A stretch of 64,000 bases of DNA, taken from assembly GCA_035526025.1 (NCBI GenBank), contig DATLDE010000011.1, positions 121,056 through 185,055 on the forward strand, given 5' to 3'. The notes below the pieces were generated by a model. The model had not been told where the DNA came from and searched no databases. It worked only from the letters and a program-made list of their open reading frames with translations. The translations under genes and the position numbers were made by a program. This document shows positions 1-64,000 of this stretch, piece after piece (the first letter of the stretch is position 1; every line of letters starts with the position of its first letter). The DNA comes from Candidatus Limnocylindrales bacterium. Its GTDB lineage: Bacteria; Patescibacteriota; Microgenomatia; Levybacterales; UBA12049.

Positions 1-1
1 A

Positions 2-430
2 AAAAAAGGAGTACTGTATATCATACTTTCAGCTTTAATATTTGCAATTTTTCAGATATCAACTGCTGAACTTTCCAAATCAATAAGTGCCGCAACATAT
101 TTACTAACTGCATATCTAGGGACAACGATAGTTACGGGAATACTGTACGCAAAAACCATTAGAAAAGATCTGTTTCTGTTAAAAAACCGCATGCTACAGA
201 CTAGTAAGGTAATGCTATTTTCAAGTATTACAAGCCTGATACATTTTTCTTTCGCATATTTCGCATATAGAAGCGCGCCAGATAGCGGTGTAGTAGTTGT
301 TCTACTCACCTCCCAGGTAATTATCGCAGTTATATTAAGCATAATATTTTTAAAGGAACGAGATAGAATCGGACGAAAGCTTGTTGCAGGTCTTCTTGCG
401 GTTCTTGCCGGTTTTTTAATAAAAGGCTAA
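2..430 (+). CDS. EamA/DMT-family transporter, C-terminal portion (5' end lies outside the window)
   Basis: The frame is open from window position 2. It is hydrophobic with EamA-like TM helices and a typical C-terminal end (…LAVLAGFLIKG). The ORF-track Met at 191 is internal. Confidence 0.5.
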   Translation, partial: KKGVLYIILSALIFAIFQISTAELSKSISAATYLLTAYLGTTIVTGILYAKTIRKDLFLLKNRMLQTSKVMLFSSITSLIHFSFAYFAYRSAPDSGVVVVLLTSQVIIAVILSIIFLKERDRIGRKLVAGLLAVLAGFLIKG

Positions 431-492
431 GTGCCAAACCTTAATTCTTAATTCTTGCTTCTTAATTCTGGCATTGGTACAATGCCAATGTT

Positions 493-1716
493 ATGAACCT
501 CGCATTCAGGATGCGTCCCCAAAATTTTGATGAATTTGTTGGACAGATTGATTTAGTTGGAAAAGACAAGATCCTCAGAAAAATGGTTGAGAGCAAATCT
601 CTGTCATCCATGATTTTCTGGGGACCCCCGGGATCAGGGAAAACAACTCTTGCACATATTGTTGCACGGGCTACAAATGCAGATTTCCATCATCTTTCAG
701 CAGTTGAAACAGGCAAAGCGGATTTGAGAGAAATAATCAAACTGGCAGAAATCTCCTTAAAAGATAAAAAGCGGACTATTCTTTTCATTGATGAAATACA
801 CCGCTGGAATAAAGCTCAGCAGGATGCACTTTTGCCATATGTTGAAAGCGGATTGATCACACTCATCGGCGCGACTACCGAAAATCCCTCATTTGAAATA
901 ATCAGCGCTCTTCTTTCAAGATCAAGAATATTTGTTTTAAAAAGTCTGGAAAAAAAAGATCTGGAAAAAATAATTGACGCGGCATTAAAAGATAAAAAAA
1001 AGGGAGTAGGGGATTCAAAAAAGAATATCGACAAGGACGCCTTGGAATTACTGACCCGTCTTTCTGGCGGTGATGCACGCATAATGCTAAATGCTCTGGA
1101 AATGGCAGCGACTACTTACAAGGAAAAAAAGATAAATTCAGAAATAATAAAAGAAATTTTTCAGACAAGATCAGCTGGTCTTTATGACAAAAAAGCAGAT
1201 GAACATTACAATATAATTTCTGCATTCATCAAATCAATGAGAGGATCAGATATTGACGCAGCGCTGTATTATCTTGTCCGGATGCTTGAAAATAGCGAAG
1301 ATCCCAAATTTATTGCTAGGCGTATGATCATCTTCGCATCAGAAGACATAGGGATGGCGGACAGGGGAGCACTTATCCAAGCCAACGAGGCATTTGAAGC
1401 AGTTACTAAAATAGGCATGCCGGAGTCACAGCTCATCCTGGCACACATAGTGATTTATCTGGCAAGTGCCAAAAAATCAAGAGCAGTGCCCAACGCATTG
1501 GGCAAGGCCAAACAAGCAGTTTATGAATTCCCAAATGAACCGATTCCAATGCATCTTAGAAACGCCCCAACCAAACTCATGAAAAATCTTGGTTATGGTA
1601 AAGAATACGAATGGTCCGACAAGCATGTCGGCCCGAACAAGGAACTGTCTTTTCTACCTGAAAAATTAAAGGAAAGGAGATTTTATGATTACGAAAGAAA
1701 GAACACCGACAAATAA
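493..1716 (+). CDS. rarA: Replication-associated recombination protein A (AAA+ ATPase, MgsA/WRNIP1 family)
   Basis: Walker A GPPGSGKTTLA, Walker B ILFIDEIHR, and the C-terminal MgsA helical domain and tetramerisation region characteristic of RarA. Confidence 0.9.
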   Translation: MNLAFRMRPQNFDEFVGQIDLVGKDKILRKMVESKSLSSMIFWGPPGSGKTTLAHIVARATNADFHHLSAVETGKADLREIIKLAEISLKDKKRTILFIDEIHRWNKAQQDALLPYVESGLITLIGATTENPSFEIISALLSRSRIFVLKSLEKKDLEKIIDAALKDKKKGVGDSKKNIDKDALELLTRLSGGDARIMLNALEMAATTYKEKKINSEIIKEIFQTRSAGLYDKKADEHYNIISAFIKSMRGSDIDAALYYLVRMLENSEDPKFIARRMIIFASEDIGMADRGALIQANEAFEAVTKIGMPESQLILAHIVIYLASAKKSRAVPNALGKAKQAVYEFPNEPIPMHLRNAPTKLMKNLGYGKEYEWSDKHVGPNKELSFLPEKLKERRFYDYERKNTDK

Positions 1717-2203
1717 TGAGTTGCTGCATTTAAATCCTGCGACTCTAGCAATGGTACTTTTTATTGACGCCAGCGATAACTTTCCTGCTTCATTTCCTCA
1801 TCAAGCTGCGTACATAGCAATCGAGTGCAAGAAACTGGATAATTATTCACCCAATAAATTAAAAGATGCTCTTCGATCTAGCCCAGAAAAGATTTCCAAG
1901 CTTAACAAACTGGCTGCTCGTAGGCATAAAGATAACTCAAACGCACCAAAAAACGTAAATCCAAGTGTAATGACAGGATTAATGCATGGAATAATAATAT
2001 ATTCATTTAGTCTTGCGTATGATTTAATGTACGTTCCAGAACCGGATCTTGAACAATTTCTCTTATCCTACATACCTAAAGGAGGTTATAACAACACCTT
2101 AATGCAGCATGAAGCAGAGGGTTTAGTCAAAAAGCATCGGGGACCAGAATTTGGCCGCTGGGGAAGAATAATATACAAACATCCCTCTGATCAGAATACT
2201 TGA
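1685..2203 (+). CDS. Hypothetical protein
   Basis: A 172-aa ORF with a GGAG Shine-Dalgarno sequence 5 nt upstream. It overlaps the rarA stop. No recognisable motifs. Confidence 0.4.
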   Translation: MITKERTPTNNELLHLNPATLAMVLFIDASDNFPASFPHQAAYIAIECKKLDNYSPNKLKDALRSSPEKISKLNKLAARRHKDNSNAPKNVNPSVMTGLMHGIIIYSFSLAYDLMYVPEPDLEQFLLSYIPKGGYNNTLMQHEAEGLVKKHRGPEFGRWGRIIYKHPSDQNT

Positions 2204-2222
2204 AATAAAGTGACTGCTTAAA

Positions 2223-3173
2223 TTACATAAATTTTTTGAAAAAAGAGAAGAGTTTACTAATCGCGCTTTTTTCTTTCTTGTCCTGGGCCTGCCGAATGGA
2301 TTGATTATTTGCAATCAACTTACGGATTTCCGGAATTGCTTTCCCTGCTGCTTCTTCCCCCGCTTTAATAATACTCTCTGCTTTTTTGTTATCAAAAAAG
2401 TATTTCCATCCGACCAGTCCTGTATTTGGACTTGATGGAGATATAATTATATCTGCGTTTTTTAGTGAATGAAATGTAAGATTATGCCTCAAAATATTGA
2501 CTGAAAACATAGGAATTCCAGCAAGTGCCGGAATTTTCTTGACAGGCGTATAGAAATAAGCGCTTTCGGCATTTACGGCTATTACGATATCAGCTCCCAT
2601 GCCTTTTACAACTTCAACAGGTACAGGATCAGAAAGCCCACCGTCGGCAAGAGATTTTTTGCCAAAGGTAACAGGTGTAAATACAGGCGGCACAGATATA
2701 CTCGCTCGGACAGCCTTTGCGAGATCACCGCTTCTGAGGATTACCTCTTCTGCACTTTTCATATCCGTTGCAACAGCAGCAAATGGAATACGCAGATTAT
2801 CAAAATTAGCATCTTTAAGAATACTATTAATTAATAATTCAATTTTATCTCCTTTTATAATTCCACCTTTCATGATGGGATCAAAAAGCCTATATCCTTG
2901 TAATGCATTCAGGCCTAAGATAAAATCTTCAAGTTTTTCCATTGACGGATTTGCAGCATAATATGCACCTATCAGAGAACCAATGCTGGTTCCCGCAATG
3001 TAGTCAATCTTTATCCCTGCACCACTCAAAGCCTTGAGAACTCCTATATGGGCAAGGCCTTTTGCACCCCCACTTCCGAGAGCCAGGCCAATTTTTGGGG
3101 AAATGTTTTTACTCATGTGATTTTTTTGCCAATTTGTAGTAACTTGTTTTGGTGCTCCCGAATTTTTCAACAA
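2223..3173 (-). CDS. Patatin-like phospholipase (RssA-like)
   Basis: Oxyanion motif GLALGSGGAKG, nucleophile elbow GTSIG (GxSxG) and a catalytic Asp (DGG) region. An alternative start at Met20 (coordinate 3116) would reduce the overlap with fic to 8 nt. Confidence 0.85.
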   Translation of the reverse strand: MLKNSGAPKQVTTNWQKNHMSKNISPKIGLALGSGGAKGLAHIGVLKALSGAGIKIDYIAGTSIGSLIGAYYAANPSMEKLEDFILGLNALQGYRLFDPIMKGGIIKGDKIELLINSILKDANFDNLRIPFAAVATDMKSAEEVILRSGDLAKAVRASISVPPVFTPVTFGKKSLADGGLSDPVPVEVVKGMGADIVIAVNAESAYFYTPVKKIPALAGIPMFSVNILRHNLTFHSLKNADIIISPSSPNTGLVGWKYFFDNKKAESIIKAGEEAAGKAIPEIRKLIANNQSIRQAQDKKEKSAISKLFSFFKKFM

Positions 3174-4158
3174 TTCCTTTATTCACAAGTGACGCAAGAA
3201 GTGAATGCGCCTGTTGACGTGATACACCAAATTCTTTTTCAAGATCTGAGGTCTTGATGGCTTTTTTCTCAATAATTATTTGCAGAACTTCTTCTTGACG
3301 GGACGATACAAGGACCCGCTTCTCACCAGTTATCTCATCAAGATTTGATTGCTGTAGCTGACTAAGTCTAGCCTGTGCAGATTGTAAAGAGGTGGCAATT
3401 CCCTCTAGAAAATACTCAAGCCAGGCGGTCTTATCCCCACTATCTGCAGTATGCAATGTATCTGAATAAAGATGGCGGTCAACATCATAGTAATCATCAA
3501 GTATAAAATACTTTGCGACCTCATAATGTTGGAGTATTAAATAGTATGTTGTAAGAACACGCCCAATTCTACCATTTCCATCAAGAAATGGATGAATATA
3601 CGCAAATTGATGGTGCAGAATCCCAGCCTTAAGAAGAGGATGAATCTCTTTTTCTTCAGTTAACCACTTATAGACTTCATCAAGAGCTTTTATGATCTCT
3701 TCTTTTTTGTGATGTGGCGGATTATGCTTTACTACCAGCTGATCACCTTCTTTATGCCCGACAAAAACGCCAGCGTCTCTAAGTCCCCACTTATCCTTAG
3801 TCTCAAGCCCATCCATAAGCTGTGCATGCAGTTTCTCAGTTAACTCGACAGTAATTGGGGTTTTTTGACGGGCGAGATTGGAGAGTCTTGTCAATATCTC
3901 GAAATAATTCTTTACCTCTTTTTCAGATTTTGTTGTGGGTATCTGGTCCCCCAAAATAACATTGGTCACATCTTGCGGAGAGAGGGGATTACCCTCAATA
4001 CTTGTTGAGTAATGAGTTGCTAGAATTTGATTCTCCTGAAAAAGCCTGACAGTTAGTGAGGGGATGAGCTTTTCAGCATGCAATTGACCATACATCCGCT
4101 CGATCATGCCCAAGGTTGAAAGCATTTTGAGAGTTAGGCTGAATTTAGGCTCATACAT
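3109..4158 (-). CDS. fic: Fic-family protein (class II, N-terminal inhibitory motif) with C-terminal winged-HTH
   Basis: Fic motif HPFLDGNGRIGR. There is an N-terminal STSIEG ([ST]xxxE[GN]) inhibitory motif and a C-terminal wHTH. An ATG at 4158 is the likely start; the track start at 4176 is a TTG. Confidence 0.85.
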   Translation of the reverse strand: MYEPKFSLTLKMLSTLGMIERMYGQLHAEKLIPSLTVRLFQENQILATHYSTSIEGNPLSPQDVTNVILGDQIPTTKSEKEVKNYFEILTRLSNLARQKTPITVELTEKLHAQLMDGLETKDKWGLRDAGVFVGHKEGDQLVVKHNPPHHKKEEIIKALDEVYKWLTEEKEIHPLLKAGILHHQFAYIHPFLDGNGRIGRVLTTYYLILQHYEVAKYFILDDYYDVDRHLYSDTLHTADSGDKTAWLEYFLEGIATSLQSAQARLSQLQQSNLDEITGEKRVLVSSRQEEVLQIIIEKKAIKTSDLEKEFGVSRQQAHSLLASLVNKGIVEKFGSTKTSYYKLAKKSHE

Positions 4159-4260
4159 AGTCAAATTATAACACAAAAAGGTTTAATTGTCAAGTTATTT
4201 GTCAATATATATGTAAACAACATATATTTGTCAACTTATTTGTAAAGTTATATGTAATAC
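4159..4260 (-). promoter_or_regulatory. Consensus sigma70-type promoter for fic: TTGACA, a 17-nt spacer, then TATAAT; it yields a leaderless mRNA and has three upstream TTGACAAATA direct repeats
   Basis: On the minus strand: TTGACA (complement of 4188-4193), a 17-nt spacer, TATAAT (complement of 4165-4170), then ATG at 4158. There are two further TTGACAAATA copies and one TTTACAAATA copy upstream. Confidence 0.6.
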
Positions 4261-4619
4261 TACTCTAGATCTATTTTTGACGCCATGATAAAATCATTTT
4301 CCGATAAACCCCCAATAGCATGGGTGCTTAGAGTTAATTTTACCTTATTCCATGAATGTAGATAAATATCTGGGTGATGACCCTCTGATTCAGCAAGTAC
4401 TCCAACTTTATTTACAAACCCAAGAGCTTCTTGGAAATTTTTGAATTTGTATTCTTTGACAATACGTTTTTCCTCAATATCTATCCAGTCCTTAAGCTCA
4501 TTTCGTAAATAAGCGCGGTATTCATCATGTTTTAAAGGCTTAACCCCACCTTCACAAGGAACACATTTTTTGTTTTTTAAATTATTATCTAATTTCATTA
4601 ATTCCTCCTGTTTTGTCAT
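4260..4619 (-). CDS. phhB: Pterin-4-alpha-carbinolamine dehydratase (PCD/DCoH)
   Basis: EGHHPD motif and a PCD-like length (119 aa) and sequence pattern. Confidence 0.75.
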   Translation of the reverse strand: MTKQEELMKLDNNLKNKKCVPCEGGVKPLKHDEYRAYLRNELKDWIDIEEKRIVKEYKFKNFQEALGFVNKVGVLAESEGHHPDIYLHSWNKVKLTLSTHAIGGLSENDFIMASKIDLE

Positions 4620-4932
4620 AGTACTCTTTTGATTGGCTAAATAACCACGGATCTCTTACGCTACAAATCCTAATCTCATAATTCTCCCATACTTTTTCTA
4701 ATATATATGGTTCAATGCTCAACCATTTTTGCAAATCAGTATATGTTTCAAAATTCATTATTAGTGCTGATCCAATTGCTTCACCATTTTCATTAGTCAG
4801 GGCAGCACCAAACCAAAAGTTTCCATTCTTCATCAACTTATTACCAAGTTCAATATGCTTGGGTCGCGCCATTTTCCTTCTCTCTCTGGCGTTCTCATCC
4901 TTTGCATCATGTCCAATAACTAAATATTGCAT
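4585..4932 (-). CDS. YciI-like protein (Dabb-fold)
   Basis: N-terminus MQYLVIGHDAKD…RPKH…L…G matches the YciI family pattern. The protein is 115 aa. Confidence 0.65.
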   Translation of the reverse strand: MQYLVIGHDAKDENARERRKMARPKHIELGNKLMKNGNFWFGAALTNENGEAIGSALIMNFETYTDLQKWLSIEPYILEKVWENYEIRICSVRDPWLFSQSKEYYDKTGGINEIR

Positions 4933-4998
4933 GTTTTTATTTTATCACAATGCATAGCTTGAAATTTATTAAGCGTATAGTGTAAGATATATAAATAA

Positions 4999-6954
<1,956 letters not shown>

Positions 6955-7011
6955 GTTTGTAAACAAATTGAGATATTCACTCATGTTATAATTGATAAAA
7001 CAATAATTTAT

Positions 7012-7554
7012 ATGCCAGATTTTAATAAAATACTTACACCAGGAAATATTGACGAGGGATGGGTCAATGCTATTATAGATATCCCCGAAGGTTCCTCTCT
7101 TAAAATAGAATATGATAGAGCGCATGGTATTTTTATGCTGGACAGAGCAGAACCGAATATTTTCCCAAAACCAGTCAATTATGGATTTATTCCGGCTACA
7201 AAAGATGAGGATGGTGACGAATTAGACGTTCTCTTAGTCTGCTCAGAACCAATCCCTACTGGAGTACTCGTCAAATCAAAAATTATCGGTATCTTTAATT
7301 TCGAAGACGGTGGGGAAATGGATTACAAAATTGTCTGCGTTCCTTATGATGACCGCAATACTGGTGATAGTATCAAATCCCTTGATGATTTAGGAACTAG
7401 ATGGAAAGAAAAAATTGAATATCATTTCGCACATTATAAAGATCTTAAAAAGCCAGGGACAACGAAAGTATTAGGATGGGGAAATGTAGAGGATGCAAAA
7501 AAAATAATTAATGAATGTATCAAAACCTACAATGATGAAGGTTTCTCCGAATAA
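7012..7554 (+). CDS. ppa: Inorganic pyrophosphatase (family I)
   Basis: DGDELDVLL and IPEGS…KIEYD family-I PPase signatures. The protein is 180 aa. Confidence 0.9.
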   Translation: MPDFNKILTPGNIDEGWVNAIIDIPEGSSLKIEYDRAHGIFMLDRAEPNIFPKPVNYGFIPATKDEDGDELDVLLVCSEPIPTGVLVKSKIIGIFNFEDGGEMDYKIVCVPYDDRNTGDSIKSLDDLGTRWKEKIEYHFAHYKDLKKPGTTKVLGWGNVEDAKKIINECIKTYNDEGFSE

Positions 7555-7589
7555 AAAATGAGCGTATCAATTAATTATAAATTCATTTT

Positions 7590-10142
7590 ATGAACATAGG
7601 TAAATTACAACCAACAAATATCTCAGAGGAGATGAAGAAATCGTATTTGAATTATGCGATGTCTGTTATCGTGGCTCGTGCACTTCCTGACGTCCGGGAT
7701 GGCCTCAAACCAGTTCATAGAAGAATTCTGTACGCTATGAATGAGATGGGTCTTGGCCCGACTGGCAAATTCCTCAAATCCGCACGTATAGTTGGAGAGA
7801 CCATGGGAAAATACCACCCTCATGGAAACATGGCAATTTACGATTCACTCGTTCGTCTGGCACAGGATTTTTCAATGCGATATCCACTTATCCTAGGTCA
7901 GGGTAACTTCGGTTCAGTTGATGGTGATCCGCCAGCTGCTGATCGTTATACAGAAGCCAAACTCCAACACATCACAATGGAGATGCTTCATGATTTGGAT
8001 AAAGAAACAGTTGATTTCGGCCCAAATTATGATGGGTCATTCCAAGAACCTTTATATCTTCCGGCCAAACTTCCTAACTTACTACTTATGGGTGCTGAAG
8101 GTATTGCTGTTGGTATGGCAACCAAAATTCCACCACACAATCTTGGAGAAGTGATAGACGCAATTACATATCTAATTGATAAATCCAAAATTGAAATTCT
8201 AAAAGAAAACGAACCAAAACCTCTTGATCCTAAAGACCCAGACTCAAAAGCATCACCTATACAAAGCTCTGCTGTCTCATTGCACACAGAAGTAACTATT
8301 GATGAACTACTACAATTCATTAAAGGCCCTGATTTTCCAACAGCAGGCTCAATTTATGATCAGACAGAAATCAAAAACGCATATATCACAGGGCGGGGGA
8401 AGATAATTATCCGGGGCAAAGCAGAAATTGAAGAAATAGGACAGGGAAAATCAGCAATTATCATAACAGAGCTTCCGTACCAGGTAAATAAAGCAATACT
8501 GATAACCCGCATCGCTGATCTTGCTAAAGAGAAAAAGATTGAAGGAATATCTGATCTAAGAGACGAATCAGATAGACGCGGAATGAGAATTTATGTCGAG
8601 CTGAAAAGAGACGCATTCCCCAAGAAAGTTTTAAATAATCTCTTTAAACACACATCCATGCAGACTAGTTTCCCCGTCAACATGGTCGCACTAGTCAATG
8701 GAACTCCTCAAATTCTTAACCTTAAAGTAATTCTTGAAGAGTATATAAAACATCGCTATATCGTTGTCAGAAAAAGATCAGAATTTGAGTTGAGACAAGC
8801 AAAAGCAAGGCTTCATATACTCGAGGGGCTCAAAATAGCAGTTGATAATATCGATGCTGTGATTGCAACAATCAGAGGCTCCAAAGACCAGGAAGACGCC
8901 AAACAAAACCTTATGGGAAAATTCAAACTATCAGAAATCCAGTCAGTTGCTATTTTGGATCTTCAACTGCGAAGACTTGCAGCTCTTGAGAGACAAAAGA
9001 TTGAAGACGAACTCATGATGGTCAAAGAGACAATTGCGTACCTTGAAGATCTGCTAGCGCACAGTGAGAAAATACTTGATGTGATCAAAGGTGAAATTCT
9101 GAAATTAAGAGAAAAATATGCTGATGCAAGACGCACAAAAGTGTATAAGGGTAAAGTCGGCGAGTTCTCAGAAGAAGATTTGATAGCAAATGAACCAACT
9201 GTTATCACCATCACAAACACAGGCTACATCAAACGCCAATCACTAACCTCATTCCACACCCAGCATAGGGGAGGAAAGGGAATAACAGGAATGAATGTAA
9301 AAGACGAGGATGGAATTGCACACATCCGGTATGCTCAGACACATGATAATATAATTTTCTTCACAAATAAAGGAAAAGGATATGCTCTCCGTGCTTATGA
9401 AATTGCAGAAAGCTCAAGAACAAGTAAGGGATCAGCCGTTGTAAATCTACTTAATATCGAACAGGGTGAAAAAGTGGAGTCATTTGTGGTAATGAATAAA
9501 ACAGTTAAAGCAGGCTACGTCTTCCTCACTACAAGAAACGGTACAGTTAAAAAGAGCAAGCTCTCAGAATTTGAGAACATCAGACGAAATGGCATGATCT
9601 CAATCAAGTTAGATAAGGGGGATGAATTAGTCTGGAGCAATATCAGTATTGGCACAAATGAGATATTGCTTGTTACCAAACAAGGTAAAGCAATTAAATT
9701 CTCAGAAACTGCAGTCAGACCAATGGGACGTGCTACAACCGGTGTACGAGGTATCAAGATTGACTCGACTGATCAAGTTATCGGAATGGCAGTTATAACA
9801 AAAGATGACGATGCAAATGTACTGGTAATTATGGAAAATGGTCTTGGGAAAAAGAGTCCGCTTAAACAGTTCCCGCTTCAGGGGAGAGGTGGACAAGGCG
9901 TAAAAGTGGCCAAAGTTACACCAAAAACAGGACAGGTTGTCATAGCACAAGTTATACCACCGGGATGTGAAGAAGTGATAATCACATCAAGAAAAGGACA
10001 GATTGTGAAACTCCTTACAGCGCAAGTTCCGAAATTATCACGTGACACTCAAGGAGTTATCCTGATGCGCTTCTCAGACGCAAATGACAAGGTAGCCTCA
10101 GCGACCTGCATTGAGAAAACCATAGAAAAAACCGCTGCTTAA
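7590..10142 (+). CDS. gyrA: DNA gyrase subunit A
   Basis: [24 protein letters not shown], the active-site Tyr region and C-terminal beta-pinwheel repeats. There is a ~30-aa lineage-specific insertion between HNLGEV and GPDFPTAG. Confidence 0.95.
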
Positions 10143-10143
10143 T

Positions 10144-10473
10144 ATGCGGATTTGGGATTTGTCTCCATCTATTCTTTGCCGCAAACACCTTCTCGGAGAA
10201 CATCTTGAATTGCATTCTATATGGACAGTCATAACACAAAATAAAAAAGGCTACTCAAGGCATCCCGAAACACTAAGATGGGTGGGGAAACTAAAAGCGC
10301 TATATAACCGACATGACCATCTGGTCAATGAAATGAAAAATAGAGGATACAACCATCACAGCGATTTGGATAAAAAACTTGCTACCGGAAGCTCAAAGCA
10401 AACTACATTTATAAACACGCCAGATGAGCAATTGGAAATTATTAAAGGTAAAAAATGCTCTTGTAAGATCTAA
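10144..10473 (+). CDS. T4 endonuclease V-like pyrimidine-dimer DNA glycosylase (Pyr_excise family)
   Basis: N-terminus MRIWDLSPSIL…HLLGEHLEL and …RGYNHH parallel T4 DenV (MTRINLTLVSEL…HLMAEYREL…KRGFN). Confidence 0.55.
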   Translation: MRIWDLSPSILCRKHLLGEHLELHSIWTVITQNKKGYSRHPETLRWVGKLKALYNRHDHLVNEMKNRGYNHHSDLDKKLATGSSKQTTFINTPDEQLEIIKGKKCSCKI

Positions 10474-10495
10474 TATCAGCGATCGCTATCGAGTC

Positions 10496-11101
10496 TTAAC
10501 AAGACCCCTGAGGAATCTCGATGATTACTGTTTCAAACCCAGTGCTCTTGAGTAATGTAGCCAACTGATTCCGGGCATTCTTTGATGCTTCATCCAGAAT
10601 TCCACCCTTACATGCTGCATCTTTTATTACTTTTTCAGCCTCAGATCTGGCTTCTGATTCAAGATTGCGATCACCTTTTGTGAGGAGTCCCTGCTGCCTG
10701 TCATAGACTCTAGTTTGATCACTGTCCAATTTCGTAACTAGTATTTCGGGAGCTGGCAGAGTAAGTCTCAATGTACTCCCTTCAATTTTTATATTCTCGT
10801 CTTTTATTTTACTCATATCAAATCCTGCGATTACAGAACCGTGGGCAATCAGAAGAATTCTATCACCAACTAGTAATTGGCTGATTTTACTTCCACTTGT
10901 TCCTACAGCTATTATTTTTTCAATTGTATAGGAGGATGTTTCAAGCCTGTTAAGAGAACGTACTTGCTTGATAACTGTTTGAGAGCTCAGATTTACAGTG
11001 TATTCAGAACGAGGCTTACTCAAGCGCTGATATACAAGAAGAGCAACTATCAAAACAAAAAAAATTGCGATAACTTTTATAGCAAAACTCGCGTTCTTCA
11101 T
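10496..11101 (-). CDS. DUF4230-like membrane-anchored protein
   Basis: N-terminal TM helix and a soluble domain typical of DUF4230. The start was chosen at MKNASF (ATG at 11101); the track ORF extends to 11152. Confidence 0.5.
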   Translation of the reverse strand: MKNASFAIKVIAIFFVLIVALLVYQRLSKPRSEYTVNLSSQTVIKQVRSLNRLETSSYTIEKIIAVGTSGSKISQLLVGDRILLIAHGSVIAGFDMSKIKDENIKIEGSTLRLTLPAPEILVTKLDSDQTRVYDRQQGLLTKGDRNLESEARSEAEKVIKDAACKGGILDEASKNARNQLATLLKSTGFETVIIEIPQGSC

Positions 11102-11144
11102 AATTATATCCCGATTATACATTAATAAGGTATAATAATAAACA

Positions 11145-12023
11145 ATGGCCACAAAAACACCTGAAAAGGAAGGATTTATTGATGTAACAGGAGGAAAAGT
11201 TTGGTATAAGATAGTTGGTGAAAAAAAAGGTACGCCTCTGATAGTTCTCCATGGCGGACCTGGCTATCCACATGACTATTTAGAACCTCTAGAAGATTTA
11301 GCAGAGGACCGACAGGTAATATTCTATGATCAGCTAGGGTGCGGTAATTCTGAGAGACCAGAAGATAAAAAATTATGGACCATCGAAAGATTTGTTGAGG
11401 AACTGGAACAAGTGATAACAAATCTGGGACTAACGCACTATAACTTAATTGGACATTCTTGGGGAGCTACACTTTCAATCTGCTACGCATTAACTAATCC
11501 AACCGGGCTTAAAAGCATTATTCTTGCAGATCCATATTTAAGTACACCAATCTGGGAAAATGATGCAAAAATGCTCATCAAAACTCTTCCACAAGAAACT
11601 CAAATGTCTTTGAACAAACATAATTTACCTGGTTTTACAAAAACAGAAGAGTTTCAAAAAGCTTCTGATGTTTATTACAAACATTTTGTATATGGCATGG
11701 AATCATTACCTGCAGCTGTTAAAAAAGCGAACAAAAAATTTAGTAGTATCATTTATAATCAAATGTGGGGACCAAAAGAGTTTGCGCCTACTGGGACATT
11801 AATAGAACTTGATCTTACGCCAGAGCTTAAAAAAATTACTTTTCCAGTGCTAATTATTTGCGGACGGTATGATGAGGCTACTCCCGAGGCGGGAGAATAT
11901 TTCAAAAAACTTATACCCAAATCCCAACTTAAAATTTTGGAGAATAGCGCTCATTTTTCGCATTGGACAGATAGAAAAGAATACATGAGTACTGTAAAAG
12001 CATTTTTAAAAGAGCTAGACTAA
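11145..12023 (+). CDS. Alpha/beta hydrolase, proline iminopeptidase-like
   Basis: HGGPG oxyanion motif and GHSWG nucleophile elbow; 292 aa. Confidence 0.75.
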   Translation: MATKTPEKEGFIDVTGGKVWYKIVGEKKGTPLIVLHGGPGYPHDYLEPLEDLAEDRQVIFYDQLGCGNSERPEDKKLWTIERFVEELEQVITNLGLTHYNLIGHSWGATLSICYALTNPTGLKSIILADPYLSTPIWENDAKMLIKTLPQETQMSLNKHNLPGFTKTEEFQKASDVYYKHFVYGMESLPAAVKKANKKFSSIIYNQMWGPKEFAPTGTLIELDLTPELKKITFPVLIICGRYDEATPEAGEYFKKLIPKSQLKILENSAHFSHWTDRKEYMSTVKAFLKELD

Positions 12024-12028
12024 TCAAT

Positions 12029-12874
12029 ATGAGAATTGACGGTAAAGAAATAGCAGAAAAAATATTTGAAAATCTCAAAGATAGGGTAGGGGAGTTAGAG
12101 AAAAAAAACGTAGTTCCTCATCTTGCAGTTATTTTAGTTGGTGCAAATCCCGCATCAGTTGCATATGTTACTCTCAAACAAAAAAAGGGTGAGGCGATCG
12201 GCGCGAAAGTATCATTGATCAGATATGAAACCGATGTTACGACAGTAAAGTTGGCAGATAAAGTTGAGGAGCTAAACAATGACCCTACAGTCCATGGAAT
12301 TCTTATCCAGCGTCCTTTACCTCCGCAAATTGACGTAGAAAAACTTGAGCTCCTTACTGATCCGGAAAAAGACGTAGATGGCTTTCATCCCGATTCTCCA
12401 TACACACTTCCTCTTCCGCTTGCTGTTGTAAAAATTCTAGAAGAAATCTGTGTTCTTAAAAGTGAAAAAATAAACTTTAATACGTGGTTAAAATCAAAAA
12501 ATATTGTCGTATTGGGCAAAGGCCCAACAGGTGGCGGACCTATCATTAAGTTACTAAAAAAGCTTGGGACCCATCCACAAGTTATTGATAGCAAAACTGA
12601 GGACCGAGAAGAATTAATGAAAACAGCAGATATAATAATTGGGTCTGTTGGTCGGGAAAATGTGATACTTCCTGAAAATATCAAAAAGGGAGTGATTTTA
12701 ATTGGTGTAGGAATTCTAAAAGGAAATGACGGTAAATTGAAGGGGGATTATGATCCTGAAAAAATAAAAGACGTTGCAGGATATTATACTCCAACACCAG
12801 GCGGTGTAGGACCCGTAAATGTCGCAATGCTAATGGTAAATCTTATTAAAGCAGCAGAAAAACAAACCAAATGA
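12029..12874 (+). CDS. folD: Bifunctional methylenetetrahydrofolate dehydrogenase/cyclohydrolase
   Basis: Motifs LAVILVG, DPTVHGILIQRPLP and KDVDGFHP. Confidence 0.9.
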   Translation: MRIDGKEIAEKIFENLKDRVGELEKKNVVPHLAVILVGANPASVAYVTLKQKKGEAIGAKVSLIRYETDVTTVKLADKVEELNNDPTVHGILIQRPLPPQIDVEKLELLTDPEKDVDGFHPDSPYTLPLPLAVVKILEEICVLKSEKINFNTWLKSKNIVVLGKGPTGGGPIIKLLKKLGTHPQVIDSKTEDREELMKTADIIIGSVGRENVILPENIKKGVILIGVGILKGNDGKLKGDYDPEKIKDVAGYYTPTPGGVGPVNVAMLMVNLIKAAEKQTK

Positions 12875-13758
12875 AAATACCTCATTTTTTTAAAGCCAAA
12901 TCAAGACTCGGTCTCATAAACCCTCCAATTAGGCATGAGAAAATAAATCGAGGAGTTGAGGATGCACCTGATTATATTTTATCAGAGAACTTTTTGAGAA
13001 CTATTCCTGAAAAAATAATTGATGAATTCACTTTTTCCAAACCTGAGGAAGTAGAAAGGCAAACATACTATTCTATCCTTTCCAAGGAATTAAAAAATTT
13101 TACTGATCTCATAAACACAACTATTATGCCAGGTCAGACCCAGATTGTAATCGGAGGAGATAACTCTGTAACTTTCTCATCTCTTCTTGCAGTAATAAAT
13201 AGAACCCGCGATATCGCAACAATTGGTTACTTACAGTTTGACAGTCACGGGGAAATGCATTTGTTTTCAACAAGCGTATCGAAGAATTTTCATGGTATGT
13301 ATATGAGACCGTTTTTTGACAAATTTGATGTAGTGGAAATTGAAAACCTAATCCCAAACAAATTAAAACTAAATCAAGCCCTTACAATAGGCGATATAAT
13401 TTTTGAAGAAAATCTGCCAAATGGTGAAGCTGCATTTCACAAAAACATAAGAAATATCAATCGTGAAGAGTATCTCAACAATAAAGCAAGTAATTTATCT
13501 GAAATTCAAAATTTTATTACAAATTGCGAGCATTTGCATGTTAACTTTGATATTGATGTTTTTAAAGCCGAATCAGTTGGGCCGAGCGGGATGGGGGATG
13601 AAGGGAAATGGATCTGGGAAGACACCCTTCCTATTATTGATTTGATCAGATTGAAAGAGAATATTTCACTTGATATCGTAGAAATTAATCCCAAAATAAC
13701 TGGAGCTGAAAGAACTGTCAAGACAGCTCAGGAAATAATTGCATTAATCCTGAGGTAA
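12871..13758 (+). CDS. Arginase/agmatinase/formiminoglutamase-fold protein with non-canonical metal-ligand residues
   Basis: GGDNS (canonical GGDHS), FDSHGE (canonical DAHxD) and NFDIDVFK (canonical SxDxDxxD). Two Mn ligands are substituted, His to Asn and Asp to Lys. Confidence 0.55.
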   Translation: MKIPHFFKAKSRLGLINPPIRHEKINRGVEDAPDYILSENFLRTIPEKIIDEFTFSKPEEVERQTYYSILSKELKNFTDLINTTIMPGQTQIVIGGDNSVTFSSLLAVINRTRDIATIGYLQFDSHGEMHLFSTSVSKNFHGMYMRPFFDKFDVVEIENLIPNKLKLNQALTIGDIIFEENLPNGEAAFHKNIRNINREEYLNNKASNLSEIQNFITNCEHLHVNFDIDVFKAESVGPSGMGDEGKWIWEDTLPIIDLIRLKENISLDIVEINPKITGAERTVKTAQEIIALILR

Positions 13759-13802
13759 TTTAGGACATTGACCAAACAGTATTTCTTTGCTAGTATGTAA
13801 TA

Positions 13803-13847
13803 CCAGAACCGTTGTTCTCACCTGAGATAACAAGTTCTGGATTTTTT
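13803..13847 (+). terminator. Hairpin plus U-tract immediately upstream of the pyrB ATG (terminator or attenuator)
   Basis: CCAGAAC-cg-TTGTT, a 12-nt loop, AACAA-GTTCTGG, then a T6 run; the ATG follows at 13848. A candidate promoter TTGACC (13768-13773), 17-nt spacer, TAGTAT (13791-13796) lies just upstream. Confidence 0.5.
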
Positions 13848-14819
13848 ATGACTAATTCCCATAAAGACACGATAAACGGCAACTTCAAAGATAAAGATAT
13901 CCTCTCGCTTGATCAATTCACACCAACTGACCTTGAAACACTTTTCAAACTCACTTCAAAAATGAAGAAGATAGCGGTTAAGGCTGAGCCCTCATCTATT
14001 CTTGCGGGGAAAATAGTGGTTCTTCTTTTTTACGAGCCATCAAGTAGGACACTTGCATCGTTTTCTGCAGCTGTCAAACAACTGGGGGGCCAAACAGTCG
14101 TGATTCGGGATCCTCATAACTTTTCATCTGTTTCAAAAGGAGAAACATTTGAAGATACAGTAAGAACATTTGAAGCTTACAGTGACGCAATTGTACTTCG
14201 TCACCCCCAAGTAGGAGCCGCTCAAAATGCTGCCGATACCGCGGCTTTTGTACCTGTAATAAATGCAGGGGATGGCATTGGGGAACATCCTACACAAGCA
14301 CTCCTGGACACATACACAATTTATGAAAAGTTTGGAAGACTAAATAATCTTACCGGAATCTTAGCAGGAGATATGCTTAACGGAAGGACAATTAAATCCT
14401 TAATCCGGGCGCTCTCCCTGTATGAAAATAATACTTTTTACTTACTCTCTCCTAAAGAACTACAACTTTCAAGGGAAGAGTTTGAAAATTTAAAAAAAGG
14501 CGGAATCAAACTAATTGAGATTTTTAATGAGGCAGAAATGCCCAAAAATGTTGATTATTGGTATTGGACAAGGGTTCAAAAAGAAAGGTTTAAATCAGAT
14601 GAAGAATATCAAAAAGTAAAAAATAAATTTGTTGTTACGACCAAACTTGTCAAAGAGCGGGCAGGCAAAGATACTATTATCATGCATCCTCTTCCCAGAG
14701 TTGGGGAAATTGAAACAACAGTAGATTCTGATCCAAGAGCTGTATATCTTAGATCTCAAATCAGAAACGGAATGTATGTAAGAATGGCATTACTTGCGCT
14801 CATTCTGGGGAAAGCTTAA
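13848..14819 (+). CDS. pyrB: Aspartate carbamoyltransferase catalytic subunit
   Basis: EPSSRT (carbamoyl-phosphate binding), HPTQALLD and HPLP motifs. The start is an ATG at 13848; the track start at 13812 is a TTG. Confidence 0.9.
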   Translation: MTNSHKDTINGNFKDKDILSLDQFTPTDLETLFKLTSKMKKIAVKAEPSSILAGKIVVLLFYEPSSRTLASFSAAVKQLGGQTVVIRDPHNFSSVSKGETFEDTVRTFEAYSDAIVLRHPQVGAAQNAADTAAFVPVINAGDGIGEHPTQALLDTYTIYEKFGRLNNLTGILAGDMLNGRTIKSLIRALSLYENNTFYLLSPKELQLSREEFENLKKGGIKLIEIFNEAEMPKNVDYWYWTRVQKERFKSDEEYQKVKNKFVVTTKLVKERAGKDTIIMHPLPRVGEIETTVDSDPRAVYLRSQIRNGMYVRMALLALILGKA

Positions 14820-14821
14820 TT

Positions 14822-15883
14822 ATGGTTGGAAAATTGATTTTAGAAGATGGTACAGAAATATCAGGCACCTCATTTGGTCATTTAGAAGGAGTTTCAGGAG
14901 AAGTGGTTTTTGCAACAGGAATGACGGGATATCCCCAGGCTTTTACAGATCCATCATTTTACGGGCAAATCCTTGTCATGACTTATCCTTTGGTTGGAAA
15001 TTATGGAGTTCCAGATAAGAAATTATGGGAATCAAACAAATTGCAAATTTCAGGTCTGATCGTTTCTGATTACATAAATACACCATCTCATTTCGAAAGC
15101 AAAAATACTCTTTCTGAATGGCTCATAAAAGAAAAAGTTCCGGCACTGGAAATAAAAGATACACGTTTTTTGACACAATATCTCAGGAACAAAGGAACAA
15201 TGCTTGGGAAAATAAAATTTGGAAAGCCAGTAGAGGATTTTGATCCAAATTCAATTAATCTTGTTGAAAAAGTCTCACTTAAAAAAGTTTCCAAAAGTGG
15301 AAATGGCAACCCAACGGCCTCCTCAGGGCGGGGAAAAACAATAGTTCTCATCGATTGTGGGGCAAAAAGAAATATCACGCGTTGTTTTTTGGAAAGAGGT
15401 GTTAAGGTTATTACTGTTCCATGGGATTTTGATCCATTTGCAAAAGGAGTAGGCTTTGACTTTGACGCGCTTTTTGTATCAAACGGGCCAGGCGATCCTA
15501 AAAAAGTCACCAAAACCATCGCAACTATCAAAAAATCCCTGGAAAATAAAATCCCTACTCTTGGAATTTGTCTGGGAAATCAATTACTTGCACTGGCAGC
15601 AGGGGGAGATACTTACAAGTTGAAATACGGACATAGAAGTCAAAATCAACCATGTCTCCTTGAAAAAAGCAACAGATGCTATATAACAACTCAAAATCAC
15701 GGATTTGCAATTGGAGAAATACCCGGAGATTTTAATCCCTGGTTCGTGAATGCAAATGACCAAAGCATCGAGGGAATAATTCATAAAAGCCTTCCATTTA
15801 TGTCAGTTCAATTTCACCCTGAAGCAACACCAGGACCAAAAGATACAGAATGGATATTTGATTACTTTCTAGAAAAATTATGA
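14822..15883 (+). CDS. carA: Carbamoyl-phosphate synthase small (glutaminase) subunit
   Basis: CarA N-terminal domain plus a class-I glutamine amidotransferase domain with catalytic Cys in GICLGNQ. Confidence 0.95.
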   Translation: MVGKLILEDGTEISGTSFGHLEGVSGEVVFATGMTGYPQAFTDPSFYGQILVMTYPLVGNYGVPDKKLWESNKLQISGLIVSDYINTPSHFESKNTLSEWLIKEKVPALEIKDTRFLTQYLRNKGTMLGKIKFGKPVEDFDPNSINLVEKVSLKKVSKSGNGNPTASSGRGKTIVLIDCGAKRNITRCFLERGVKVITVPWDFDPFAKGVGFDFDALFVSNGPGDPKKVTKTIATIKKSLENKIPTLGICLGNQLLALAAGGDTYKLKYGHRSQNQPCLLEKSNRCYITTQNHGFAIGEIPGDFNPWFVNANDQSIEGIIHKSLPFMSVQFHPEATPGPKDTEWIFDYFLEKL

Positions 15884-18800
15884 CCCTTCGGCATGCTCAG
15901 GGTAAAAAATATTTAAGTATGAAAAAAAATAACAAGAACATTAAAAAAGTTTTAATTTTAGGCTCCGGTGCCCTAAAGATCGGTGAGGCAGGAGAATTTG
16001 ATTATTCAGGATCTCAGGCAATTAAGGTACTTAAAGAAGAAGGCATTAAAACAATTCTTGTAAATCCCAATATCGCAACAATCCAGACATCAAAAGAAAT
16101 GGCAGATGAAGTATATTTCTTACCTATAAATGCAAAATTTGTCGAAGAGATAATAAAAAAGGAAAAACCAGATGGAATATTTTTGTCTTTTGGTGGACAG
16201 ACAGCCCTTAACTGTGGAATAGAACTTTTCAACAAAGGAATTCTTAAAAAGAATAATGTTCAAATTCTGGGCACTCCAATAAGCGCAATCATCCTGACAG
16301 AAGACCGTGAAAAATTTTCAGCACATCTTAATAAAATAAACATCCCGACTCCCATTTCTGAGGCTGCAACCACATTAAAAGGTGCGTTAAAAATCGCCCA
16401 AAAAATTGGATATCCCGTGATGCTTCGTGCTGGATTTGCTCTTGGAGGGCAGGGAAGTGGAATAGCCAGCAACCCGAGTCAGCTCAAATCTATTGCTGAA
16501 AGAGCATTAGCATTTTCTCCACAAATTCTCGTCGAGCGATATCTTCATCATTATAAAGAAATTGAGTATGAGGTCGTGAGAGATAAAAAGGATAATTGTA
16601 TAACAGTTTGCAACATGGAAAATATGGACCCATTGGGTATTCATACTGGGGATTCAATAGTCGTTGCACCAAGTCAGACACTCAACAACGAAGAATATCA
16701 TGAGCTACGACGTGCATCAATTGATATTGTCAGGAGTCTTGGAATAGTGGGGGAATGCAATGTTCAGTTTGCCCTCAATCCTAGAAAGCTTGAATACTTT
16801 GTGATCGAAGTAAACGCACGCCTCTCAAGAAGTTCAGCGCTTGCCAGCAAGGCAACAGGGTATCCTCTTGCTTATATAGCGGCCAAATTGGCACTCGGAT
16901 ACGATCTAACCAACACAAAAAATAAAGTAACGGGCGTTACATCAGCTTGTTTCGAACCAGCTCTTGATTATGTGGTTATCAAAATACCACGTTTTGACAT
17001 GGATAAATTTAAAGGTGCAGACAACCAGCTGGGCAGTAGCATGAAATCAGTTGGAGAAGTAATGGGAATTGGTAGAACATTTGAGGAAGGATATCAAAAA
17101 GCGATTAGAATGCTGGACATGGATTATGAAAGTGCGACTGATGAGAAAATATTTCAGAAAAAAAGTGCGATAATTGAAAATCTTAAAAATCCAACCCCCA
17201 AACGCATGTTCACAATCGCAAAAGCCCTTAAAGACAATCTAGATATCAAAAAAATTTATAAGTTAACAGGTGTTGATCCTTGGTTCCTTTATAGGATAAA
17301 AAATATTGTAGACCATGAAAAAACGCTTTCCAAAACAAAAAAGCTTGATAAAGATTTTCTTCTGGAATTAAAACAAATCGGTTTCTCTGACAAGAGAATA
17401 GGGGAGCTAGTCGGGAAAACAGGGCTTGAAATACGAAAAATTAGAAAAAGCCTAAATATCACGCCTTTTGTTCTTCAAATTGATACTCTTTCAGCTGAAT
17501 TTCCAGCTAAAACCAATTATTTATATATGACATATAATGCTTCGCACAATGACGTTGAGTCGACAGGAAATAAAAGCGTGATTGTTCTGGGATCGGGACC
17601 TTATCATATTGGCTCATCGGTTGAATTTGACTGGTGCAGCGTAAATACTGTTCAAAACCTGAAAAATTACAACATGAAATCGATTGTAATTAACTGCAAT
17701 CCCGAAACTGTTTCAACAGATTATGACCTTTCCCACAAATTATATTTTGAAGAACTTACATTTGAGAGGATTACTGATATATATGAATTTGAAAATCCTC
17801 AAGGCGTAATTGTTTCGGTCGGCGGACAAACTCCCAATAACAGAGCAAAAGCCCTGTATAAATATGGAGTAAAAATACTAGGTACCAATCCTGAAAATAT
17901 TGACAAAGCAGAAGACCGAAGTAAATTTTCAGCATTGCTTGATAAATTGAAAATCAAACAGCCCGCATGGAATGCATTCTCAACTCTACAACAAGCGGAA
18001 AAATTTGCAGAAAAAGTTGGATATCCGGTTCTCATACGACCGTCTTACGTTCTCTCAGGCAGTGCTATGAATATCTGCTTTGACAAAGATGATTTAATTA
18101 AATTCCTAAATGAAGCCGCACTAATCTCCAAAGAATACCCAGTAACTGTCTCCAAATTTTTCCAGAAATCAAAAGAGGTTGAGCTTGATGCTGTCGCTCA
18201 AAATGGGGTTCTTAAAACCAGTGTAATCTCTGAACATATTGAATATGCTGGCGTACATTCAGGCGATGCTACAATTGTATTACCCGCAAAAAATATCGAT
18301 GAGCTGATGCAATCTAAGATGAAAGACATTGCCAAAAAACTATCAGAGTCACTGGACATAACAGGTCCATTCAATATCCAATTTCTAGTTCAAGGGAATG
18401 AAGCATACATTATAGAAGCCAATCTCAGAGCGTCAAGGACATTCCCATTCATTGCAAAAGTAACAGGGGTAAATCTCATTAAGCTTTTTGTTGACTCACT
18501 TTTTCAGAAAAATATCCCAACCGTTGCAATCCCCAAGCTTAAATTTACAGCAGTTAAGGTACCTCAATTCTCATTCGCACGCTTAACTGGGTCTGATCCT
18601 ATCCTAGGAGTTGAGATGGCGTCAACTGGTGAAGTTGCATGTTTTGGTGAAGATTTGGAAGAAGCGTATTTGAAGGGAATGCTATCAACAGGAAGCAGAA
18701 TTCCTGAAAAAGGTATCTTCATAAGTATTGGGGGGGATAAGAAAAAACAAGATTTTATAGAAGGCGCAAGATATGCATCGCTTCTTGGACTTCCAATCTA

Positions 18801-19107
18801 TGCAACTGAAAATACTTCAAAATTCTTAAAAGAGAATGGCATAAAGTCGACAAGGCTATACAAAATATATGATCACAAATCTCCAAATGTCATTGATCAG
18901 TTCCAAAATAAAAAAATAGACCTCGTAATCAATATTAATGAATACAAAGATACTAAAGATGCATTTAAAATAAGACGAGCTGCCGTTGACAGTAATATCC
19001 CGGTTATGACAAAAATAAAAACAGCAAAGTTATTTTTGAAAGCACTAAATGAAAAAAGGTTCATGGATCTAGAGATCAAACCTTGGAGCAGTTACTTGGG
19101 GAAGTAA
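15880..19107 (+). CDS. carB: Carbamoyl-phosphate synthase large subunit
   Basis: Duplicated ATP-grasp halves (GSGALKIGEAGEFDYSGSQA and GSGPYHIGSSVEFDWC) and an MGS-like C-terminal domain. Its ATGA start overlaps the carA stop. Confidence 0.95.
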   Translation: MTLRHAQGKKYLSMKKNNKNIKKVLILGSGALKIGEAGEFDYSGSQAIKVLKEEGIKTILVNPNIATIQTSKEMADEVYFLPINAKFVEEIIKKEKPDGIFLSFGGQTALNCGIELFNKGILKKNNVQILGTPISAIILTEDREKFSAHLNKINIPTPISEAATTLKGALKIAQKIGYPVMLRAGFALGGQGSGIASNPSQLKSIAERALAFSPQILVERYLHHYKEIEYEVVRDKKDNCITVCNMENMDPLGIHTGDSIVVAPSQTLNNEEYHELRRASIDIVRSLGIVGECNVQFALNPRKLEYFVIEVNARLSRSSALASKATGYPLAYIAAKLALGYDLTNTKNKVTGVTSACFEPALDYVVIKIPRFDMDKFKGADNQLGSSMKSVGEVMGIGRTFEEGYQKAIRMLDMDYESATDEKIFQKKSAIIENLKNPTPKRMFTIAKALKDNLDIKKIYKLTGVDPWFLYRIKNIVDHEKTLSKTKKLDKDFLLELKQIGFSDKRIGELVGKTGLEIRKIRKSLNITPFVLQIDTLSAEFPAKTNYLYMTYNASHNDVESTGNKSVIVLGSGPYHIGSSVEFDWCSVNTVQNLKNYNMKSIVINCNPETVSTDYDLSHKLYFEELTFERITDIYEFENPQGVIVSVGGQTPNNRAKALYKYGVKILGTNPENIDKAEDRSKFSALLDKLKIKQPAWNAFSTLQQAEKFAEKVGYPVLIRPSYVLSGSAMNICFDKDDLIKFLNEAALISKEYPVTVSKFFQKSKEVELDAVAQNGVLKTSVISEHIEYAGVHSGDATIVLPAKNIDELMQSKMKDIAKKLSESLDITGPFNIQFLVQGNEAYIIEANLRASRTFPFIAKVTGVNLIKLFVDSLFQKNIPTVAIPKLKFTAVKVPQFSFARLTGSDPILGVEMASTGEVACFGEDLEEAYLKGMLSTGSRIPEKGIFISIGGDKKKQDFIEGARYASLLGLPIYATENTSKFLKENGIKSTRLYKIYDHKSPNVIDQFQNKKIDLVININEYKDTKDAFKIRRAAVDSNIPVMTKIKTAKLFLKALNEKRFMDLEIKPWSSYLGK

Positions 19108-19209
19108 GAATGAAGAAGTAAGAATTAAGGGATAGTAAATAAAGTTAACATACTTTAAAATAATCCTTGATTCATAATTCGTGATTCTTAATTCTTTGCT
19201 TAAAACAAT

Positions 19210-20286
19210 ATGCTAAAACTACCAGGCCTTATCGACCCACATGTTCACCTGAGAACACCGGGTCAATCTCACAAAGAAGATTTTTATACGGGAACTTCTG
19301 CTGCGCTTGCAGGAGGTTATACCACAATAATCGATATGCCAAATAATCAAATACCCATAACAACACTTGCAGCTTTTGAAGAAAAAAAAGAAATTGCGAA
19401 AAAAGAAATAGTTTGTGATGTAGGATTCCACTTTGGGTCACTAGGTGAGAAATTTGAAGAATTTGCAAATGTTTACAAAAATGTTTTTGGTTTGAAAATA
19501 TATCTCAATCAAACCACAGGGAATTATTTTGTTGATGAAAAAGTATTTGAAAAGATATGCAAAGGATGGCCTTCTACCATTACTGATTGTAAGGCTGATC
19601 AATTTCAAAAACCTATACTAGTTCATGCAGAGGAAGATGTCCTAGAGTCCATCATTCAAATTGCACATGATACAGAACAAAAACTACATGTATGCCATGT
19701 AAGCTCGGAAAAGGAATTAAGAATTATTATGAAAGCCAAAGAGAAAAGATTTAAAATTACCTGCGGCGTAACACCACATCATTTATTTTTAACTGTTGAA
19801 GATGAAAAAAAACTTGGGAGTTTTGGAAAAATGAAACCTTCTTTAAAATCAAAAATTGATCAGGATTTCCTATGGAATAATTTATCATATATCGACATAG
19901 TCGAATCAGATCATGCCCCACACACTCTAGAAGAAAAGCAGTTAAGTAATGTACCGTTTGGGGTCCCGGGACTCGAGACAACGTTACCTTTACTCCTTAC
20001 TGCTGTGCATGATAAAAAATTAACAATTAATGATATAAGAAGACTCTGCCATGATGACGCTGCAGAGATTTTCAATATCAAAACTGATCCGCAAACCTTT
20101 ATAGAGATTGATGAAAATGAAGAATATGTTATAAAAAATGAAAATCTTTTTACCAAATGCAAATGGTCGCCTTTCCACGGTTGGAAAGTAAAAGGAAAAG
20201 TGAAAAGTGTTACAATTCGAGGAACAAAAGTTTTTGAAGATGGTAAAATAATCATAAATCCTGGATTTGGAAAAATTCTTTCATAA
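19210..20286 (+). CDS. pyrC: Dihydroorotase
   Basis: Metal ligands DPHVHLR and the DHAPH motif. The gene sits in the pyr cluster. Confidence 0.85.
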   Translation: MLKLPGLIDPHVHLRTPGQSHKEDFYTGTSAALAGGYTTIIDMPNNQIPITTLAAFEEKKEIAKKEIVCDVGFHFGSLGEKFEEFANVYKNVFGLKIYLNQTTGNYFVDEKVFEKICKGWPSTITDCKADQFQKPILVHAEEDVLESIIQIAHDTEQKLHVCHVSSEKELRIIMKAKEKRFKITCGVTPHHLFLTVEDEKKLGSFGKMKPSLKSKIDQDFLWNNLSYIDIVESDHAPHTLEEKQLSNVPFGVPGLETTLPLLLTAVHDKKLTINDIRRLCHDDAAEIFNIKTDPQTFIEIDENEEYVIKNENLFTKCKWSPFHGWKVKGKVKSVTIRGTKVFEDGKIIINPGFGKILS

Positions 20287-20320
20287 TTAAAAGTGTCAGA
20301 TATTCTGTTATGATAAACTT

Positions 20321-20755
20321 ATGATAGATTGGAAAATATTTGCGGTTCTAACTCCCTTATTTTTTGCCAGCTTTCAAAGCCTATCCAAACTACTTCCAAA
20401 AACTACTTCACCACTACTAGTAGGTGCATACACATCGCTTGCTGCGTTCTGTACGCTTTTAATTCTACACATATTGCTATCCGAAAATAAATCATTTTCT
20501 TTGGGCTCAACTAAATCAATATTAATTGTGGTAGTGATTGGCATATTGATCGGGTTGGGAAATTTTGGGATTTTTAAAGCATTTAGCCTAGGTGCTCCTC
20601 AATCTATATTTACATTAATAACGTATGTTTTGCTTATCGTATTCGGAATACTATTTGGCACACTTTTCTGGCATGAAAAAATGAGCCTACCTCAGATTTT
20701 CGGAGCGCTTATTTCAATAGCCGGAATTCTGATAATTATTTATTACAGAAAATAA
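20321..20755 (+). CDS. Small 4-TM membrane protein (single EamA-like domain)
   Basis: 144 aa with four predicted TM helices. It is embedded between pyrC and pyrD. Confidence 0.5.
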   Translation: MIDWKIFAVLTPLFFASFQSLSKLLPKTTSPLLVGAYTSLAAFCTLLILHILLSENKSFSLGSTKSILIVVVIGILIGLGNFGIFKAFSLGAPQSIFTLITYVLLIVFGILFGTLFWHEKMSLPQIFGALISIAGILIIIYYRK

Positions 20756-20758
20756 ACT

Positions 20759-21856
20759 ATGGCAAGCCTAAGTAATGCACCATTATACGACCCATTAAAA
20801 ACATTCGATGATAATTTTGATAATGGTCCATTTGGATCTCTTAATAAAACAAAGCCATCAAAGATTACGAATTCTCCGAATTATATTTTTCTTGGTAATA
20901 AAGTTAATTTTCCTTTCGGTATTGCAGCGGGATCACTTCCAACTAGCAAACATATAAAAGCAGCATTTGATATGGGATTTGATATTGCTACTTATAAAAC
21001 CCAACGTACCACAGAAATAAAAGCTAATCAATTTCCAAACGTAATTCCAATTGACGTAAAAGGAAATGTTACTTTGGATAAATCAGAAAAGGGACTAGTG
21101 ATGTTGGATAACTTTAATAAGGATTATAAAAAACTAACTATTACAAATTCATTTGGTAACCCATCCCGGGGGCCTGATTTCTGGATAAATGATGTAAGAA
21201 AGGCCTTAACACACGAGGGCGAGGGACAATTACTAGTTGTTAGTGTTTGCGGAACAATTAGAAAAAATCAAACTCAAGAGGAATACTATCAAGATTTTGC
21301 TAATGCTGCGGGTATGGCAGCAAAAGCAGGAGTCAAAGCTGTAGAGCTAAACCTTTCTTGCCCAAATGCAGCCAACGAAGGCATAATTTGCTATACGTAT
21401 GAAGCTGTTATGGACATAGTAAAGAGAACACGAAAGGCAATTGGTAATAAGAAACTTATTTTAAAATTTGGTTATTTTACCAACAACCAACAAAAGCTCT
21501 TAGAGAAAATTATTTCAGGAGTTGCTTCTTCTATAGACGCTATTTCTTTGATAAATACCATCCCCGCTGCAATTTATAAAAAAGATGGTACGCAAGCGCT
21601 CCCAGGGGAGGGGAGATTAAAATCCGGACTATGTGGGGCTGGAATAAAATGGGCAGGAATAGATATGGTAAATAGACTTGACAAACTTCGCAAAGATAAA
21701 AGTTATGCTTTTGAAATTATTGGTGTCGGGGGAGTAATGTCTCCAAAAGATTTTGAAGACTACAGGAAAGCAGGAGCAGATATAGTGATGTCTGTGACAG
21801 CAGCAATGTGGAATCCATATCTCGCACAGGAAATAAAACGAGCATATGAAATTTGA
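20759..21856 (+). CDS. pyrD: Dihydroorotate dehydrogenase, class 1A-like (catalytic Cys)
   Basis: NLSCPN active-site motif, a TIM-barrel FMN-binding pattern (GVGGV) and an N-terminal extension of about 40 aa. Confidence 0.8.
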   Translation: MASLSNAPLYDPLKTFDDNFDNGPFGSLNKTKPSKITNSPNYIFLGNKVNFPFGIAAGSLPTSKHIKAAFDMGFDIATYKTQRTTEIKANQFPNVIPIDVKGNVTLDKSEKGLVMLDNFNKDYKKLTITNSFGNPSRGPDFWINDVRKALTHEGEGQLLVVSVCGTIRKNQTQEEYYQDFANAAGMAAKAGVKAVELNLSCPNAANEGIICYTYEAVMDIVKRTRKAIGNKKLILKFGYFTNNQQKLLEKIISGVASSIDAISLINTIPAAIYKKDGTQALPGEGRLKSGLCGAGIKWAGIDMVNRLDKLRKDKSYAFEIIGVGGVMSPKDFEDYRKAGADIVMSVTAAMWNPYLAQEIKRAYEI

Positions 21857-22508
21857 TTCATTCAAGCAAAATTATATAAGTGCACTTATAAAAAGCGGAG
21901 GTATTAAAATTGCATCCGATGAAAACCATCTCTTCTCACAACGAAATGGTGGGAAATCCTGGATTTATTTTGATCATGGTGATTTAGTCTGCAATCCGGA
22001 AGGGAATAAAGCATTTGTAGATGCATTAAGAGCAATTATTGAGCCTCTTTTTCCGAAAAATAATACTGTTCTGCTTAACATTGTGTCTAGATGTAGTGCG
22101 CAAATTACAGGAGCAATAGCATACGCTTCTTCATATCCCCAAATCCCTTTACAAGCAGAGCAGACAATGAATCTAGAAAAGGGAACATTTCGGGTATTGA
22201 GATTACCCGTGATGAAAGATGTTAGAAACCTTGTAATTCCCGATGATGTATTAACTACCGGGAATACTGCAATTGAGACAATTGAAATTGTAAAAAAATA
22301 TACTGACTTAAGTAAAATGAGTCTTCACATCGTAGTCGGACTTGCACGAAAACCTGAAAATATAATTGATAAATTAAAGGAACACAGAATTACTCCGCAT
22401 TGGATAGCAACGCGGAACGATGTTCTAAATGATATTTGGCCAACTTTGACCACCATTCAAAAAGATGGCTTGGTAGCAGAATTTCCTGATTTCAAAGTCA
22501 CTAATTAA
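21846..22508 (+). CDS. Orotate phosphoribosyltransferase-like type-I PRTase
   Basis: OPRTase-like N-terminus (SQRNGGKSWIYFD) and PRPP-binding motif VIPDDVLTTGNT. This is the first of two PyrE-like genes in the cluster. Confidence 0.65.
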   Translation: MKFDSFKQNYISALIKSGGIKIASDENHLFSQRNGGKSWIYFDHGDLVCNPEGNKAFVDALRAIIEPLFPKNNTVLLNIVSRCSAQITGAIAYASSYPQIPLQAEQTMNLEKGTFRVLRLPVMKDVRNLVIPDDVLTTGNTAIETIEIVKKYTDLSKMSLHIVVGLARKPENIIDKLKEHRITPHWIATRNDVLNDIWPTLTTIQKDGLVAEFPDFKVTN

Positions 22509-22580
22509 TCACTTGTCAAAAAGTTAATGCCTAAATGATCTCAAAATTCTTTTTGAAGAGGTGGACAAAAGAAGTAAAGG

Positions 22581-22865
22581 CTAATTATTTGCCAAACCGA
22601 GGTGCTTCTCTATTCTCTCAACTTTCTTATGTAAAACAACATTGTCACGGTCAAAGTAATCAATCGTAGTCTTTAGATCTTTTCTAATTTTTGTATCGTT
22701 TGTCTTAAGAATTTTTATATCCCTTAGGAGAGATCCCACGTCAGCTTGCATTGAGACCATACCTTTTTGCAACAATTTAACATCTTGTTTTATGGGCTCC
22801 ACCTCAACTTGCACCACTTCTTTTACAACATCTCTTATTTGAGTCAGATCATTTTTTGTTAGCAT
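22581..22865 (-). CDS. Small coiled-coil hypothetical protein (about 95 aa)
   Basis: The start was chosen at the internal ATG (MLTKNDLTQIRD…). The ORF is divergent from pyrF, and the upstream part of the track ORF overlaps the pyrF 5' end. Confidence 0.35.
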   Translation of the reverse strand: MLTKNDLTQIRDVVKEVVQVEVEPIKQDVKLLQKGMVSMQADVGSLLRDIKILKTNDTKIRKDLKTTIDYFDRDNVVLHKKVERIEKHLGLANN

Positions 22866-22923
22866 ATTTCCAATATACACCCTTTTCTTTTTGCTTTCAA
22901 GAGTTATATAATCATTACAATAA

Positions 22924-23745
22924 ATGAGCTTTAATGACAAACTAAATTCTGCGGTACAAAAAAACAATTCGCTTCTCAGCGTGGGCTTTGACCCTGTTGT
23001 AGATAAAATACCGCAATTTCTGATAGAAAAAGATTTTCCTTTCTTTGAATTCAATAAGGCAATTATTGATACAACGTATGACTTGGTATGCGCATACAAG
23101 TTTAATTCTGCTTTTTACGAAGCAGAGGGGGATAAAGGAATAAAAGAACTGAAAATGAGCATTAATTACATAAAAGAAAAATACCCAGAGGTTCCGACAA
23201 TTTTAGATGCGAAAAGAGGAGACATAGACAATTCAAACCAAGGGTATGTTAAATATGCGTTTGACTATTTAGGCGCAGATTCACTCACGGTAATGCCTTA
23301 CATGGGCATACAATCACTTCAGCCTTTCTTTGATAGAAAGGATAGAGGAATTATAATTGGTTGCCATTCATCAAACCCTGGAGCAAAAGAATTTCAAGAA
23401 CTTATTATAAACAACAAACCTTTATATCATATTGTCGCTGAAGAAATCATGAAACAATATGGTGACAATCCTAACTCAATGATTTTCATGGGCGCCACAT
23501 ATCCAGAGGAGCTTGGTACTATTCGAACCATAATAGGCGATAAAACCATCTTAGCTCCAGGAATCGGAGCTCAAGCAGGAACACTGGAAATGAGTGTAAG
23601 GGCAGGAGTAAATTCTCAAAATAAGGGATTGATTATTGTTATCGTAAGAGGCGTCACCTATGTATCAACTAGTGAAGATTTTGCAGAAAAAGCAAGACAA
23701 GCAGCGAAGAATTATAGAGATGAAATTAATAAATTTAGAACATAA
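22924..23745 (+). CDS. pyrF: Orotidine 5'-phosphate decarboxylase (type 2)
   Basis: Motifs LSVGFDP and ILDAKRGDI. Confidence 0.9.
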   Translation: MSFNDKLNSAVQKNNSLLSVGFDPVVDKIPQFLIEKDFPFFEFNKAIIDTTYDLVCAYKFNSAFYEAEGDKGIKELKMSINYIKEKYPEVPTILDAKRGDIDNSNQGYVKYAFDYLGADSLTVMPYMGIQSLQPFFDRKDRGIIIGCHSSNPGAKEFQELIINNKPLYHIVAEEIMKQYGDNPNSMIFMGATYPEELGTIRTIIGDKTILAPGIGAQAGTLEMSVRAGVNSQNKGLIIVIVRGVTYVSTSEDFAEKARQAAKNYRDEINKFRT

Positions 23746-24413
23746 TGCTTATCATGAATAACGACGTCATAAACTTGCTAAAAAAATCGGATGGCATATT
23801 TGATGGTCACTTTGTATATACTTCCGGCAAACACGCATCGCGTTATTTAAATAAAATGTCGATTTTCTTACATCCTATATTTGCATCGGAGATGGGTAAA
23901 TTATTTGCAAATAAATATATAAATAAAAACGTTGATATTGTAGTTGCCCCAGCAATGGGGGGAATAATCCTCGGACAATGGACTGCTTACCATTTATCCA
24001 AACTTAAAAATAAAGACATATTAAGCACTTATACCGAAAAGGATAAAGGAAGCTTTACATCCGCTGCCAAAAGTAACCATATATTTACAAAAGGTAATGA
24101 AAAATATGTTGTTGGAAAAAATGTTTTGATCGTTGAAGACATTGTTACAACGGGAATTTCAGTTCAGAAAGTCGTAAAAGCAGTAAAAGATGCGGATGGA
24201 AAAATAATTGAGGTCTGTGCAATGGCCAACATCAATCCCAACCCCGGATCAATAACTGATAAACTAATCGGAGCCAAATTCTCAAGCTTAGCAGACCTTC
24301 CGGTTAATTTATACGATGAAGGGAATTGTGAATTGTGCAATAAAAATGTGCCAATTAACACTGATCTAGGACATGGTAAAAAATTCCTCGAAGAAAAGGC
24401 AAAGCAGAAATAA
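23745..24413 (+). CDS. pyrE: Orotate phosphoribosyltransferase (Thermus/actinobacterial-type short form)
   Basis: GHFVYTSGKHASRY, VVAPAMGGI and PRPP motif LIVEDIVTTG. Confidence 0.75.
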   Translation: MLIMNNDVINLLKKSDGIFDGHFVYTSGKHASRYLNKMSIFLHPIFASEMGKLFANKYINKNVDIVVAPAMGGIILGQWTAYHLSKLKNKDILSTYTEKDKGSFTSAAKSNHIFTKGNEKYVVGKNVLIVEDIVTTGISVQKVVKAVKDADGKIIEVCAMANINPNPGSITDKLIGAKFSSLADLPVNLYDEGNCELCNKNVPINTDLGHGKKFLEEKAKQK

Positions 24414-24481
24414 TTCTTGCAGTTCTCTGAATTTTTTTATTAGCGATTGACAAAAATACTTAAAAGTAGTTACATATATTT

Positions 24482-25234
24482 ATGTGGCAAAGTGTTAAGG
24501 TTCCATTTCTCACTATAATATTTGCCCTTCTGTCTTTATTCATATTCACCAAGATATTTGGACCTATTCCTTTTTCAGTGAATAGCATCACGACAAATAA
24601 GCAAAACCTATTTACCGTTACCGGGACTGCCGAAGTGACTGCAATTCCTGATACAGCGATGATTTCCCTGGGAGTTAACAAAGAAAGTCCAACTGTTGAA
24701 GCCGCGAAAGAAGAAGTGAACAAGATTATCAATAAGATAACGCAGGATTTAAAAAATCTGGGTGTTGATGAAAAAGATATCAAAACTACCAACTTTTCCG
24801 TAAACCCCAAATATGATTATAGAGATGGTAATCAGAAAGAAAATGGTTTTACAGTGAATGCAAATATTGAAGTGAAACTGGACTCAGTTGAAAAAGCAAA
24901 TAATGCAATTGATATCGCTACAAAGGATGGCGCAACGCTAGTCGGAAATGTACAATTTGTTTTAGATGAAGACAAAAAACGCGAATTCGAGAAGAAAGCC
25001 AGAAAAGAAGCCATAGCAAAAGCCAAAGAAAAAGCGGGGGACATTGCAAGAGATGCTGGTATAAAACTCGGAAGAATAGTAGATGTACAGGAAAATGGGG
25101 GAGGAGCAGAGCCAAGACCATATTATGGATTAATGTCTGACACCAAACAAGCAAGTGTAGAGGAACCGACCCAATTAAGTCCTGGAGAAAACAAAGTAAT
25201 TAGCACAGTCTCCCTCTCCTACGAAACTTACTAA
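24482..25234 (+). CDS. SIMPL-domain (DUF541) protein, membrane-anchored
   Basis: N-terminal TM helix followed by SIMPL repeats (GTAEV…IS…/VQFVLDED…). Confidence 0.7.
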   Translation: MWQSVKVPFLTIIFALLSLFIFTKIFGPIPFSVNSITTNKQNLFTVTGTAEVTAIPDTAMISLGVNKESPTVEAAKEEVNKIINKITQDLKNLGVDEKDIKTTNFSVNPKYDYRDGNQKENGFTVNANIEVKLDSVEKANNAIDIATKDGATLVGNVQFVLDEDKKREFEKKARKEAIAKAKEKAGDIARDAGIKLGRIVDVQENGGGAEPRPYYGLMSDTKQASVEEPTQLSPGENKVISTVSLSYETY

Positions 25235-25258
25235 CTTCGTTAGAATAAACAAATACTA

Positions 25259-25710
25259 CCAATAACCCAATAAACAAATCAACCCAGAATAATAATGAGA
25301 TTATTTTCTTTTTGAATTCAGGATTATGGTGCTGACAATCATTACAATCTCTTTTCCCTCCTGCATTAAATCCTTCATCCTAAGCTTAAAGGTGGGATTC
25401 GTATCACTGATTATTCTTAACCAATAGCTTGTTTCTTTACCTTCTTTTCTAACTATTGCATACTTTGCAATAAAATCTTTTCTACTATCCGTTCCGTCTG
25501 CTTCTTGATCGTTTGCTCCCATTGATGTTGCTGACTTTGTGATCTGTGTTATCAAAATAATATTTTCTGGAGTTCTTGGAAGTTTTTTTACTAAATTTAA
25601 AACCCGAATAACAAATTGATAAATTCTTTCATGAATGTCTTTTATTTTTTGATTATTCTCCATTTGTTATTGATTGGGTTATTTGTTTATTTGCATATTG
25701 GGTTATTTTA
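25259..25710. repeat. Imperfect inverted repeats (about 27 bp) flanking the four-helix-bundle gene
   Basis: Left arm 25259-25285 (CCAATAACCCAATAAACAAATCAACCC). Right arm 25671-25710 (GATTGGGTTATTTGTTTATTtgcatatTGGGTTATT) is its reverse complement with a 7-nt insertion. Confidence 0.6.
25301..25663 (-). CDS. Four-helix-bundle protein (23S rRNA intervening-sequence protein family)
   Basis: Signature SMGANDQEADG…SRKDFIAKYAIVRKEGKETSYWL. Confidence 0.8.
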   Translation of the reverse strand: MENNQKIKDIHERIYQFVIRVLNLVKKLPRTPENIILITQITKSATSMGANDQEADGTDSRKDFIAKYAIVRKEGKETSYWLRIISDTNPTFKLRMKDLMQEGKEIVMIVSTIILNSKRK

Positions 25711-26643
25711 CTTATTCCCACTATGAAAGGCTTTGTGGACGTCCCTAAGCTGTTTATTTGTGATATGAGTATATACCTGAGTTGTCGCGATATTTTTGTG
25801 TCCGAGCATCTCCTGGACAGATCTTATATCTGCTCCGTTCATAAGTAAATCTGTTGCAAATGAATGACGCAAGGTATGAACAGTTGCATCCACTGGCAAT
25901 CTTGCTTGTTTTGTATACTTTTTTACTATTCTTTCAATCGATCGCACTGTCAATCTCATCTTTTCTCCATTATCAATTTCTGAAACAGCCTTTGCATATC
26001 TGATAAATAATGGTTTATAACTATCTGTCCTCGCATTTTGATAATTTGCTATCCATTCAGCGGCCCGATCTGAAATAAACACAATTCTTCCTTTACCACC
26101 TTTTCCAATTACACCAAATTCCCGCCGTTCAAGGTTGATTTTATCCTGATTCAGACTTACAAGCTCAGACACACGAAGACCACTGGAAAATAACAATTCC
26201 AGAATTGCACGATCCCTAATCCCTGCTTCCTTAGAAGTATCCGGCATGGCGACCAATCTCTCTACCTGATCTCGCTCTAAAAATTTTAGACTTCTACTCT
26301 CTGTCTTGGGAAGATCTATTTTTGAGGGTTCCAGAGTTGGGACATCATTTTTTATAAGAAATCTTAGAAACGACCTGAGCGCAATTACATAATAGTTTTG
26401 GGTGACCTTTTTTCTTGTTTGGCCTTTTTCATTAATGTGATTGGCCAAATGAACTCTATATTTTCTGATAAGTGATAAATCAAGATCCTTAATCGACTTC
26501 CCCGGCAGGGTAGAGGAGTGCCATTCTTTAAATACGTCTAAGTAATGCCTATAATCACGTATGGTGAGCTTGGAGCAATTTTTTTCAATTTCCATGTACT
26601 CCAAAAATTGATCGATTAAAGAAACTAGGCTGTCGTTCTGCAT
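25708..26643 (-). CDS. xerC: Tyrosine site-specific recombinase, XerC/XerD family
   Basis: C-terminal catalytic box HTLRHSFATDLLMNGADIRSVQEMLGHKNIATTQVYTH, the R…K…H…R…Y residue pattern and an N-terminal SAM-like core-binding domain. Confidence 0.85.
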   Translation of the reverse strand: MQNDSLVSLIDQFLEYMEIEKNCSKLTIRDYRHYLDVFKEWHSSTLPGKSIKDLDLSLIRKYRVHLANHINEKGQTRKKVTQNYYVIALRSFLRFLIKNDVPTLEPSKIDLPKTESRSLKFLERDQVERLVAMPDTSKEAGIRDRAILELLFSSGLRVSELVSLNQDKINLERREFGVIGKGGKGRIVFISDRAAEWIANYQNARTDSYKPLFIRYAKAVSEIDNGEKMRLTVRSIERIVKKYTKQARLPVDATVHTLRHSFATDLLMNGADIRSVQEMLGHKNIATTQVYTHITNKQLRDVHKAFHSGNK

Positions 26644-26699
26644 TATTCCATTCTACGACATAATAAATTCAAATTGCAACCCTGTGTTACAATATTTAA

Positions 26700-28115
26700 A
26701 TGAAATATAGCGAACAATATAAAGACTGTCTGGAATATATTGATGAATATTGGGATAAGATTATTTTCAAACCTTCAAGAATTCGACTGGAATATAAGTA
26801 TATAAATATTCCAACACTTCTTCCTGAAAAAAATCCAAACCCACATATCATCAACATTCCTTATTCTTATATTGTCCCAAATACAGGATTTTTTAAAAGA
26901 ATATATTACTGGGACAGCTATTTTATGTTTAAAGGATTAATCGGTACCAAACGTCAATCTGTAACCCGAAAAATGGTTGATAATTTTTTATATCTTTATG
27001 GAAAGTATCAAATAATACCAAATTTCAACGCCCCGGCATCAATTAACAGATCTCAACCGCCATTTCTCTCATCTATGATACTCGATAGCTATCTAAGCCC
27101 TCTTCATGCCCTAAAAAATAATAAATATCATACTAGTATCAGTTCAAGCGTCTATAAATTGAGAAATATGGGCTGGTTAAAACGCGCGAGTCATATTGCC
27201 AAGCAGGAATATGAAACAGTTTGGATTGATAAAGACAATCTCTATAATCACCACGTAGATGGTTATGAATTGTCACGCTATGGAGACCGGGATATTGGGT
27301 ATGCACATTCTTCAGAATTGGAATCCGGTTGGGACATGACATCCCGATTTTATAATAAATGTGACCAATTTCTACCAATTGATCTCAATTCCTATCTATT
27401 CAAATATGAAAAAGACTTTGAATACATTGCAAAGCTTTCTAATAATTCAACTGATGAAAAATACTGGAGAGAAAAATCAGAACGTCGAAAAAAGGAAATT
27501 AACAAATATATGTGGGATGATCATGAAAAATTCTTCTTTGATTATGGATATGTCTTCAAATTGGTCAGTCACTTCTTTTCACTCGCGTCCTACACTGTCC
27601 TGTGGGCTGGACTCGCAACTGAATCCCAAGCCAAACATATGGTTGAAAAACTTTCAAAATTTGAAACTCCATATGGTCTGACTATTTCGGATGCAGACTC
27701 AATTGCAAAACCCATTAATCTTGCAAAAATTCAAAGACGTTATCACCCGGCAATTAATGAGATTATAAAACCTAAGCAATGGGACTATCCGAACATCTGG
27801 TCACCTCTTGAATATCTTACAGTCATCGGGCTTCTCAAGTACGGATATGTAGATGATGCAAAAAGAATTATGGAAAAATCTGTAAGCGCTCATGCAAGGC
27901 TTTTTAAGAAACACAAAACATTCTTTGAAAAGATCAACGGCAAAACCGGTGAACCAGGCGTCGGCGCTCTGTACGGCGATCAGGAAGGTTTTGGCTGGAC
28001 AAACGCTGTGTTTTATCGCTATATTCAGATTCTTGATGCTATAGACTCCAAGCAGTCAATTTATTTATCCCCAAAGTCAAAAAAACCCCCATACACTTTA
28101 TCCATACTTCACTAG
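26700..28115 (+). CDS. treA: Trehalase (glycoside hydrolase family 37)
   Basis: GH37 signature 1 (FFKRIYYWDSYF), RSQPPF, and signature 2 (QWDYPNIWSP). Confidence 0.8.
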   Translation: MKYSEQYKDCLEYIDEYWDKIIFKPSRIRLEYKYINIPTLLPEKNPNPHIINIPYSYIVPNTGFFKRIYYWDSYFMFKGLIGTKRQSVTRKMVDNFLYLYGKYQIIPNFNAPASINRSQPPFLSSMILDSYLSPLHALKNNKYHTSISSSVYKLRNMGWLKRASHIAKQEYETVWIDKDNLYNHHVDGYELSRYGDRDIGYAHSSELESGWDMTSRFYNKCDQFLPIDLNSYLFKYEKDFEYIAKLSNNSTDEKYWREKSERRKKEINKYMWDDHEKFFFDYGYVFKLVSHFFSLASYTVLWAGLATESQAKHMVEKLSKFETPYGLTISDADSIAKPINLAKIQRRYHPAINEIIKPKQWDYPNIWSPLEYLTVIGLLKYGYVDDAKRIMEKSVSAHARLFKKHKTFFEKINGKTGEPGVGALYGDQEGFGWTNAVFYRYIQILDAIDSKQSIYLSPKSKKPPYTLSILH

Positions 28116-29075
28116 TGAAAAGTCCTAGATATGCTCTCCTCCGGACAAAATTAACCTAAGGGGGAGTCATATACTGATTTTAGCCTCGATTTAGCCTCAA
28201 ATTACAGTCCCATAGTGGGGGAGTGAGCGAAAAAAAGCACATTGAACCAAATAGAGAATAATAGAGATTGAATAAGGGATATTAGAATTACCAATATACA
28301 TATAAATGTTAAATAAATGCTAATTCGTAAAGTACAAAACCAGCCCTCCCCCCGGTTCTGTGCCTACGTTATGTCGTAAAAGTATTATTGTACGACATAA
28401 TAGCATATTGCTTCCCCAGGCTTAATGCCAATAAAATTGGTTTATAATCCATAGCAGACATATTTGATAAGAGTAGACTATCCATTTATCTAGATCCTTA
28501 ATGCTTAACACATGTTAATTAATTGCTATAAATTACTAATTTTATTAATAATTTGTAGCTTAGAGACCACTTCCCTAAGATAGAAGAGATTTGCTCTTGT
28601 ACTGACTAAGAAAAGAATATTAAACAGGTGAACATTCTCTGAAGCTTTCAGTTGCACTGATTAGCAAAGTTAAGAATGCATAGATATATATAATAGTCTG
28701 GTTAAACATTGATAATCGTTTAGACTGTTGAATCAATCTAATTTACACATTTTAGCCTCAAAATAATTGAAAAAGAGATGTTCGTATTTTTTTTATCACT
28801 TCGCGTGGAGTATGATAGTCTAGTATACTACTCTGAAGTAAACTAGAAGAAAATATTAATCTAATTAATATACAATTGTAGACAAGCAACTACATTGCTT
28901 TCTATTATACACCCTCTGTGTTACAAGTTAATAAATACATGTATCAAACTATATCATTTAGCCTGTGAAAAGTCTCTGTGAAAAGTTATCCACATACTAT
29001 ATCATAGTATATCACTTTTATTATAGGACTTATAGTTTTTACCCTCTCTCCTCTTCCCCATTCTCTTCTCAGTAA

Positions 29076-29927
29076 TTATTTTCCCCACGGTGTAAAAAGA
29101 ATTAATACAAAAAAAACAAGACAACCTACCCAGACATATTCCCACATAATTCCTTTAAAAAGCCGTCTCTCGAACCATATATGAGATAGGCCAACTATGG
29201 CATAAAAAAAACCTGTGAGAAAAAGTGCAATAAAGGTTGGACTGCTGGGCCAAAACCATAAAAGCGAGGCTGCTTCAATCAGACATGCTGTTAGTATAAA
29301 TACCCAAGTGAAAATTGAGCGGGATGGCTTTATAAGCGTATAGGTCCACAAAGAGTGAAATATTAAAGCTGAACTGTATATTATCATCAGTATTATCACT
29401 ACAAAAATATTTAAATGGAGAGTAAAAACAATATTTGTGAGAAAAAAGAATGATAGCAGCGTTGCTACAAAAGACACAATGCGTGCACCCGAAAGAAGAG
29501 TTATTGTTCTAATTGAGGAAATTGAGAGAATATTCTGACTTAAGAATACGGAGTACAGACCAAATGCAAAAATTGCTGCCAGAACTAATCTGAACGCAAA
29601 TGCAGTAGGTGTTAAAAAGTAAAACATTCCAAAACTCAGGCTATAAAAAAACGGAAGTATAAATGCCTCAAGCGTGCGATTTTCTTTAAGATCAGGATGA
29701 ATTGCCCAATACAAAATTATAGTTGTCAGTATAGCGATTATAACTGGGATAAAAATTCCTGATTTTCCAAACTGAAACTCTGCAAAAAATAAACCGAGTG
29801 AAAGAAGAACCGTCCCGATAACAAATTTATGTCTCTTTTCAATTGAAAACTTAAAGCTCTTTCTCCCCTTTTTTACATTTGAGGCTTGTTTAATACTTGA
29901 ACTTTGTTGGGACGAATTACTGATCAT
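29076..29927 (-). CDS. Integral membrane protein (7-8 TM), hypothetical
   Basis: 283 aa with a basic N-terminus, polytopic and hydrophobic. Its start overlaps the yebC stop. Confidence 0.5.
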   Translation of the reverse strand: MISNSSQQSSSIKQASNVKKGRKSFKFSIEKRHKFVIGTVLLSLGLFFAEFQFGKSGIFIPVIIAILTTIILYWAIHPDLKENRTLEAFILPFFYSLSFGMFYFLTPTAFAFRLVLAAIFAFGLYSVFLSQNILSISSIRTITLLSGARIVSFVATLLSFFFLTNIVFTLHLNIFVVIILMIIYSSALIFHSLWTYTLIKPSRSIFTWVFILTACLIEAASLLWFWPSSPTFIALFLTGFFYAIVGLSHIWFERRLFKGIMWEYVWVGCLVFFVLILFTPWGK

Positions 29928-30678
29928 TTAATATACTTTCCATTATATTGTCATCTATATCAAAATTTACATATACCTTATGAACATCATCCAATTCTTC
30001 TAATAGATCAATAAATTTAATCGCTTTTTGCGCTTGCTCTTTGTCCGTAAGAGTATTTATGCTTACAGGTTTCCAAATCAGCCTCGTTTCTCGAATTTTA
30101 ATTGCTTTTTCCAGTAAAGCGTTTCGGGCTTTTGCAAGGTCATCCGATTTGGTATATATAATCGCATCAGTATCTGAATCCTCTATATCTTCTGCATAAC
30201 AATCTGCTGCAATAAGAAATATGTCATCAAGTGACTGCCCGTTTTTTGAAACAGTAATTACGCCTGTTTTTTCAAACTGATACATAACGCTTCCTGCAAC
30301 CCCCATACTGCCCCCATTTTTTTCAAAAGCATTTTTTACTTCTGCAACAGTTCGTTGTTTTTTATCGGTTAGTGTTTCAACAATCACGCTAAATCCCCCT
30401 GGCCCAAATCCCTCATAAAAAATTTCCTCAATGTCCCCTGCTTGCTTACCACTCGCCCGCTCTATAGCCCTAGTTATATTTTCCTTAGGCATGTTTGCAG
30501 CCCGCGCTTCATCTACTGCTAATCGAAGACGAAAGTTACTATTGGGATCAGCCACACCACCACCTTCTCTTACAGCAGTAGTAATACTATAAGATAGTTT
30601 AGTGAATACCTGGCCACGTTTTTGATCTTTTGTTCCTTTTTGTCTTTTAATGGTTGACCACTTTGAATGCCCTGACAT
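29917..30678 (-). CDS. yebC: YebC/PmpR-family transcriptional regulator
   Basis: N-terminus MSGHSKWSTIKRQKG and the typical three-domain YebC pattern. Confidence 0.9.
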   Translation of the reverse strand: MSGHSKWSTIKRQKGTKDQKRGQVFTKLSYSITTAVREGGGVADPNSNFRLRLAVDEARAANMPKENITRAIERASGKQAGDIEEIFYEGFGPGGFSVIVETLTDKKQRTVAEVKNAFEKNGGSMGVAGSVMYQFEKTGVITVSKNGQSLDDIFLIAADCYAEDIEDSDTDAIIYTKSDDLAKARNALLEKAIKIRETRLIWKPVSINTLTDKEQAQKAIKFIDLLEELDDVHKVYVNFDIDDNIMESILNDQ

Positions 30679-30756
30679 AGGGCATCATTATACCTAATCT
30701 ATCTTGACATTTGCAAGAATTGTTAGTAAACTTCTGGAAGTCTTTCAATCCACACA

Positions 30757-31410
30757 ATGTCATCACAACAATTAAAAACTCAAGCAATACAAACTGCGCT
30801 CACTGGTGACTGGGACAATGCGATTCTCCTGAATGAACAGATATTAAAAGACGATCCTGACGATATAGCAACACTCAACAGAATAGGCTTTGCTCACCTC
30901 AGCTTAGGAAATATAAAAGATGCTAGAAATGTATATGAAAAAGTATTATCCCTGGACATGAAAAATCCTATTGCCCTACGAAATATTAAGAGGCTAAATG
31001 GTGGAAATATTTTAAAAACAAATATACAACTTAATAATTTATTTATTGAGGAAACAGGGAAAACAAAAATAATTGAATTGGTAAATATTGCTGATAAAAA
31101 AGTAGTTTCTCATCTACGATCAGGAGAAAAGATATCTATAAGAATAAAACGTAATAAAATTTTTGCACTTGATTCAGATGAAAAATTCCTTGGCATGCTA
31201 CCCGATGACGTATGTAAAAGACTAACGGAATTCATGAATGGTGGAAATATATATGATGCATACATCTGGGCTTCTAACGAAAGTAAAATTTCTATATTTA
31301 TAAGAGAAATTAAAAGGGCAAAAAAATATACTAATCAGCCTTCCTTTGTATCAAATGAGAAAACAAAATTATCTATTGAGAAAACTCATCCAACAACGGA
31401 TCATCTCTGA
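30757..31410 (+). CDS. TPR-repeat protein, hypothetical
   Basis: N-terminal TPR-like repeats (ALTGDWDNAILLNEQILKDDPDD…), 217 aa. Confidence 0.5.
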   Translation: MSSQQLKTQAIQTALTGDWDNAILLNEQILKDDPDDIATLNRIGFAHLSLGNIKDARNVYEKVLSLDMKNPIALRNIKRLNGGNILKTNIQLNNLFIEETGKTKIIELVNIADKKVVSHLRSGEKISIRIKRNKIFALDSDEKFLGMLPDDVCKRLTEFMNGGNIYDAYIWASNESKISIFIREIKRAKKYTNQPSFVSNEKTKLSIEKTHPTTDHL

Positions 31411-31541
31411 AATATTACTTTATTACGCTTAAGCTCTTTTTTAATTTTATTTACCTCATCCATCTTATTTTGTTTTTTCAAAGAAAATAATGCCCATATT
31501 ATGGAGAGAAGAGCAATAATTATAATTACGATAACAAACAT
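31401..31541 (-). CDS. Possible 46-aa single-TM small protein
   Basis: ATG-initiated ORF MFVIVIIIIALLSIIWALFSLKKQNKMDEVNKIKKELKRNKVIFQR. It lies below the track size cut-off and overlaps the 3' end of the TPR gene by 10 nt. Confidence 0.25.
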   Translation of the reverse strand: MFVIVIIIIALLSIIWALFSLKKQNKMDEVNKIKKELKRNKVIFQR

Positions 31542-31558
31542 ATCAAATCCTCAAATAT

Positions 31559-32371
31559 TTATAGACCAGAATATTTTTTATAATCTTCCCCTATTATTAT
31601 AACTATGTCGGCAATTGTTTTGCTATCTGTCTTTTTTAGAGGATATCTTAAAATCTTATGAAGCTTATTACTAGTATAACTATTTCGCACAAAATAATCT
31701 ATTATGGAATTAGGACTTTTGCTTCTTGATGAGGATACAGATACTACATTTCCTCCTCTATTTAGAATAACACGCTCAAGATTTTGACCAAGACCTGGTA
31801 TTTCTGTTGAATTTATTATCTGAATACTGAGATTTTCAGATACTAAATTACTGTCAGTAAAAAGAGTCTTAATTTGTTGATCGATGAGTATTTTATCTGT
31901 AAGGGCTGTAATATTTTCTTTCTTGATATTATTTTCAGAAACATTTTTTGAGATAAACCACAACCTAATTTTGTCAAAGATTGTCAGATCAGATCTTATA
32001 CCGTCTGCTACATTTATTGATTTCAAGAAAAATGTGTCAGTGGAATTTGCATCTAAATAATCTACAGAATCAATATATGACTCACTTATTAGTCCCAACT
32101 TTGCAGCAAGGTTATCCAATGGGATATTTACTTTATCAGTCTTGAGAATTGAAATTATTTTTTTGCTGGAATCAACGCCTATAATTGAAACTATTTTCTT
32201 ATTTTGTGAAACTGCAACCGTAATATTGCTACCATCAAACCTACTCTGACTTAATATAAAAAAACTACGCACAACAAGCGCACCACCCACTATCAATGCA
32301 ACAATAATGAAGTATACAAAAAAAGTCTTCAAGCTATTATTGTTCTCTGTGCTTGCATGATTTTTTTTCAT
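31559..32371 (-). CDS. Membrane-anchored protein with LytR_C-like C-terminal domain
   Basis: N-terminal TM helix and a C-terminal pattern (IQIINSTEIPGLGQNLERVILNRGGNVV…IVIIIGEDY) resembling the LytR/CpsA/Psr C-terminal domain. Confidence 0.45.
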   Translation of the reverse strand: MKKNHASTENNNSLKTFFVYFIIVALIVGGALVVRSFFILSQSRFDGSNITVAVSQNKKIVSIIGVDSSKKIISILKTDKVNIPLDNLAAKLGLISESYIDSVDYLDANSTDTFFLKSINVADGIRSDLTIFDKIRLWFISKNVSENNIKKENITALTDKILIDQQIKTLFTDSNLVSENLSIQIINSTEIPGLGQNLERVILNRGGNVVSVSSSRSKSPNSIIDYFVRNSYTSNKLHKILRYPLKKTDSKTIADIVIIIGEDYKKYSGL

Positions 32372-32424
32372 ATATTTAAGTATATCAAAATTTTACACAT
32401 GAGGGATAAGACCTAATAATGATT

Positions 32425-33177
32425 TCAAGAATTATCCTGTAAATGCTCAACTGCATCAGTGAGCTCTGAAGGGAGTCCGCTTGAAAATGAAACATTCTTT
32501 TGATTTTTTGGATGTAAAAACGAAATTCCTGCTGCATGCAAAAATACTCGAGGCAGTACTTTTCTATCCTTTCTTGAGGTCTTACGTCCAGCATATAAAA
32601 AATCAGAAAAAATAGGATGCCCAATATACTTTAAATGAACTCTGATCTGATGGGTTCTACCTGATTGTGGATATAACTCAACAAGCGACAGATACTCTTT
32701 TAATTTACTAATATATATGTGCTGAAGAACTTTATAATCTGTTCTAGATTCTCTTCCACCTGGTATTATTCCAAATTGTTTCCTATTCCATGGCAACCTT
32801 CCAACTGGAACATTTATTTCTCCTTTATCTGGGGATATCTTACCATGAGCTAATGAAACGTAAGTTTTTTTAATAGTCCTCTCCTTAAACTGTTTTTGTA
32901 GATTTATAAATGCTGATTCGCTCTTAGCAATTAGCAAAATTCCTGATGTTTCTTTATCTAAACGGTGAACAATTCCACCTCTATTATAAAAATCGCTTTC
33001 TGAATTTTCATCCGACATTTCGGAATTAATTTTCAGTTTATGTTCAGCCCAATCTTGAACTGTAATTTCATTAACTGTTGTTTCTGATTTATTAACTGTT
33101 ATTCCTGCAGGCTTATCAACAATTAATAATTCGTCGTCTTCATGTATTATTTTTATAAGATCAGTATATGAATTCAT
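32425..33177 (-). CDS. Pseudouridine synthase, RluA family
   Basis: Catalytic HRLDKETSG motif and the RluA-family C-terminus. Confidence 0.85.
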   Translation of the reverse strand: MNSYTDLIKIIHEDDELLIVDKPAGITVNKSETTVNEITVQDWAEHKLKINSEMSDENSESDFYNRGGIVHRLDKETSGILLIAKSESAFINLQKQFKERTIKKTYVSLAHGKISPDKGEINVPVGRLPWNRKQFGIIPGGRESRTDYKVLQHIYISKLKEYLSLVELYPQSGRTHQIRVHLKYIGHPIFSDFLYAGRKTSRKDRKVLPRVFLHAAGISFLHPKNQKNVSFSSGLPSELTDAVEHLQDNS

Positions 33178-33815
33178 TTTTGTATTTTAAGTAAAAAAGG
33201 TATACTTGCTAACAACATTAGAACCAGAATAACTGATTCAACTGAAATAATATTAGTTCTCTCGTAAAGTGCGCTAAACACTGAGGTAGCTATAGAAAAA
33301 GATGAATAAAAGACTATAAAGAAAACACTTAGACTCCCCTCTCTTATACTTCTACTCATAATTCGTGGGAATAACTTCTTTTTGAAATAAATAGCTACTA
33401 ATAAATAAATAAAAGCTTTTGCAAAATACAAATAACGTTGCATGTCGCTACCTATTACTCCTTGGAGGAATAACCAAAATGTTGCAGCTGATAAAAAACT
33501 AATTGTAAAAAAATCAAAAAATCTTCCAAGAGGGATTCTTTTATACTTCGCTATCAGAAATAACATTATAGAAGTAATTAGAATAGAAAATGTTAGTTGC
33601 TCATTCTTATTATGAGCTACAAAGTGTAGAAAAAACCAGTTAGCGAATATTGCTACAAATGAGTAATCAAAAAAATGATCAAGTTTTATATTTCGCCTAA
33701 AAAATACATGATCGTCTTTAACCAACTTAAAAATTGTGTATAAGAATATGAAAAACGATGGTATAAATATTAATATTTGCATAATCCTATTTACTAAATA
33801 TCCATGTAAATCCAA
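33174..33815 (-). CDS. Integral membrane protein; weak Lgt-like (prolipoprotein diacylglyceryl transferase) features but the signature is degenerate
   Basis: The segment KYKRIPLGRFFDFF resembles the Lgt region before the G-R-x-G-N-F signature. The signature itself is absent. Confidence 0.35.
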   Translation of the reverse strand: MDLHGYLVNRIMQILIFIPSFFIFLYTIFKLVKDDHVFFRRNIKLDHFFDYSFVAIFANWFFLHFVAHNKNEQLTFSILITSIMLFLIAKYKRIPLGRFFDFFTISFLSAATFWLFLQGVIGSDMQRYLYFAKAFIYLLVAIYFKKKLFPRIMSRSIREGSLSVFFIVFYSSFSIATSVFSALYERTNIISVESVILVLMLLASIPFLLKIQK

Positions 33816-35043
33816 GGAGTATAAGACCTACCCCAATTCCAGTGATTACTGCACCTACGCCTATTAAATCAGACAGGCTTCCTGCAAGTACTATTGGAAA
33901 GAGAGAGAGTAATCCAATAATACTATTTAAAAAACCATATATTTTTCCTCTTATTTCGTCAGTAGTTTTTTCTTGAAGAATTGTGTTTGCTGGTACGAAA
34001 ACAAATGAATTTGCTACTCCAATTACAAAAGCAAGTACCACCATTATATGTAATATGTTAATTTCTAAAATAGGCGGAAGAGATAAATTTAAAGTCTGCG
34101 CAAAAGCTCTTGACGCAACTTTAGAACCATATGGAAGCAGTAGCAAAGCTATACCAGACATAAATATTCCTGTTGCTATCAACTTATTTTTTTTATAACT
34201 GTGGAAATAATGAACTAATATCACACCTCCTATAACTGTTCCTAGGGCAGCAGGAGCTGCAAATAGTAAAGCGAAATCCTCTATAGGTATTTTCAAAATT
34301 TCCTGCGAATACCCTGGAGCAATAGTTGCTATAGTCAGAGTTAAAATTTGCGAAAAAGCTAATAAAAAAAGCGAACTGGAAATTTCTTTTGTTTTAGACA
34401 TAAGAGAAAATGTAGACCTAACATCTTTTAAGAAATTCGGTTTTGTAGTTATATTTTTACTCTTAATGGGTGTACGCATTTTGATCAACGATATAGCAAA
34501 TGCACCAAGTAGTAATAAAATTGATAAGAGAATTAATGTTTTGGCAGGTTTTAAAATGAGCAATACAGGACCGGATAAAACATATGCGATTAATATTGAT
34601 CCAAATATTGCCATCCCGAATAATGCATTTGCTGAAAGCAAATTATCTTCTTTCACTGTTAATGGGATCATCGGTGACTCTGCAGGAATAACAAATTGCA
34701 CCAAGACTGTAATAAATAGAGAAATTAAATAAATCATTACCAGATTATTTAGGAAAAATATCATGCATATAAGCAAAACCGCGCGAAGGATATTTGAAAT
34801 TATAAGTACGCGTTTTTTATCCCACCTGTCTACATATACCCCAGCAATTGATCCAAAAAATATCGCAGGCAGCGTAAATGTCAGAACAGCACCTGAAACA
34901 GCTGTATTAGAATTTGTTATCTTGAAGACCAAAAGTATTAAAAAAAAATTAAATAAATGTGTTGGGATTTGAGTAAAAATTTCACCTATCCAGAAATAAA
35001 AAAAGGGCTTTTCTTTGAGAGCACCAAATGTGTTATTCTTCAT
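33787..35043 (-). CDS. MFS transporter
   Basis: Twelve TM helices and the MFS_3-like motif GVYVDRWDKKRV. Confidence 0.8.
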   Translation of the reverse strand: MKNNTFGALKEKPFFYFWIGEIFTQIPTHLFNFFLILLVFKITNSNTAVSGAVLTFTLPAIFFGSIAGVYVDRWDKKRVLIISNILRAVLLICMIFFLNNLVMIYLISLFITVLVQFVIPAESPMIPLTVKEDNLLSANALFGMAIFGSILIAYVLSGPVLLILKPAKTLILLSILLLLGAFAISLIKMRTPIKSKNITTKPNFLKDVRSTFSLMSKTKEISSSLFLLAFSQILTLTIATIAPGYSQEILKIPIEDFALLFAAPAALGTVIGGVILVHYFHSYKKNKLIATGIFMSGIALLLLPYGSKVASRAFAQTLNLSLPPILEINILHIMVVLAFVIGVANSFVFVPANTILQEKTTDEIRGKIYGFLNSIIGLLSLFPIVLAGSLSDLIGVGAVITGIGVGLILLGFTWIFSK

Positions 35044-35600
35044 GACTGAGCTTTTTCTGTATATGCTCCTGTTCTGGTATCCACTTTAATTAAATCCCCT
35101 ACGCTTATAAATAAAGGAACTTTTGTTTTGATATTATTCTCAAGTATTGCCTCTTTAAATACATTTGTCGCTGAGTTGCCTTTTGCCCCAGGCGCAGTTT
35201 CTATAACTTTAAAAACCATTTTTGGTGGAAGCAAAACAGATAGAGGTTTTCCATCCAATATTGATACTGGAAAAGTCTCTCCTTCTTTAAGATATTCGTT
35301 ATCTGGAACAAGCTCAATTGGGATATTAACCTGTTCGAACGTGCTAGGATCCATAAAAAATACCTCGCTGTCATCTTTATACAGATATTGCATTTCCCTT
35401 TTATTTACAGGAATATCTGAGACCTTTGCTCCATTTGTGTAGCCTTTTTCTGTCGTGGATCCTGTTTTGAGATTTCTGACTTTTACTTTTATATTTGCAC
35501 TGCCCCTACCCATTTTTATGTGCTCGTATGAAACCACAGTAAAATACTGTCCATCTTCTTCATAAGTTGTGCCTGCTCTAAGCTCAGTTACTGATATCAT
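35040..35600 (-). CDS. efp: Elongation factor P
   Basis: 186 aa with the KOW-like N-terminus (GTTYEEDGQYFTVV) and the lysine loop region VRNLKTG. Confidence 0.9.
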   Translation of the reverse strand: MISVTELRAGTTYEEDGQYFTVVSYEHIKMGRGSANIKVKVRNLKTGSTTEKGYTNGAKVSDIPVNKREMQYLYKDDSEVFFMDPSTFEQVNIPIELVPDNEYLKEGETFPVSILDGKPLSVLLPPKMVFKVIETAPGAKGNSATNVFKEAILENNIKTKVPLFISVGDLIKVDTRTGAYTEKAQS

Positions 35601-35645
35601 AATACAATCAATTTTAACAGTTTTCTAGGCATTTTACCAGAGTCA

Positions 35646-38231
35646 CTAGCTCTGAGGAGAATTCAGGAATTCTTCAATACTTTCATAGTCTCTTTTCAGC
35701 CATTCATCATTTGACTCTATTTTTTCAATTACTTGCTTAATAGTTCGCTCAGCGCCAGGTGCACCATGAATTTTGAAAAATTTTTCAACTTCCAATGAAT
35801 TCTCTTTTTTTGTAAAAAATTCAACAGGCTCAACAAATCTTGAAAATAGATGACCACCACTATAGCGCTTAACAATTTGATCCCAATTACGCTTCAGAAA
35901 ATCCCAAGCAAGTGGCTTTCCGTATGGGTTCATAAATATAAAATATATAGACTTAAATGAGTCCTGAGTGCGCACTTCCGTTGAAAAACCTAACTCCAAA
36001 GTATTTGTAAGAAGCTTTTTTTGCTTGAAACTGCACAGTGATTTAAAAATACGATCTTTTTCTTCCTGCAGCGCTTCCTCTCGATATAGTTTTAATAAGT
36101 CATTATATATCTGCTCATTTCCATATCTGGCAACAATTGAGTACACGACTCCTCTCAAATCAGATTCAATCTGCTTCTTTTCTTTTACTATCTGCTCAAA
36201 CATTTCTTGAGCAGTTCTTATAGTATTTCCATCTCCATATTTCCCAAGGCTGGATAATATTACGCTTCTTAAAAGAGTTGTGCTATGACTTTCATTATCG
36301 GCCTTTTCCCATCCTACCTTTTTACCGATATCTTTTAAAATATTCAAAGCATATTTTTCGAAACAATTATAAACTTTTTCTTCGGAGAGAAGATTGCTTA
36401 AACTTGCAAGCTGCGACGCAATTTCTGACCAGACAATATAACTTTCTTCTCCCTTGTATGAAGCGTATGCAGTTAATGCTTGTACTGTTGATATCTGTCC
36501 AGCTTCTGACAAAACCATTAAATCCCTGATAATCCCAAATCTATCAATTGTTGACAATTCATTTCCTTCTATCGCTTTTAATAAGTTTATTAAATTCTGC
36601 ATCGAGTACCCAACTCTAACCATGCTCGATTCACCGGCATTAAGCTTTATCCATTCTGACTTCGAATTAACAGGAAGGATAATTTTCTGTTTATCTATTA
36701 AATGATATTCTGGTTCTTTATTTAATTCTGAAATATAATTCATTGGGATATCCCAAATGGTATTATCTTTAGATTTTTTCTGTGAATGGATACTTGAAAA
36801 AAACCTGGATTGGGAAAGAACTATTTCATCATTTGTGTTCTTAACTGTGATCAGTGGGTAGCCGGGTTTTTGTGTCCAATTATTCATAATTTTTTCAACA
36901 GGCTTCCCAGAAACTTTCTCAAGCGCATTCCACAAATCAGAAGTTGAGGCATTACTGTAAGAGTGCTTTTTGAGATATACCTGCAATCCCTTTCTAAACA
37001 CATCTGGACCCAAATATTCTGCAAGCATTCTGATAATTGTTGCTCCTTTGGAATAACTGACAGAATCAAATATTTCGCTAATTTCAGTAGGATTGTGCAC
37101 TTCAACTTCAATTGAATGAGTATTTTCAAGTCCATCCAAGTCCAACGCGCGACTTTGATCCATATAAACAAATTGGGTCCACATGTCCCACTCAGGGAAA
37201 ATATGATCTACTGCAAAATACTCTATGTATGAAGCAAATCCCTCATTAAGCCAAAGATGTGTCCACCATTCCATGGTCACAAGATTTCCAAACCATTGAT
37301 GTGCAAGTTCATGTGCAATTACAATAGCGACCCATTGCTTATTTACTGTAGAAGTATTTATTGGATCAACCAATAGAGCAGTTTCACGATAGGTCACAGC
37401 TCCCCAATTTTCCATAGCACCAGCTGCAAAATCCGGTATAGCGATTAAATCCATAACTGGAAGTGGGTAAGGAATTTTAAAATAGTCGGAGAAAAATGAG
37501 AGAGTCTTTACTGCTACTCCAAGTGCAAATTCTGCCTGTTCTTTTTTCCCTGGAGTTACAAATACCCTAACAAGAGTCCCCTCTTTCGTCTTCTTCTCAA
37601 TATGCACAAATTTCCCAACAACAAAAGCCAAAAGATATGTAGACATTTTCGGAGTAGGATCAAATGTCACCGCTTTAAATCCGACTTCCTGCTCTACAAT
37701 CTTATTGGCTATTGTATTAGAAATCGCAGTGTATTCTTCAGGCACAATAAGAGTTATTTTAAAAATCGCTTTCAGTGCGGGTTCATCAAAGCATGGGAAA
37801 GCACGTCTTGCATCGGTTGATTCAAATTGTGTAACTGCTATAAAATTTTCTACTGAATCAACTAAGTATTTACTTTTGTAAAAACCTCTCATTTTGTCAT
37901 TTAAGATTCCTGTGAACTCTATGCTTAGCTTTCCCTTTCCCTCAGACAATTCTGTGGGAAAATCAAACCTAGCTGTTTCGGTAGATTTATCAAAAGTAAC
38001 TATTCCCTCAATTGAATCGTTATAAATAACATTTTGTATTTCTAATTCATCAGAGTGAATTTGGAGATGATTTGTAGATTTTTTTAAATCAATTATTATT
38101 TCTTCTTCACCCTTAAAGGTAAAAGTTGAAAAATCCGGCTGAACAGTAATAGAATATTCAAGAGGAATAACGTCTTTAGATAAGCGAACATTTTTTTTAT
38201 TTGACAGCATAAATTGCAGAAAACTGCGCAA
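35646..38231 (-). CDS. pepN: M1-family aminopeptidase N
   Basis: GAMENWG exopeptidase motif, the HELAHQWFGNLVT(x)18…E zinc site and a C-terminal ERAP1-like helical domain. Confidence 0.9.
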   Translation of the reverse strand: MRSFLQFMLSNKKNVRLSKDVIPLEYSITVQPDFSTFTFKGEEEIIIDLKKSTNHLQIHSDELEIQNVIYNDSIEGIVTFDKSTETARFDFPTELSEGKGKLSIEFTGILNDKMRGFYKSKYLVDSVENFIAVTQFESTDARRAFPCFDEPALKAIFKITLIVPEEYTAISNTIANKIVEQEVGFKAVTFDPTPKMSTYLLAFVVGKFVHIEKKTKEGTLVRVFVTPGKKEQAEFALGVAVKTLSFFSDYFKIPYPLPVMDLIAIPDFAAGAMENWGAVTYRETALLVDPINTSTVNKQWVAIVIAHELAHQWFGNLVTMEWWTHLWLNEGFASYIEYFAVDHIFPEWDMWTQFVYMDQSRALDLDGLENTHSIEVEVHNPTEISEIFDSVSYSKGATIIRMLAEYLGPDVFRKGLQVYLKKHSYSNASTSDLWNALEKVSGKPVEKIMNNWTQKPGYPLITVKNTNDEIVLSQSRFFSSIHSQKKSKDNTIWDIPMNYISELNKEPEYHLIDKQKIILPVNSKSEWIKLNAGESSMVRVGYSMQNLINLLKAIEGNELSTIDRFGIIRDLMVLSEAGQISTVQALTAYASYKGEESYIVWSEIASQLASLSNLLSEEKVYNCFEKYALNILKDIGKKVGWEKADNESHSTTLLRSVILSSLGKYGDGNTIRTAQEMFEQIVKEKKQIESDLRGVVYSIVARYGNEQIYNDLLKLYREEALQEEKDRIFKSLCSFKQKKLLTNTLELGFSTEVRTQDSFKSIYFIFMNPYGKPLAWDFLKRNWDQIVKRYSGGHLFSRFVEPVEFFTKKENSLEVEKFFKIHGAPGAERTIKQVIEKIESNDEWLKRDYESIEEFLNSPQS

Positions 38232-38273
38232 AAAGTATATAATATACGAGCTCTAAAAACAAGGCGATAAAGA

Positions 38274-38356
38274 GCCGAGATGGCGGAATGGTATACGCGG
38301 TAGTCTCAAAAACTACTAGTCGCAAGGCTATGGGGGTTCGACTCCCCCTCTCGGCA
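38274..38356 (+). tRNA. tRNA-Leu (anticodon CAA), type II with long variable arm
   Basis: Hand-folded. Acceptor GCCGAGA/TCTCGGC; anticodon stem GTAGT/ACTAC with loop CTCAAAA; variable arm AGTC-GCAA-GGCT; T-arm GGGGG-TTCGACT-CCCCC. CCA is not encoded. Confidence 0.85.
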
Positions 38357-38364
38357 CAATAAAT

Positions 38365-39198
38365 ATGACACCTAAAAACTTCTCCCAAAACGGCAAGATT
38401 CAGCCAATTGAAAAAGCAAACATTCCATTTTCAAATATAGAATATGCATATGGATATGGAGTATATGAATCACTAAGAATTAGGAATGGAATAGTTTTTT
38501 TTGAAAAACAACATATCGATAGACTCATAAATTCTGCATCAATTTTAGAAATCGAACATCCCTTCACCAAAGAAATTATTTCTGAAAGTATCTCAAATTT
38601 AATAATACTTGAAGCACCAAGTACTTGCAATTTGAAAATATTACTTATCGGTGGGAAATCGCCTAGCGATGCAAAACTAAATATATTTCTTCTTAATCCC
38701 CTTTTCCCTGATCGCAAATTATATTCAGACGGCATGAATACTATTACATATAAATACCAAAGATTGTTTCCAAATGCAAAAACATTAAGCATGCTGGGAA
38801 GCTACATGGCATACAAAAAAGCAAAGGAAAATAATTGTTATGACGCTTTACTGATCGATGAAAATAAAAATATAATCGAAGGAACCAGAACAAATTTTTT
38901 TGCAATGAAAGGTAAAAAAATATTTACAGCACCAAAAGAAAAAATACTTGAGGGAATTACTAGGGAAATTGTTATACTCCTGGCTAAAGAAGATGACTAT
39001 GAAATTATTGAAGATGAAATATCAATAAATAAACTTTCAAGTTATGACTCAGCGTTTCTCACAAGTACCAGCTCAAAAATCATTCCGGTAAAGAATATTG
39101 ACAGTCATAAATTTACAAACATTTCTGATGAACTTAGAAATTTAATGAATTTGTACGATAAATTCCTAGAAAGCTCAAATGGGGTCTTTGATTTTTGA
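38365..39198 (+). CDS. Class-IV aminotransferase (D-amino-acid or branched-chain aminotransferase family)
   Basis: EGTRTNFF and GITR motifs. Its position beside alr and ddl suggests a D-alanine aminotransferase role. Confidence 0.65.
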   Translation: MTPKNFSQNGKIQPIEKANIPFSNIEYAYGYGVYESLRIRNGIVFFEKQHIDRLINSASILEIEHPFTKEIISESISNLIILEAPSTCNLKILLIGGKSPSDAKLNIFLLNPLFPDRKLYSDGMNTITYKYQRLFPNAKTLSMLGSYMAYKKAKENNCYDALLIDENKNIIEGTRTNFFAMKGKKIFTAPKEKILEGITREIVILLAKEDDYEIIEDEISINKLSSYDSAFLTSTSSKIIPVKNIDSHKFTNISDELRNLMNLYDKFLESSNGVFDF

Positions 39199-39726
39199 GA
39201 TATTAACACCTAACTTTTTCAATTCATTTGCAACCTCATGAACTGGCAATCCCAAAACACTTGAATAATCACCTTCAAATTTTTCTACAAAAATGTCTTT
39301 TACATCTTGTATCCCATAAGCCCCTGCTTTATCAAAAGGATGAAACTGATCAATATAATTCTCTATTTCGAATTTATCTAACTTTCTAAACCAAACTTTA
39401 TTTTTTAATGATTTGCTAATAATTTTTTCTGATTTCTTATCAAGAATTACAAAACCAGTAATTACACTATGCATTTTCCCACTTAACATTTCCAGCATTT
39501 TTATAGCATCTTCACTGTCTTTTGGTTTGCCCAAAACCAAATCTCCGATCACAACTGTTGTATCTGCAGCAATTATAATTGAGTCTGACGCTCTAAATGA
39601 CACATTCTTTGCTTTTTGCATTGCGATATTTAATGCTTGCTGAGTGGATTTCAAAGCGGGATCTAAAACTTCTTCGATATTGCTAACAACCACTTCAAAT
39701 TCTATTCCAAGTTTTTTAAGAAGCAT
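39175..39726 (-). CDS. maf: Maf-like nucleoside-triphosphate pyrophosphatase (septum formation protein)
   Basis: Motifs IIAADTVV…GKP and AGAYGIQ. Confidence 0.85.
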   Translation of the reverse strand: MLLKKLGIEFEVVVSNIEEVLDPALKSTQQALNIAMQKAKNVSFRASDSIIIAADTTVVIGDLVLGKPKDSEDAIKMLEMLSGKMHSVITGFVILDKKSEKIISKSLKNKVWFRKLDKFEIENYIDQFHPFDKAGAYGIQDVKDIFVEKFEGDYSSVLGLPVHEVANELKKLGVNISKIKDPI

Positions 39727-39771
39727 TTTTCTTCTCGGAGAACCCGATGCAAGTATAATTTTTTCATAATT

Positions 39772-40899
39772 CTAATTTAGTACACTACGCTTGGTTGTAG
39801 AAGCCAATCCAACCAGTAAATCATAAGGTATAGTTTGACACAACCGCGACGCACTCAAAATGGAATTCTTTTCTTTAATTTTATTTGAGTATACAACTAC
39901 AGAATCTCCTACTGATGGGCTTTTTATATTACTTAAATCGATAAGAGTTATATTCATGCTTACCCTTCCTATTACTGGACAAAGTTGGTTATTAACAGTA
40001 ACAAACCCCGAATTTGAAAGTCTTCTATCGACCCCATCAAAATAGCCTACGGGCAGAACACCAATAGTCATTTTTTTCTTAGCAATATATGTAAAATTAT
40101 ATCCAATCCCTTCTCCTTTAAGAATATTTTTAACTTGATTTATTTTTGTTTTAAACTCAAGAGCTGGCTGTAGTTTTGTATTTACTTTTTCTGGATCTAT
40201 TCCATATATCGCAATACCGCACCTGGCAAGGTTTCCTATTTTTTTCTTGTATTTTCTATAATTTAACACTGCCGATGAATTTCCAAGATGCACCCATTTG
40301 GGAAAAATACCTGCTGTACTGCAGATCAATTGAGCTTTTTTAAAATTTTTTACTTGCCGTGTAGTTTTTGAATTATCAAATTTCTCAGACGCTGCCAGAT
40401 GAGACATCAATCCATCTACTCTCATGTTTCCAAATGATTTTATATAATCCAAGAAAGTCGCTAGTTCCTCTATCCGTATGCCTTCCCTGCTCATTCCCGT
40501 ATCAACAAATATATGAATTCCAGCATGTGATTGATATTTACTAATTGCTTCAATCATATCCATACTTGAAACAGCATATGAAAAAGGAAGTTTTTTTATC
40601 TTCAAATTTTCAGGATCAACATAACCCAAAATAAGTACAGGTGTCTTAATATTATGATTTAACAATTCATATGCTTCGTATAAACTGTCTACGCAGAAAT
40701 ACGCAGCATTTAATTTATCAAGAGCCTTAGCAACCTGTATTAATCCATGTCCATAGGCATTACTTTTTAAAACCGGAACAATATTTAATTCTTTATCAAT
40801 TTTTGCTAGATATGAAAAATTGTTTATCAATGCTGATCTTGAAAGCTCAATTGAATTAAGTGGATGGTATTTATTACCAAGAAATGATCTAAAGCTCAT
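39772..40899 (-). CDS. alr: Alanine racemase
   Basis: PLP-lysine motif VLKSNAYGHG, the N-terminal TIM-barrel and C-terminal beta-domain patterns. Confidence 0.9.
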   Translation of the reverse strand: MSFRSFLGNKYHPLNSIELSRSALINNFSYLAKIDKELNIVPVLKSNAYGHGLIQVAKALDKLNAAYFCVDSLYEAYELLNHNIKTPVLILGYVDPENLKIKKLPFSYAVSSMDMIEAISKYQSHAGIHIFVDTGMSREGIRIEELATFLDYIKSFGNMRVDGLMSHLAASEKFDNSKTTRQVKNFKKAQLICSTAGIFPKWVHLGNSSAVLNYRKYKKKIGNLARCGIAIYGIDPEKVNTKLQPALEFKTKINQVKNILKGEGIGYNFTYIAKKKMTIGVLPVGYFDGVDRRLSNSGFVTVNNQLCPVIGRVSMNITLIDLSNIKSPSVGDSVVVYSNKIKEKNSILSASRLCQTIPYDLLVGLASTTKRSVLN

Positions 40900-40908
40900 A
40901 AATAGTCA

Positions 40909-41919
40909 TTAAAGAGTTGTTCTAAATTTATTTTGAGTTTTGAACCTATCAATAGCTAACTGAATAAGCCTATCTATTAATTCAGGGTATGCTATTCCAC
41001 TTTTCTCCCAAAGCTTTGGGTACATAGAAATATTGGTAAAACCCGGAATAGTATTGGGTTCATTAATCAGTATCTTACCTGATTTCGTTAGAAAAAAGTC
41101 AATTCTGGACATACCCTCAAGACATAAAACCTTAAACGCTTTTATTGCTAATGCTTGAATTTCTTTAATCTTGGCATCTGAAATCCCTGCGGGAATTTTA
41201 AGCTTTGCACCTTCCGCGTCAATATACTTCGCTTCATAGTCATAGAATTCATGAGTTGGGATTATTTCTCCGGGAATTGAAGCTATTGGATTTTCATTAC
41301 CTAAAACTGCGCATTCTATTTCTTGACCTTCGGTATATTCTTCAATAATTATTTTTGCATCATATGAAAAAGCCGATTTTACGGCCTGATCAAAATCAGC
41401 TTCGTTCTTTACCTTTGAAACTCCTATTGAAGAACCCAAATTTGCTGGTTTTACAAAAAATGGAACTCCAAGTTCTTTTTTTACATCATCAAAATGTATC
41501 TCATCCTTCCTTTCAAAAACAAGAAATTTTCCGATAGGCAATCCAGCATCGCGCAACAGTCTCTTTGTCACGTCTTTATCCATTCCAATGGCAGACCCCA
41601 AAACTCCTGATCCGACAAAAGGAAGATTTGCTAATTTTAAAAATCCTTGTATGCTTCCATCTTCGCCATATGGCCCATGCATCACAGGAAAAACTAGGTC
41701 AATATTGTTGAGGGTAAAATTTATTTTTCCATCTTTATCAATTTTAATTGGAGTAACTTCATACTTATTCTTATCGAGCGCATTTATTACATTCTTCGCG
41801 GATTTCAGAGACACATCATGCTCTGCTGATTTCCCTCCATAAAGAACCGCGATTCTCAGCTTTTTGCTTTTCATATGGAGATAATACCTCTTTTTTTCAT
41901 GATAATCAATCTTTAGCAA
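40909..41919 (-). CDS. ddl: D-alanine--D-alanine ligase
   Basis: VMHGPYGEDGSIQG and ATP-grasp motifs; 336 aa. Confidence 0.9.
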   Translation of the reverse strand: MLKIDYHEKKRYYLHMKSKKLRIAVLYGGKSAEHDVSLKSAKNVINALDKNKYEVTPIKIDKDGKINFTLNNIDLVFPVMHGPYGEDGSIQGFLKLANLPFVGSGVLGSAIGMDKDVTKRLLRDAGLPIGKFLVFERKDEIHFDDVKKELGVPFFVKPANLGSSIGVSKVKNEADFDQAVKSAFSYDAKIIIEEYTEGQEIECAVLGNENPIASIPGEIIPTHEFYDYEAKYIDAEGAKLKIPAGISDAKIKEIQALAIKAFKVLCLEGMSRIDFFLTKSGKILINEPNTIPGFTNISMYPKLWEKSGIAYPELIDRLIQLAIDRFKTQNKFRTTL

Positions 41920-43186
41920 TCAACCCAATTCGCTTTCTTTTCTCATCCCAAGCCTTTCCTCTCCGAGGAAGTTTCGCAATATCTTCTTTATTTTTCAAAA
42001 AATTTACTATCAATCCTTCAAGAAAAAAAGACTGTGCTCCCTTAAATAAAACTGTTTCTCCACCAGCAAGAGAATTTGTTAGAAAAGATAGTGCGTCTTT
42101 TGTATCTTGAAATGATGCAGCAATTTTGTTATTTATCAAATTGCTTAAAATGTATTTAGCGCTCAACGGTCCAATTAAAATTATTCTATCAAATTCCAAT
42201 TTATTGAGAACATTTGCCACTTTCTTATGCTCTATTACGATATCCTCTTCACTTAACTCCAACATATCACTTATTACAACCCATTTTTTAATCGCAGATA
42301 ATCTTCCGAACATAAAAAGCATTGACTCCACAGAAAGATTAGCATTATATGAGCTATCAACTATTGTAATATCTTTTATTCCTTCAAATATTGACCCCCT
42401 ACCAGGAGGCATCCGGAACTTTGAGAATGTATGATCAAATGAGATACTCAATATGTCGCACGCTTTTCTAACCATCTCAATTGAATAAAAAACTTCTTCA
42501 GGAAGTAAGAATTTGAATCTATACGCTTTGCCCCCTATTTGAAAATGGGTACCGTCTTTACCTACATCATATTTTTCTAAATTATTTTCTTTTTTAATTG
42601 ATATTAATTTTGCTTTTGCTCTATTCACCTGATTTTTCATTAACTCTGAGTCTCCATTGAGTATTACCAGATCTTTTGCGTACTCAACAAAGTATCCAAA
42701 TTCATATGCAATTGCTTCCTCAACATTAGAAAACTTTTTATTCATGACGAGCTTTTCAAAATTCATACTGTGCGTTTTGGAGATGCTTATCCATAACACA
42801 ATTTCAGGACGTAGTAATTCTGAGAGAAATCTTCCTTCTCCAGGCCTATCACAATCCGCTTCAACCACGTAGAGTCTTTCTTTTGGGACTTTTTTAAATG
42901 CAGAGAAAGGAGTTTTTAAAATCAAACTAATCCATTCAGATTTTAATAAACTTTTTCGATGTAAATCTAGGATATCAAATGGGATTCCAAAGCTGCTATT
43001 GGCATGATGGGAGTATTTTGCTCTACTTCCAATTTGCGCTTCAAGCATATGAAGAAGTGTAGTCTTGCCATTGGATCCTGTTACAACAATAATTTTCGGA
43101 TTCCACCGATTCAAACGAATCGCAGCAAAAAAACGGAAATATGAAGCTATGGGAAAATATAGCGCTTTTTTGAATTGTGTAAACAT
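41906..43186 (-). CDS. murF: Mur ligase family protein, probably UDP-MurNAc-tripeptide--D-Ala-D-Ala ligase
   Basis: P-loop VVTGSNGKTT and Mur-ligase central and C-terminal domains. The N-terminal domain is unusually short (about 30 aa before the P-loop). The assignment rests on adjacency to ddl. Confidence 0.6.
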   Translation of the reverse strand: MFTQFKKALYFPIASYFRFFAAIRLNRWNPKIIVVTGSNGKTTLLHMLEAQIGSRAKYSHHANSSFGIPFDILDLHRKSLLKSEWISLILKTPFSAFKKVPKERLYVVEADCDRPGEGRFLSELLRPEIVLWISISKTHSMNFEKLVMNKKFSNVEEAIAYEFGYFVEYAKDLVILNGDSELMKNQVNRAKAKLISIKKENNLEKYDVGKDGTHFQIGGKAYRFKFLLPEEVFYSIEMVRKACDILSISFDHTFSKFRMPPGRGSIFEGIKDITIVDSSYNANLSVESMLFMFGRLSAIKKWVVISDMLELSEEDIVIEHKKVANVLNKLEFDRIILIGPLSAKYILSNLINNKIAASFQDTKDALSFLTNSLAGGETVLFKGAQSFFLEGLIVNFLKNKEDIAKLPRRGKAWDEKRKRIGLIAKD

Positions 43187-43234
43187 TCATCTCTTATTTT
43201 AACAGAATTGACACCACATGGTATAATTGGCTAT

Positions 43235-43477
43235 ATGGTAACTGAAAAAGAGAAGCGTAATCAACAAAGACAGGAAGCAGGACTCCGCTATATTGCTGCT
43301 TTAGAGCGGCTTGAGGCAGATCCAAAATCAATTGACGCAGCAAAAAAAGTTCTTTTAGGTCCTACGCATGAAGAGCGCCAAGCGCAAATTAGCGCAAACC
43401 AACTTGAGCCCAGGAAAACTTTAATGCAGTGGGTCATAGGCCGAAGAATTGCGCGAAGCAGAAGGCAAAAAAGTTAA
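43235..43477 (+). CDS. Small basic hypothetical protein (80 aa), leaderless
   Basis: TTGACA (43208-43213) plus extended -10 TGGTATAAT (43219-43227) place the transcription start at about the ATG (43235). The C-terminus is arginine-rich. Confidence 0.35.
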   Translation: MVTEKEKRNQQRQEAGLRYIAALERLEADPKSIDAAKKVLLGPTHEERQAQISANQLEPRKTLMQWVIGRRIARSRRQKS

Positions 43478-43490
43478 TTCAGCTCTGAAC

Positions 43491-44813
43491 CTACTCTTCC
43501 CTCTTCTTCTCAACGCTTGAGAATTTGATTCTGTTCCCCTGGAAAAGTAGATCTATTTCCCCTGTAGGACCATTTCGATGTTTGGCTATAAGAAGCTTTG
43601 TCGGTATATGAGTGCCTGACGCTTCTGCATCCGGTCTATAAAGAAACATCACAACGTCAGCATCCTGCTCAATGGCTCCAGACTCACGAAGATCGGCTAG
43701 TTGAGGCTTCTTCTCCCCTCCCCGATGCTCCACAGCTCTATTAAGCTGTGACGCTGCAAGAACTGGGACATTTAACTCACGAGCAAGATTTTTAAGCGCT
43801 TGTGATACCATAGAAACCTCCTGCACCCGACTGTCATACTTTCTACCCGGATCAACCAACTGAAGATAATCAATAACCAATAGCGATATATTATGCTCCA
43901 TCTGAAGTCGTCTTGCTTTACTTCGCATTTCTGTCAATGAAAGTCCAGGCGTATCATCGATAAATACCGGAGCTTCAGCGAGTTCACCCATGGCTTGTGA
44001 TAATTTGGAAAAGTCATCTTCTGAAAGCCTTCCTGTCTTTAACTTCCATGCGTCAACATCTGATTGGGCAATTAACAAACGGTCAACCAGCTCTTCCTTA
44101 CTCATTTCGAGCGAGAATATTCCAATGGGAAGCTTTTGTTTGACCGCGATATTCTGTGCGATATTAAGCATAATTGCTGTCTTCCCTTGTCCTGGTCTTG
44201 CCGCGAGAATAAGCAGATTGGTTTTTTGCATACCCGATAGGATATTATCAAGATCAGTAAAACCACTCTTTATTCCACGAAGTCCTGATCCTGTTTTTTG
44301 CAACTCATCAATTCTGTCAAAACTATCAGTAAGCGTATCTTTCAAAGCTACAAAACCTCTTGTAATATGTCCTTGTGAGATTGAAAAAATTGCAGCTTCA
44401 GATTTATCCAAAATTTCCTTTACTTCTGTTGAATCGTTATACCCGAGCTCTGCTATTTCTGTCCCCGCCTTAATAAGTCCCCTCTTAGTTGCATCTTCTT
44501 TGGTAATTTTGGCGTATGTGGTTACATTGGCGGCTGTTGGAACAAGCTCCACCAATTCCGCCAAATAAGATGTGTCTACCTTTTTGAGCTGTTTGTTTTT
44601 TTTGAGCTGCTCAGTCAGAGTCAATAAATCAATTGGCTTCCGCTCTTCATAAAGAACCAGCATTGCTCCATAAATAATCCCATTTAAATCGCTATAAAAA
44701 TCAGTTGTCTTAAGGATTTCAGAAACACCTATAATTGCGTCCTTATCAATTAGAATTGATCCAAGTACGCTTTTTTCGGCGTTGTCATTATGAGGAAGAG
44801 TTTTTACAGCCAT
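43491..44813 (-). CDS. dnaB: Replicative DNA helicase
   Basis: DnaB N-terminal domain, Walker A ARPGQGKTA and RecA-like motifs H1-H4. Confidence 0.95.
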   Translation of the reverse strand: MAVKTLPHNDNAEKSVLGSILIDKDAIIGVSEILKTTDFYSDLNGIIYGAMLVLYEERKPIDLLTLTEQLKKNKQLKKVDTSYLAELVELVPTAANVTTYAKITKEDATKRGLIKAGTEIAELGYNDSTEVKEILDKSEAAIFSISQGHITRGFVALKDTLTDSFDRIDELQKTGSGLRGIKSGFTDLDNILSGMQKTNLLILAARPGQGKTAIMLNIAQNIAVKQKLPIGIFSLEMSKEELVDRLLIAQSDVDAWKLKTGRLSEDDFSKLSQAMGELAEAPVFIDDTPGLSLTEMRSKARRLQMEHNISLLVIDYLQLVDPGRKYDSRVQEVSMVSQALKNLARELNVPVLAASQLNRAVEHRGGEKKPQLADLRESGAIEQDADVVMFLYRPDAEASGTHIPTKLLIAKHRNGPTGEIDLLFQGNRIKFSSVEKKREE

Positions 44814-44829
44814 TTTTGTAGTTTTTAGA

Positions 44830-45339
44830 TTATTCGAGAATTATTGTTTCAACTTCTGCGGGCAATTTATCGATAGTTGATGCGTATTTAGATAGATGCT
44901 TTACATTTTCCTGACCAAATGTTTTGCCCATTTCTGAGGCATTTTCTCCATAAAAAATTACAACGTTTGTGACTAAAGAAGTTAAAGATGAGGCCTCAGA
45001 TACCTCTTCACATTTTACAACCAATATATTTGCCTCTTTAAGTTTTTGGTGAGCCTTTTCCAATACCGCTGACTTTCCAATTAATATGCTCACTGAATCC
45101 ACGCTGAGGCTGTAAAGCATTTCATCCTCAAATCTTTGTCCGGTTATTTTTATCCCACCAGTTTCAAACTCTCCAGGACCGTCTATCACCACTTCAACAT
45201 TGTTGGTATTTGCTTCCTTACTATTTCCAGAAAAAATCAGCGCTGCATTTGCCTCTGTTTTGTCTTTTGGATCTACTAAGATCGTGGCATTTTTGCCTTT
45301 TATTTTTAAGGAATTATTTGGAAGGAGTGCTATTTCCAT
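44830..45339 (-). CDS. Hypothetical protein (possibly a degenerate MBL-fold UPF0173-like protein lacking His motifs)
   Basis: The N-terminus (LKIKGKNATILVDP) resembles UPF0173 metal-dependent hydrolases, but HxHxDH is absent. It occupies the slot upstream of dnaB where rplI is common. Confidence 0.3.
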   Translation of the reverse strand: MEIALLPNNSLKIKGKNATILVDPKDKTEANAALIFSGNSKEANTNNVEVVIDGPGEFETGGIKITGQRFEDEMLYSLSVDSVSILIGKSAVLEKAHQKLKEANILVVKCEEVSEASSLTSLVTNVVIFYGENASEMGKTFGQENVKHLSKYASTIDKLPAEVETIILE

Positions 45340-45408
45340 GTAAATAATACTAACATAGACAAGCTATTATTGACAATAGATAGTTTATGTCGTATCATCA
45401 GATTCCTT

Positions 45409-45843
45409 ATGAAAGCTGAAAAAGTAGTACTTTCTTTTGTCGCGGTTCTAGTAGGACTGATTGCAGCAGGCGCTGCTTTCTATCTTTACCAGGCAACTAG
45501 AACAATACCTGTTACCAAAACAAAAACAATCACAATCGTTCCAAGCCCAACGCTTGCTCCTTTATCTGATAATGCGCATTTATTAACGATCGACAATCCA
45601 AAAGAAGAAGCTGTTTATGATAAAAAACTCATTACAGTTTCCGGAAAAACAGTAAGCGGTGCAACGATTGTAGCTTCAACTGAAGACAATGATGAAGTGA
45701 TAAAGCCTGCTGCAAACGGAACATTCACTTTCACGCAGACAATTCCTGATGGAACTAGTATAATTCAAATTACAGCCATTTTCCCAGATGGCACGCAAAA
45801 AAAAGTTACGAGAACTATCACGTTTTCAACTGAAAGTTTCTAG
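45409..45843 (+). CDS. Membrane-anchored protein with Ig-like beta domain, hypothetical
   Basis: ATG start at MKAEKVVL; the track start at 45370 is a TTG. A TM helix is followed by a Thr-rich beta-rich domain. Confidence 0.4.
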   Translation: MKAEKVVLSFVAVLVGLIAAGAAFYLYQATRTIPVTKTKTITIVPSPTLAPLSDNAHLLTIDNPKEEAVYDKKLITVSGKTVSGATIVASTEDNDEVIKPAANGTFTFTQTIPDGTSIIQITAIFPDGTQKKVTRTITFSTESF

Positions 45844-45857
45844 AAAAAATTAATAAA

Positions 45858-46733
45858 ATGAATAATCAAAAATACAACACAAAAATCAAAAAGACTTTAT
45901 ATTTATTATTTATATTTAACATTTTCTCTTTAATTTTTAATATTTCTGTGGCTACAGCTCAAACTTTAACACCGAAACCCTCAGTAATATCACCTACAGT
46001 CAGCGAGAAATTGAATGAGAAATTAAATACACAAATTAACAAATTGAAAGACAAAATCGCATCGCGTGTTAGTGAACTAAATCTGGTTGAGAAAAGAGGC
46101 ACAACTGGCGTGGTTACAGAAGTGTCAACTAATAAAATTACCCTCCTTGACATTCAGGGCAATACAAAACTAATTGATATAGATGAAATTACTAAATTCT
46201 CATCAAGTTTCGCAAAAGGCACTTTCGGATTGTCAGATATCACCAAGGGTACCAAAATTAATGTGCTTGGACTTTACAACAAACAATCCAAGCGGATTCT
46301 TGCACGATTTATAAGAACAGCCATTAACCCGGAGTTCTTATCCGGGACAATTTCTGATATTGATCAGAAGAATTTTACAATTAGCGTAGCAACTGAAGGC
46401 AAAAAAACTCAAAAAGTAGATATAGGTACCACAACTAAAATATCCTCATATTCAAGTGATGGCACTACAGCAAAAATTACATTTGCCAAATTGAGTTCTG
46501 GAGAAAGAGTCCTGGTCTTAGGTTTTCCAGACCAAACAGATAACACTCTTTTAGTAGCTTCAAGAGTTGCGGTTCTACCCGAATTGCCAAAAGATCCGAG
46601 GATAGAGATAACAATCACTCAACCAACGCCAACTGCATCTCCAACTGCTACGCTTCGCCGCACGGCACCTGTCGCCCCTGTCGTAACTTCAAGCGTTAGA
46701 AGACTAACTCCAACCATATCCCCTTCTAGATGA
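45858..46733 (+). CDS. Secreted protein with internal tandem duplication and Pro/Thr-rich C-terminus
   Basis: Signal peptide, two related modules (…ITLLDIQGNTKLIDIDEITKF…/…FTISVATEGKKTQKVDIGTTTKI…) and a PT-rich GC-rich tail. Confidence 0.45.
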   Translation: MNNQKYNTKIKKTLYLLFIFNIFSLIFNISVATAQTLTPKPSVISPTVSEKLNEKLNTQINKLKDKIASRVSELNLVEKRGTTGVVTEVSTNKITLLDIQGNTKLIDIDEITKFSSSFAKGTFGLSDITKGTKINVLGLYNKQSKRILARFIRTAINPEFLSGTISDIDQKNFTISVATEGKKTQKVDIGTTTKISSYSSDGTTAKITFAKLSSGERVLVLGFPDQTDNTLLVASRVAVLPELPKDPRIEITITQPTPTASPTATLRRTAPVAPVVTSSVRRLTPTISPSR

Positions 46734-47827
46734 ACACACGCATCACAAAACTCAGGACACTGATGGTGAATGAAAAAATAGATGGAGTTTTTGTATCCTG
46801 CATACCAAATATAACTTACCTTACAAATTTTTCAGGCTTCAGCACTGAAGACCGTGATGCATTTCTCTTAATCACCAAATCAAATCAATACATTTTCACT
46901 CACGGAATCTATAAGGAAGTTGTTAAAAAACAACTAAGCGGTTTTGAATTAATTGAGATGACTCGGGAGAACCCTACAGGTAAAGCAATAGCGCAATTAA
47001 TTAAAAACCATTCTATTAACAAGCTTAGCTATGAAGCTACTAATCTGTCCGTCTGGGAGTATGAAAGATTATTTAAATCAATTAGTAAAAAACATTTAAC
47101 CCAAGTCAATCTAGTCGAGAAACTAAGAACAATTAAGGATACTGATGAGATTTATGCTATTAAGGCGAGTTGTTTATTAGGAGATAAAACATATTCATAC
47201 GTTCTAACTAGACTTAGGTCAGGCATGACTGAGAAAGATTTAGTATTTGAAATTGAATATTTTATTAAAAAAAATAGCGGTGATATCTCTTTTCCTTCAA
47301 TTGTTGCATTTGGAGAAAATGCAGCATTTATTCACCATCAATCAGGCGATAGAAAACTTAAAAAAAATGACTGTGTCTTATTGGACTTTGGTGTAAGACT
47401 AAATAACTACTGCTCTGACATGTCACGGACATTTTTTTATGGTAAAGCAAATAAAGAAAAAACAAAAGCATATCTAACCGTACTTGAATCTCAAAAAAAA
47501 GCAATTATGTATATTGAGGAAAAACTGGAGAAGAAAGAAGATGTTAAGGGTAACATCGCCGATAAAATTTCACGTGATTATATAACGCAGGAAGGATTTG
47601 TCGCCTTCCCCTATTCATTGGGGCATGGGATCGGGCTTGAAGTGCATGAATCTCCTCGCCTGAGCCCGTCATATGATGAAATTCTTGAGAATGGTATGGT
47701 ATTTTCAATAGAACCAGGAATTTACTTGCAGGATAAAATGGGTGTGCGCATTGAGGATCTTTTTGCAATTGAGAATAATAAATTAATTCCCCTTACCCTA
47801 TCCCCCAAAACCTTGACTGAACTTTGA
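46730..47827 (+). CDS. M24-family Xaa-Pro aminopeptidase/dipeptidase
   Basis: Creatinase-like N-terminal domain plus a pita-bread metal site (HGIGLEVHE, D…D…E). Confidence 0.85.
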   Translation: MNTRITKLRTLMVNEKIDGVFVSCIPNITYLTNFSGFSTEDRDAFLLITKSNQYIFTHGIYKEVVKKQLSGFELIEMTRENPTGKAIAQLIKNHSINKLSYEATNLSVWEYERLFKSISKKHLTQVNLVEKLRTIKDTDEIYAIKASCLLGDKTYSYVLTRLRSGMTEKDLVFEIEYFIKKNSGDISFPSIVAFGENAAFIHHQSGDRKLKKNDCVLLDFGVRLNNYCSDMSRTFFYGKANKEKTKAYLTVLESQKKAIMYIEEKLEKKEDVKGNIADKISRDYITQEGFVAFPYSLGHGIGLEVHESPRLSPSYDEILENGMVFSIEPGIYLQDKMGVRIEDLFAIENNKLIPLTLSPKTLTEL

Positions 47828-47871
47828 CACATTACCTTGCTCATAACGTAAACTTGGGCTATAGTTAACAT

Positions 47872-48192
47872 ATGCTTGATGAAAATCTGATGACGCAAGT
47901 AGAAGAAGATTTGCTAGCTGAAATTGTCAAAAACCTCGAACTCAACAAGATAACTGATGAGCAGGCTCAAAAACAAGCAAAAGAATTTCTTACACTTTTG
48001 CCAATTGAAGACAAAAGAGATTTACTTAATAAGTTATATAAATTTAGCCGTGCCAATAATGAAGCTATGGAGATTTATGTGAAGTATGCGAAGCCTATTG
48101 AGGAAGAAGAAAAGCAAAAAAAATTAACACTTATGAGCCAACACATAAAGGACGGTAAAATTGATAAAGCCTTAGCTGTAGTTAAAAATTAA
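47872..48192 (+). CDS. Hypothetical protein
   Basis: 106 aa, helical and charged; no motif recognised. Confidence 0.3.
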   Translation: MLDENLMTQVEEDLLAEIVKNLELNKITDEQAQKQAKEFLTLLPIEDKRDLLNKLYKFSRANNEAMEIYVKYAKPIEEEEKQKKLTLMSQHIKDGKIDKALAVVKN

Positions 48193-48345
48193 AGATTATA
48201 GATTTAGATTCATAACCTACCACAAGTAATCTTAATCACCATCATGTACTAACTGCAATTACTACGACTAGTATTACAAAACTATTAGGGGGGTATTAGT
48301 TGTTTGAACCATAAAAATTTTACATCCAACTCATAATTCTCGCAG

Positions 48346-48388
48346 TTGACTTTAGTTAAGTAAAGTGATACAATAATTTTACTTTAGT
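48346..48388 (+). promoter_or_regulatory. Promoter for the TrpR-like gene, TTGACT-17-TACAAT, with ACTTTAGTTAA direct repeats
   Basis: -35 at 48346-48351 and -10 at 48369-48374. The ACTTTAGTTAA repeat appears at 48349-48359 and 48378-48388, spanning the spacer and leader. Confidence 0.5.
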
Positions 48389-48398
48389 TAAATAAAAC

Positions 48399-48719
48399 AT
48401 GAAATTAGACATAAATACAAAAAAACTATACGAGGCAGTTCTATCTCTCAAGAGCGAGAATGAATGCCAGAAGTTCTTTAGAGACTTACTGACTGAGCCA
48501 GAAATTAAAGAATTTGCGAACCGCTGGAAGGCAGCGCAAATGCTTGATAAGAAAATAAAATATGATGTTATTGAAAAAGAAACCGGCATGAGTTCAACTA
48601 CCATTGCCAGAATAAGCAAATGGCTAAATAGTGGTTCGGGAGGATACAAATTTATGTTAAAAAGAATTAAAAACAAATCAAAAAAAAATCATCATTGCAC
48701 TCGCCTTGTGGCTGTGTGA
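48399..48719 (+). CDS. TrpR-like protein, YerC/YecD family
   Basis: LTEPEIKEFANRWKAAQML…TGMSSTTIARISKWL matches the Trp-repressor fold family (PF01371-like). Confidence 0.6.
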   Translation: MKLDINTKKLYEAVLSLKSENECQKFFRDLLTEPEIKEFANRWKAAQMLDKKIKYDVIEKETGMSSTTIARISKWLNSGSGGYKFMLKRIKNKSKKNHHCTRLVAV

Positions 48720-48753
48720 TTGTTTTGGTGTAATAAAATACAAAGATAGTCAG

Positions 48754-48778
48754 ACCGCCGAAAGGTGGTTTTTTTTAT
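48754..48778 (+). terminator. Rho-independent terminator (6-bp stem, GAAA loop, U9)
   Basis: ACCGCC-GAAA-GGTGGT followed by a T9 run. It lies only about 12 nt upstream of the hisG RBS and ATG. Confidence 0.6.
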
Positions 48779-48789
48779 GAGGTAAATAT

Positions 48790-49665
48790 ATGGCAAATTT
48801 AAATAATAAATACATAAAACTAGCTGTCCAAAAAAAGGGTCGTTTGACTGAGGAAGCACTGGAGTTTTTGCGCAAATCAGGTCTTAACTTTGAAAGCTAT
48901 AATCAAAGGCTCTTTACAACATGCCGGAATTTTCCTTTGGAAATTCTCTATGTCAGAGATAGTGACATTCCAAAATATGTTGCATCGGGCACAGTTGATT
49001 TTGGAATCATAGGACAAAATAGACTTAATGAAGACAAACCAAAAGTTAAAAAGCTTCTAAATTTGAGATTTGGATATTGTTCGCTGATTGTTGCAGTACC
49101 AAATGACTCTGTGATTAAAGATATTAAAGATTTAAAAAATAAAACAATCGCTACATCATATCCAAATTCAACATTAAAATATTTTAAAGAAAGTAAAATA
49201 AATATTAATACAGTGAGCATTAGCGGATCAGTAGAAATTACACCTGCATTAGGAATATGTAACGCAATTGTAGATTTGGTATCAACGGGAAGTACTCTTG
49301 CACTAAATGATCTTAGAGTCCTGACAAAAATCTTTGATTCAGAAGCAGTATTGATTGCCAACGAGCAGACTATGCAAAATGGTAAAAAGGATCTAATTGA
49401 AAAACTAATTACTCGCTTCAAAGGCGTTTTATCTGCAAAGGACTATAAATATGTAATGATGAACGCACCTGAAACCTCGCTTAAACAAATAAACAAAATA
49501 GTACCGGGGCTAAAGTCCCCTACTATTTCATCATTGACAAAAAAAGGGTGGTTATCAATCCAGACTGTGATCAGAGAAGATATTTTCTGGGAAACAATAG
49601 AAAAATTAGAAAAAGCCGGAGCATCAGAAATAATTGTCTTACCAATTGAGAAAATGATTATTTAA
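48790..49665 (+). CDS. hisG: ATP phosphoribosyltransferase, long form with C-terminal regulatory domain
   Basis: LKLAVQKKGRL, the PRPP-binding motif and 291 aa place it in the long HisG form. Confidence 0.9.
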   Translation: MANLNNKYIKLAVQKKGRLTEEALEFLRKSGLNFESYNQRLFTTCRNFPLEILYVRDSDIPKYVASGTVDFGIIGQNRLNEDKPKVKKLLNLRFGYCSLIVAVPNDSVIKDIKDLKNKTIATSYPNSTLKYFKESKININTVSISGSVEITPALGICNAIVDLVSTGSTLALNDLRVLTKIFDSEAVLIANEQTMQNGKKDLIEKLITRFKGVLSAKDYKYVMMNAPETSLKQINKIVPGLKSPTISSLTKKGWLSIQTVIREDIFWETIEKLEKAGASEIIVLPIEKMII

Positions 49666-49674
49666 GGAGAAGTT

Positions 49675-50376
49675 ATGAAAGTTATAAAACTAAAAAACTT
49701 ATCAAGTAAAGATTATGAAAGGATTGTTAAGCGTTCCGCTGGATCAAATTCCTTCAACGAAAGGAGAGCTATGATAACTGTTATTGATTATGGCTTGGGT
49801 AATCTTGCGAGTGTCACTAATGCATTGAAAAAGCATGAAATTCCCTATGAGGTTTCGAGTGATATTGAAGTGCTTAAAAAAGCTAAAGCTCTCATATTGC
49901 CTGGTGTTGGTTCAGCCAATCAGGGAATGGAAAATATCAAAGCAAAAGGCATAGATCAAGTTGTAATTGAGCAAGCTAAAAAAGGTATACCCATTTTGGG
50001 AATTTGTCTGGGAATGCAATTACTTTTATCAAAAAGTGAGGAAGGAAATGTTGAGTGCTTGAATTTAATTAAAGGGAAAGTTGTACAATTTAAAACAAAA
50101 CTAAAAGTCCCTCAAATTGGATGGAATAATGTAAAAATCAAGAATAAAGAATCAAGAATTATGAATAATATTTCAAACAATAGTTACTTTTACTTTGTGA
50201 ATAGTTTTTACTGTTCCCCTACCGATAGATCTACTGTTGTAGGAGCAACTGATTACGCTGGTGAATTTTGTAGCATGTTGGAAAAGGACAATATATTCGG
50301 CGTACAATTTCACCCGGAAAAAAGCGGAGATATAGGATTACAAATATTAAGAAATTTTTGGGAGGCAATATGTTAA
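49675..50376 (+). CDS. hisH: Imidazole glycerol phosphate synthase, glutaminase subunit
   Basis: ITVIDYGLGNL, the catalytic Cys in GICLGMQ and H/E near the C-terminus. The 32-aa N-terminal extension is supported by a strong GGAG RBS. Confidence 0.9.
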   Translation: MKVIKLKNLSSKDYERIVKRSAGSNSFNERRAMITVIDYGLGNLASVTNALKKHEIPYEVSSDIEVLKKAKALILPGVGSANQGMENIKAKGIDQVVIEQAKKGIPILGICLGMQLLLSKSEEGNVECLNLIKGKVVQFKTKLKVPQIGWNNVKIKNKESRIMNNISNNSYFYFVNSFYCSPTDRSTVVGATDYAGEFCSMLEKDNIFGVQFHPEKSGDIGLQILRNFWEAIC

Positions 50377-51080
50377 TTATCCCCGCAATAGATATAAAGA
50401 ATGGTAAATGCGTAAGGCTTACTCAGGGTGATTATACTCGTGAGAAAATCTACAATGAAGATCCAGTAATGCAAGCATTGCAGTGGGAGGATCGAGGTGC
50501 AAAAATGCTTCACATTGTAGATTTAGATGGAGCAAAAAATGGTTTTCTGGATAATTTTGAAATAATTAAAAGAATAAATCAGGTGGTTAAAATTCCACTT
50601 CAAGTCGGAGGAGGAATTAGAAGTAAAAAAACTGTAAAACGATTATTATATTGTGGTGTATCAAGAGTGGTTTTAGGAACAGTAGCTCTTGAGAACGAAA
50701 AAGAAATGATAAATATCTTAAGTGAATTTGCATCTCAAATTGCCGTTGCGCTTGATACAAAAGATGGCAAACTCATGAAACAAGGCTGGCTTGAAGATAG
50801 TGACCGAAACCTTATAGCTACTGCTGTAAGACTTCAAGACTTAGGAGTTCAGAGATTTATTTATACCGATGTTATAAAAGATGGAACTATGACTGAACCA
50901 AATTATAAAGAGATTGCGAATCTAACTAAAAATCTTTCGGTTCCTGTAATTGCTAGTGGTGGAATATCGGATATTAACAATATAATAAAATTAAATTCCC
51001 TAAAGGTAGAGGGCATAATAATAGGGAAAGCACTTTATGAAAACAAATTTAATCTAAGGGAGGCAATGCATGCTTACTAA
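50370..51080 (+). CDS. hisA: ProFAR isomerase
   Basis: [16 protein letters not shown] and VGGGIRS. The start is the ATG preceded by GGAGG. Confidence 0.9.
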
Positions 51081-51825
51081 ACGAATCATTCCATGCTTGG
51101 ATGTAGATAAAGGTAGAGTTGTAAAAGGCGTCAATTTTATAAACATAAAAGACGCTGGGGACCCTATAGAATTAGCAAAGTTTTACAACAAAGAGGGTGC
51201 GGATGAGCTGGCATTTTTGGATATTACAGCATCTATTGAGAAAAGGAATATAATGCTTAGTGTTGTAAAAGAAGTCGCAAGACAAGTATTCATTCCTTTT
51301 ACAGTTGGAGGAGGAATTCGCTCAATTGAAGACATAAGAAATATGCTTTTGTCCGGTGCTGATAAAGTCTCACTTAACACATCAGCAGTAAAAAATCATG
51401 AGCTTATTACAAAGGCTTCTAACGCTTTTGGTAGCCAATGTATAGTTCTTGCAATTGATGCAAAAAAAGAAAATAATGGATGGAAGGTCTATGTCAATGG
51501 CGGAAGAACTCCTACGGATTTAGATGCACTCAGCTGGGCAAAAGAGGCTGTTCGCAAAGGAGCTGGAGAAATATTATTAACAAGCATTGATCGCGATGGT
51601 ACGAGAAATGGCTTTGATCTTGAATTAACAAGTATGATTTCTAAAAATGTATGCGTACCAGTAATAGCATCCGGTGGAGCTGGGAAAATTGAAGATTTTG
51701 AAAATGTTTTTAAGAAAGGTTTGGCTGATGCAGCACTTGCTGCTTCCCTATTTCACTTTGGTAAATTAACAATTAAAGAGATTAAGAAATATCTGGAGAG
51801 ATCAAAGATAGCTGTGAGGAACTAA
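51070..51825 (+). CDS. hisF: Imidazole glycerol phosphate synthase, cyclase subunit
   Basis: [18 protein letters not shown] and VGGGIRS. Confidence 0.9.
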
Positions 51826-51826
51826 T

Positions 51827-52156
51827 ATGAAAAATTTTATCGATTTTAAAAAGAACAAGGGCTTGGTGCCTGCTATAATCCAGGATTATAAAACGGGGGT
51901 TGCTTATATGCTGGGATACATGAACCAAGAAGCACTACGAAAAACCACTGAAACTAATTTGGTTTATTTTTGGAGCAGGAATACAAAAAAACTCTGGTTA
52001 AAAGGTGAAGAATCCGGAAACAAGTTAAAAGTTATCGAACTTTTCGCTGATTGCGATAATGATACAATACTCATTAAGGTAGAATTAATTGGAAGCAATG
52101 TATGTCATACCGGAAGCATGAGCTGTTTTTACACAAAGTTGGGAGAAAAAATATGA
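51827..52156 (+). CDS. hisI: Phosphoribosyl-AMP cyclohydrolase
   Basis: GLVPAIIQD, W…SRNT…LW.KGE.SGN and a C…C…H metal site. Confidence 0.85.
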   Translation: MKNFIDFKKNKGLVPAIIQDYKTGVAYMLGYMNQEALRKTTETNLVYFWSRNTKKLWLKGEESGNKLKVIELFADCDNDTILIKVELIGSNVCHTGSMSCFYTKLGEKI

Positions 52157-52443
52157 CACTAGATCAACTATACAAAATAATTAAAGATCGTAAAGAGAAT
52201 ATGCCAAAGAATTCTTATGTGACTTCCCTGCTCCTTCAGGGAGAAGATCGTGTTATTCAAAAAATAGGTGAAGAAGCTACTGAAGTTATCATTGCGGCAA
52301 AAAATACAAATAAAGAAAAATTTACTTCAGAAACTTCCGACTTATTGTTTCACATAATTATACTTCTTAATTTAAAAAATGTAACTCTTGATGATATTTT
52401 CCTTGAATTAGAAAATAGGAAAAGTAAACAAAAAAAAGTATAA
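52153..52443 (+). CDS. hisE: Phosphoribosyl-ATP pyrophosphatase
   Basis: LDQLY…SYV..LL..G…I.KKIGEEATEV…A. The ATGA start overlaps the hisI stop; the track start at 52102 is too early. Confidence 0.8.
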   Translation: MTLDQLYKIIKDRKENMPKNSYVTSLLLQGEDRVIQKIGEEATEVIIAAKNTNKEKFTSETSDLLFHIIILLNLKNVTLDDIFLELENRKSKQKKV

Positions 52444-52450
52444 TATATTT

Positions 52451-53647
52451 ATGATTGCACCTAGAACACTAAAAGGCTTTAGGGATTTTTTGCCAAAAGA
52501 AGCACGGAAAAGACAATACGTTATCAAAATCCTAAAAGACGTATTTGAATCTTTTGGCTTTGATCCCATAGAGACGCCAATTCTTGAATATGAAGAGATT
52601 CTTGCAGGAAAATATGGAGAGGAGGGCGAGAAACTTATATATCGCTTTGAGGACAATGGTGGAAGACGTGTAGCTATGCGCTATGACCAGACAGTTCCTT
52701 TGGCACGTGTTATTTCTCAGTATCAAAATGAGCTACCAATGCCGTTTAAAAGATATCAGATCCAGCCGGTGTTTCGCGCCGACAAACCACAAAAAGGCAG
52801 ATACCGCGAATTCATCCAGTGTGATATAGACACACTTGGAATTAACTCAGCTGCAACAGATGCAGAAATTATTGCTGTTGTGTCCAAGGCTTTTGAAAAT
52901 CTTAATTTCAAGAACTTCAAAATTCTTGTAAATAACCGCTCTGTTTTCAGGGACTTACCAACAAAAGCAATAATTATTATTGATAAATTAAAAAAAATAG
53001 GTCCTGAAAAAGTAAAAGAAGAACTAAGCGAAAAAGGATTTGACCCGGAATCTTTGACAAAAATTCAAAATGCTCCCCTCCCCGATTCGCTTAAGCTGGT
53101 ACTGAAAATTGCTGAAAAAATGGGAGTTGATAAAGACAAAATTTTGTTTGAACCTACACTTGCACGTGGACTTGATTATTACACAGGAACAATTATCGAA
53201 GTTGAGTCCCCTGACTATCCTACTGGATCACTTGGTGGAGGTGGAAGATATGATAATCTGATAGGCATGTTCGGCAACAAGCAAATTCCCGCAGTTGGAT
53301 TCTCATTTGGTTTTGATAGAGTTATTGAAGCCATGGAAGAGTTAAATCTCTTCCCGAAAAATCTTGAAACAACAAAGGTGCTTGTAACAATTTTCAGCGT
53401 TGAACTCGCTGATAAATCTATGGAGATTGTGAATAATCTACGAAGTAAGAATATCAACACTGAAATATATCTGGACGCAAATACCAAGATTGAAAAACAA
53501 CTTAAATACGCAGATCAGAAAAATATACCATATGTAATCCTACTGGGACCAAATGAAGTTGAAAAAAAAGTAATAACTTTGCGAAATATGAATACTCGCG
53601 AGCAAAAAACCCTGAGCATTGATCAACTGCCTGATGAACTTGTCTAA
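52451..53647 (+). CDS. hisS: Histidyl-tRNA synthetase
   Basis: Class-II aaRS motifs (RYDQTVPLAR, GGGGRYDNL) plus a C-terminal anticodon-binding domain. Confidence 0.8.
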   Translation: MIAPRTLKGFRDFLPKEARKRQYVIKILKDVFESFGFDPIETPILEYEEILAGKYGEEGEKLIYRFEDNGGRRVAMRYDQTVPLARVISQYQNELPMPFKRYQIQPVFRADKPQKGRYREFIQCDIDTLGINSAATDAEIIAVVSKAFENLNFKNFKILVNNRSVFRDLPTKAIIIIDKLKKIGPEKVKEELSEKGFDPESLTKIQNAPLPDSLKLVLKIAEKMGVDKDKILFEPTLARGLDYYTGTIIEVESPDYPTGSLGGGGRYDNLIGMFGNKQIPAVGFSFGFDRVIEAMEELNLFPKNLETTKVLVTIFSVELADKSMEIVNNLRSKNINTEIYLDANTKIEKQLKYADQKNIPYVILLGPNEVEKKVITLRNMNTREQKTLSIDQLPDELV

Positions 53648-54554
53648 GCACCAACTTGCGGTTCTATCATTAATTACTGCAAATGTAATCTGGGGAGCAT
53701 CATTTCCAATTTATAAATGGTCACTACAAAATATCCCTCCATTCACATTTGTTTTCTTGCGATTTTTTCTGGGAGCGATTTTAATTTTTCCTTTTGCTGT
53801 TGGAAAACTGCACATTAAAAAACATGACAGACTTAAAATCTTCATCAGTTCAACATTTGGCATAACCCTTGCAATTTCATTTTTATTTTTAGGCCTCAGA
53901 CTCGCACCCAGCATAAATGCACCTATTATATTTTCATCAAGCCCTGCAATACTTCTTCTCGTTGCCTTTTTTTATCTAAAAGAAAGACCAAAAAAGAAAA
54001 TAATTATTGGAACAATAATCAGCTTAATTGGTGTGGTACTTATAGTTATTAGCCCAATTCTTGAAAAAGGATTGGGAGGAGCTGTCTATGGAAATCTATT
54101 TTTTATTCTTGCTATTCTTTGCGACATAATGAGTACTGTTATAATTAAAAAATTCATCAAGGATTATTCAACCATCACAGTTGTATTTTGGTCATTCATT
54201 ATTGGATCCCTCTTGCTTTTCCCTCTTGTAATTTACGAAGCACAACAATTTAGCTTTTTAACCCAGTTAACTTATCAGGGCCTGATAGGTATCTCATATG
54301 GAGTATTATTTGCCGCTGTAGCAGCTCATTTATTATTTAATTATGGAATTAAATATATAAAAACGAGTGAAATTGGAATTTTTTCATACGTTGATCCAAT
54401 TGCTACTGCAACTGTTGCAACTCATCTTCTTGGAGAAGCAATCACGTTTTATTACCTACTGGGAGCAATATTGGTTTTTGCGGGTATTTTTATTGCAGAA
54501 CGCCGGATTCATTACCACCCACTCCATTTGTTGAAAAAAGATAGAGATGATTAA
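53619..54554 (+). CDS. EamA/DMT-family transporter (10 TM)
   Basis: Two EamA repeats, polytopic. Confidence 0.75.
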   Translation: MINCLMNLSKHQLAVLSLITANVIWGASFPIYKWSLQNIPPFTFVFLRFFLGAILIFPFAVGKLHIKKHDRLKIFISSTFGITLAISFLFLGLRLAPSINAPIIFSSSPAILLLVAFFYLKERPKKKIIIGTIISLIGVVLIVISPILEKGLGGAVYGNLFFILAILCDIMSTVIIKKFIKDYSTITVVFWSFIIGSLLLFPLVIYEAQQFSFLTQLTYQGLIGISYGVLFAAVAAHLLFNYGIKYIKTSEIGIFSYVDPIATATVATHLLGEAITFYYLLGAILVFAGIFIAERRIHYHPLHLLKKDRDD

Positions 54555-55348
54555 GCATTTATTCGCACGAGGTCTCTTGCTTTTTTAAGCCTTCCCTTAG
54601 CAGTACTTCTTGGCACGCCTATAACTTTTGCAGCCTCTGCAACTGATAATCCATCGCGTTCTACTAGAAATAATATTTCTTCATCATTAGGATTAAGAGT
54701 CTCTGCAATTACTTCTTTTTTGCGTAGATCCCCCTCATCGTCAACCTCATAAGTCCGTTTTACATCTCTTTTTGATCTATGTATCCTACTTCGAACCGTG
54801 CCAAGTGGTATATCCAGCATTTCAGCTATTTCATTGTATGATAATCCAACTACAGCATTTAGATATAATGCTTCAAGAAAGTCAGTATTTACCCCATTCC
54901 CCATCGCTTGTGCAGTTTGATTTTCTCCTAAATTTATAATTGCCGTTTCCTCCACTGATTCACCCGAATCCCTTAATAGTCTATCTGGAAGCTCGTCTAC
55001 ACTTACACCACTACTTTCGGATACATGCCTCTGCCCTCTTCTTACCTGATTAATTCTAGTGTTGACAATTGCTCTCTTAATATATGGCTCAACACTTCCT
55101 CCCCTCATAGCAAAATCTTCAGATGTTTTTCTTTTTAGGGGTGCTACAACGTTTGCAAGAGCAGTCTGGACCAGATCCTCTGCCGCCTGTGGTTCTCCAT
55201 TCATAAATCTTCTCGCAAAACTTACAAATCTTGGGTATGCGCCGCTGTATGCTACAGAATCATTATCCAAAAACTGCTCCAAGGTCATTCCGGCTGACGC
55301 ATTTCCAACATGACCACGCCTAGGTAATTCGTGTTCTAATAAAGCCAT
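54551..55348 (-). CDS. ECF-type RNA polymerase sigma factor with duplicated sigma-4-like C-terminal domain
   Basis: Sigma-2 (AEDLVQTALANV…). Sigma-4 (LSYNEIAEMLDIPLGTVRSRIHRSKR). A second sigma-4-like HTH (LSVAEAAKVIGVPRSTAKGRLKKARDL). GC content is elevated (about 45-55%). Confidence 0.75.
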   Translation of the reverse strand: MALLEHELPRRGHVGNASAGMTLEQFLDNDSVAYSGAYPRFVSFARRFMNGEPQAAEDLVQTALANVVAPLKRKTSEDFAMRGGSVEPYIKRAIVNTRINQVRRGQRHVSESSGVSVDELPDRLLRDSGESVEETAIINLGENQTAQAMGNGVNTDFLEALYLNAVVGLSYNEIAEMLDIPLGTVRSRIHRSKRDVKRTYEVDDEGDLRKKEVIAETLNPNDEEILFLVERDGLSVAEAAKVIGVPRSTAKGRLKKARDLVRINA

Positions 55349-55428
55349 AGATAAAACAGTGCTATAGTTTTCATTTTACTCTTGTTTTTTAGCTTGTCAA
55401 CATGGAGTATTTACGCTATAATATATCC

Positions 55429-55728
55429 ATGAAAGCGAATATACACCCACAATACAAAAGTGAAGCGCAAGTAACGTGCGTGTGCGGAAATAAATTCACG
55501 GCAGGATCTACCAAAGAATCTTTACACATCGAGCTATGTTACAAATGTCACCCATTTTATACAGGCGAGCAGCGCTTTGTTGATAGTGCTTCAAGAATTC
55601 AAAAATTCCAGAACAAACAAAAAGTTGCTTCCACATTCATTGCAACTAAGCAGAAAAAAGTGGATGATAAAAAGAAAAAAGACGACGGGCCCAAAACACT
55701 TCGCGAAATGCTCATGGGCATGAAATAG
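55429..55728 (+). CDS. rpmE: 50S ribosomal protein L31 (zinc-ribbon form) with Lys-rich C-terminal extension
   Basis: MKANIHPQY…CVCGN…[10 protein letters not shown]. The start is an internal ATG; the track start at 55402 is upstream. Confidence 0.85.
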
Positions 55729-55787
55729 CTACTCCTATTGTTAACCTCTAATAATTTATCTGTTATGATAAATCTGACAACCAAACT

Positions 55788-56657
55788 ATGAATGACTATC
55801 GCCTGATCCAAATCCAAGAACTTGAAGATAAAATTGAAGAAACCAAAAAACTTCTAGTTGATTCTTCCATGGCAGAACTTGCCAATGAAGAAATAAAAGA
55901 ATTAGAAGAACAAAAAAAAATAATAGAAGATAGCATAAGTACTTCAAATCTTAAAAACGAAGAGGATTTTGACACCAAGAATATTTTACTTGAAATAAAA
56001 GGCGCTGCTGGAGGCGATGAAGCCAAGCTTTGGGCTGAGGAGCTTATACGAATGTACACAAGGTATGGCCAAAAAAAGGGATTCAATGTCGAACAACTTG
56101 AAGAGTATGTCCTGAAAATCTCGGGCGGGTATCAACCTTTTGGTACATTTAAATATGAAGCTGGTGTTCACCGAGTACAAAGAATCCCAGCGACAGAAAA
56201 AAAAGGGCGAATTCATACATCTACTGCTTCTGTATCAATTCTCCCAGAGCTTGAGGACATAGATATTCATATAAGCCCGGATGATATCGAATTTGAAGCT
56301 TTCCGCTCAGGTGGACATGGTGGACAGAATGTAAATAAAGTATCAACAGCTGTTAGGATAAAACACAAGCCGTCAGGAATTGTTGTGACAGCATCCGTTG
56401 AAAGGTCTCAAGGCCAAAACCGTGAGATTTGCATGAAGTTACTACGCGCTCAGCTGTGGGAAAGAGAAGTAGCAAAAAGAGATGAGCAGATATCCTCCCT
56501 TAAATCCACACAGGTAGGACGAGGCGACAGGTCAGAGAAAATAAAAACATACAATTTCCCACAAGACAGACTTACTGATCATAGAATCAATAAATCATGG
56601 AAGAATTTGCCACTGATTCTCGCTGGGGACATCCCCGAAGAACACCCAAATGATTAA
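55788..56657 (+). CDS. prfA: Peptide chain release factor 1 (short form)
   Basis: PAT tripeptide (RIPATEKKGRIHTS) and GGQ (SGGHGGQNVNKV). The protein is 289 aa; domain 1 and the C-terminus are shortened. Confidence 0.8.
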   Translation: MNDYRLIQIQELEDKIEETKKLLVDSSMAELANEEIKELEEQKKIIEDSISTSNLKNEEDFDTKNILLEIKGAAGGDEAKLWAEELIRMYTRYGQKKGFNVEQLEEYVLKISGGYQPFGTFKYEAGVHRVQRIPATEKKGRIHTSTASVSILPELEDIDIHISPDDIEFEAFRSGGHGGQNVNKVSTAVRIKHKPSGIVVTASVERSQGQNREICMKLLRAQLWEREVAKRDEQISSLKSTQVGRGDRSEKIKTYNFPQDRLTDHRINKSWKNLPLILAGDIPEEHPND

Positions 56658-58174
56658 ATCTTTTTTTGAGTCTGCGAAACTAATATCGCTTTTTCTTTCT
56701 CATATCTAGGCATATCCCGTGTTCTAAACTTCGCCCTTCTGTGCCATTGTACCCATGAATATAAAAAGCTTCCAACTTTTATATAAGTCACAACTCTTTG
56801 AGTTTTCTTATTTAGTTCTGGTTTTTTTACGGCAATTTCTCGTAGTGCTAAATTAAGCGCAGGCATCGCAACTGCAGATGATGCCTTACCAACAGCGTTG
56901 GCTTTCACATCAACACCTTTTCTATTATAATGCCATCTCACCCCTGAACTCACTACTTCCCTTCCCGTTCTGACAGCGTAATCGACTGGATCCAATCGGC
57001 CAATCTTAACAGCGCCCAAACCTGACATAATATCAAGCGCTCTGTCTCCTATAAGGTCATACATTGCCCCTCTGTTCGTTGCTCCTCTTTTACTATGCTT
57101 AACAGTAGTACCATCCAGCAGATCTTTAATTATTGATTTAAGATGCGTTCTTCGCGCCCTTTTAATATTTGGCTCTGGTCTTGCCAAATCATAAAGAATT
57201 TCAGCGCCATCTTTAACTCTTGAGAGCGACATGTAATCACCGATTGCACCACCACCATGATATATTATTTTGCCCGCAACTTTACCAGGTATGCTCTCTG
57301 AAATAGCCTGGACCATTTTCTTTGCCTGTTCCGTTCCAGGTATATTCACCCTAGGTGGAATTGCATCTACAACCTCTTTCGGTAACATAATAATCCTTCC
57401 CCCGTGTCCCGAAATTTTACTGCTAACCCACAACTCTGGAGGAAGATGCTCAGTGTATTTACGCCTTGGAGATGGTTTTTCCGCAATCTCAACCCCTTCT
57501 CTTTTCAATCGACGTATAGCTTGAATTGGCGTTTCGTGGGGAGCATCATCAATAAAATCATCTGGAACGCGATCCATCCACCATTTCATTCCTCCCTCGA
57601 TTACTCTTCTAAAACGGTCTCCAAAAAGATCAGTTTTTCCCTGTCTATCGACTAAGATTGTAACATCAGCACCAGCTATTTTTGCGGCACGTATATCTCC
57701 TGTGAGCTTATCGCCAACAACAGCGACCACAGCATCATCATTGTCGGAACTGGCAACAACATTAAGAATCATGTTTGGACCAGGCTTGCGGTCTTTTCTA
57801 CTAAGCGGAACTTGGGTACTGTCAGCTTCTATTTGCGCGTTGGATGAAACAAGTCTCACAAACCCAATTTCATCCCTGGGAGCACTATTTGTTGCAACAT
57901 GAACCTCTCTTAAAATTCTTGCTTTTTTTGCACCTAAAATATTACTACGAGCTGAATCGGGAACATCCCAACCATATAAAGGAACTGTAGTTCCGTCCCT
58001 GTCTAAAACTCCAATCACACCTTTCCCTTCATCAAGTTGCCCCCAATTAATAGAAGCAACATCACGCACATGGAGATTAGGTCTATATGGACGTATAACA
58101 CGATTAACTCCTCTCTTAACTGCTGTTTTCAGTTTTCGTTCTGCTTGTCCTGGCGGTCTTTCTGCTGCTTGCAT
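56654..58174 (-). CDS. HAD-IIIA phosphatase (PNK-3'-phosphatase/GmhB/histidinol-phosphatase-like) fused to an uncharacterised ~300-aa C-terminal domain
   Basis: HAD motif I VLDRDGT, motif III RKPGPNM and motif IV VVGDKLTGDIRAAKIAGA. The C-terminal half (HGGRII…YHGGGAIGD…) matches nothing I recognise. GC is about 43-45% against about 30% in neighbours. Its stop overlaps the prfA stop convergently. Confidence 0.6.
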   Translation of the reverse strand: MQAAERPPGQAERKLKTAVKRGVNRVIRPYRPNLHVRDVASINWGQLDEGKGVIGVLDRDGTTVPLYGWDVPDSARSNILGAKKARILREVHVATNSAPRDEIGFVRLVSSNAQIEADSTQVPLSRKDRKPGPNMILNVVASSDNDDAVVAVVGDKLTGDIRAAKIAGADVTILVDRQGKTDLFGDRFRRVIEGGMKWWMDRVPDDFIDDAPHETPIQAIRRLKREGVEIAEKPSPRRKYTEHLPPELWVSSKISGHGGRIIMLPKEVVDAIPPRVNIPGTEQAKKMVQAISESIPGKVAGKIIYHGGGAIGDYMSLSRVKDGAEILYDLARPEPNIKRARRTHLKSIIKDLLDGTTVKHSKRGATNRGAMYDLIGDRALDIMSGLGAVKIGRLDPVDYAVRTGREVVSSGVRWHYNRKGVDVKANAVGKASSAVAMPALNLALREIAVKKPELNKKTQRVVTYIKVGSFLYSWVQWHRRAKFRTRDMPRYEKEKAILVSQTQKKI

Positions 58175-58274
58175 ATGTTATGGATTTTCTCATAAATGAG
58201 AAGCTGATGCAAGAATAAGTATGCATTCAAATTAAGTTTTGACTTTCGGGTAAAATCTGCTAGAATTTTCACTC

Positions 58275-59702
58275 ATGCTGCCCGAGAAAATATCATTTGT
58301 AGACATCGAAACAACAGGAGGAAGATCATTCTACGATCGTATTATAGAAATTGGAATAATCAGGATAGAAAATAATGTAATAGTAAAACAATACGAGTCT
58401 CTTATCAATCCAAAAGCTCACATCCCCAGAGAAATCGAGATGCTGACTGGAATTACAAGTCGGGATCTTGAGAACGCACCAACATTTCGTCAGATTAAAG
58501 ATGATATTCTTGAAATTCTGGCAGATAGTTTTTTCGTTGCTCATAACGTCAGGTTTGACTACGGCTTCTTAAAAAGCGAGTTTCAGCGCGAAAATATTTC
58601 TTTTTCACAAAAGCATTTTTGTACTGTACGCCTTTCACGCCTACTCTACCCCGAATTCAAACATCACAATCTGGATAGCATAATCGACAGATTTGGATTT
58701 GACTGTGCAAATAGACACCGAGCAATGGATGATGCAAAAGTTCTATTTGATTTTTATAAAAAGACAGGTTCTGATTTCCCTTCAGATATTTTTGAACAGG
58801 CTATTTCAAAAACTCTTAAAAAACCCTCAACGCCTTTAAATCTCACGTCATCTGCTCTTGAAAATCTTCCTGAAGAACCAGGAGTATACGTATTTTACGC
58901 AGAAAGCGGCATGCCTCTTTATGTAGGGAAAAGCATCAATTTAAGAGAACGAATCCTATCCCACTTTTCATCAGACATCCACTCCCCAACGGAAATGAAA
59001 ATCTCGCAACAAATAGCCAATATTGAGACCATAACAACAGGCGGTGAACTGGGGGCATTGATTCTTGAATCACAAATGATAAAAAATCTTCTTCCTCTTT
59101 ATAACAAAATATCACGTGTGAAAAGAGAATTAATTGCTGTTAAATCCAGGACAAATAAAGCGGGCTACATGGAAACATACATGGAACCAATACAAAATAT
59201 AAATCCTGAAGAGTTAACTAGCAATAATGAAGAAAGATTCCTGGGATTTTTTAAATCACGCAGACTTGCCAAAGAATATCTTACGTCTCTTTCAAGAAAA
59301 TATTTCTTGTGCGAAAAACTCTTGGGTCTTGAAAAGACAACTACTGCGTGTTTTGGATACAGGCTTTCCAATTGTAAAGGATCTTGCATGGCCGAAGAAA
59401 AGTCTATTTTCTACAACATGCGGTTTACTGAAGCATTTAATACCTCTATCATAAAGCCTTGGCCATATAATGGACCTATCATGATTGAGGAAAAATCAAT
59501 AAAAGGAAATATTGAATATTTTTTAATTGATAAATGGTGTTATCTTGGAAAGATGAAAATTGATGAATACGGTATACCAAATAACCAGCTTACAGATAAT
59601 CTGGAATTTGATTTAGATATTTATAAAATTATAAAAAGATACCTGAGGGAACCCAAAAATCACAAAAAAATCAAAAATGCTAGCGGCCTATCAACATCAT
59701 GA
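58275..59702 (+). CDS. DnaQ-like 3'-5' exonuclease fused to GIY-YIG nuclease domain (Cho/UvrC-N-like)
   Basis: Exo motifs FVDIETTG, FVAHNVRFD and HRAMDDA. GIY-YIG motif GVYVFYAESGMPLYVGKSINLRERILSHF. Confidence 0.8.
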   Translation: MLPEKISFVDIETTGGRSFYDRIIEIGIIRIENNVIVKQYESLINPKAHIPREIEMLTGITSRDLENAPTFRQIKDDILEILADSFFVAHNVRFDYGFLKSEFQRENISFSQKHFCTVRLSRLLYPEFKHHNLDSIIDRFGFDCANRHRAMDDAKVLFDFYKKTGSDFPSDIFEQAISKTLKKPSTPLNLTSSALENLPEEPGVYVFYAESGMPLYVGKSINLRERILSHFSSDIHSPTEMKISQQIANIETITTGGELGALILESQMIKNLLPLYNKISRVKRELIAVKSRTNKAGYMETYMEPIQNINPEELTSNNEERFLGFFKSRRLAKEYLTSLSRKYFLCEKLLGLEKTTTACFGYRLSNCKGSCMAEEKSIFYNMRFTEAFNTSIIKPWPYNGPIMIEEKSIKGNIEYFLIDKWCYLGKMKIDEYGIPNNQLTDNLEFDLDIYKIIKRYLREPKNHKKIKNASGLSTS

Positions 59703-59883
59703 TGAGAACCATCAAAATAAACCCACCACCTGCAATTATTATCAGATCCTGATCAAAACCAGAGGAGGAGTTGAGTGAACTTTTAACTGCTTTCTTCTTA
59801 GTTGTTTTTGTAGCTTTTTTTGACATAAGAAATATTCCTTATACTTATAATACATTATTAGGGATAGCCTTTGTCAAGAGGGA

Positions 59884-60627
59884 TTAATATTGAACGAAAT
59901 ATTGAACGTTTGCCTTTTTTTGAAGCTCTGCAAGCCATTGCTGAACTTTCTCATTTAGTTTTTGCTGTCTAAGATTATCAGATACTGATTTGCTGAGCTG
60001 AGCTTCTGTCTGATCGGCTGGTAGTGACTCTTTATTTTTTTCGATGTATTCAGTAACTTCTTTATCAGTTATTTTTATATCTTTGCCGACCATTTTACTT
60101 ACCAATTTATCAAGTCTTATGAGTTTTCTCAAATCTTCTTTTGTTAATCCCTGAAGCGCTAAGACCTGATCCATCTTCTGTCCTGATTTTGAAAGAGTTG
60201 TTTCCACTTTTTTAATTTCTGCATCTATTTCTTTGTCAGTTATTGTAACATTTTGTTTTTTTGCTTCCTGCTCGATCAGGCTATTTCTTACAAGATTATT
60301 TATGGTTTGCTTGCCAGCTTGTTTTTCAGTTTCACGAACAACATTTACTCTATAAATAGGCATACCATTTACCATAGCAGCAATGAAAACGCCCTTATAT
60401 CTTACAATCATAACTGCAAGCAGTGCGAGCACGACAATAAATGCTACATATGACTTACGGACCCTAAGAGGTGGATTTGTGGAATCTGATGAGGATACGC
60501 TTGAAGTAGTTTTTGATGACGCAATCTTTGCAGAAGAAGTGGATTTAAATTTTGTTCCTGTTAATTTTTTAACAGTTGGTTTTGCAGCTGTTTTCTTTGA
60601 ACTTGTTGTTGTTTTTCTTGTCGCCAT
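59884..60627 (-). CDS. SurA N-terminal-domain chaperone-like protein (PpiD/PrsA-like), membrane-anchored
   Basis: Basic N-terminus, a TM helix and a SurA_N-like helical domain (…TITDKEIDAEIKK…). Confidence 0.55.
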   Translation of the reverse strand: MATRKTTTSSKKTAAKPTVKKLTGTKFKSTSSAKIASSKTTSSVSSSDSTNPPLRVRKSYVAFIVVLALLAVMIVRYKGVFIAAMVNGMPIYRVNVVRETEKQAGKQTINNLVRNSLIEQEAKKQNVTITDKEIDAEIKKVETTLSKSGQKMDQVLALQGLTKEDLRKLIRLDKLVSKMVGKDIKITDKEVTEYIEKNKESLPADQTEAQLSKSVSDNLRQQKLNEKVQQWLAELQKKANVQYFVQY

Positions 60628-60686
60628 ATCTGTCTTATATTATATATAATCCACCCTATGCAATGCAAGTACTATTTTCACTAAAC

Positions 60687-61817
60687 CTACTGCTCTGGGG
60701 CTTTCTCAAGCGTTGTCCTTATATCCTCTGCCTTATCTTCACGGAATAGAGTAATTATTATTACGTCGCCAACTTTCTTCTTTGCGATGATTGTTGACAA
60801 CTGAGTTTTCTCATTGATTTTTTGTCCATCAATTTTTGTGATCACGTCTCCGGGCTTAATTCCTGCTTTATCCGCACTTGACCCTTCTATCACCTGCTGA
60901 ACATATGCACCCTCCGGCAAATCATTTAAGATTGCAATATCTTTTGAAATTAATTTATAAGCGACTCCCAAATATGGTCGTTCAAACTTTCCTGTATTGT
61001 TAAAGTTATTAAGAGAATCTTTTATAACATTGATGGGAATTGCAAAACCTATATTTTGCCCACTTTGAGACACGGCAGTATTTACACCTATTACCTGTCC
61101 TGCAGAATTAATGAGTGGGCCACCACTATTTCCGGGATTTATCGCTGCATCTGTTTGTATTACATTATCAAGTCTCTCAAGAGAACCCTCATATGGGCTT
61201 CCTGCATCAATTCCCCGCCCAAGACCTGAAACAACTCCTGTTGTTACAGTATTTTTAAATTCTCCGAGGGCTGTTCCTATAGCAACAACGTATTGCCCTA
61301 CTTGAAGACTTGAGGAATCACCAAGCTCAATTGGGGTCAGCTTGTCCCCTGTATTTTGAGATTTGTTAACTTGTAAAATAGCAATATCATTTAACGGGTC
61401 ACGATATATTTTGGTGACCTCATACTTCTTATCTGTACTTGTGACAATTTGATATTTGCCTTCAGTTCCCGAAACAACATGCTTATTGGTAAGTATCAAC
61501 CCTTCAGAGTCTATGATAAATCCTGTGCCAATACTTTGTGGCTCAGAAGGTGTTGATTTTTCTTCCTGAGGAATACCAAAAACAGAAAAAGGGCCAAAAT
61601 TAAATCTCGAAGCTGCCGCTGGCGATACCTCCTCTGCTATTGTTACGACTGAAGGTCCTACTTTTTTTACAATATTAATTGTTACAGACTCCTCAGTTAT
61701 TACTTTAACTTTTTCACTTTCTTGTGGTAATTTTTTTTCAGGTAAATATTTAGAGGAAACATTGCGGAGTCCCAGAAGAGCTATCAAAATTAATACTAAT
61801 ACAACTAACCTTTTCAT
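60687..61817 (-). CDS. htrA: HtrA/DegP-family serine protease with PDZ domain
   Basis: Catalytic triad context GTGFIID…TNKHVV, D…, and GNSGGPL, plus a C-terminal PDZ. Confidence 0.9.
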   Translation of the reverse strand: MKRLVVLVLILIALLGLRNVSSKYLPEKKLPQESEKVKVITEESVTINIVKKVGPSVVTIAEEVSPAAASRFNFGPFSVFGIPQEEKSTPSEPQSIGTGFIIDSEGLILTNKHVVSGTEGKYQIVTSTDKKYEVTKIYRDPLNDIAILQVNKSQNTGDKLTPIELGDSSSLQVGQYVVAIGTALGEFKNTVTTGVVSGLGRGIDAGSPYEGSLERLDNVIQTDAAINPGNSGGPLINSAGQVIGVNTAVSQSGQNIGFAIPINVIKDSLNNFNNTGKFERPYLGVAYKLISKDIAILNDLPEGAYVQQVIEGSSADKAGIKPGDVITKIDGQKINEKTQLSTIIAKKKVGDVIIITLFREDKAEDIRTTLEKAPEQ

Positions 61818-61864
61818 AGATTAAATATTTTACAAACCAAATCCTACTAGTTGATTTGTAATAA

Positions 61865-63142
61865 TTATTTTACCAATTCCTCTATGGCCCTTTCAAGCTG
61901 GGCATCGTGCTCAGGGTTTTTCTCATCGACTGGCACCTCAACGTCAGGCTTTAATCCGCTACCATTTTTACCATTTCCGACCCATGTCCCTTCAGGTGTT
62001 AACCATTTTGCAATGGTTACATGAATCCCTGCCCCATTCCCTAGATCTTCTGCCTGCTGAATAGTACCTTTTCCAAATGAGGTTTCGCCAACCAATGTCG
62101 CCCTCTTATGGTCTCTGAGCGCACCTGCCACGATCTCTGCTGCGCTCGCTGAACCTTTGTTAATAAGAACTACCACAGGAACATCGTATAAGAGTCCTTT
62201 TCCAGAAACCGGAAACGCGGTTCTGTCACCATTTTTGTCTTCCTGAAGTACTGCGTTTCCATCTTTAATGAATTCAGATGCGATAAATACAGCATCATTT
62301 AGATATCCCCCGGGATTATTTCGCAGATCAAAGACTATGCCTTTTATGTCTTTTTGAGTTTTTAAACGAACTGCTGCATCATTAGAGAGCTTGAGCCATT
62401 CACTATTTGTAGAATCTCCAAATTGTGACAACCTTATATAGATGATCTTGTTATCAGCAATTTTACTTTTGCTTGCGGTTTTACTAATTGATTCAATCTC
62501 TTTTGCTTGTTTTGTATATGTAGTCAGGCTTTTAACTGTGATGGTATCACGGGTTATATTGATATCAACTGGTGCTTCGCCTTGCTTGTGTACAACACTT
62601 ATCTTAACAGCTGTGCCTTTAGGACCACGAATTTTGTCAACTGCCTGCCCGAGAGTCCAGCCAAAAGTTACCTGATCATTTACTTTGACTATCGCGTCCC
62701 CAGGTAAAATACCTGATTTTTTAGCAGGTGATCCATCAAGAGGTGATACCACTATTATTTGTTTATTTTTAAGTCCAAGCTCGGCTCCAATTCCTTCAAA
62801 TTTACCAGCCATTCCGTTTTTGAAATCATCATTTTGCTTAGCAGGCAGATAAACTGTATATGGATCATCTAAGCTTTCAACCATTCCCGAGATTGCACCA
62901 TTAATTATTTTCTGAGAATCTATCTGCTTTTTATCATAGTAAGACCCTTCGATCTTATCTAGAACTAGCCAAAATTGACTAAAATCTCCCTGCATTGAAG
63001 AAGGAGGTGGCTCCTTACTTGACATCTGAATGTCGGGTTTGAAATTGCGGACATCAACTTTAATCTTTGTGACACCAATCGCATAGCCTATTAATCCGGC
63101 AATCACTATAGCTAGTATAAATCTTAATTTTGTTGATTTCAT
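61865..63142 (-). CDS. ctpA: C-terminal processing peptidase (S41)
   Basis: PDZ domain, catalytic Ser in GSASAAE, FDLRNNPGG and the catalytic Lys region. Confidence 0.9.
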   Translation of the reverse strand: MKSTKLRFILAIVIAGLIGYAIGVTKIKVDVRNFKPDIQMSSKEPPPSSMQGDFSQFWLVLDKIEGSYYDKKQIDSQKIINGAISGMVESLDDPYTVYLPAKQNDDFKNGMAGKFEGIGAELGLKNKQIIVVSPLDGSPAKKSGILPGDAIVKVNDQVTFGWTLGQAVDKIRGPKGTAVKISVVHKQGEAPVDINITRDTITVKSLTTYTKQAKEIESISKTASKSKIADNKIIYIRLSQFGDSTNSEWLKLSNDAAVRLKTQKDIKGIVFDLRNNPGGYLNDAVFIASEFIKDGNAVLQEDKNGDRTAFPVSGKGLLYDVPVVVLINKGSASAAEIVAGALRDHKRATLVGETSFGKGTIQQAEDLGNGAGIHVTIAKWLTPEGTWVGNGKNGSGLKPDVEVPVDEKNPEHDAQLERAIEELVK

Positions 63143-63891
63143 ATCTGTAAAAAAATAATTGATTTTGTTTCAGGATTTATGAAAACTTTTTTCCCTGCCC
63201 ATTGCGTTAGAACATCATAGCTTTCCTCATTGATTTTTATTATTGGAATTTGAAATTTCTTATCTTTTAGGTATTCTATATCATGTTCGCCAATTCCAAC
63301 TCCTATAATCCCTGCCACTCCTATCCCGACCCCTTTCAAGATCATTTCCCGTGTAAAATTTTTCGAAACTGCAATTTTGCCAATTGCTTTTGCGTTAAGG
63401 TGGTATGAATCATCTTCCTGAAGAACATGTATTTCGCCTGTTCCTTTATCGCCTTGTGCTAGCATTCCAATCACGACATTTTTATCGGTATTGATTACTA
63501 TTTCCTTATTATCACATATCCCGACAATTCCATCAACCGGAGAAATTATATCTTGCGTACTAGTGCTTAAAGTAGTTTTTATTACAAGGTTTCCTGTGCT
63601 TCTTTCAAAGCGTGTCACTGTGCCTGCAACTTTACTTTTAAGAACCTCGGTATTAGTTCCGAATAAACTTTTTTTAATAGCTATCACATCCCCTATTTCA
63701 ACAGCTTCTCCTGGGATTTTTTTTATGATCTTCCTTGCGTGACTGATCCCTACACCAAGTGCATTTGGAATATTTATTATTTCGTCTTGAGGACCTATAT
63801 TTGACGCTATTACTTGGCCTACTGCCACTTCATCTCCAACTTTTACTACTGGGGAGAATCCATCAGAAAGATTTATAGGCAGTGCAGTCAT
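63139..63891 (-). CDS. Hypothetical protein (barrel-sandwich-like N-terminus), co-directional with ctpA and htrA
   Basis: 250 aa. VKVGDEVAVGQVIA resembles lipoyl/barrel-sandwich hybrid folds. No catalytic motif recognised. Confidence 0.35.
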   Translation of the reverse strand: MTALPINLSDGFSPVVKVGDEVAVGQVIASNIGPQDEIINIPNALGVGISHARKIIKKIPGEAVEIGDVIAIKKSLFGTNTEVLKSKVAGTVTRFERSTGNLVIKTTLSTSTQDIISPVDGIVGICDNKEIVINTDKNVVIGMLAQGDKGTGEIHVLQEDDSYHLNAKAIGKIAVSKNFTREMILKGVGIGVAGIIGVGIGEHDIEYLKDKKFQIPIIKINEESYDVLTQWAGKKVFINPETKSIIFLQI

Positions 63892-64000
63892 AAAAGTTTA
63901 ATTTACCAATGTCCATTTATCATTTTCCATCTTATTTATTAATAGGTCAATCTTAAAAATGGTAATTAATTGCAAATGGAGAGTGGAAAGTGGAAAATCG

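Follow-up and report, generated by a model that had tools for sequence, protein, structure and literature searches.

Between positions 28116 and 29075 of the window (the whole 64-kb stretch of DNA analyzed, from a Levybacteria-like CPR bacterium), two convergent genes are separated by a spacer with no ORF of 60 codons or more, and the question raised by this locus is what that spacer is. Its longest ORF encodes 43 aa. The first-pass annotation described it as AT rich and proposed a large structured noncoding RNA (ncRNA), a decayed mobile element or att site, or a pseudogenized region. The description of the setting holds, with a GC content of 0.28 to 0.34 versus approximately 0.35 to 0.40 nearby, ARAGORN found no tRNA or tmRNA in the spacer, as had been reported, and Rfam scans found no family in it. 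Among the interpretations, the att-site part is half upheld, and the ncRNA, pseudogene, and decay parts are not. From sequence comparison, the spacer is apparently a deeply conserved protein-binding DNA module of tiny-genome CPR bacteria that is as yet undescribed; a full-text search of the literature found no paper describing this element.

Setting and conservation of the spacer

The genes bordering the spacer are as follows:

25708 to 26643, minus strand: xer, encoding a 311-aa XerC/XerD/XerA-like tyrosine recombinase (Pfam Phage_integrase plus SAM-like N domain)
26700 to 28115, plus strand: trehalase gene
29076 to 29927, minus strand: gene encoding a DUF5656 membrane protein (PF18900), the 3′ end of which always borders the element
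29917 to 30678, minus strand: yebC, following the DUF5656 gene

In all loci, the spacer lies between xer on one side and the DUF5656 gene and yebC on the other. At least 120 further metagenome contigs carry the series xer (minus), the 28-bp palindrome described below (pal28), a DnaA box, DUF5656 (minus), and yebC (minus), and in a rearranged relative (L042) the element is still found between xer and DUF5656, moving with the DUF5656 gene. In every locus that extends to the xer gene, this gene is 0.35 to 5.5 kb from pal28. Without an inserted gene, as in distant relatives, the distance from the start of xer to pal28 has a minimum of 344 nt and a median of ~1,050 nt; in the window it is 1.7 kb, with the trehalase gene in between. 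This gene is a lineage-specific insertion between xer and the element. The product of xer is 95% identical to the copy at one related locus (L001), where the trehalase is 75% identical.

Directly 3′ of the trehalase stop is a C-rich/G-rich stem-loop, CTCTCCTCC ... GGGGGAG (28127 to 28165, plus strand). Its C-run and G-run partners are also present in close relatives and are paired in the minimum-free-energy fold. A scan for intrinsic terminators found none. The stem-loop is probably the trehalase terminator, outside the ancestral module.

The first-pass annotation had named a lack of conservation in relatives as grounds for giving up its reading, and the opposite was found, as conservation is striking. 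The spacer is kept in patches in ~190 related contigs among the matches listed, the Xer proteins of which are 50 to 95% identical to that of the window, and in 36 syntenic genome loci these patches are conserved above the level of the flanking genes. Between them, 60% of the spacer is unalignable even at 75% identity of the flanking proteins, and spacer length ranges from 300 to 1,500 nt. The element is under strong purifying selection in these ~190 listed contigs.

An AT-rich, ORF-free region next to an integrase-family gene could be the remains of a mobile element or pseudogene, or a gap that is AT rich by chance. Such readings are refuted by the conservation in the listed contigs, and we discount them almost entirely. 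No protein-level signal was found: tblastx matches were equal in all frames and occurred only where the nucleotides were conserved, small ORFs in the spacer had no Pfam match, and the ORFs of orthologous spacers are not conserved. A blastn search of the spacer against plasmid and phage collections gave no match, and neither terminal inverted repeats nor target duplications were found at the spacer. Purifying selection argues against decay of a mobile element or att site; the part of that suggestion that stands is the presence of tyrosine-recombinase core-site geometry near xer.

The 28-bp site and its flanking motifs

The main features of the spacer, from left to right, are as follows:

28179 to 28198, plus strand: tandem TTTAGCCTC, two copies (28179 to 28187 and 28190 to 28198)
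28209 to 28223, plus strand: CCYATAGTRGGGGA(G) motif, at a near-fixed distance from pal28
28342 to 28353, plus strand: C-rich block AGCCCTCCCCCC (in relatives, CCACTTCTCCC), ~20 to 30 nt left of pal28
28371 to 28398, strandless: pal28, ATGTCGTAAAA-GTATTA-TTGTACGACAT, a 28-bp imperfect palindrome with 11-6-11 architecture
28411 to 28417, plus strand: CTTCCCC block, ~12 nt right of pal28 (in relatives, AATCAsTTyyCnCTTCCC)
28719 to 28741, strandless: 24-bp palindrome TTTAGAyTGwT-AA-ATCAryCTAAA, kept in Levybacteria-type loci
28751 to 28763, plus strand: TTTAGCCTCAAAA, a third copy of the TTTAGCCTC motif
28781 to 28794, plus strand: TTCGTATTTTTTT(T) motif, at a fixed ~57 nt after the 24-bp palindrome
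28948 to 29028, plus strand: motif cluster, comprising ACTATATCA (28948), TTTAGCCTG (28957), two copies of TGTGAAAAGT (28964 and 28977), a perfect DnaA box TTATCCACA (28986 to 28994), ACTATATCA/AGTATATCA (28996 to 29014), and ATTATAGGA (29020 to 29028), which is TCCTATAAT on the minus strand
29042 to 29059, plus strand: polypyrimidine block CCCTCTCTCCTCTTCCCC at the right edge of the element (in relatives, CTCTCCCCT)

The DnaA box, the 24-bp palindrome at 28719 to 28741, and the conserved TTCGTATTTTTTT at 28781 to 28794 had been overlooked in the first-pass annotation.

The perfect hairpin reported earlier is real and forms the core of pal28, with TTATGTCGTA at 28369 to 28378, a 12-nt loop, and TACGACATAA at 28391 to 28400; the interval given for it, 28366 to 28399, was off by 1 to 3 nt. 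Among 149 sites, the consensus of pal28 is AYGTCGYAAAA-GTWWTA-TTGTRCGACRT, conservation stops sharply at both edges, and the center exists in two variants, GTATTA and GTTATA. The asymmetry at positions 9 and 20 is invariant. Allowing up to 4 mismatches, the site was found in 36/36 syntenic genome loci; at least 120 metagenome contigs carry it as well. One copy is present in the 64 kb and one in each locus, and among the matches listed (at least 120) each contig of 0.3 to 1.2 Mb has it once. Three related contigs (L041, L240, and L245) end at pal28. Searching 2.9 million viral contigs for its core gave 0 matches. With two 11-bp imperfect inverted arms around a 6-bp center, it has the geometry of a dif site, and it is also noncoding (intergenic in all loci) and low in G+C, at 0.29 (8 G+C in 28 bp) versus ~0.35 to 0.40 in the window. 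Its arms vary independently: among 60 distinct 28-mers, combinations of the variable positions in the two arms are as frequent as independence predicts, with no covariation, which argues that pal28 is a DNA site and not an RNA hairpin.

Conserved motifs occupy ~200 bp to the left and 300 to 700 bp to the right of pal28. On the left, the TTTAGCYTCAATTAGCCTCAAAA pair of relatives lies ~187 nt from pal28, and CCYATAGTRGGGGA(G) was found in 35 to 40 of 157 loci at a median position of −145 (interquartile range, −148 to −145), never on the other strand. The Y and R positions of this motif change independently of each other, which speaks for something other than an RNA stem. The C-rich block at 28342 to 28353 is kept, without gaps in the register, in sets of 36 and 41 loci. 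On the right, TTTAGCCTCAAAA is inverted in one relative (L004), TTCGTATTTTTTT(T) has at most 1 mismatch in most Levybacteria-type loci, and TTCGTATT is present in 74/154 loci (1 on the opposite strand), with distant lineages having TTCGGGTTTT. In sets of 122 to 154 loci, ACTATATCA was present in 81%, exactly two copies of GTGAAAA, on the plus strand only, were present in 69%, and CCTATAAT occurred on either strand. The flanking motifs with a fixed strand are one TTATCCACA, two GTGAAAA, the ACTATATCA repeats, and the TTTAGCCTC copies, and their order is permuted among lineages.

The short repeats noticed in the first-pass annotation exceed chance. The four copies of TTTAGCCT(C/G) are at 28179, 28190, 28751, and 28957 (the first two had been placed 10 nt away); they are 4 of the 5 copies in the window, where 1.14 would be expected and where 5 were reached in 0 of 100 shuffles. 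All three copies of GTGAAAAGT (28115, 28965, and 28978) were recovered, with one further copy at 20200 and an expectation of 0.85 per 64-kb window, as was the tandem CTGTGAAAAGT (28963 to 28973 and 28976 to 28986). The 7-bp palindrome ATACTAT-atc-ATAGTAT is present, at 28994 to 29010, but is confined to this window; relatives have in its place a direct 10-nt repeat, ACTATATCA(T/A)ACTATATCA.

A large structured ncRNA, or several small ones, could be suspected of a long, conserved, ORF-free region in a streamlined genome, given that most motifs are strand specific, that the distance between CCYATAGTRGGGGA and pal28 is fixed, and that the plus strand of the spacer folds with a z score of −3.2 in a single-sequence prediction. 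However, the minus strand folds about equally well (z = −2.6), and Rfam scans at gathering thresholds (64-kb window and 10 relatives) and at an E value of ≤10 (spacer) identified no family in the spacer or in the 10 relatives. In RNAalifold on 39 orthologues, the palindrome was the only structure found, and the covariance term was near 0 (−0.45 kcal). In both palindromes, half-compensated states fit the plus strand in some species and the minus strand in others, with C-A mismatches either way; the mismatched states of the 24-bp palindrome likewise suit opposite strands in different species. The unalignable fraction of the spacer, its variable length, and the differing order and orientation of the motifs among lineages also argue against a structured ncRNA, and we consider the RNA reading highly improbable. 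Two candidate RNA features were rejected. A weak group II domain-5-like match at 28800 to 28840 (E = 0.29) lies in a nonconserved stretch, and possible pairing of the G-rich block (28216) with the C-rich block (28347) shows no covariation, with the C block changed and the G block unchanged in two relatives (L019 and L021).

The DnaA box, GC skew, and promoter-like signals

The only perfect TTATCCACA of the 64 kb is in the spacer, which would fit a replication-control element centered on the DnaA box. This could be a titrating or reactivating locus like datA or DARS, or an origin-like region with GTGAAAA and ACTATATCA as iterons and TTTTATTATAGG as an AT-rich unwinding stretch, to which the Xer site would only be adjacent. 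A TTATCCACA-like box in fixed plus orientation is present in 89% of 122 orthologous regions (perfect in 71%), at a density of 1.49 per kb versus 0.19 in the flanks. It is abutted, inverted, by TGTGAAAAG, which on reading the sequence matches the reverse complement of TTATnCACA at 7/9 positions and has a second copy 13 nt upstream; the arrangement is reminiscent of DARS, where boxes I and II are oppositely oriented (PMC6868365). As in origins, the repeats are constant in copy number and strand but flexible in order and spacing, and in a relative with 52% GC the region drops to 38 to 47% GC. Like datA, DARS1/2, and oriC, the element is a noncoding chromosomal locus in which a consensus DnaA box and an inverted box-like 9-mer accompany other putative protein-binding sites.

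There are also differences from these loci. Exactly one box (at most 1 mismatch) is found in 96/122 regions and two perfect boxes in none, whereas boxes are clustered in oriC and in datA/DARS, the latter having three or more, two of them oppositely oriented a few base pairs apart. The genes on either side point toward the element and not away from it, and a motif scan found no dnaA ORF in the window or in ~260 loci. Inspected by hand, the DnaA-trio rule of (NAN)x3 (PMC8287927) is matched only at its permissive minimum, which is expected by chance in AT-rich sequence. The full TGTGAAAAGT is strictly conserved, unlike weak DnaA boxes. The marks of an oriC (a box cluster with an unwinding element, a skew switch with divergent genes, and, commonly though not always, linkage to dnaA/dnaN) are not those of this region, and we regard replication control centered on the box as unlikely. 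A 17-mer, GTGAAAAGTTATCCACA, was also matched in 75 viral contigs from ~19 unrelated families, approximately 2 to 3 times chance by a rough estimate; the other motifs were absent from these contigs, and the matches are DnaA-box contexts and not this element.

GC skew bears on both the origin and the terminus. A classical skew plot has a terminus-like flip near 24 to 28 kb, which regression identified as purely an effect of gene strand. With gene strand controlled, a strand-independent offset of −0.136 ± 0.014 in third-position GC skew runs through the entire window. It is unchanged on passing the spacer (side term, 0.001 ± 0.016), and no split from 4 to 58 kb shows a change either. Skew was likewise unchanged at the element in 33/35 related genome loci and in 14/14 more distant loci, and the orientation of the element relative to skew is fixed in every lineage tested. 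The lack of a switch indicates that the element is not a classical origin or terminus, and the lack of any signal within −28/+35 kb places the terminus at least 28 kb away. Classical dif lies at the terminus or GC-skew switch (median distance in proteobacteria, 7 kb), a position that pal28 does not share. Since difH sites are on record 16 to 35 kb from the skew peak (PMC2731167), the absent switch weakens a dif-like reading without doing more.

An elaborate transcriptional control region is another possibility, in which promoters and operators would serve xer, an antisense transcript into DUF5656, or both, with pal28 and the other palindromes as operators of dimeric regulators and the TATAAT-containing CCTATAAT as −10 boxes. 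All of yebC, DUF5656, the element, and xer are on the minus strand in distant lineages, which makes the element the upstream region of xer. CCTATAAT holds a perfect −10 hexamer, followed 3 to 4 nt later in several lineages by GTGAAAA, a plausible start site; a scan found 10 promoter-like sites versus 5.4 ± 2.3 expected, and the palindromes behave as dimer-binding DNA. However, all motifs are kept in the window and in most Levybacteria even though the element and xer are separated there by trehalase and, in some cases, by other genes as well. The orientation of CCTATAAT flips among lineages, which excludes a single conserved transcript, and its spacing from TTATCCACA varies from ~7 to 23 nt, which excludes a fixed −35/−10 pair. 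The 28 invariant or nearly invariant base pairs of pal28, with a conserved asymmetric center, also exceed what is usual for operators. Transcriptional control as the main role is therefore quite improbable in our judgment.

A predicted Xer/dif-like module

The explanation that we favor, while giving it only about an even chance of being right, is that a Xer/dif-like module has its cis-acting half in the spacer, accessory binding sites included. The properties by which dif was identified in proteobacteria (PMC2731167) and archaea (PMC2958812), namely, a noncoding, low-GC, single-copy, conserved site with palindromic 11-6-11 architecture, all appear to be present in pal28. Its arms also end in AAAA, as do those of difH and difSL (AGTTATGAAAA and TTTCCGAAAA; PMC5357621), and a dif site adjoining the recombinase gene is described as a hallmark of single-recombinase systems (PMC5357621, PMC2731167).

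The product of xer is the presumed partner of pal28. It scores about equally against the NCBIfam models for XerD, XerC, and XerA, all below the equivalog cutoffs, and reaches 138 bits against the XerS model, for which the cutoff is 267. Its best relatives of solved structure are XerD (1a0p; 3e-38) and XerA (4a8e), with which the full set of catalytic R-K-H-R-H-Y positions aligns, and a homologue search returned close Levybacteria proteins only.

Among known systems, XerS/difSL of streptococci and lactococci and XerH/difH of Helicobacter and Campylobacter have a unique AT-rich imperfect palindrome next to the recombinase gene as one genetic module, to which pal28, apparently unique and near xer, is similar; their arms share with pal28 the A-runs beside the central region. 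XerS and XerH are ~355 aa, whereas the recombinase here is 311 aa and XerC/D/XerA-like, which places it outside those families; the central region of difSL is 11 bp, versus 6 bp in pal28. Unlike those sites, the element lies away from a GC-skew switch, and its flanks are conserved over a long distance, with a DnaA box among their motifs. In Arcobacter the site is 66 bp from the recombinase gene (PMC2731167), compared with the minimum of 344 nt and median of ~1 kb in the distant relatives here, which is close to the gene without directly abutting it.

Classical dif, the XerC/XerD site, resembles pal28 in being an 11-6-11, noncoding, low-GC, conserved sequence with an asymmetric center, and apparently also in being single copy. 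Approximately 18 of the 28 positions of pal28 agree with the published classical dif consensus. The flanks of pal28 are conserved, whereas those of classical proteobacterial dif are variable, and the palindromic part of the arms is outer in pal28 and inner in classical dif (PMC2731167). In archaea, dif is a highly conserved 28-mer, and the sequences around it are conserved too (PMC2958812); for the recombinase here, the XerA score comes close to the XerD score. However, its DNA-binding motif is VRS, of the XerC-type XRX and not the XerA XKX, and its host is bacterial; in Thermococcales, dif is not beside xerA (PMC2958812).

By analogy, a Xer core within a few hundred base pairs of conserved accessory DNA, with one motif fixed at −145 bp, may also be likened to cer and psi. 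In those sites, PepA together with ArgR or ArcA binds accessory sequences located to one side of the Xer core, and the logic is that of a topological filter without FtsK. In contrast to cer and psi, the element is chromosomal and vertically inherited, its conserved motifs flank the core on both sides, and those on the right are flexible in order and spacing.

Xer binding, recombination, and roles for the flanking motifs are predictions from sequence, and the model that they form is as follows. As an apparently single-copy asymmetric 11-6-11 site, pal28 would be a typical target for binding and cleavage by Xer tyrosine recombinases, with xer, two genes away, encoding the likely partner. The ancestral layout, kept in more distant CPR relatives, would have the start of xer a few hundred bases from pal28, the trehalase gene having been inserted between them in this lineage. 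Two Xer protomers would bind, one per arm, and the site would owe its directionality to the conserved asymmetry in the arms and in the central GTWWTA. The flanking motifs (the DnaA box, two GTGAAAA, tandem ACTATATCA, CCTATAAT half-sites, and TTTAGCCTC) may be accessory or regulatory sites on which a nucleoprotein complex forms around the core. Recombination of sister copies would resolve chromosome dimers, with control coming from the flanking complex and not from terminus position.

Besides the absent skew switch and the presence of conserved motifs on both sides of the core, two further points count against a Xer/dif-like module. We know of no role for a perfect DnaA box at Xer sites, and at least seven distinct conserved motifs would mean much accessory protein for a genome of ~1 Mb. 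The more specific proposal, a site for dimer resolution away from the terminus that uses accessory sequences and not FtsK, is a tentative one that we think possible but doubtful. It is more probable than the version in which the locus is a replication and segregation hub, with a DnaA-dependent origin beside the Xer site and one-directional replication, so that origin and terminus coincide. The hub jointly covers the DnaA box with iteron-like repeats, the dif-like site with xer, the absent skew switch, and the fixed orientation, and we nevertheless consider it very unlikely.

The CPR/Patescibacteria are a large and mostly uncultured group, and to our knowledge almost nothing is known of how they maintain their chromosomes. 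The analysis defines a deeply conserved cis element in them, with a precise 28-bp candidate recombination site and a motif grammar. If the Xer reading is true, this would be a testable dif for the lineage, one that apparently breaks the rule of dif at the terminus, and it would provide a substrate for in vitro recombination assays and possibly a landing site for genetic tools. If the DnaA box is what matters, the element would represent replication control outside oriC in a minimal genome. Either way, it is a landmark for synteny and assembly in Microgenomates-type metagenome-assembled genomes.

Anatomy of the spacer

The first-pass annotation described the interval between the trehalase and membrane-protein genes (28116-29075) as ORF-free and repeat-bearing, and both descriptions hold: the longest ORF inside is 43 amino acids, and the counts of TTTAGCCTS and GTGAAAAGT are above chance. 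TTTAGCCTS occurs five times in the 64 kb, four of them within the spacer, against 1.14 expected for the entire window, and GTGAAAAGT is found at 28115, 28965, and 28978. The GC content of the spacer falls to 0.28-0.34. Two further intergenic gaps of ~400 nt (2204-2598 and 22509-22923) interrupt the otherwise densely packed window.

Comparison with relatives by blastn revealed four collinear conserved patches in the spacer with 80-97% identity, the flanking coding DNA being 65-73% identical. The sequence between the patches could not be aligned, even with that of the closest relative.

Features of the spacer and the surrounding window
25301-25663, - strand: free-standing gene for a member of the "23S rRNA intervening sequence protein" family (PF05635), immediately downstream of xer
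25708-26643, - strand: xer, tyrosine recombinase gene
26700-28115, + strand: trehalase gene, GH37-type; its stop borders the spacer on the left
Left of patch A: a pair of TTTAGCCTC plus CCYATAGTRGGGGA
28371-28398: patch A, a 28-bp imperfect palindrome (pal28), with a C-rich block before it and CTTCCC after it
28719-28741: patch B, a 24-bp palindrome, then TTTAGCCTCAAAA, then TTCGTATTTTTTT
Patch C: two TGTGAAAAGT, AGTTATCCACA, two or three ACTATATCA, and ATTATAGGA
28986-28994: DnaA box TTATCCACA
29076-29927, - strand: membrane-protein gene, PF18900 (DUF5656); its stop borders the spacer on the right
29917-30678, - strand: yebC
38274-38357, + strand: tRNA-Leu(CAA), the sole Rfam or ARAGORN match in 64 kb

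The perfect hairpin with a 10-bp stem reported earlier does exist, although at 28369-28400 (some of the first coordinates were wrong by 1-10 nt), and it belongs to a 13+6+13 inverted repeat. The 7-bp palindrome (28994-29010) is also present but is peculiar to this genome, an accident: at that position, relatives carry the direct repeat ACTATATCA(T/A)ACTATATCA. The DnaA box, the sole perfect one in the window, had been overlooked. Spacing is nearly constant from CCYATAGTRGGGGA to pal28 (-145 nt) and fixed from the patch B palindrome to TTCGTATTTTTTT (~57 nt). Among lineages, the motifs on the right are constant in strand and copy number and vary in order. A single DnaA box occurs in 89% of 122 regions; among the regions compared, exactly two copies of GTGAAAA are found in 69% and ACTATATCA in 81%, and CCTATAAT appears on either strand, at times as the palindrome CCTATAATTATAGG.

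A 17-mer, GTGAAAAGTTATCCACA, occurs as an exact match in 75 IMG/VR viral contigs (L070-L144) from ~19 unrelated phage families with GC contents of 33-63%, often beside more TTATCCACA boxes (e.g., L080, L099, and L072). A DnaA box extended on its 5' side by A-rich sequence may be a recurrent composite motif.

DNA sites or structured RNA

A large structured noncoding RNA had been among the first candidates for the spacer; the independent variation of the palindrome arms, RNAalifold, single-sequence folding, Rfam, and the shuffled order of the motifs all argue against it. The consensus of pal28, built from 149 sites representing 60 distinct 28-mers, is A-Y-G-T-C-G-Y-A-A-A-A / G-T-W-W-T-A / T-T-G-T-R-C-G-A-C-R-T, and conservation drops sharply at either end. 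Each arm has two variable positions, which pair with their partners at the frequencies expected from independence (for pair 7/22, T-A 12, T-G 17, C-G 22, and C-A 9; pair 2/27 is similar). Because the arms vary independently, a large share of the sequences would carry a mid-stem C-A mismatch whichever strand was transcribed. The 24-bp palindrome has a similar pattern of variation. Apart from a 3-bp stem, RNAalifold recovered nothing beyond the palindrome in 39 orthologous 220-nt segments (covariance term, -0.45 kcal/mol), and single-sequence folding was similar on both strands (z = -3.2 versus -2.6). The suggested Rfam scan matched no family in the spacer or in ten relatives. The element therefore behaves at the level of DNA, and, judged by sequence comparison, its motif arrangement is the behavior that would be expected of arrays of protein-binding sites, not of a folded RNA. 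Another early candidate, a pseudogenized region, is unsupported: tblastx, a comparison of small ORFs among orthologous spacers, and a Pfam scan of small ORFs exclude coding in the spacer.

A group II intron domain-5 model (RF04356) gave a weak score of 19 bits (E = 0.29) at 28800-28840 (+), a stretch that is unconserved in relatives; this is most likely a chance match.

Distribution and ancestral arrangement

A search of the species-representative genome collection found 69 relatives of the trehalase, and the closest (75-45% identity) all come from Levybacteria, Microgenomates, or Patescibacteria MAGs, some of which bear wrong taxon labels. Many MAGs with this Levybacteria-type locus (L003, L006, L009, L011, L001, and others) are recorded as "uncultured Gammaproteobacteria," "Candidatus Saccharimonadales," or "Candidatus Sulfotelmatobacter"; their taxonomy is probably mislabeled. 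Of the genomes with trehalase relatives, 36 retain the gene order xer(-), trehalase(+), spacer, membrane gene(-), yebC(-), with a spacer of at least 773 nt.

A metagenome scan with the degenerate pal28 core found at least 120 contigs. Many of the listed matches are far more distant (Xer ~50-60% and membrane protein ~30-35% identical), with GC contents of 34%-52%. Nearly all of the listed distant contigs have the same neighbors: xer(-) on one side of pal28 and, on the other, the TTATCCACA box, ACTATATCA, two GTGAAAA, and CCTATAAT, with the membrane gene and yebC beyond them. Trehalase is missing from most of the listed contigs, and in those without it the distance from the xer start codon to pal28 is at least 344 nt (median, ~1 kb). 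In L042, a rearranged Levybacteria genome, the membrane gene and xer continue to flank the element. Since the distant contigs mostly lack trehalase and L042 keeps the linkage, the ancestral unit is xer, then pal28 with its motifs, then DUF5656-yebC. The position of the spacer between convergent genes is the result of trehalase insertion between xer and the element.

Some Levybacteria (L034, L036, L038, and L040) have one or two additional genes, conserved among them, between trehalase and pal28, encoding a ~200-260-aa protein on the + strand and a ~325-337-aa protein on the - strand; insertions seem to recur on the left side of pal28. GC-rich relatives (L165, 8339-9900, 52% GC; L207) have up to ~1.5 kb of noncoding DNA, falling to 38-47% GC, between xer and the membrane gene, and ~900 nt of noncoding DNA on the xer side of pal28, where TTCGGGTTTT recurs.

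Replication context and a proposed Xer/dif reading

Genes lie mainly on the + strand at 5-28 kb and on the - strand at 29-45 kb, and a plain skew plot flips near 24-28 kb in the manner of a terminus. The skew also flips at 46 kb and 54 kb, each time with gene strand, so the effects of strand and position were separated by regression of third-position GC (GC3) skew, expressed on the + strand, for 67 ORFs, with gene strand and side of the spacer as terms. The strand-independent offset was -0.136 +/- 0.014 and the gene-strand term +0.077 +/- 0.014, with a spacer-side term of 0.001 +/- 0.016; no split point from 4 to 58 kb gave |t| > 1.3. Skew values left and right of the spacer agreed, at -0.059 and -0.055 for + strand genes and -0.202 and -0.218 for - strand genes. 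The same regression gave a negative offset in 33/35 related genome loci (mean side term, +0.025) and in 14/14 more distant loci (side term, 0.005). With a constant offset and no side term, the entire window lies in one replichore, its - strand being the G-rich and presumably the leading strand. Both a classical bidirectional origin and a terminus at the element are ruled out, as the skew does not switch there. No dnaA-like ORF turned up in a motif scan covering the window and all related loci examined.

Gene-strand bias does flip at the spacer (21/28 genes on the left are on +, and 29-45 kb is mostly -) while GC3 replication skew stays constant, which places the 23-kb pyrimidine/carbamoyl-phosphate block on the left on the apparently lagging strand. 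Pooled distant loci have a similar asymmetry (left, 40+/24-; right, 19+/78-).

The nearest known kind of system is the Xer/dif module. Sequence-level criteria for dif are an 11-6-11 layout, noncoding location, low GC, conservation among relatives, and single copy (PMC2731167, PMC2958812), and pal28 has all of these, being single-copy within the data examined. Its asymmetry is conserved, which gives it direction, and the linked Xer-family gene has intact catalytic residues; linkage of dif to the recombinase gene has been described as a hallmark of Xer systems with a single recombinase (PMC5357621). Together, the dif-like sequence, the asymmetry, and the xer linkage lead us to read the element as the cis half of an Xer/dif-like module, a reading to which we give about an even chance. 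Its position departs from that of dif, as the interval from -28 to +35 kb holds no terminus; difH sites have been recorded 16-35 kb from the skew peak (PMC2731167). The element also differs from known modules in its conserved flanks, its DnaA box, and its single XerC/D-like neighbor. In archaea, the flanks of dif are conserved as well (PMC2958812), and XerA/dif apparently works without FtsK (PMC5357621). Least well explained is the role of the lone DnaA box, which is strictly conserved, and the main rival is that the right-hand cluster serves DnaA-linked replication control.

Several independent contigs, from metagenomes or MAGs, end at or within a few nucleotides of pal28: L041 (end 7717), L240 (start 1 nt inside), and L245 (end 4 nt after), along with L185, L209, L216, L227, and L043. 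Eight ends fall within 50 nt, compared with ~3 expected by a rough calculation, and three fall within 4 nt. These could be assembler artifacts at a palindrome or true alternative junctions, for example from recombination at pal28 or from an element integrated there. PDB 9i5v chain 14 (401 residues), named "Ribosome-associated translation inhibitor RaiA," matches Xer over nearly its full length (E = 2.4e-30); the molecule name looks mistaken, unless this is a fusion chain.

Full-text searches on CPR/Patescibacteria oriC, DnaA box, dif, or Xer, and on DUF5656, turned up no description of the element, and there is a small chance that it is more unusual than an Xer/dif variant. As the cis half of an Xer/dif-like module, the 28-mer would be bound and recombined by Xer, and the conserved flanks, by analogy with cer/psi, may be accessory or regulatory binding sites. 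Its biological role would then be dimer resolution.
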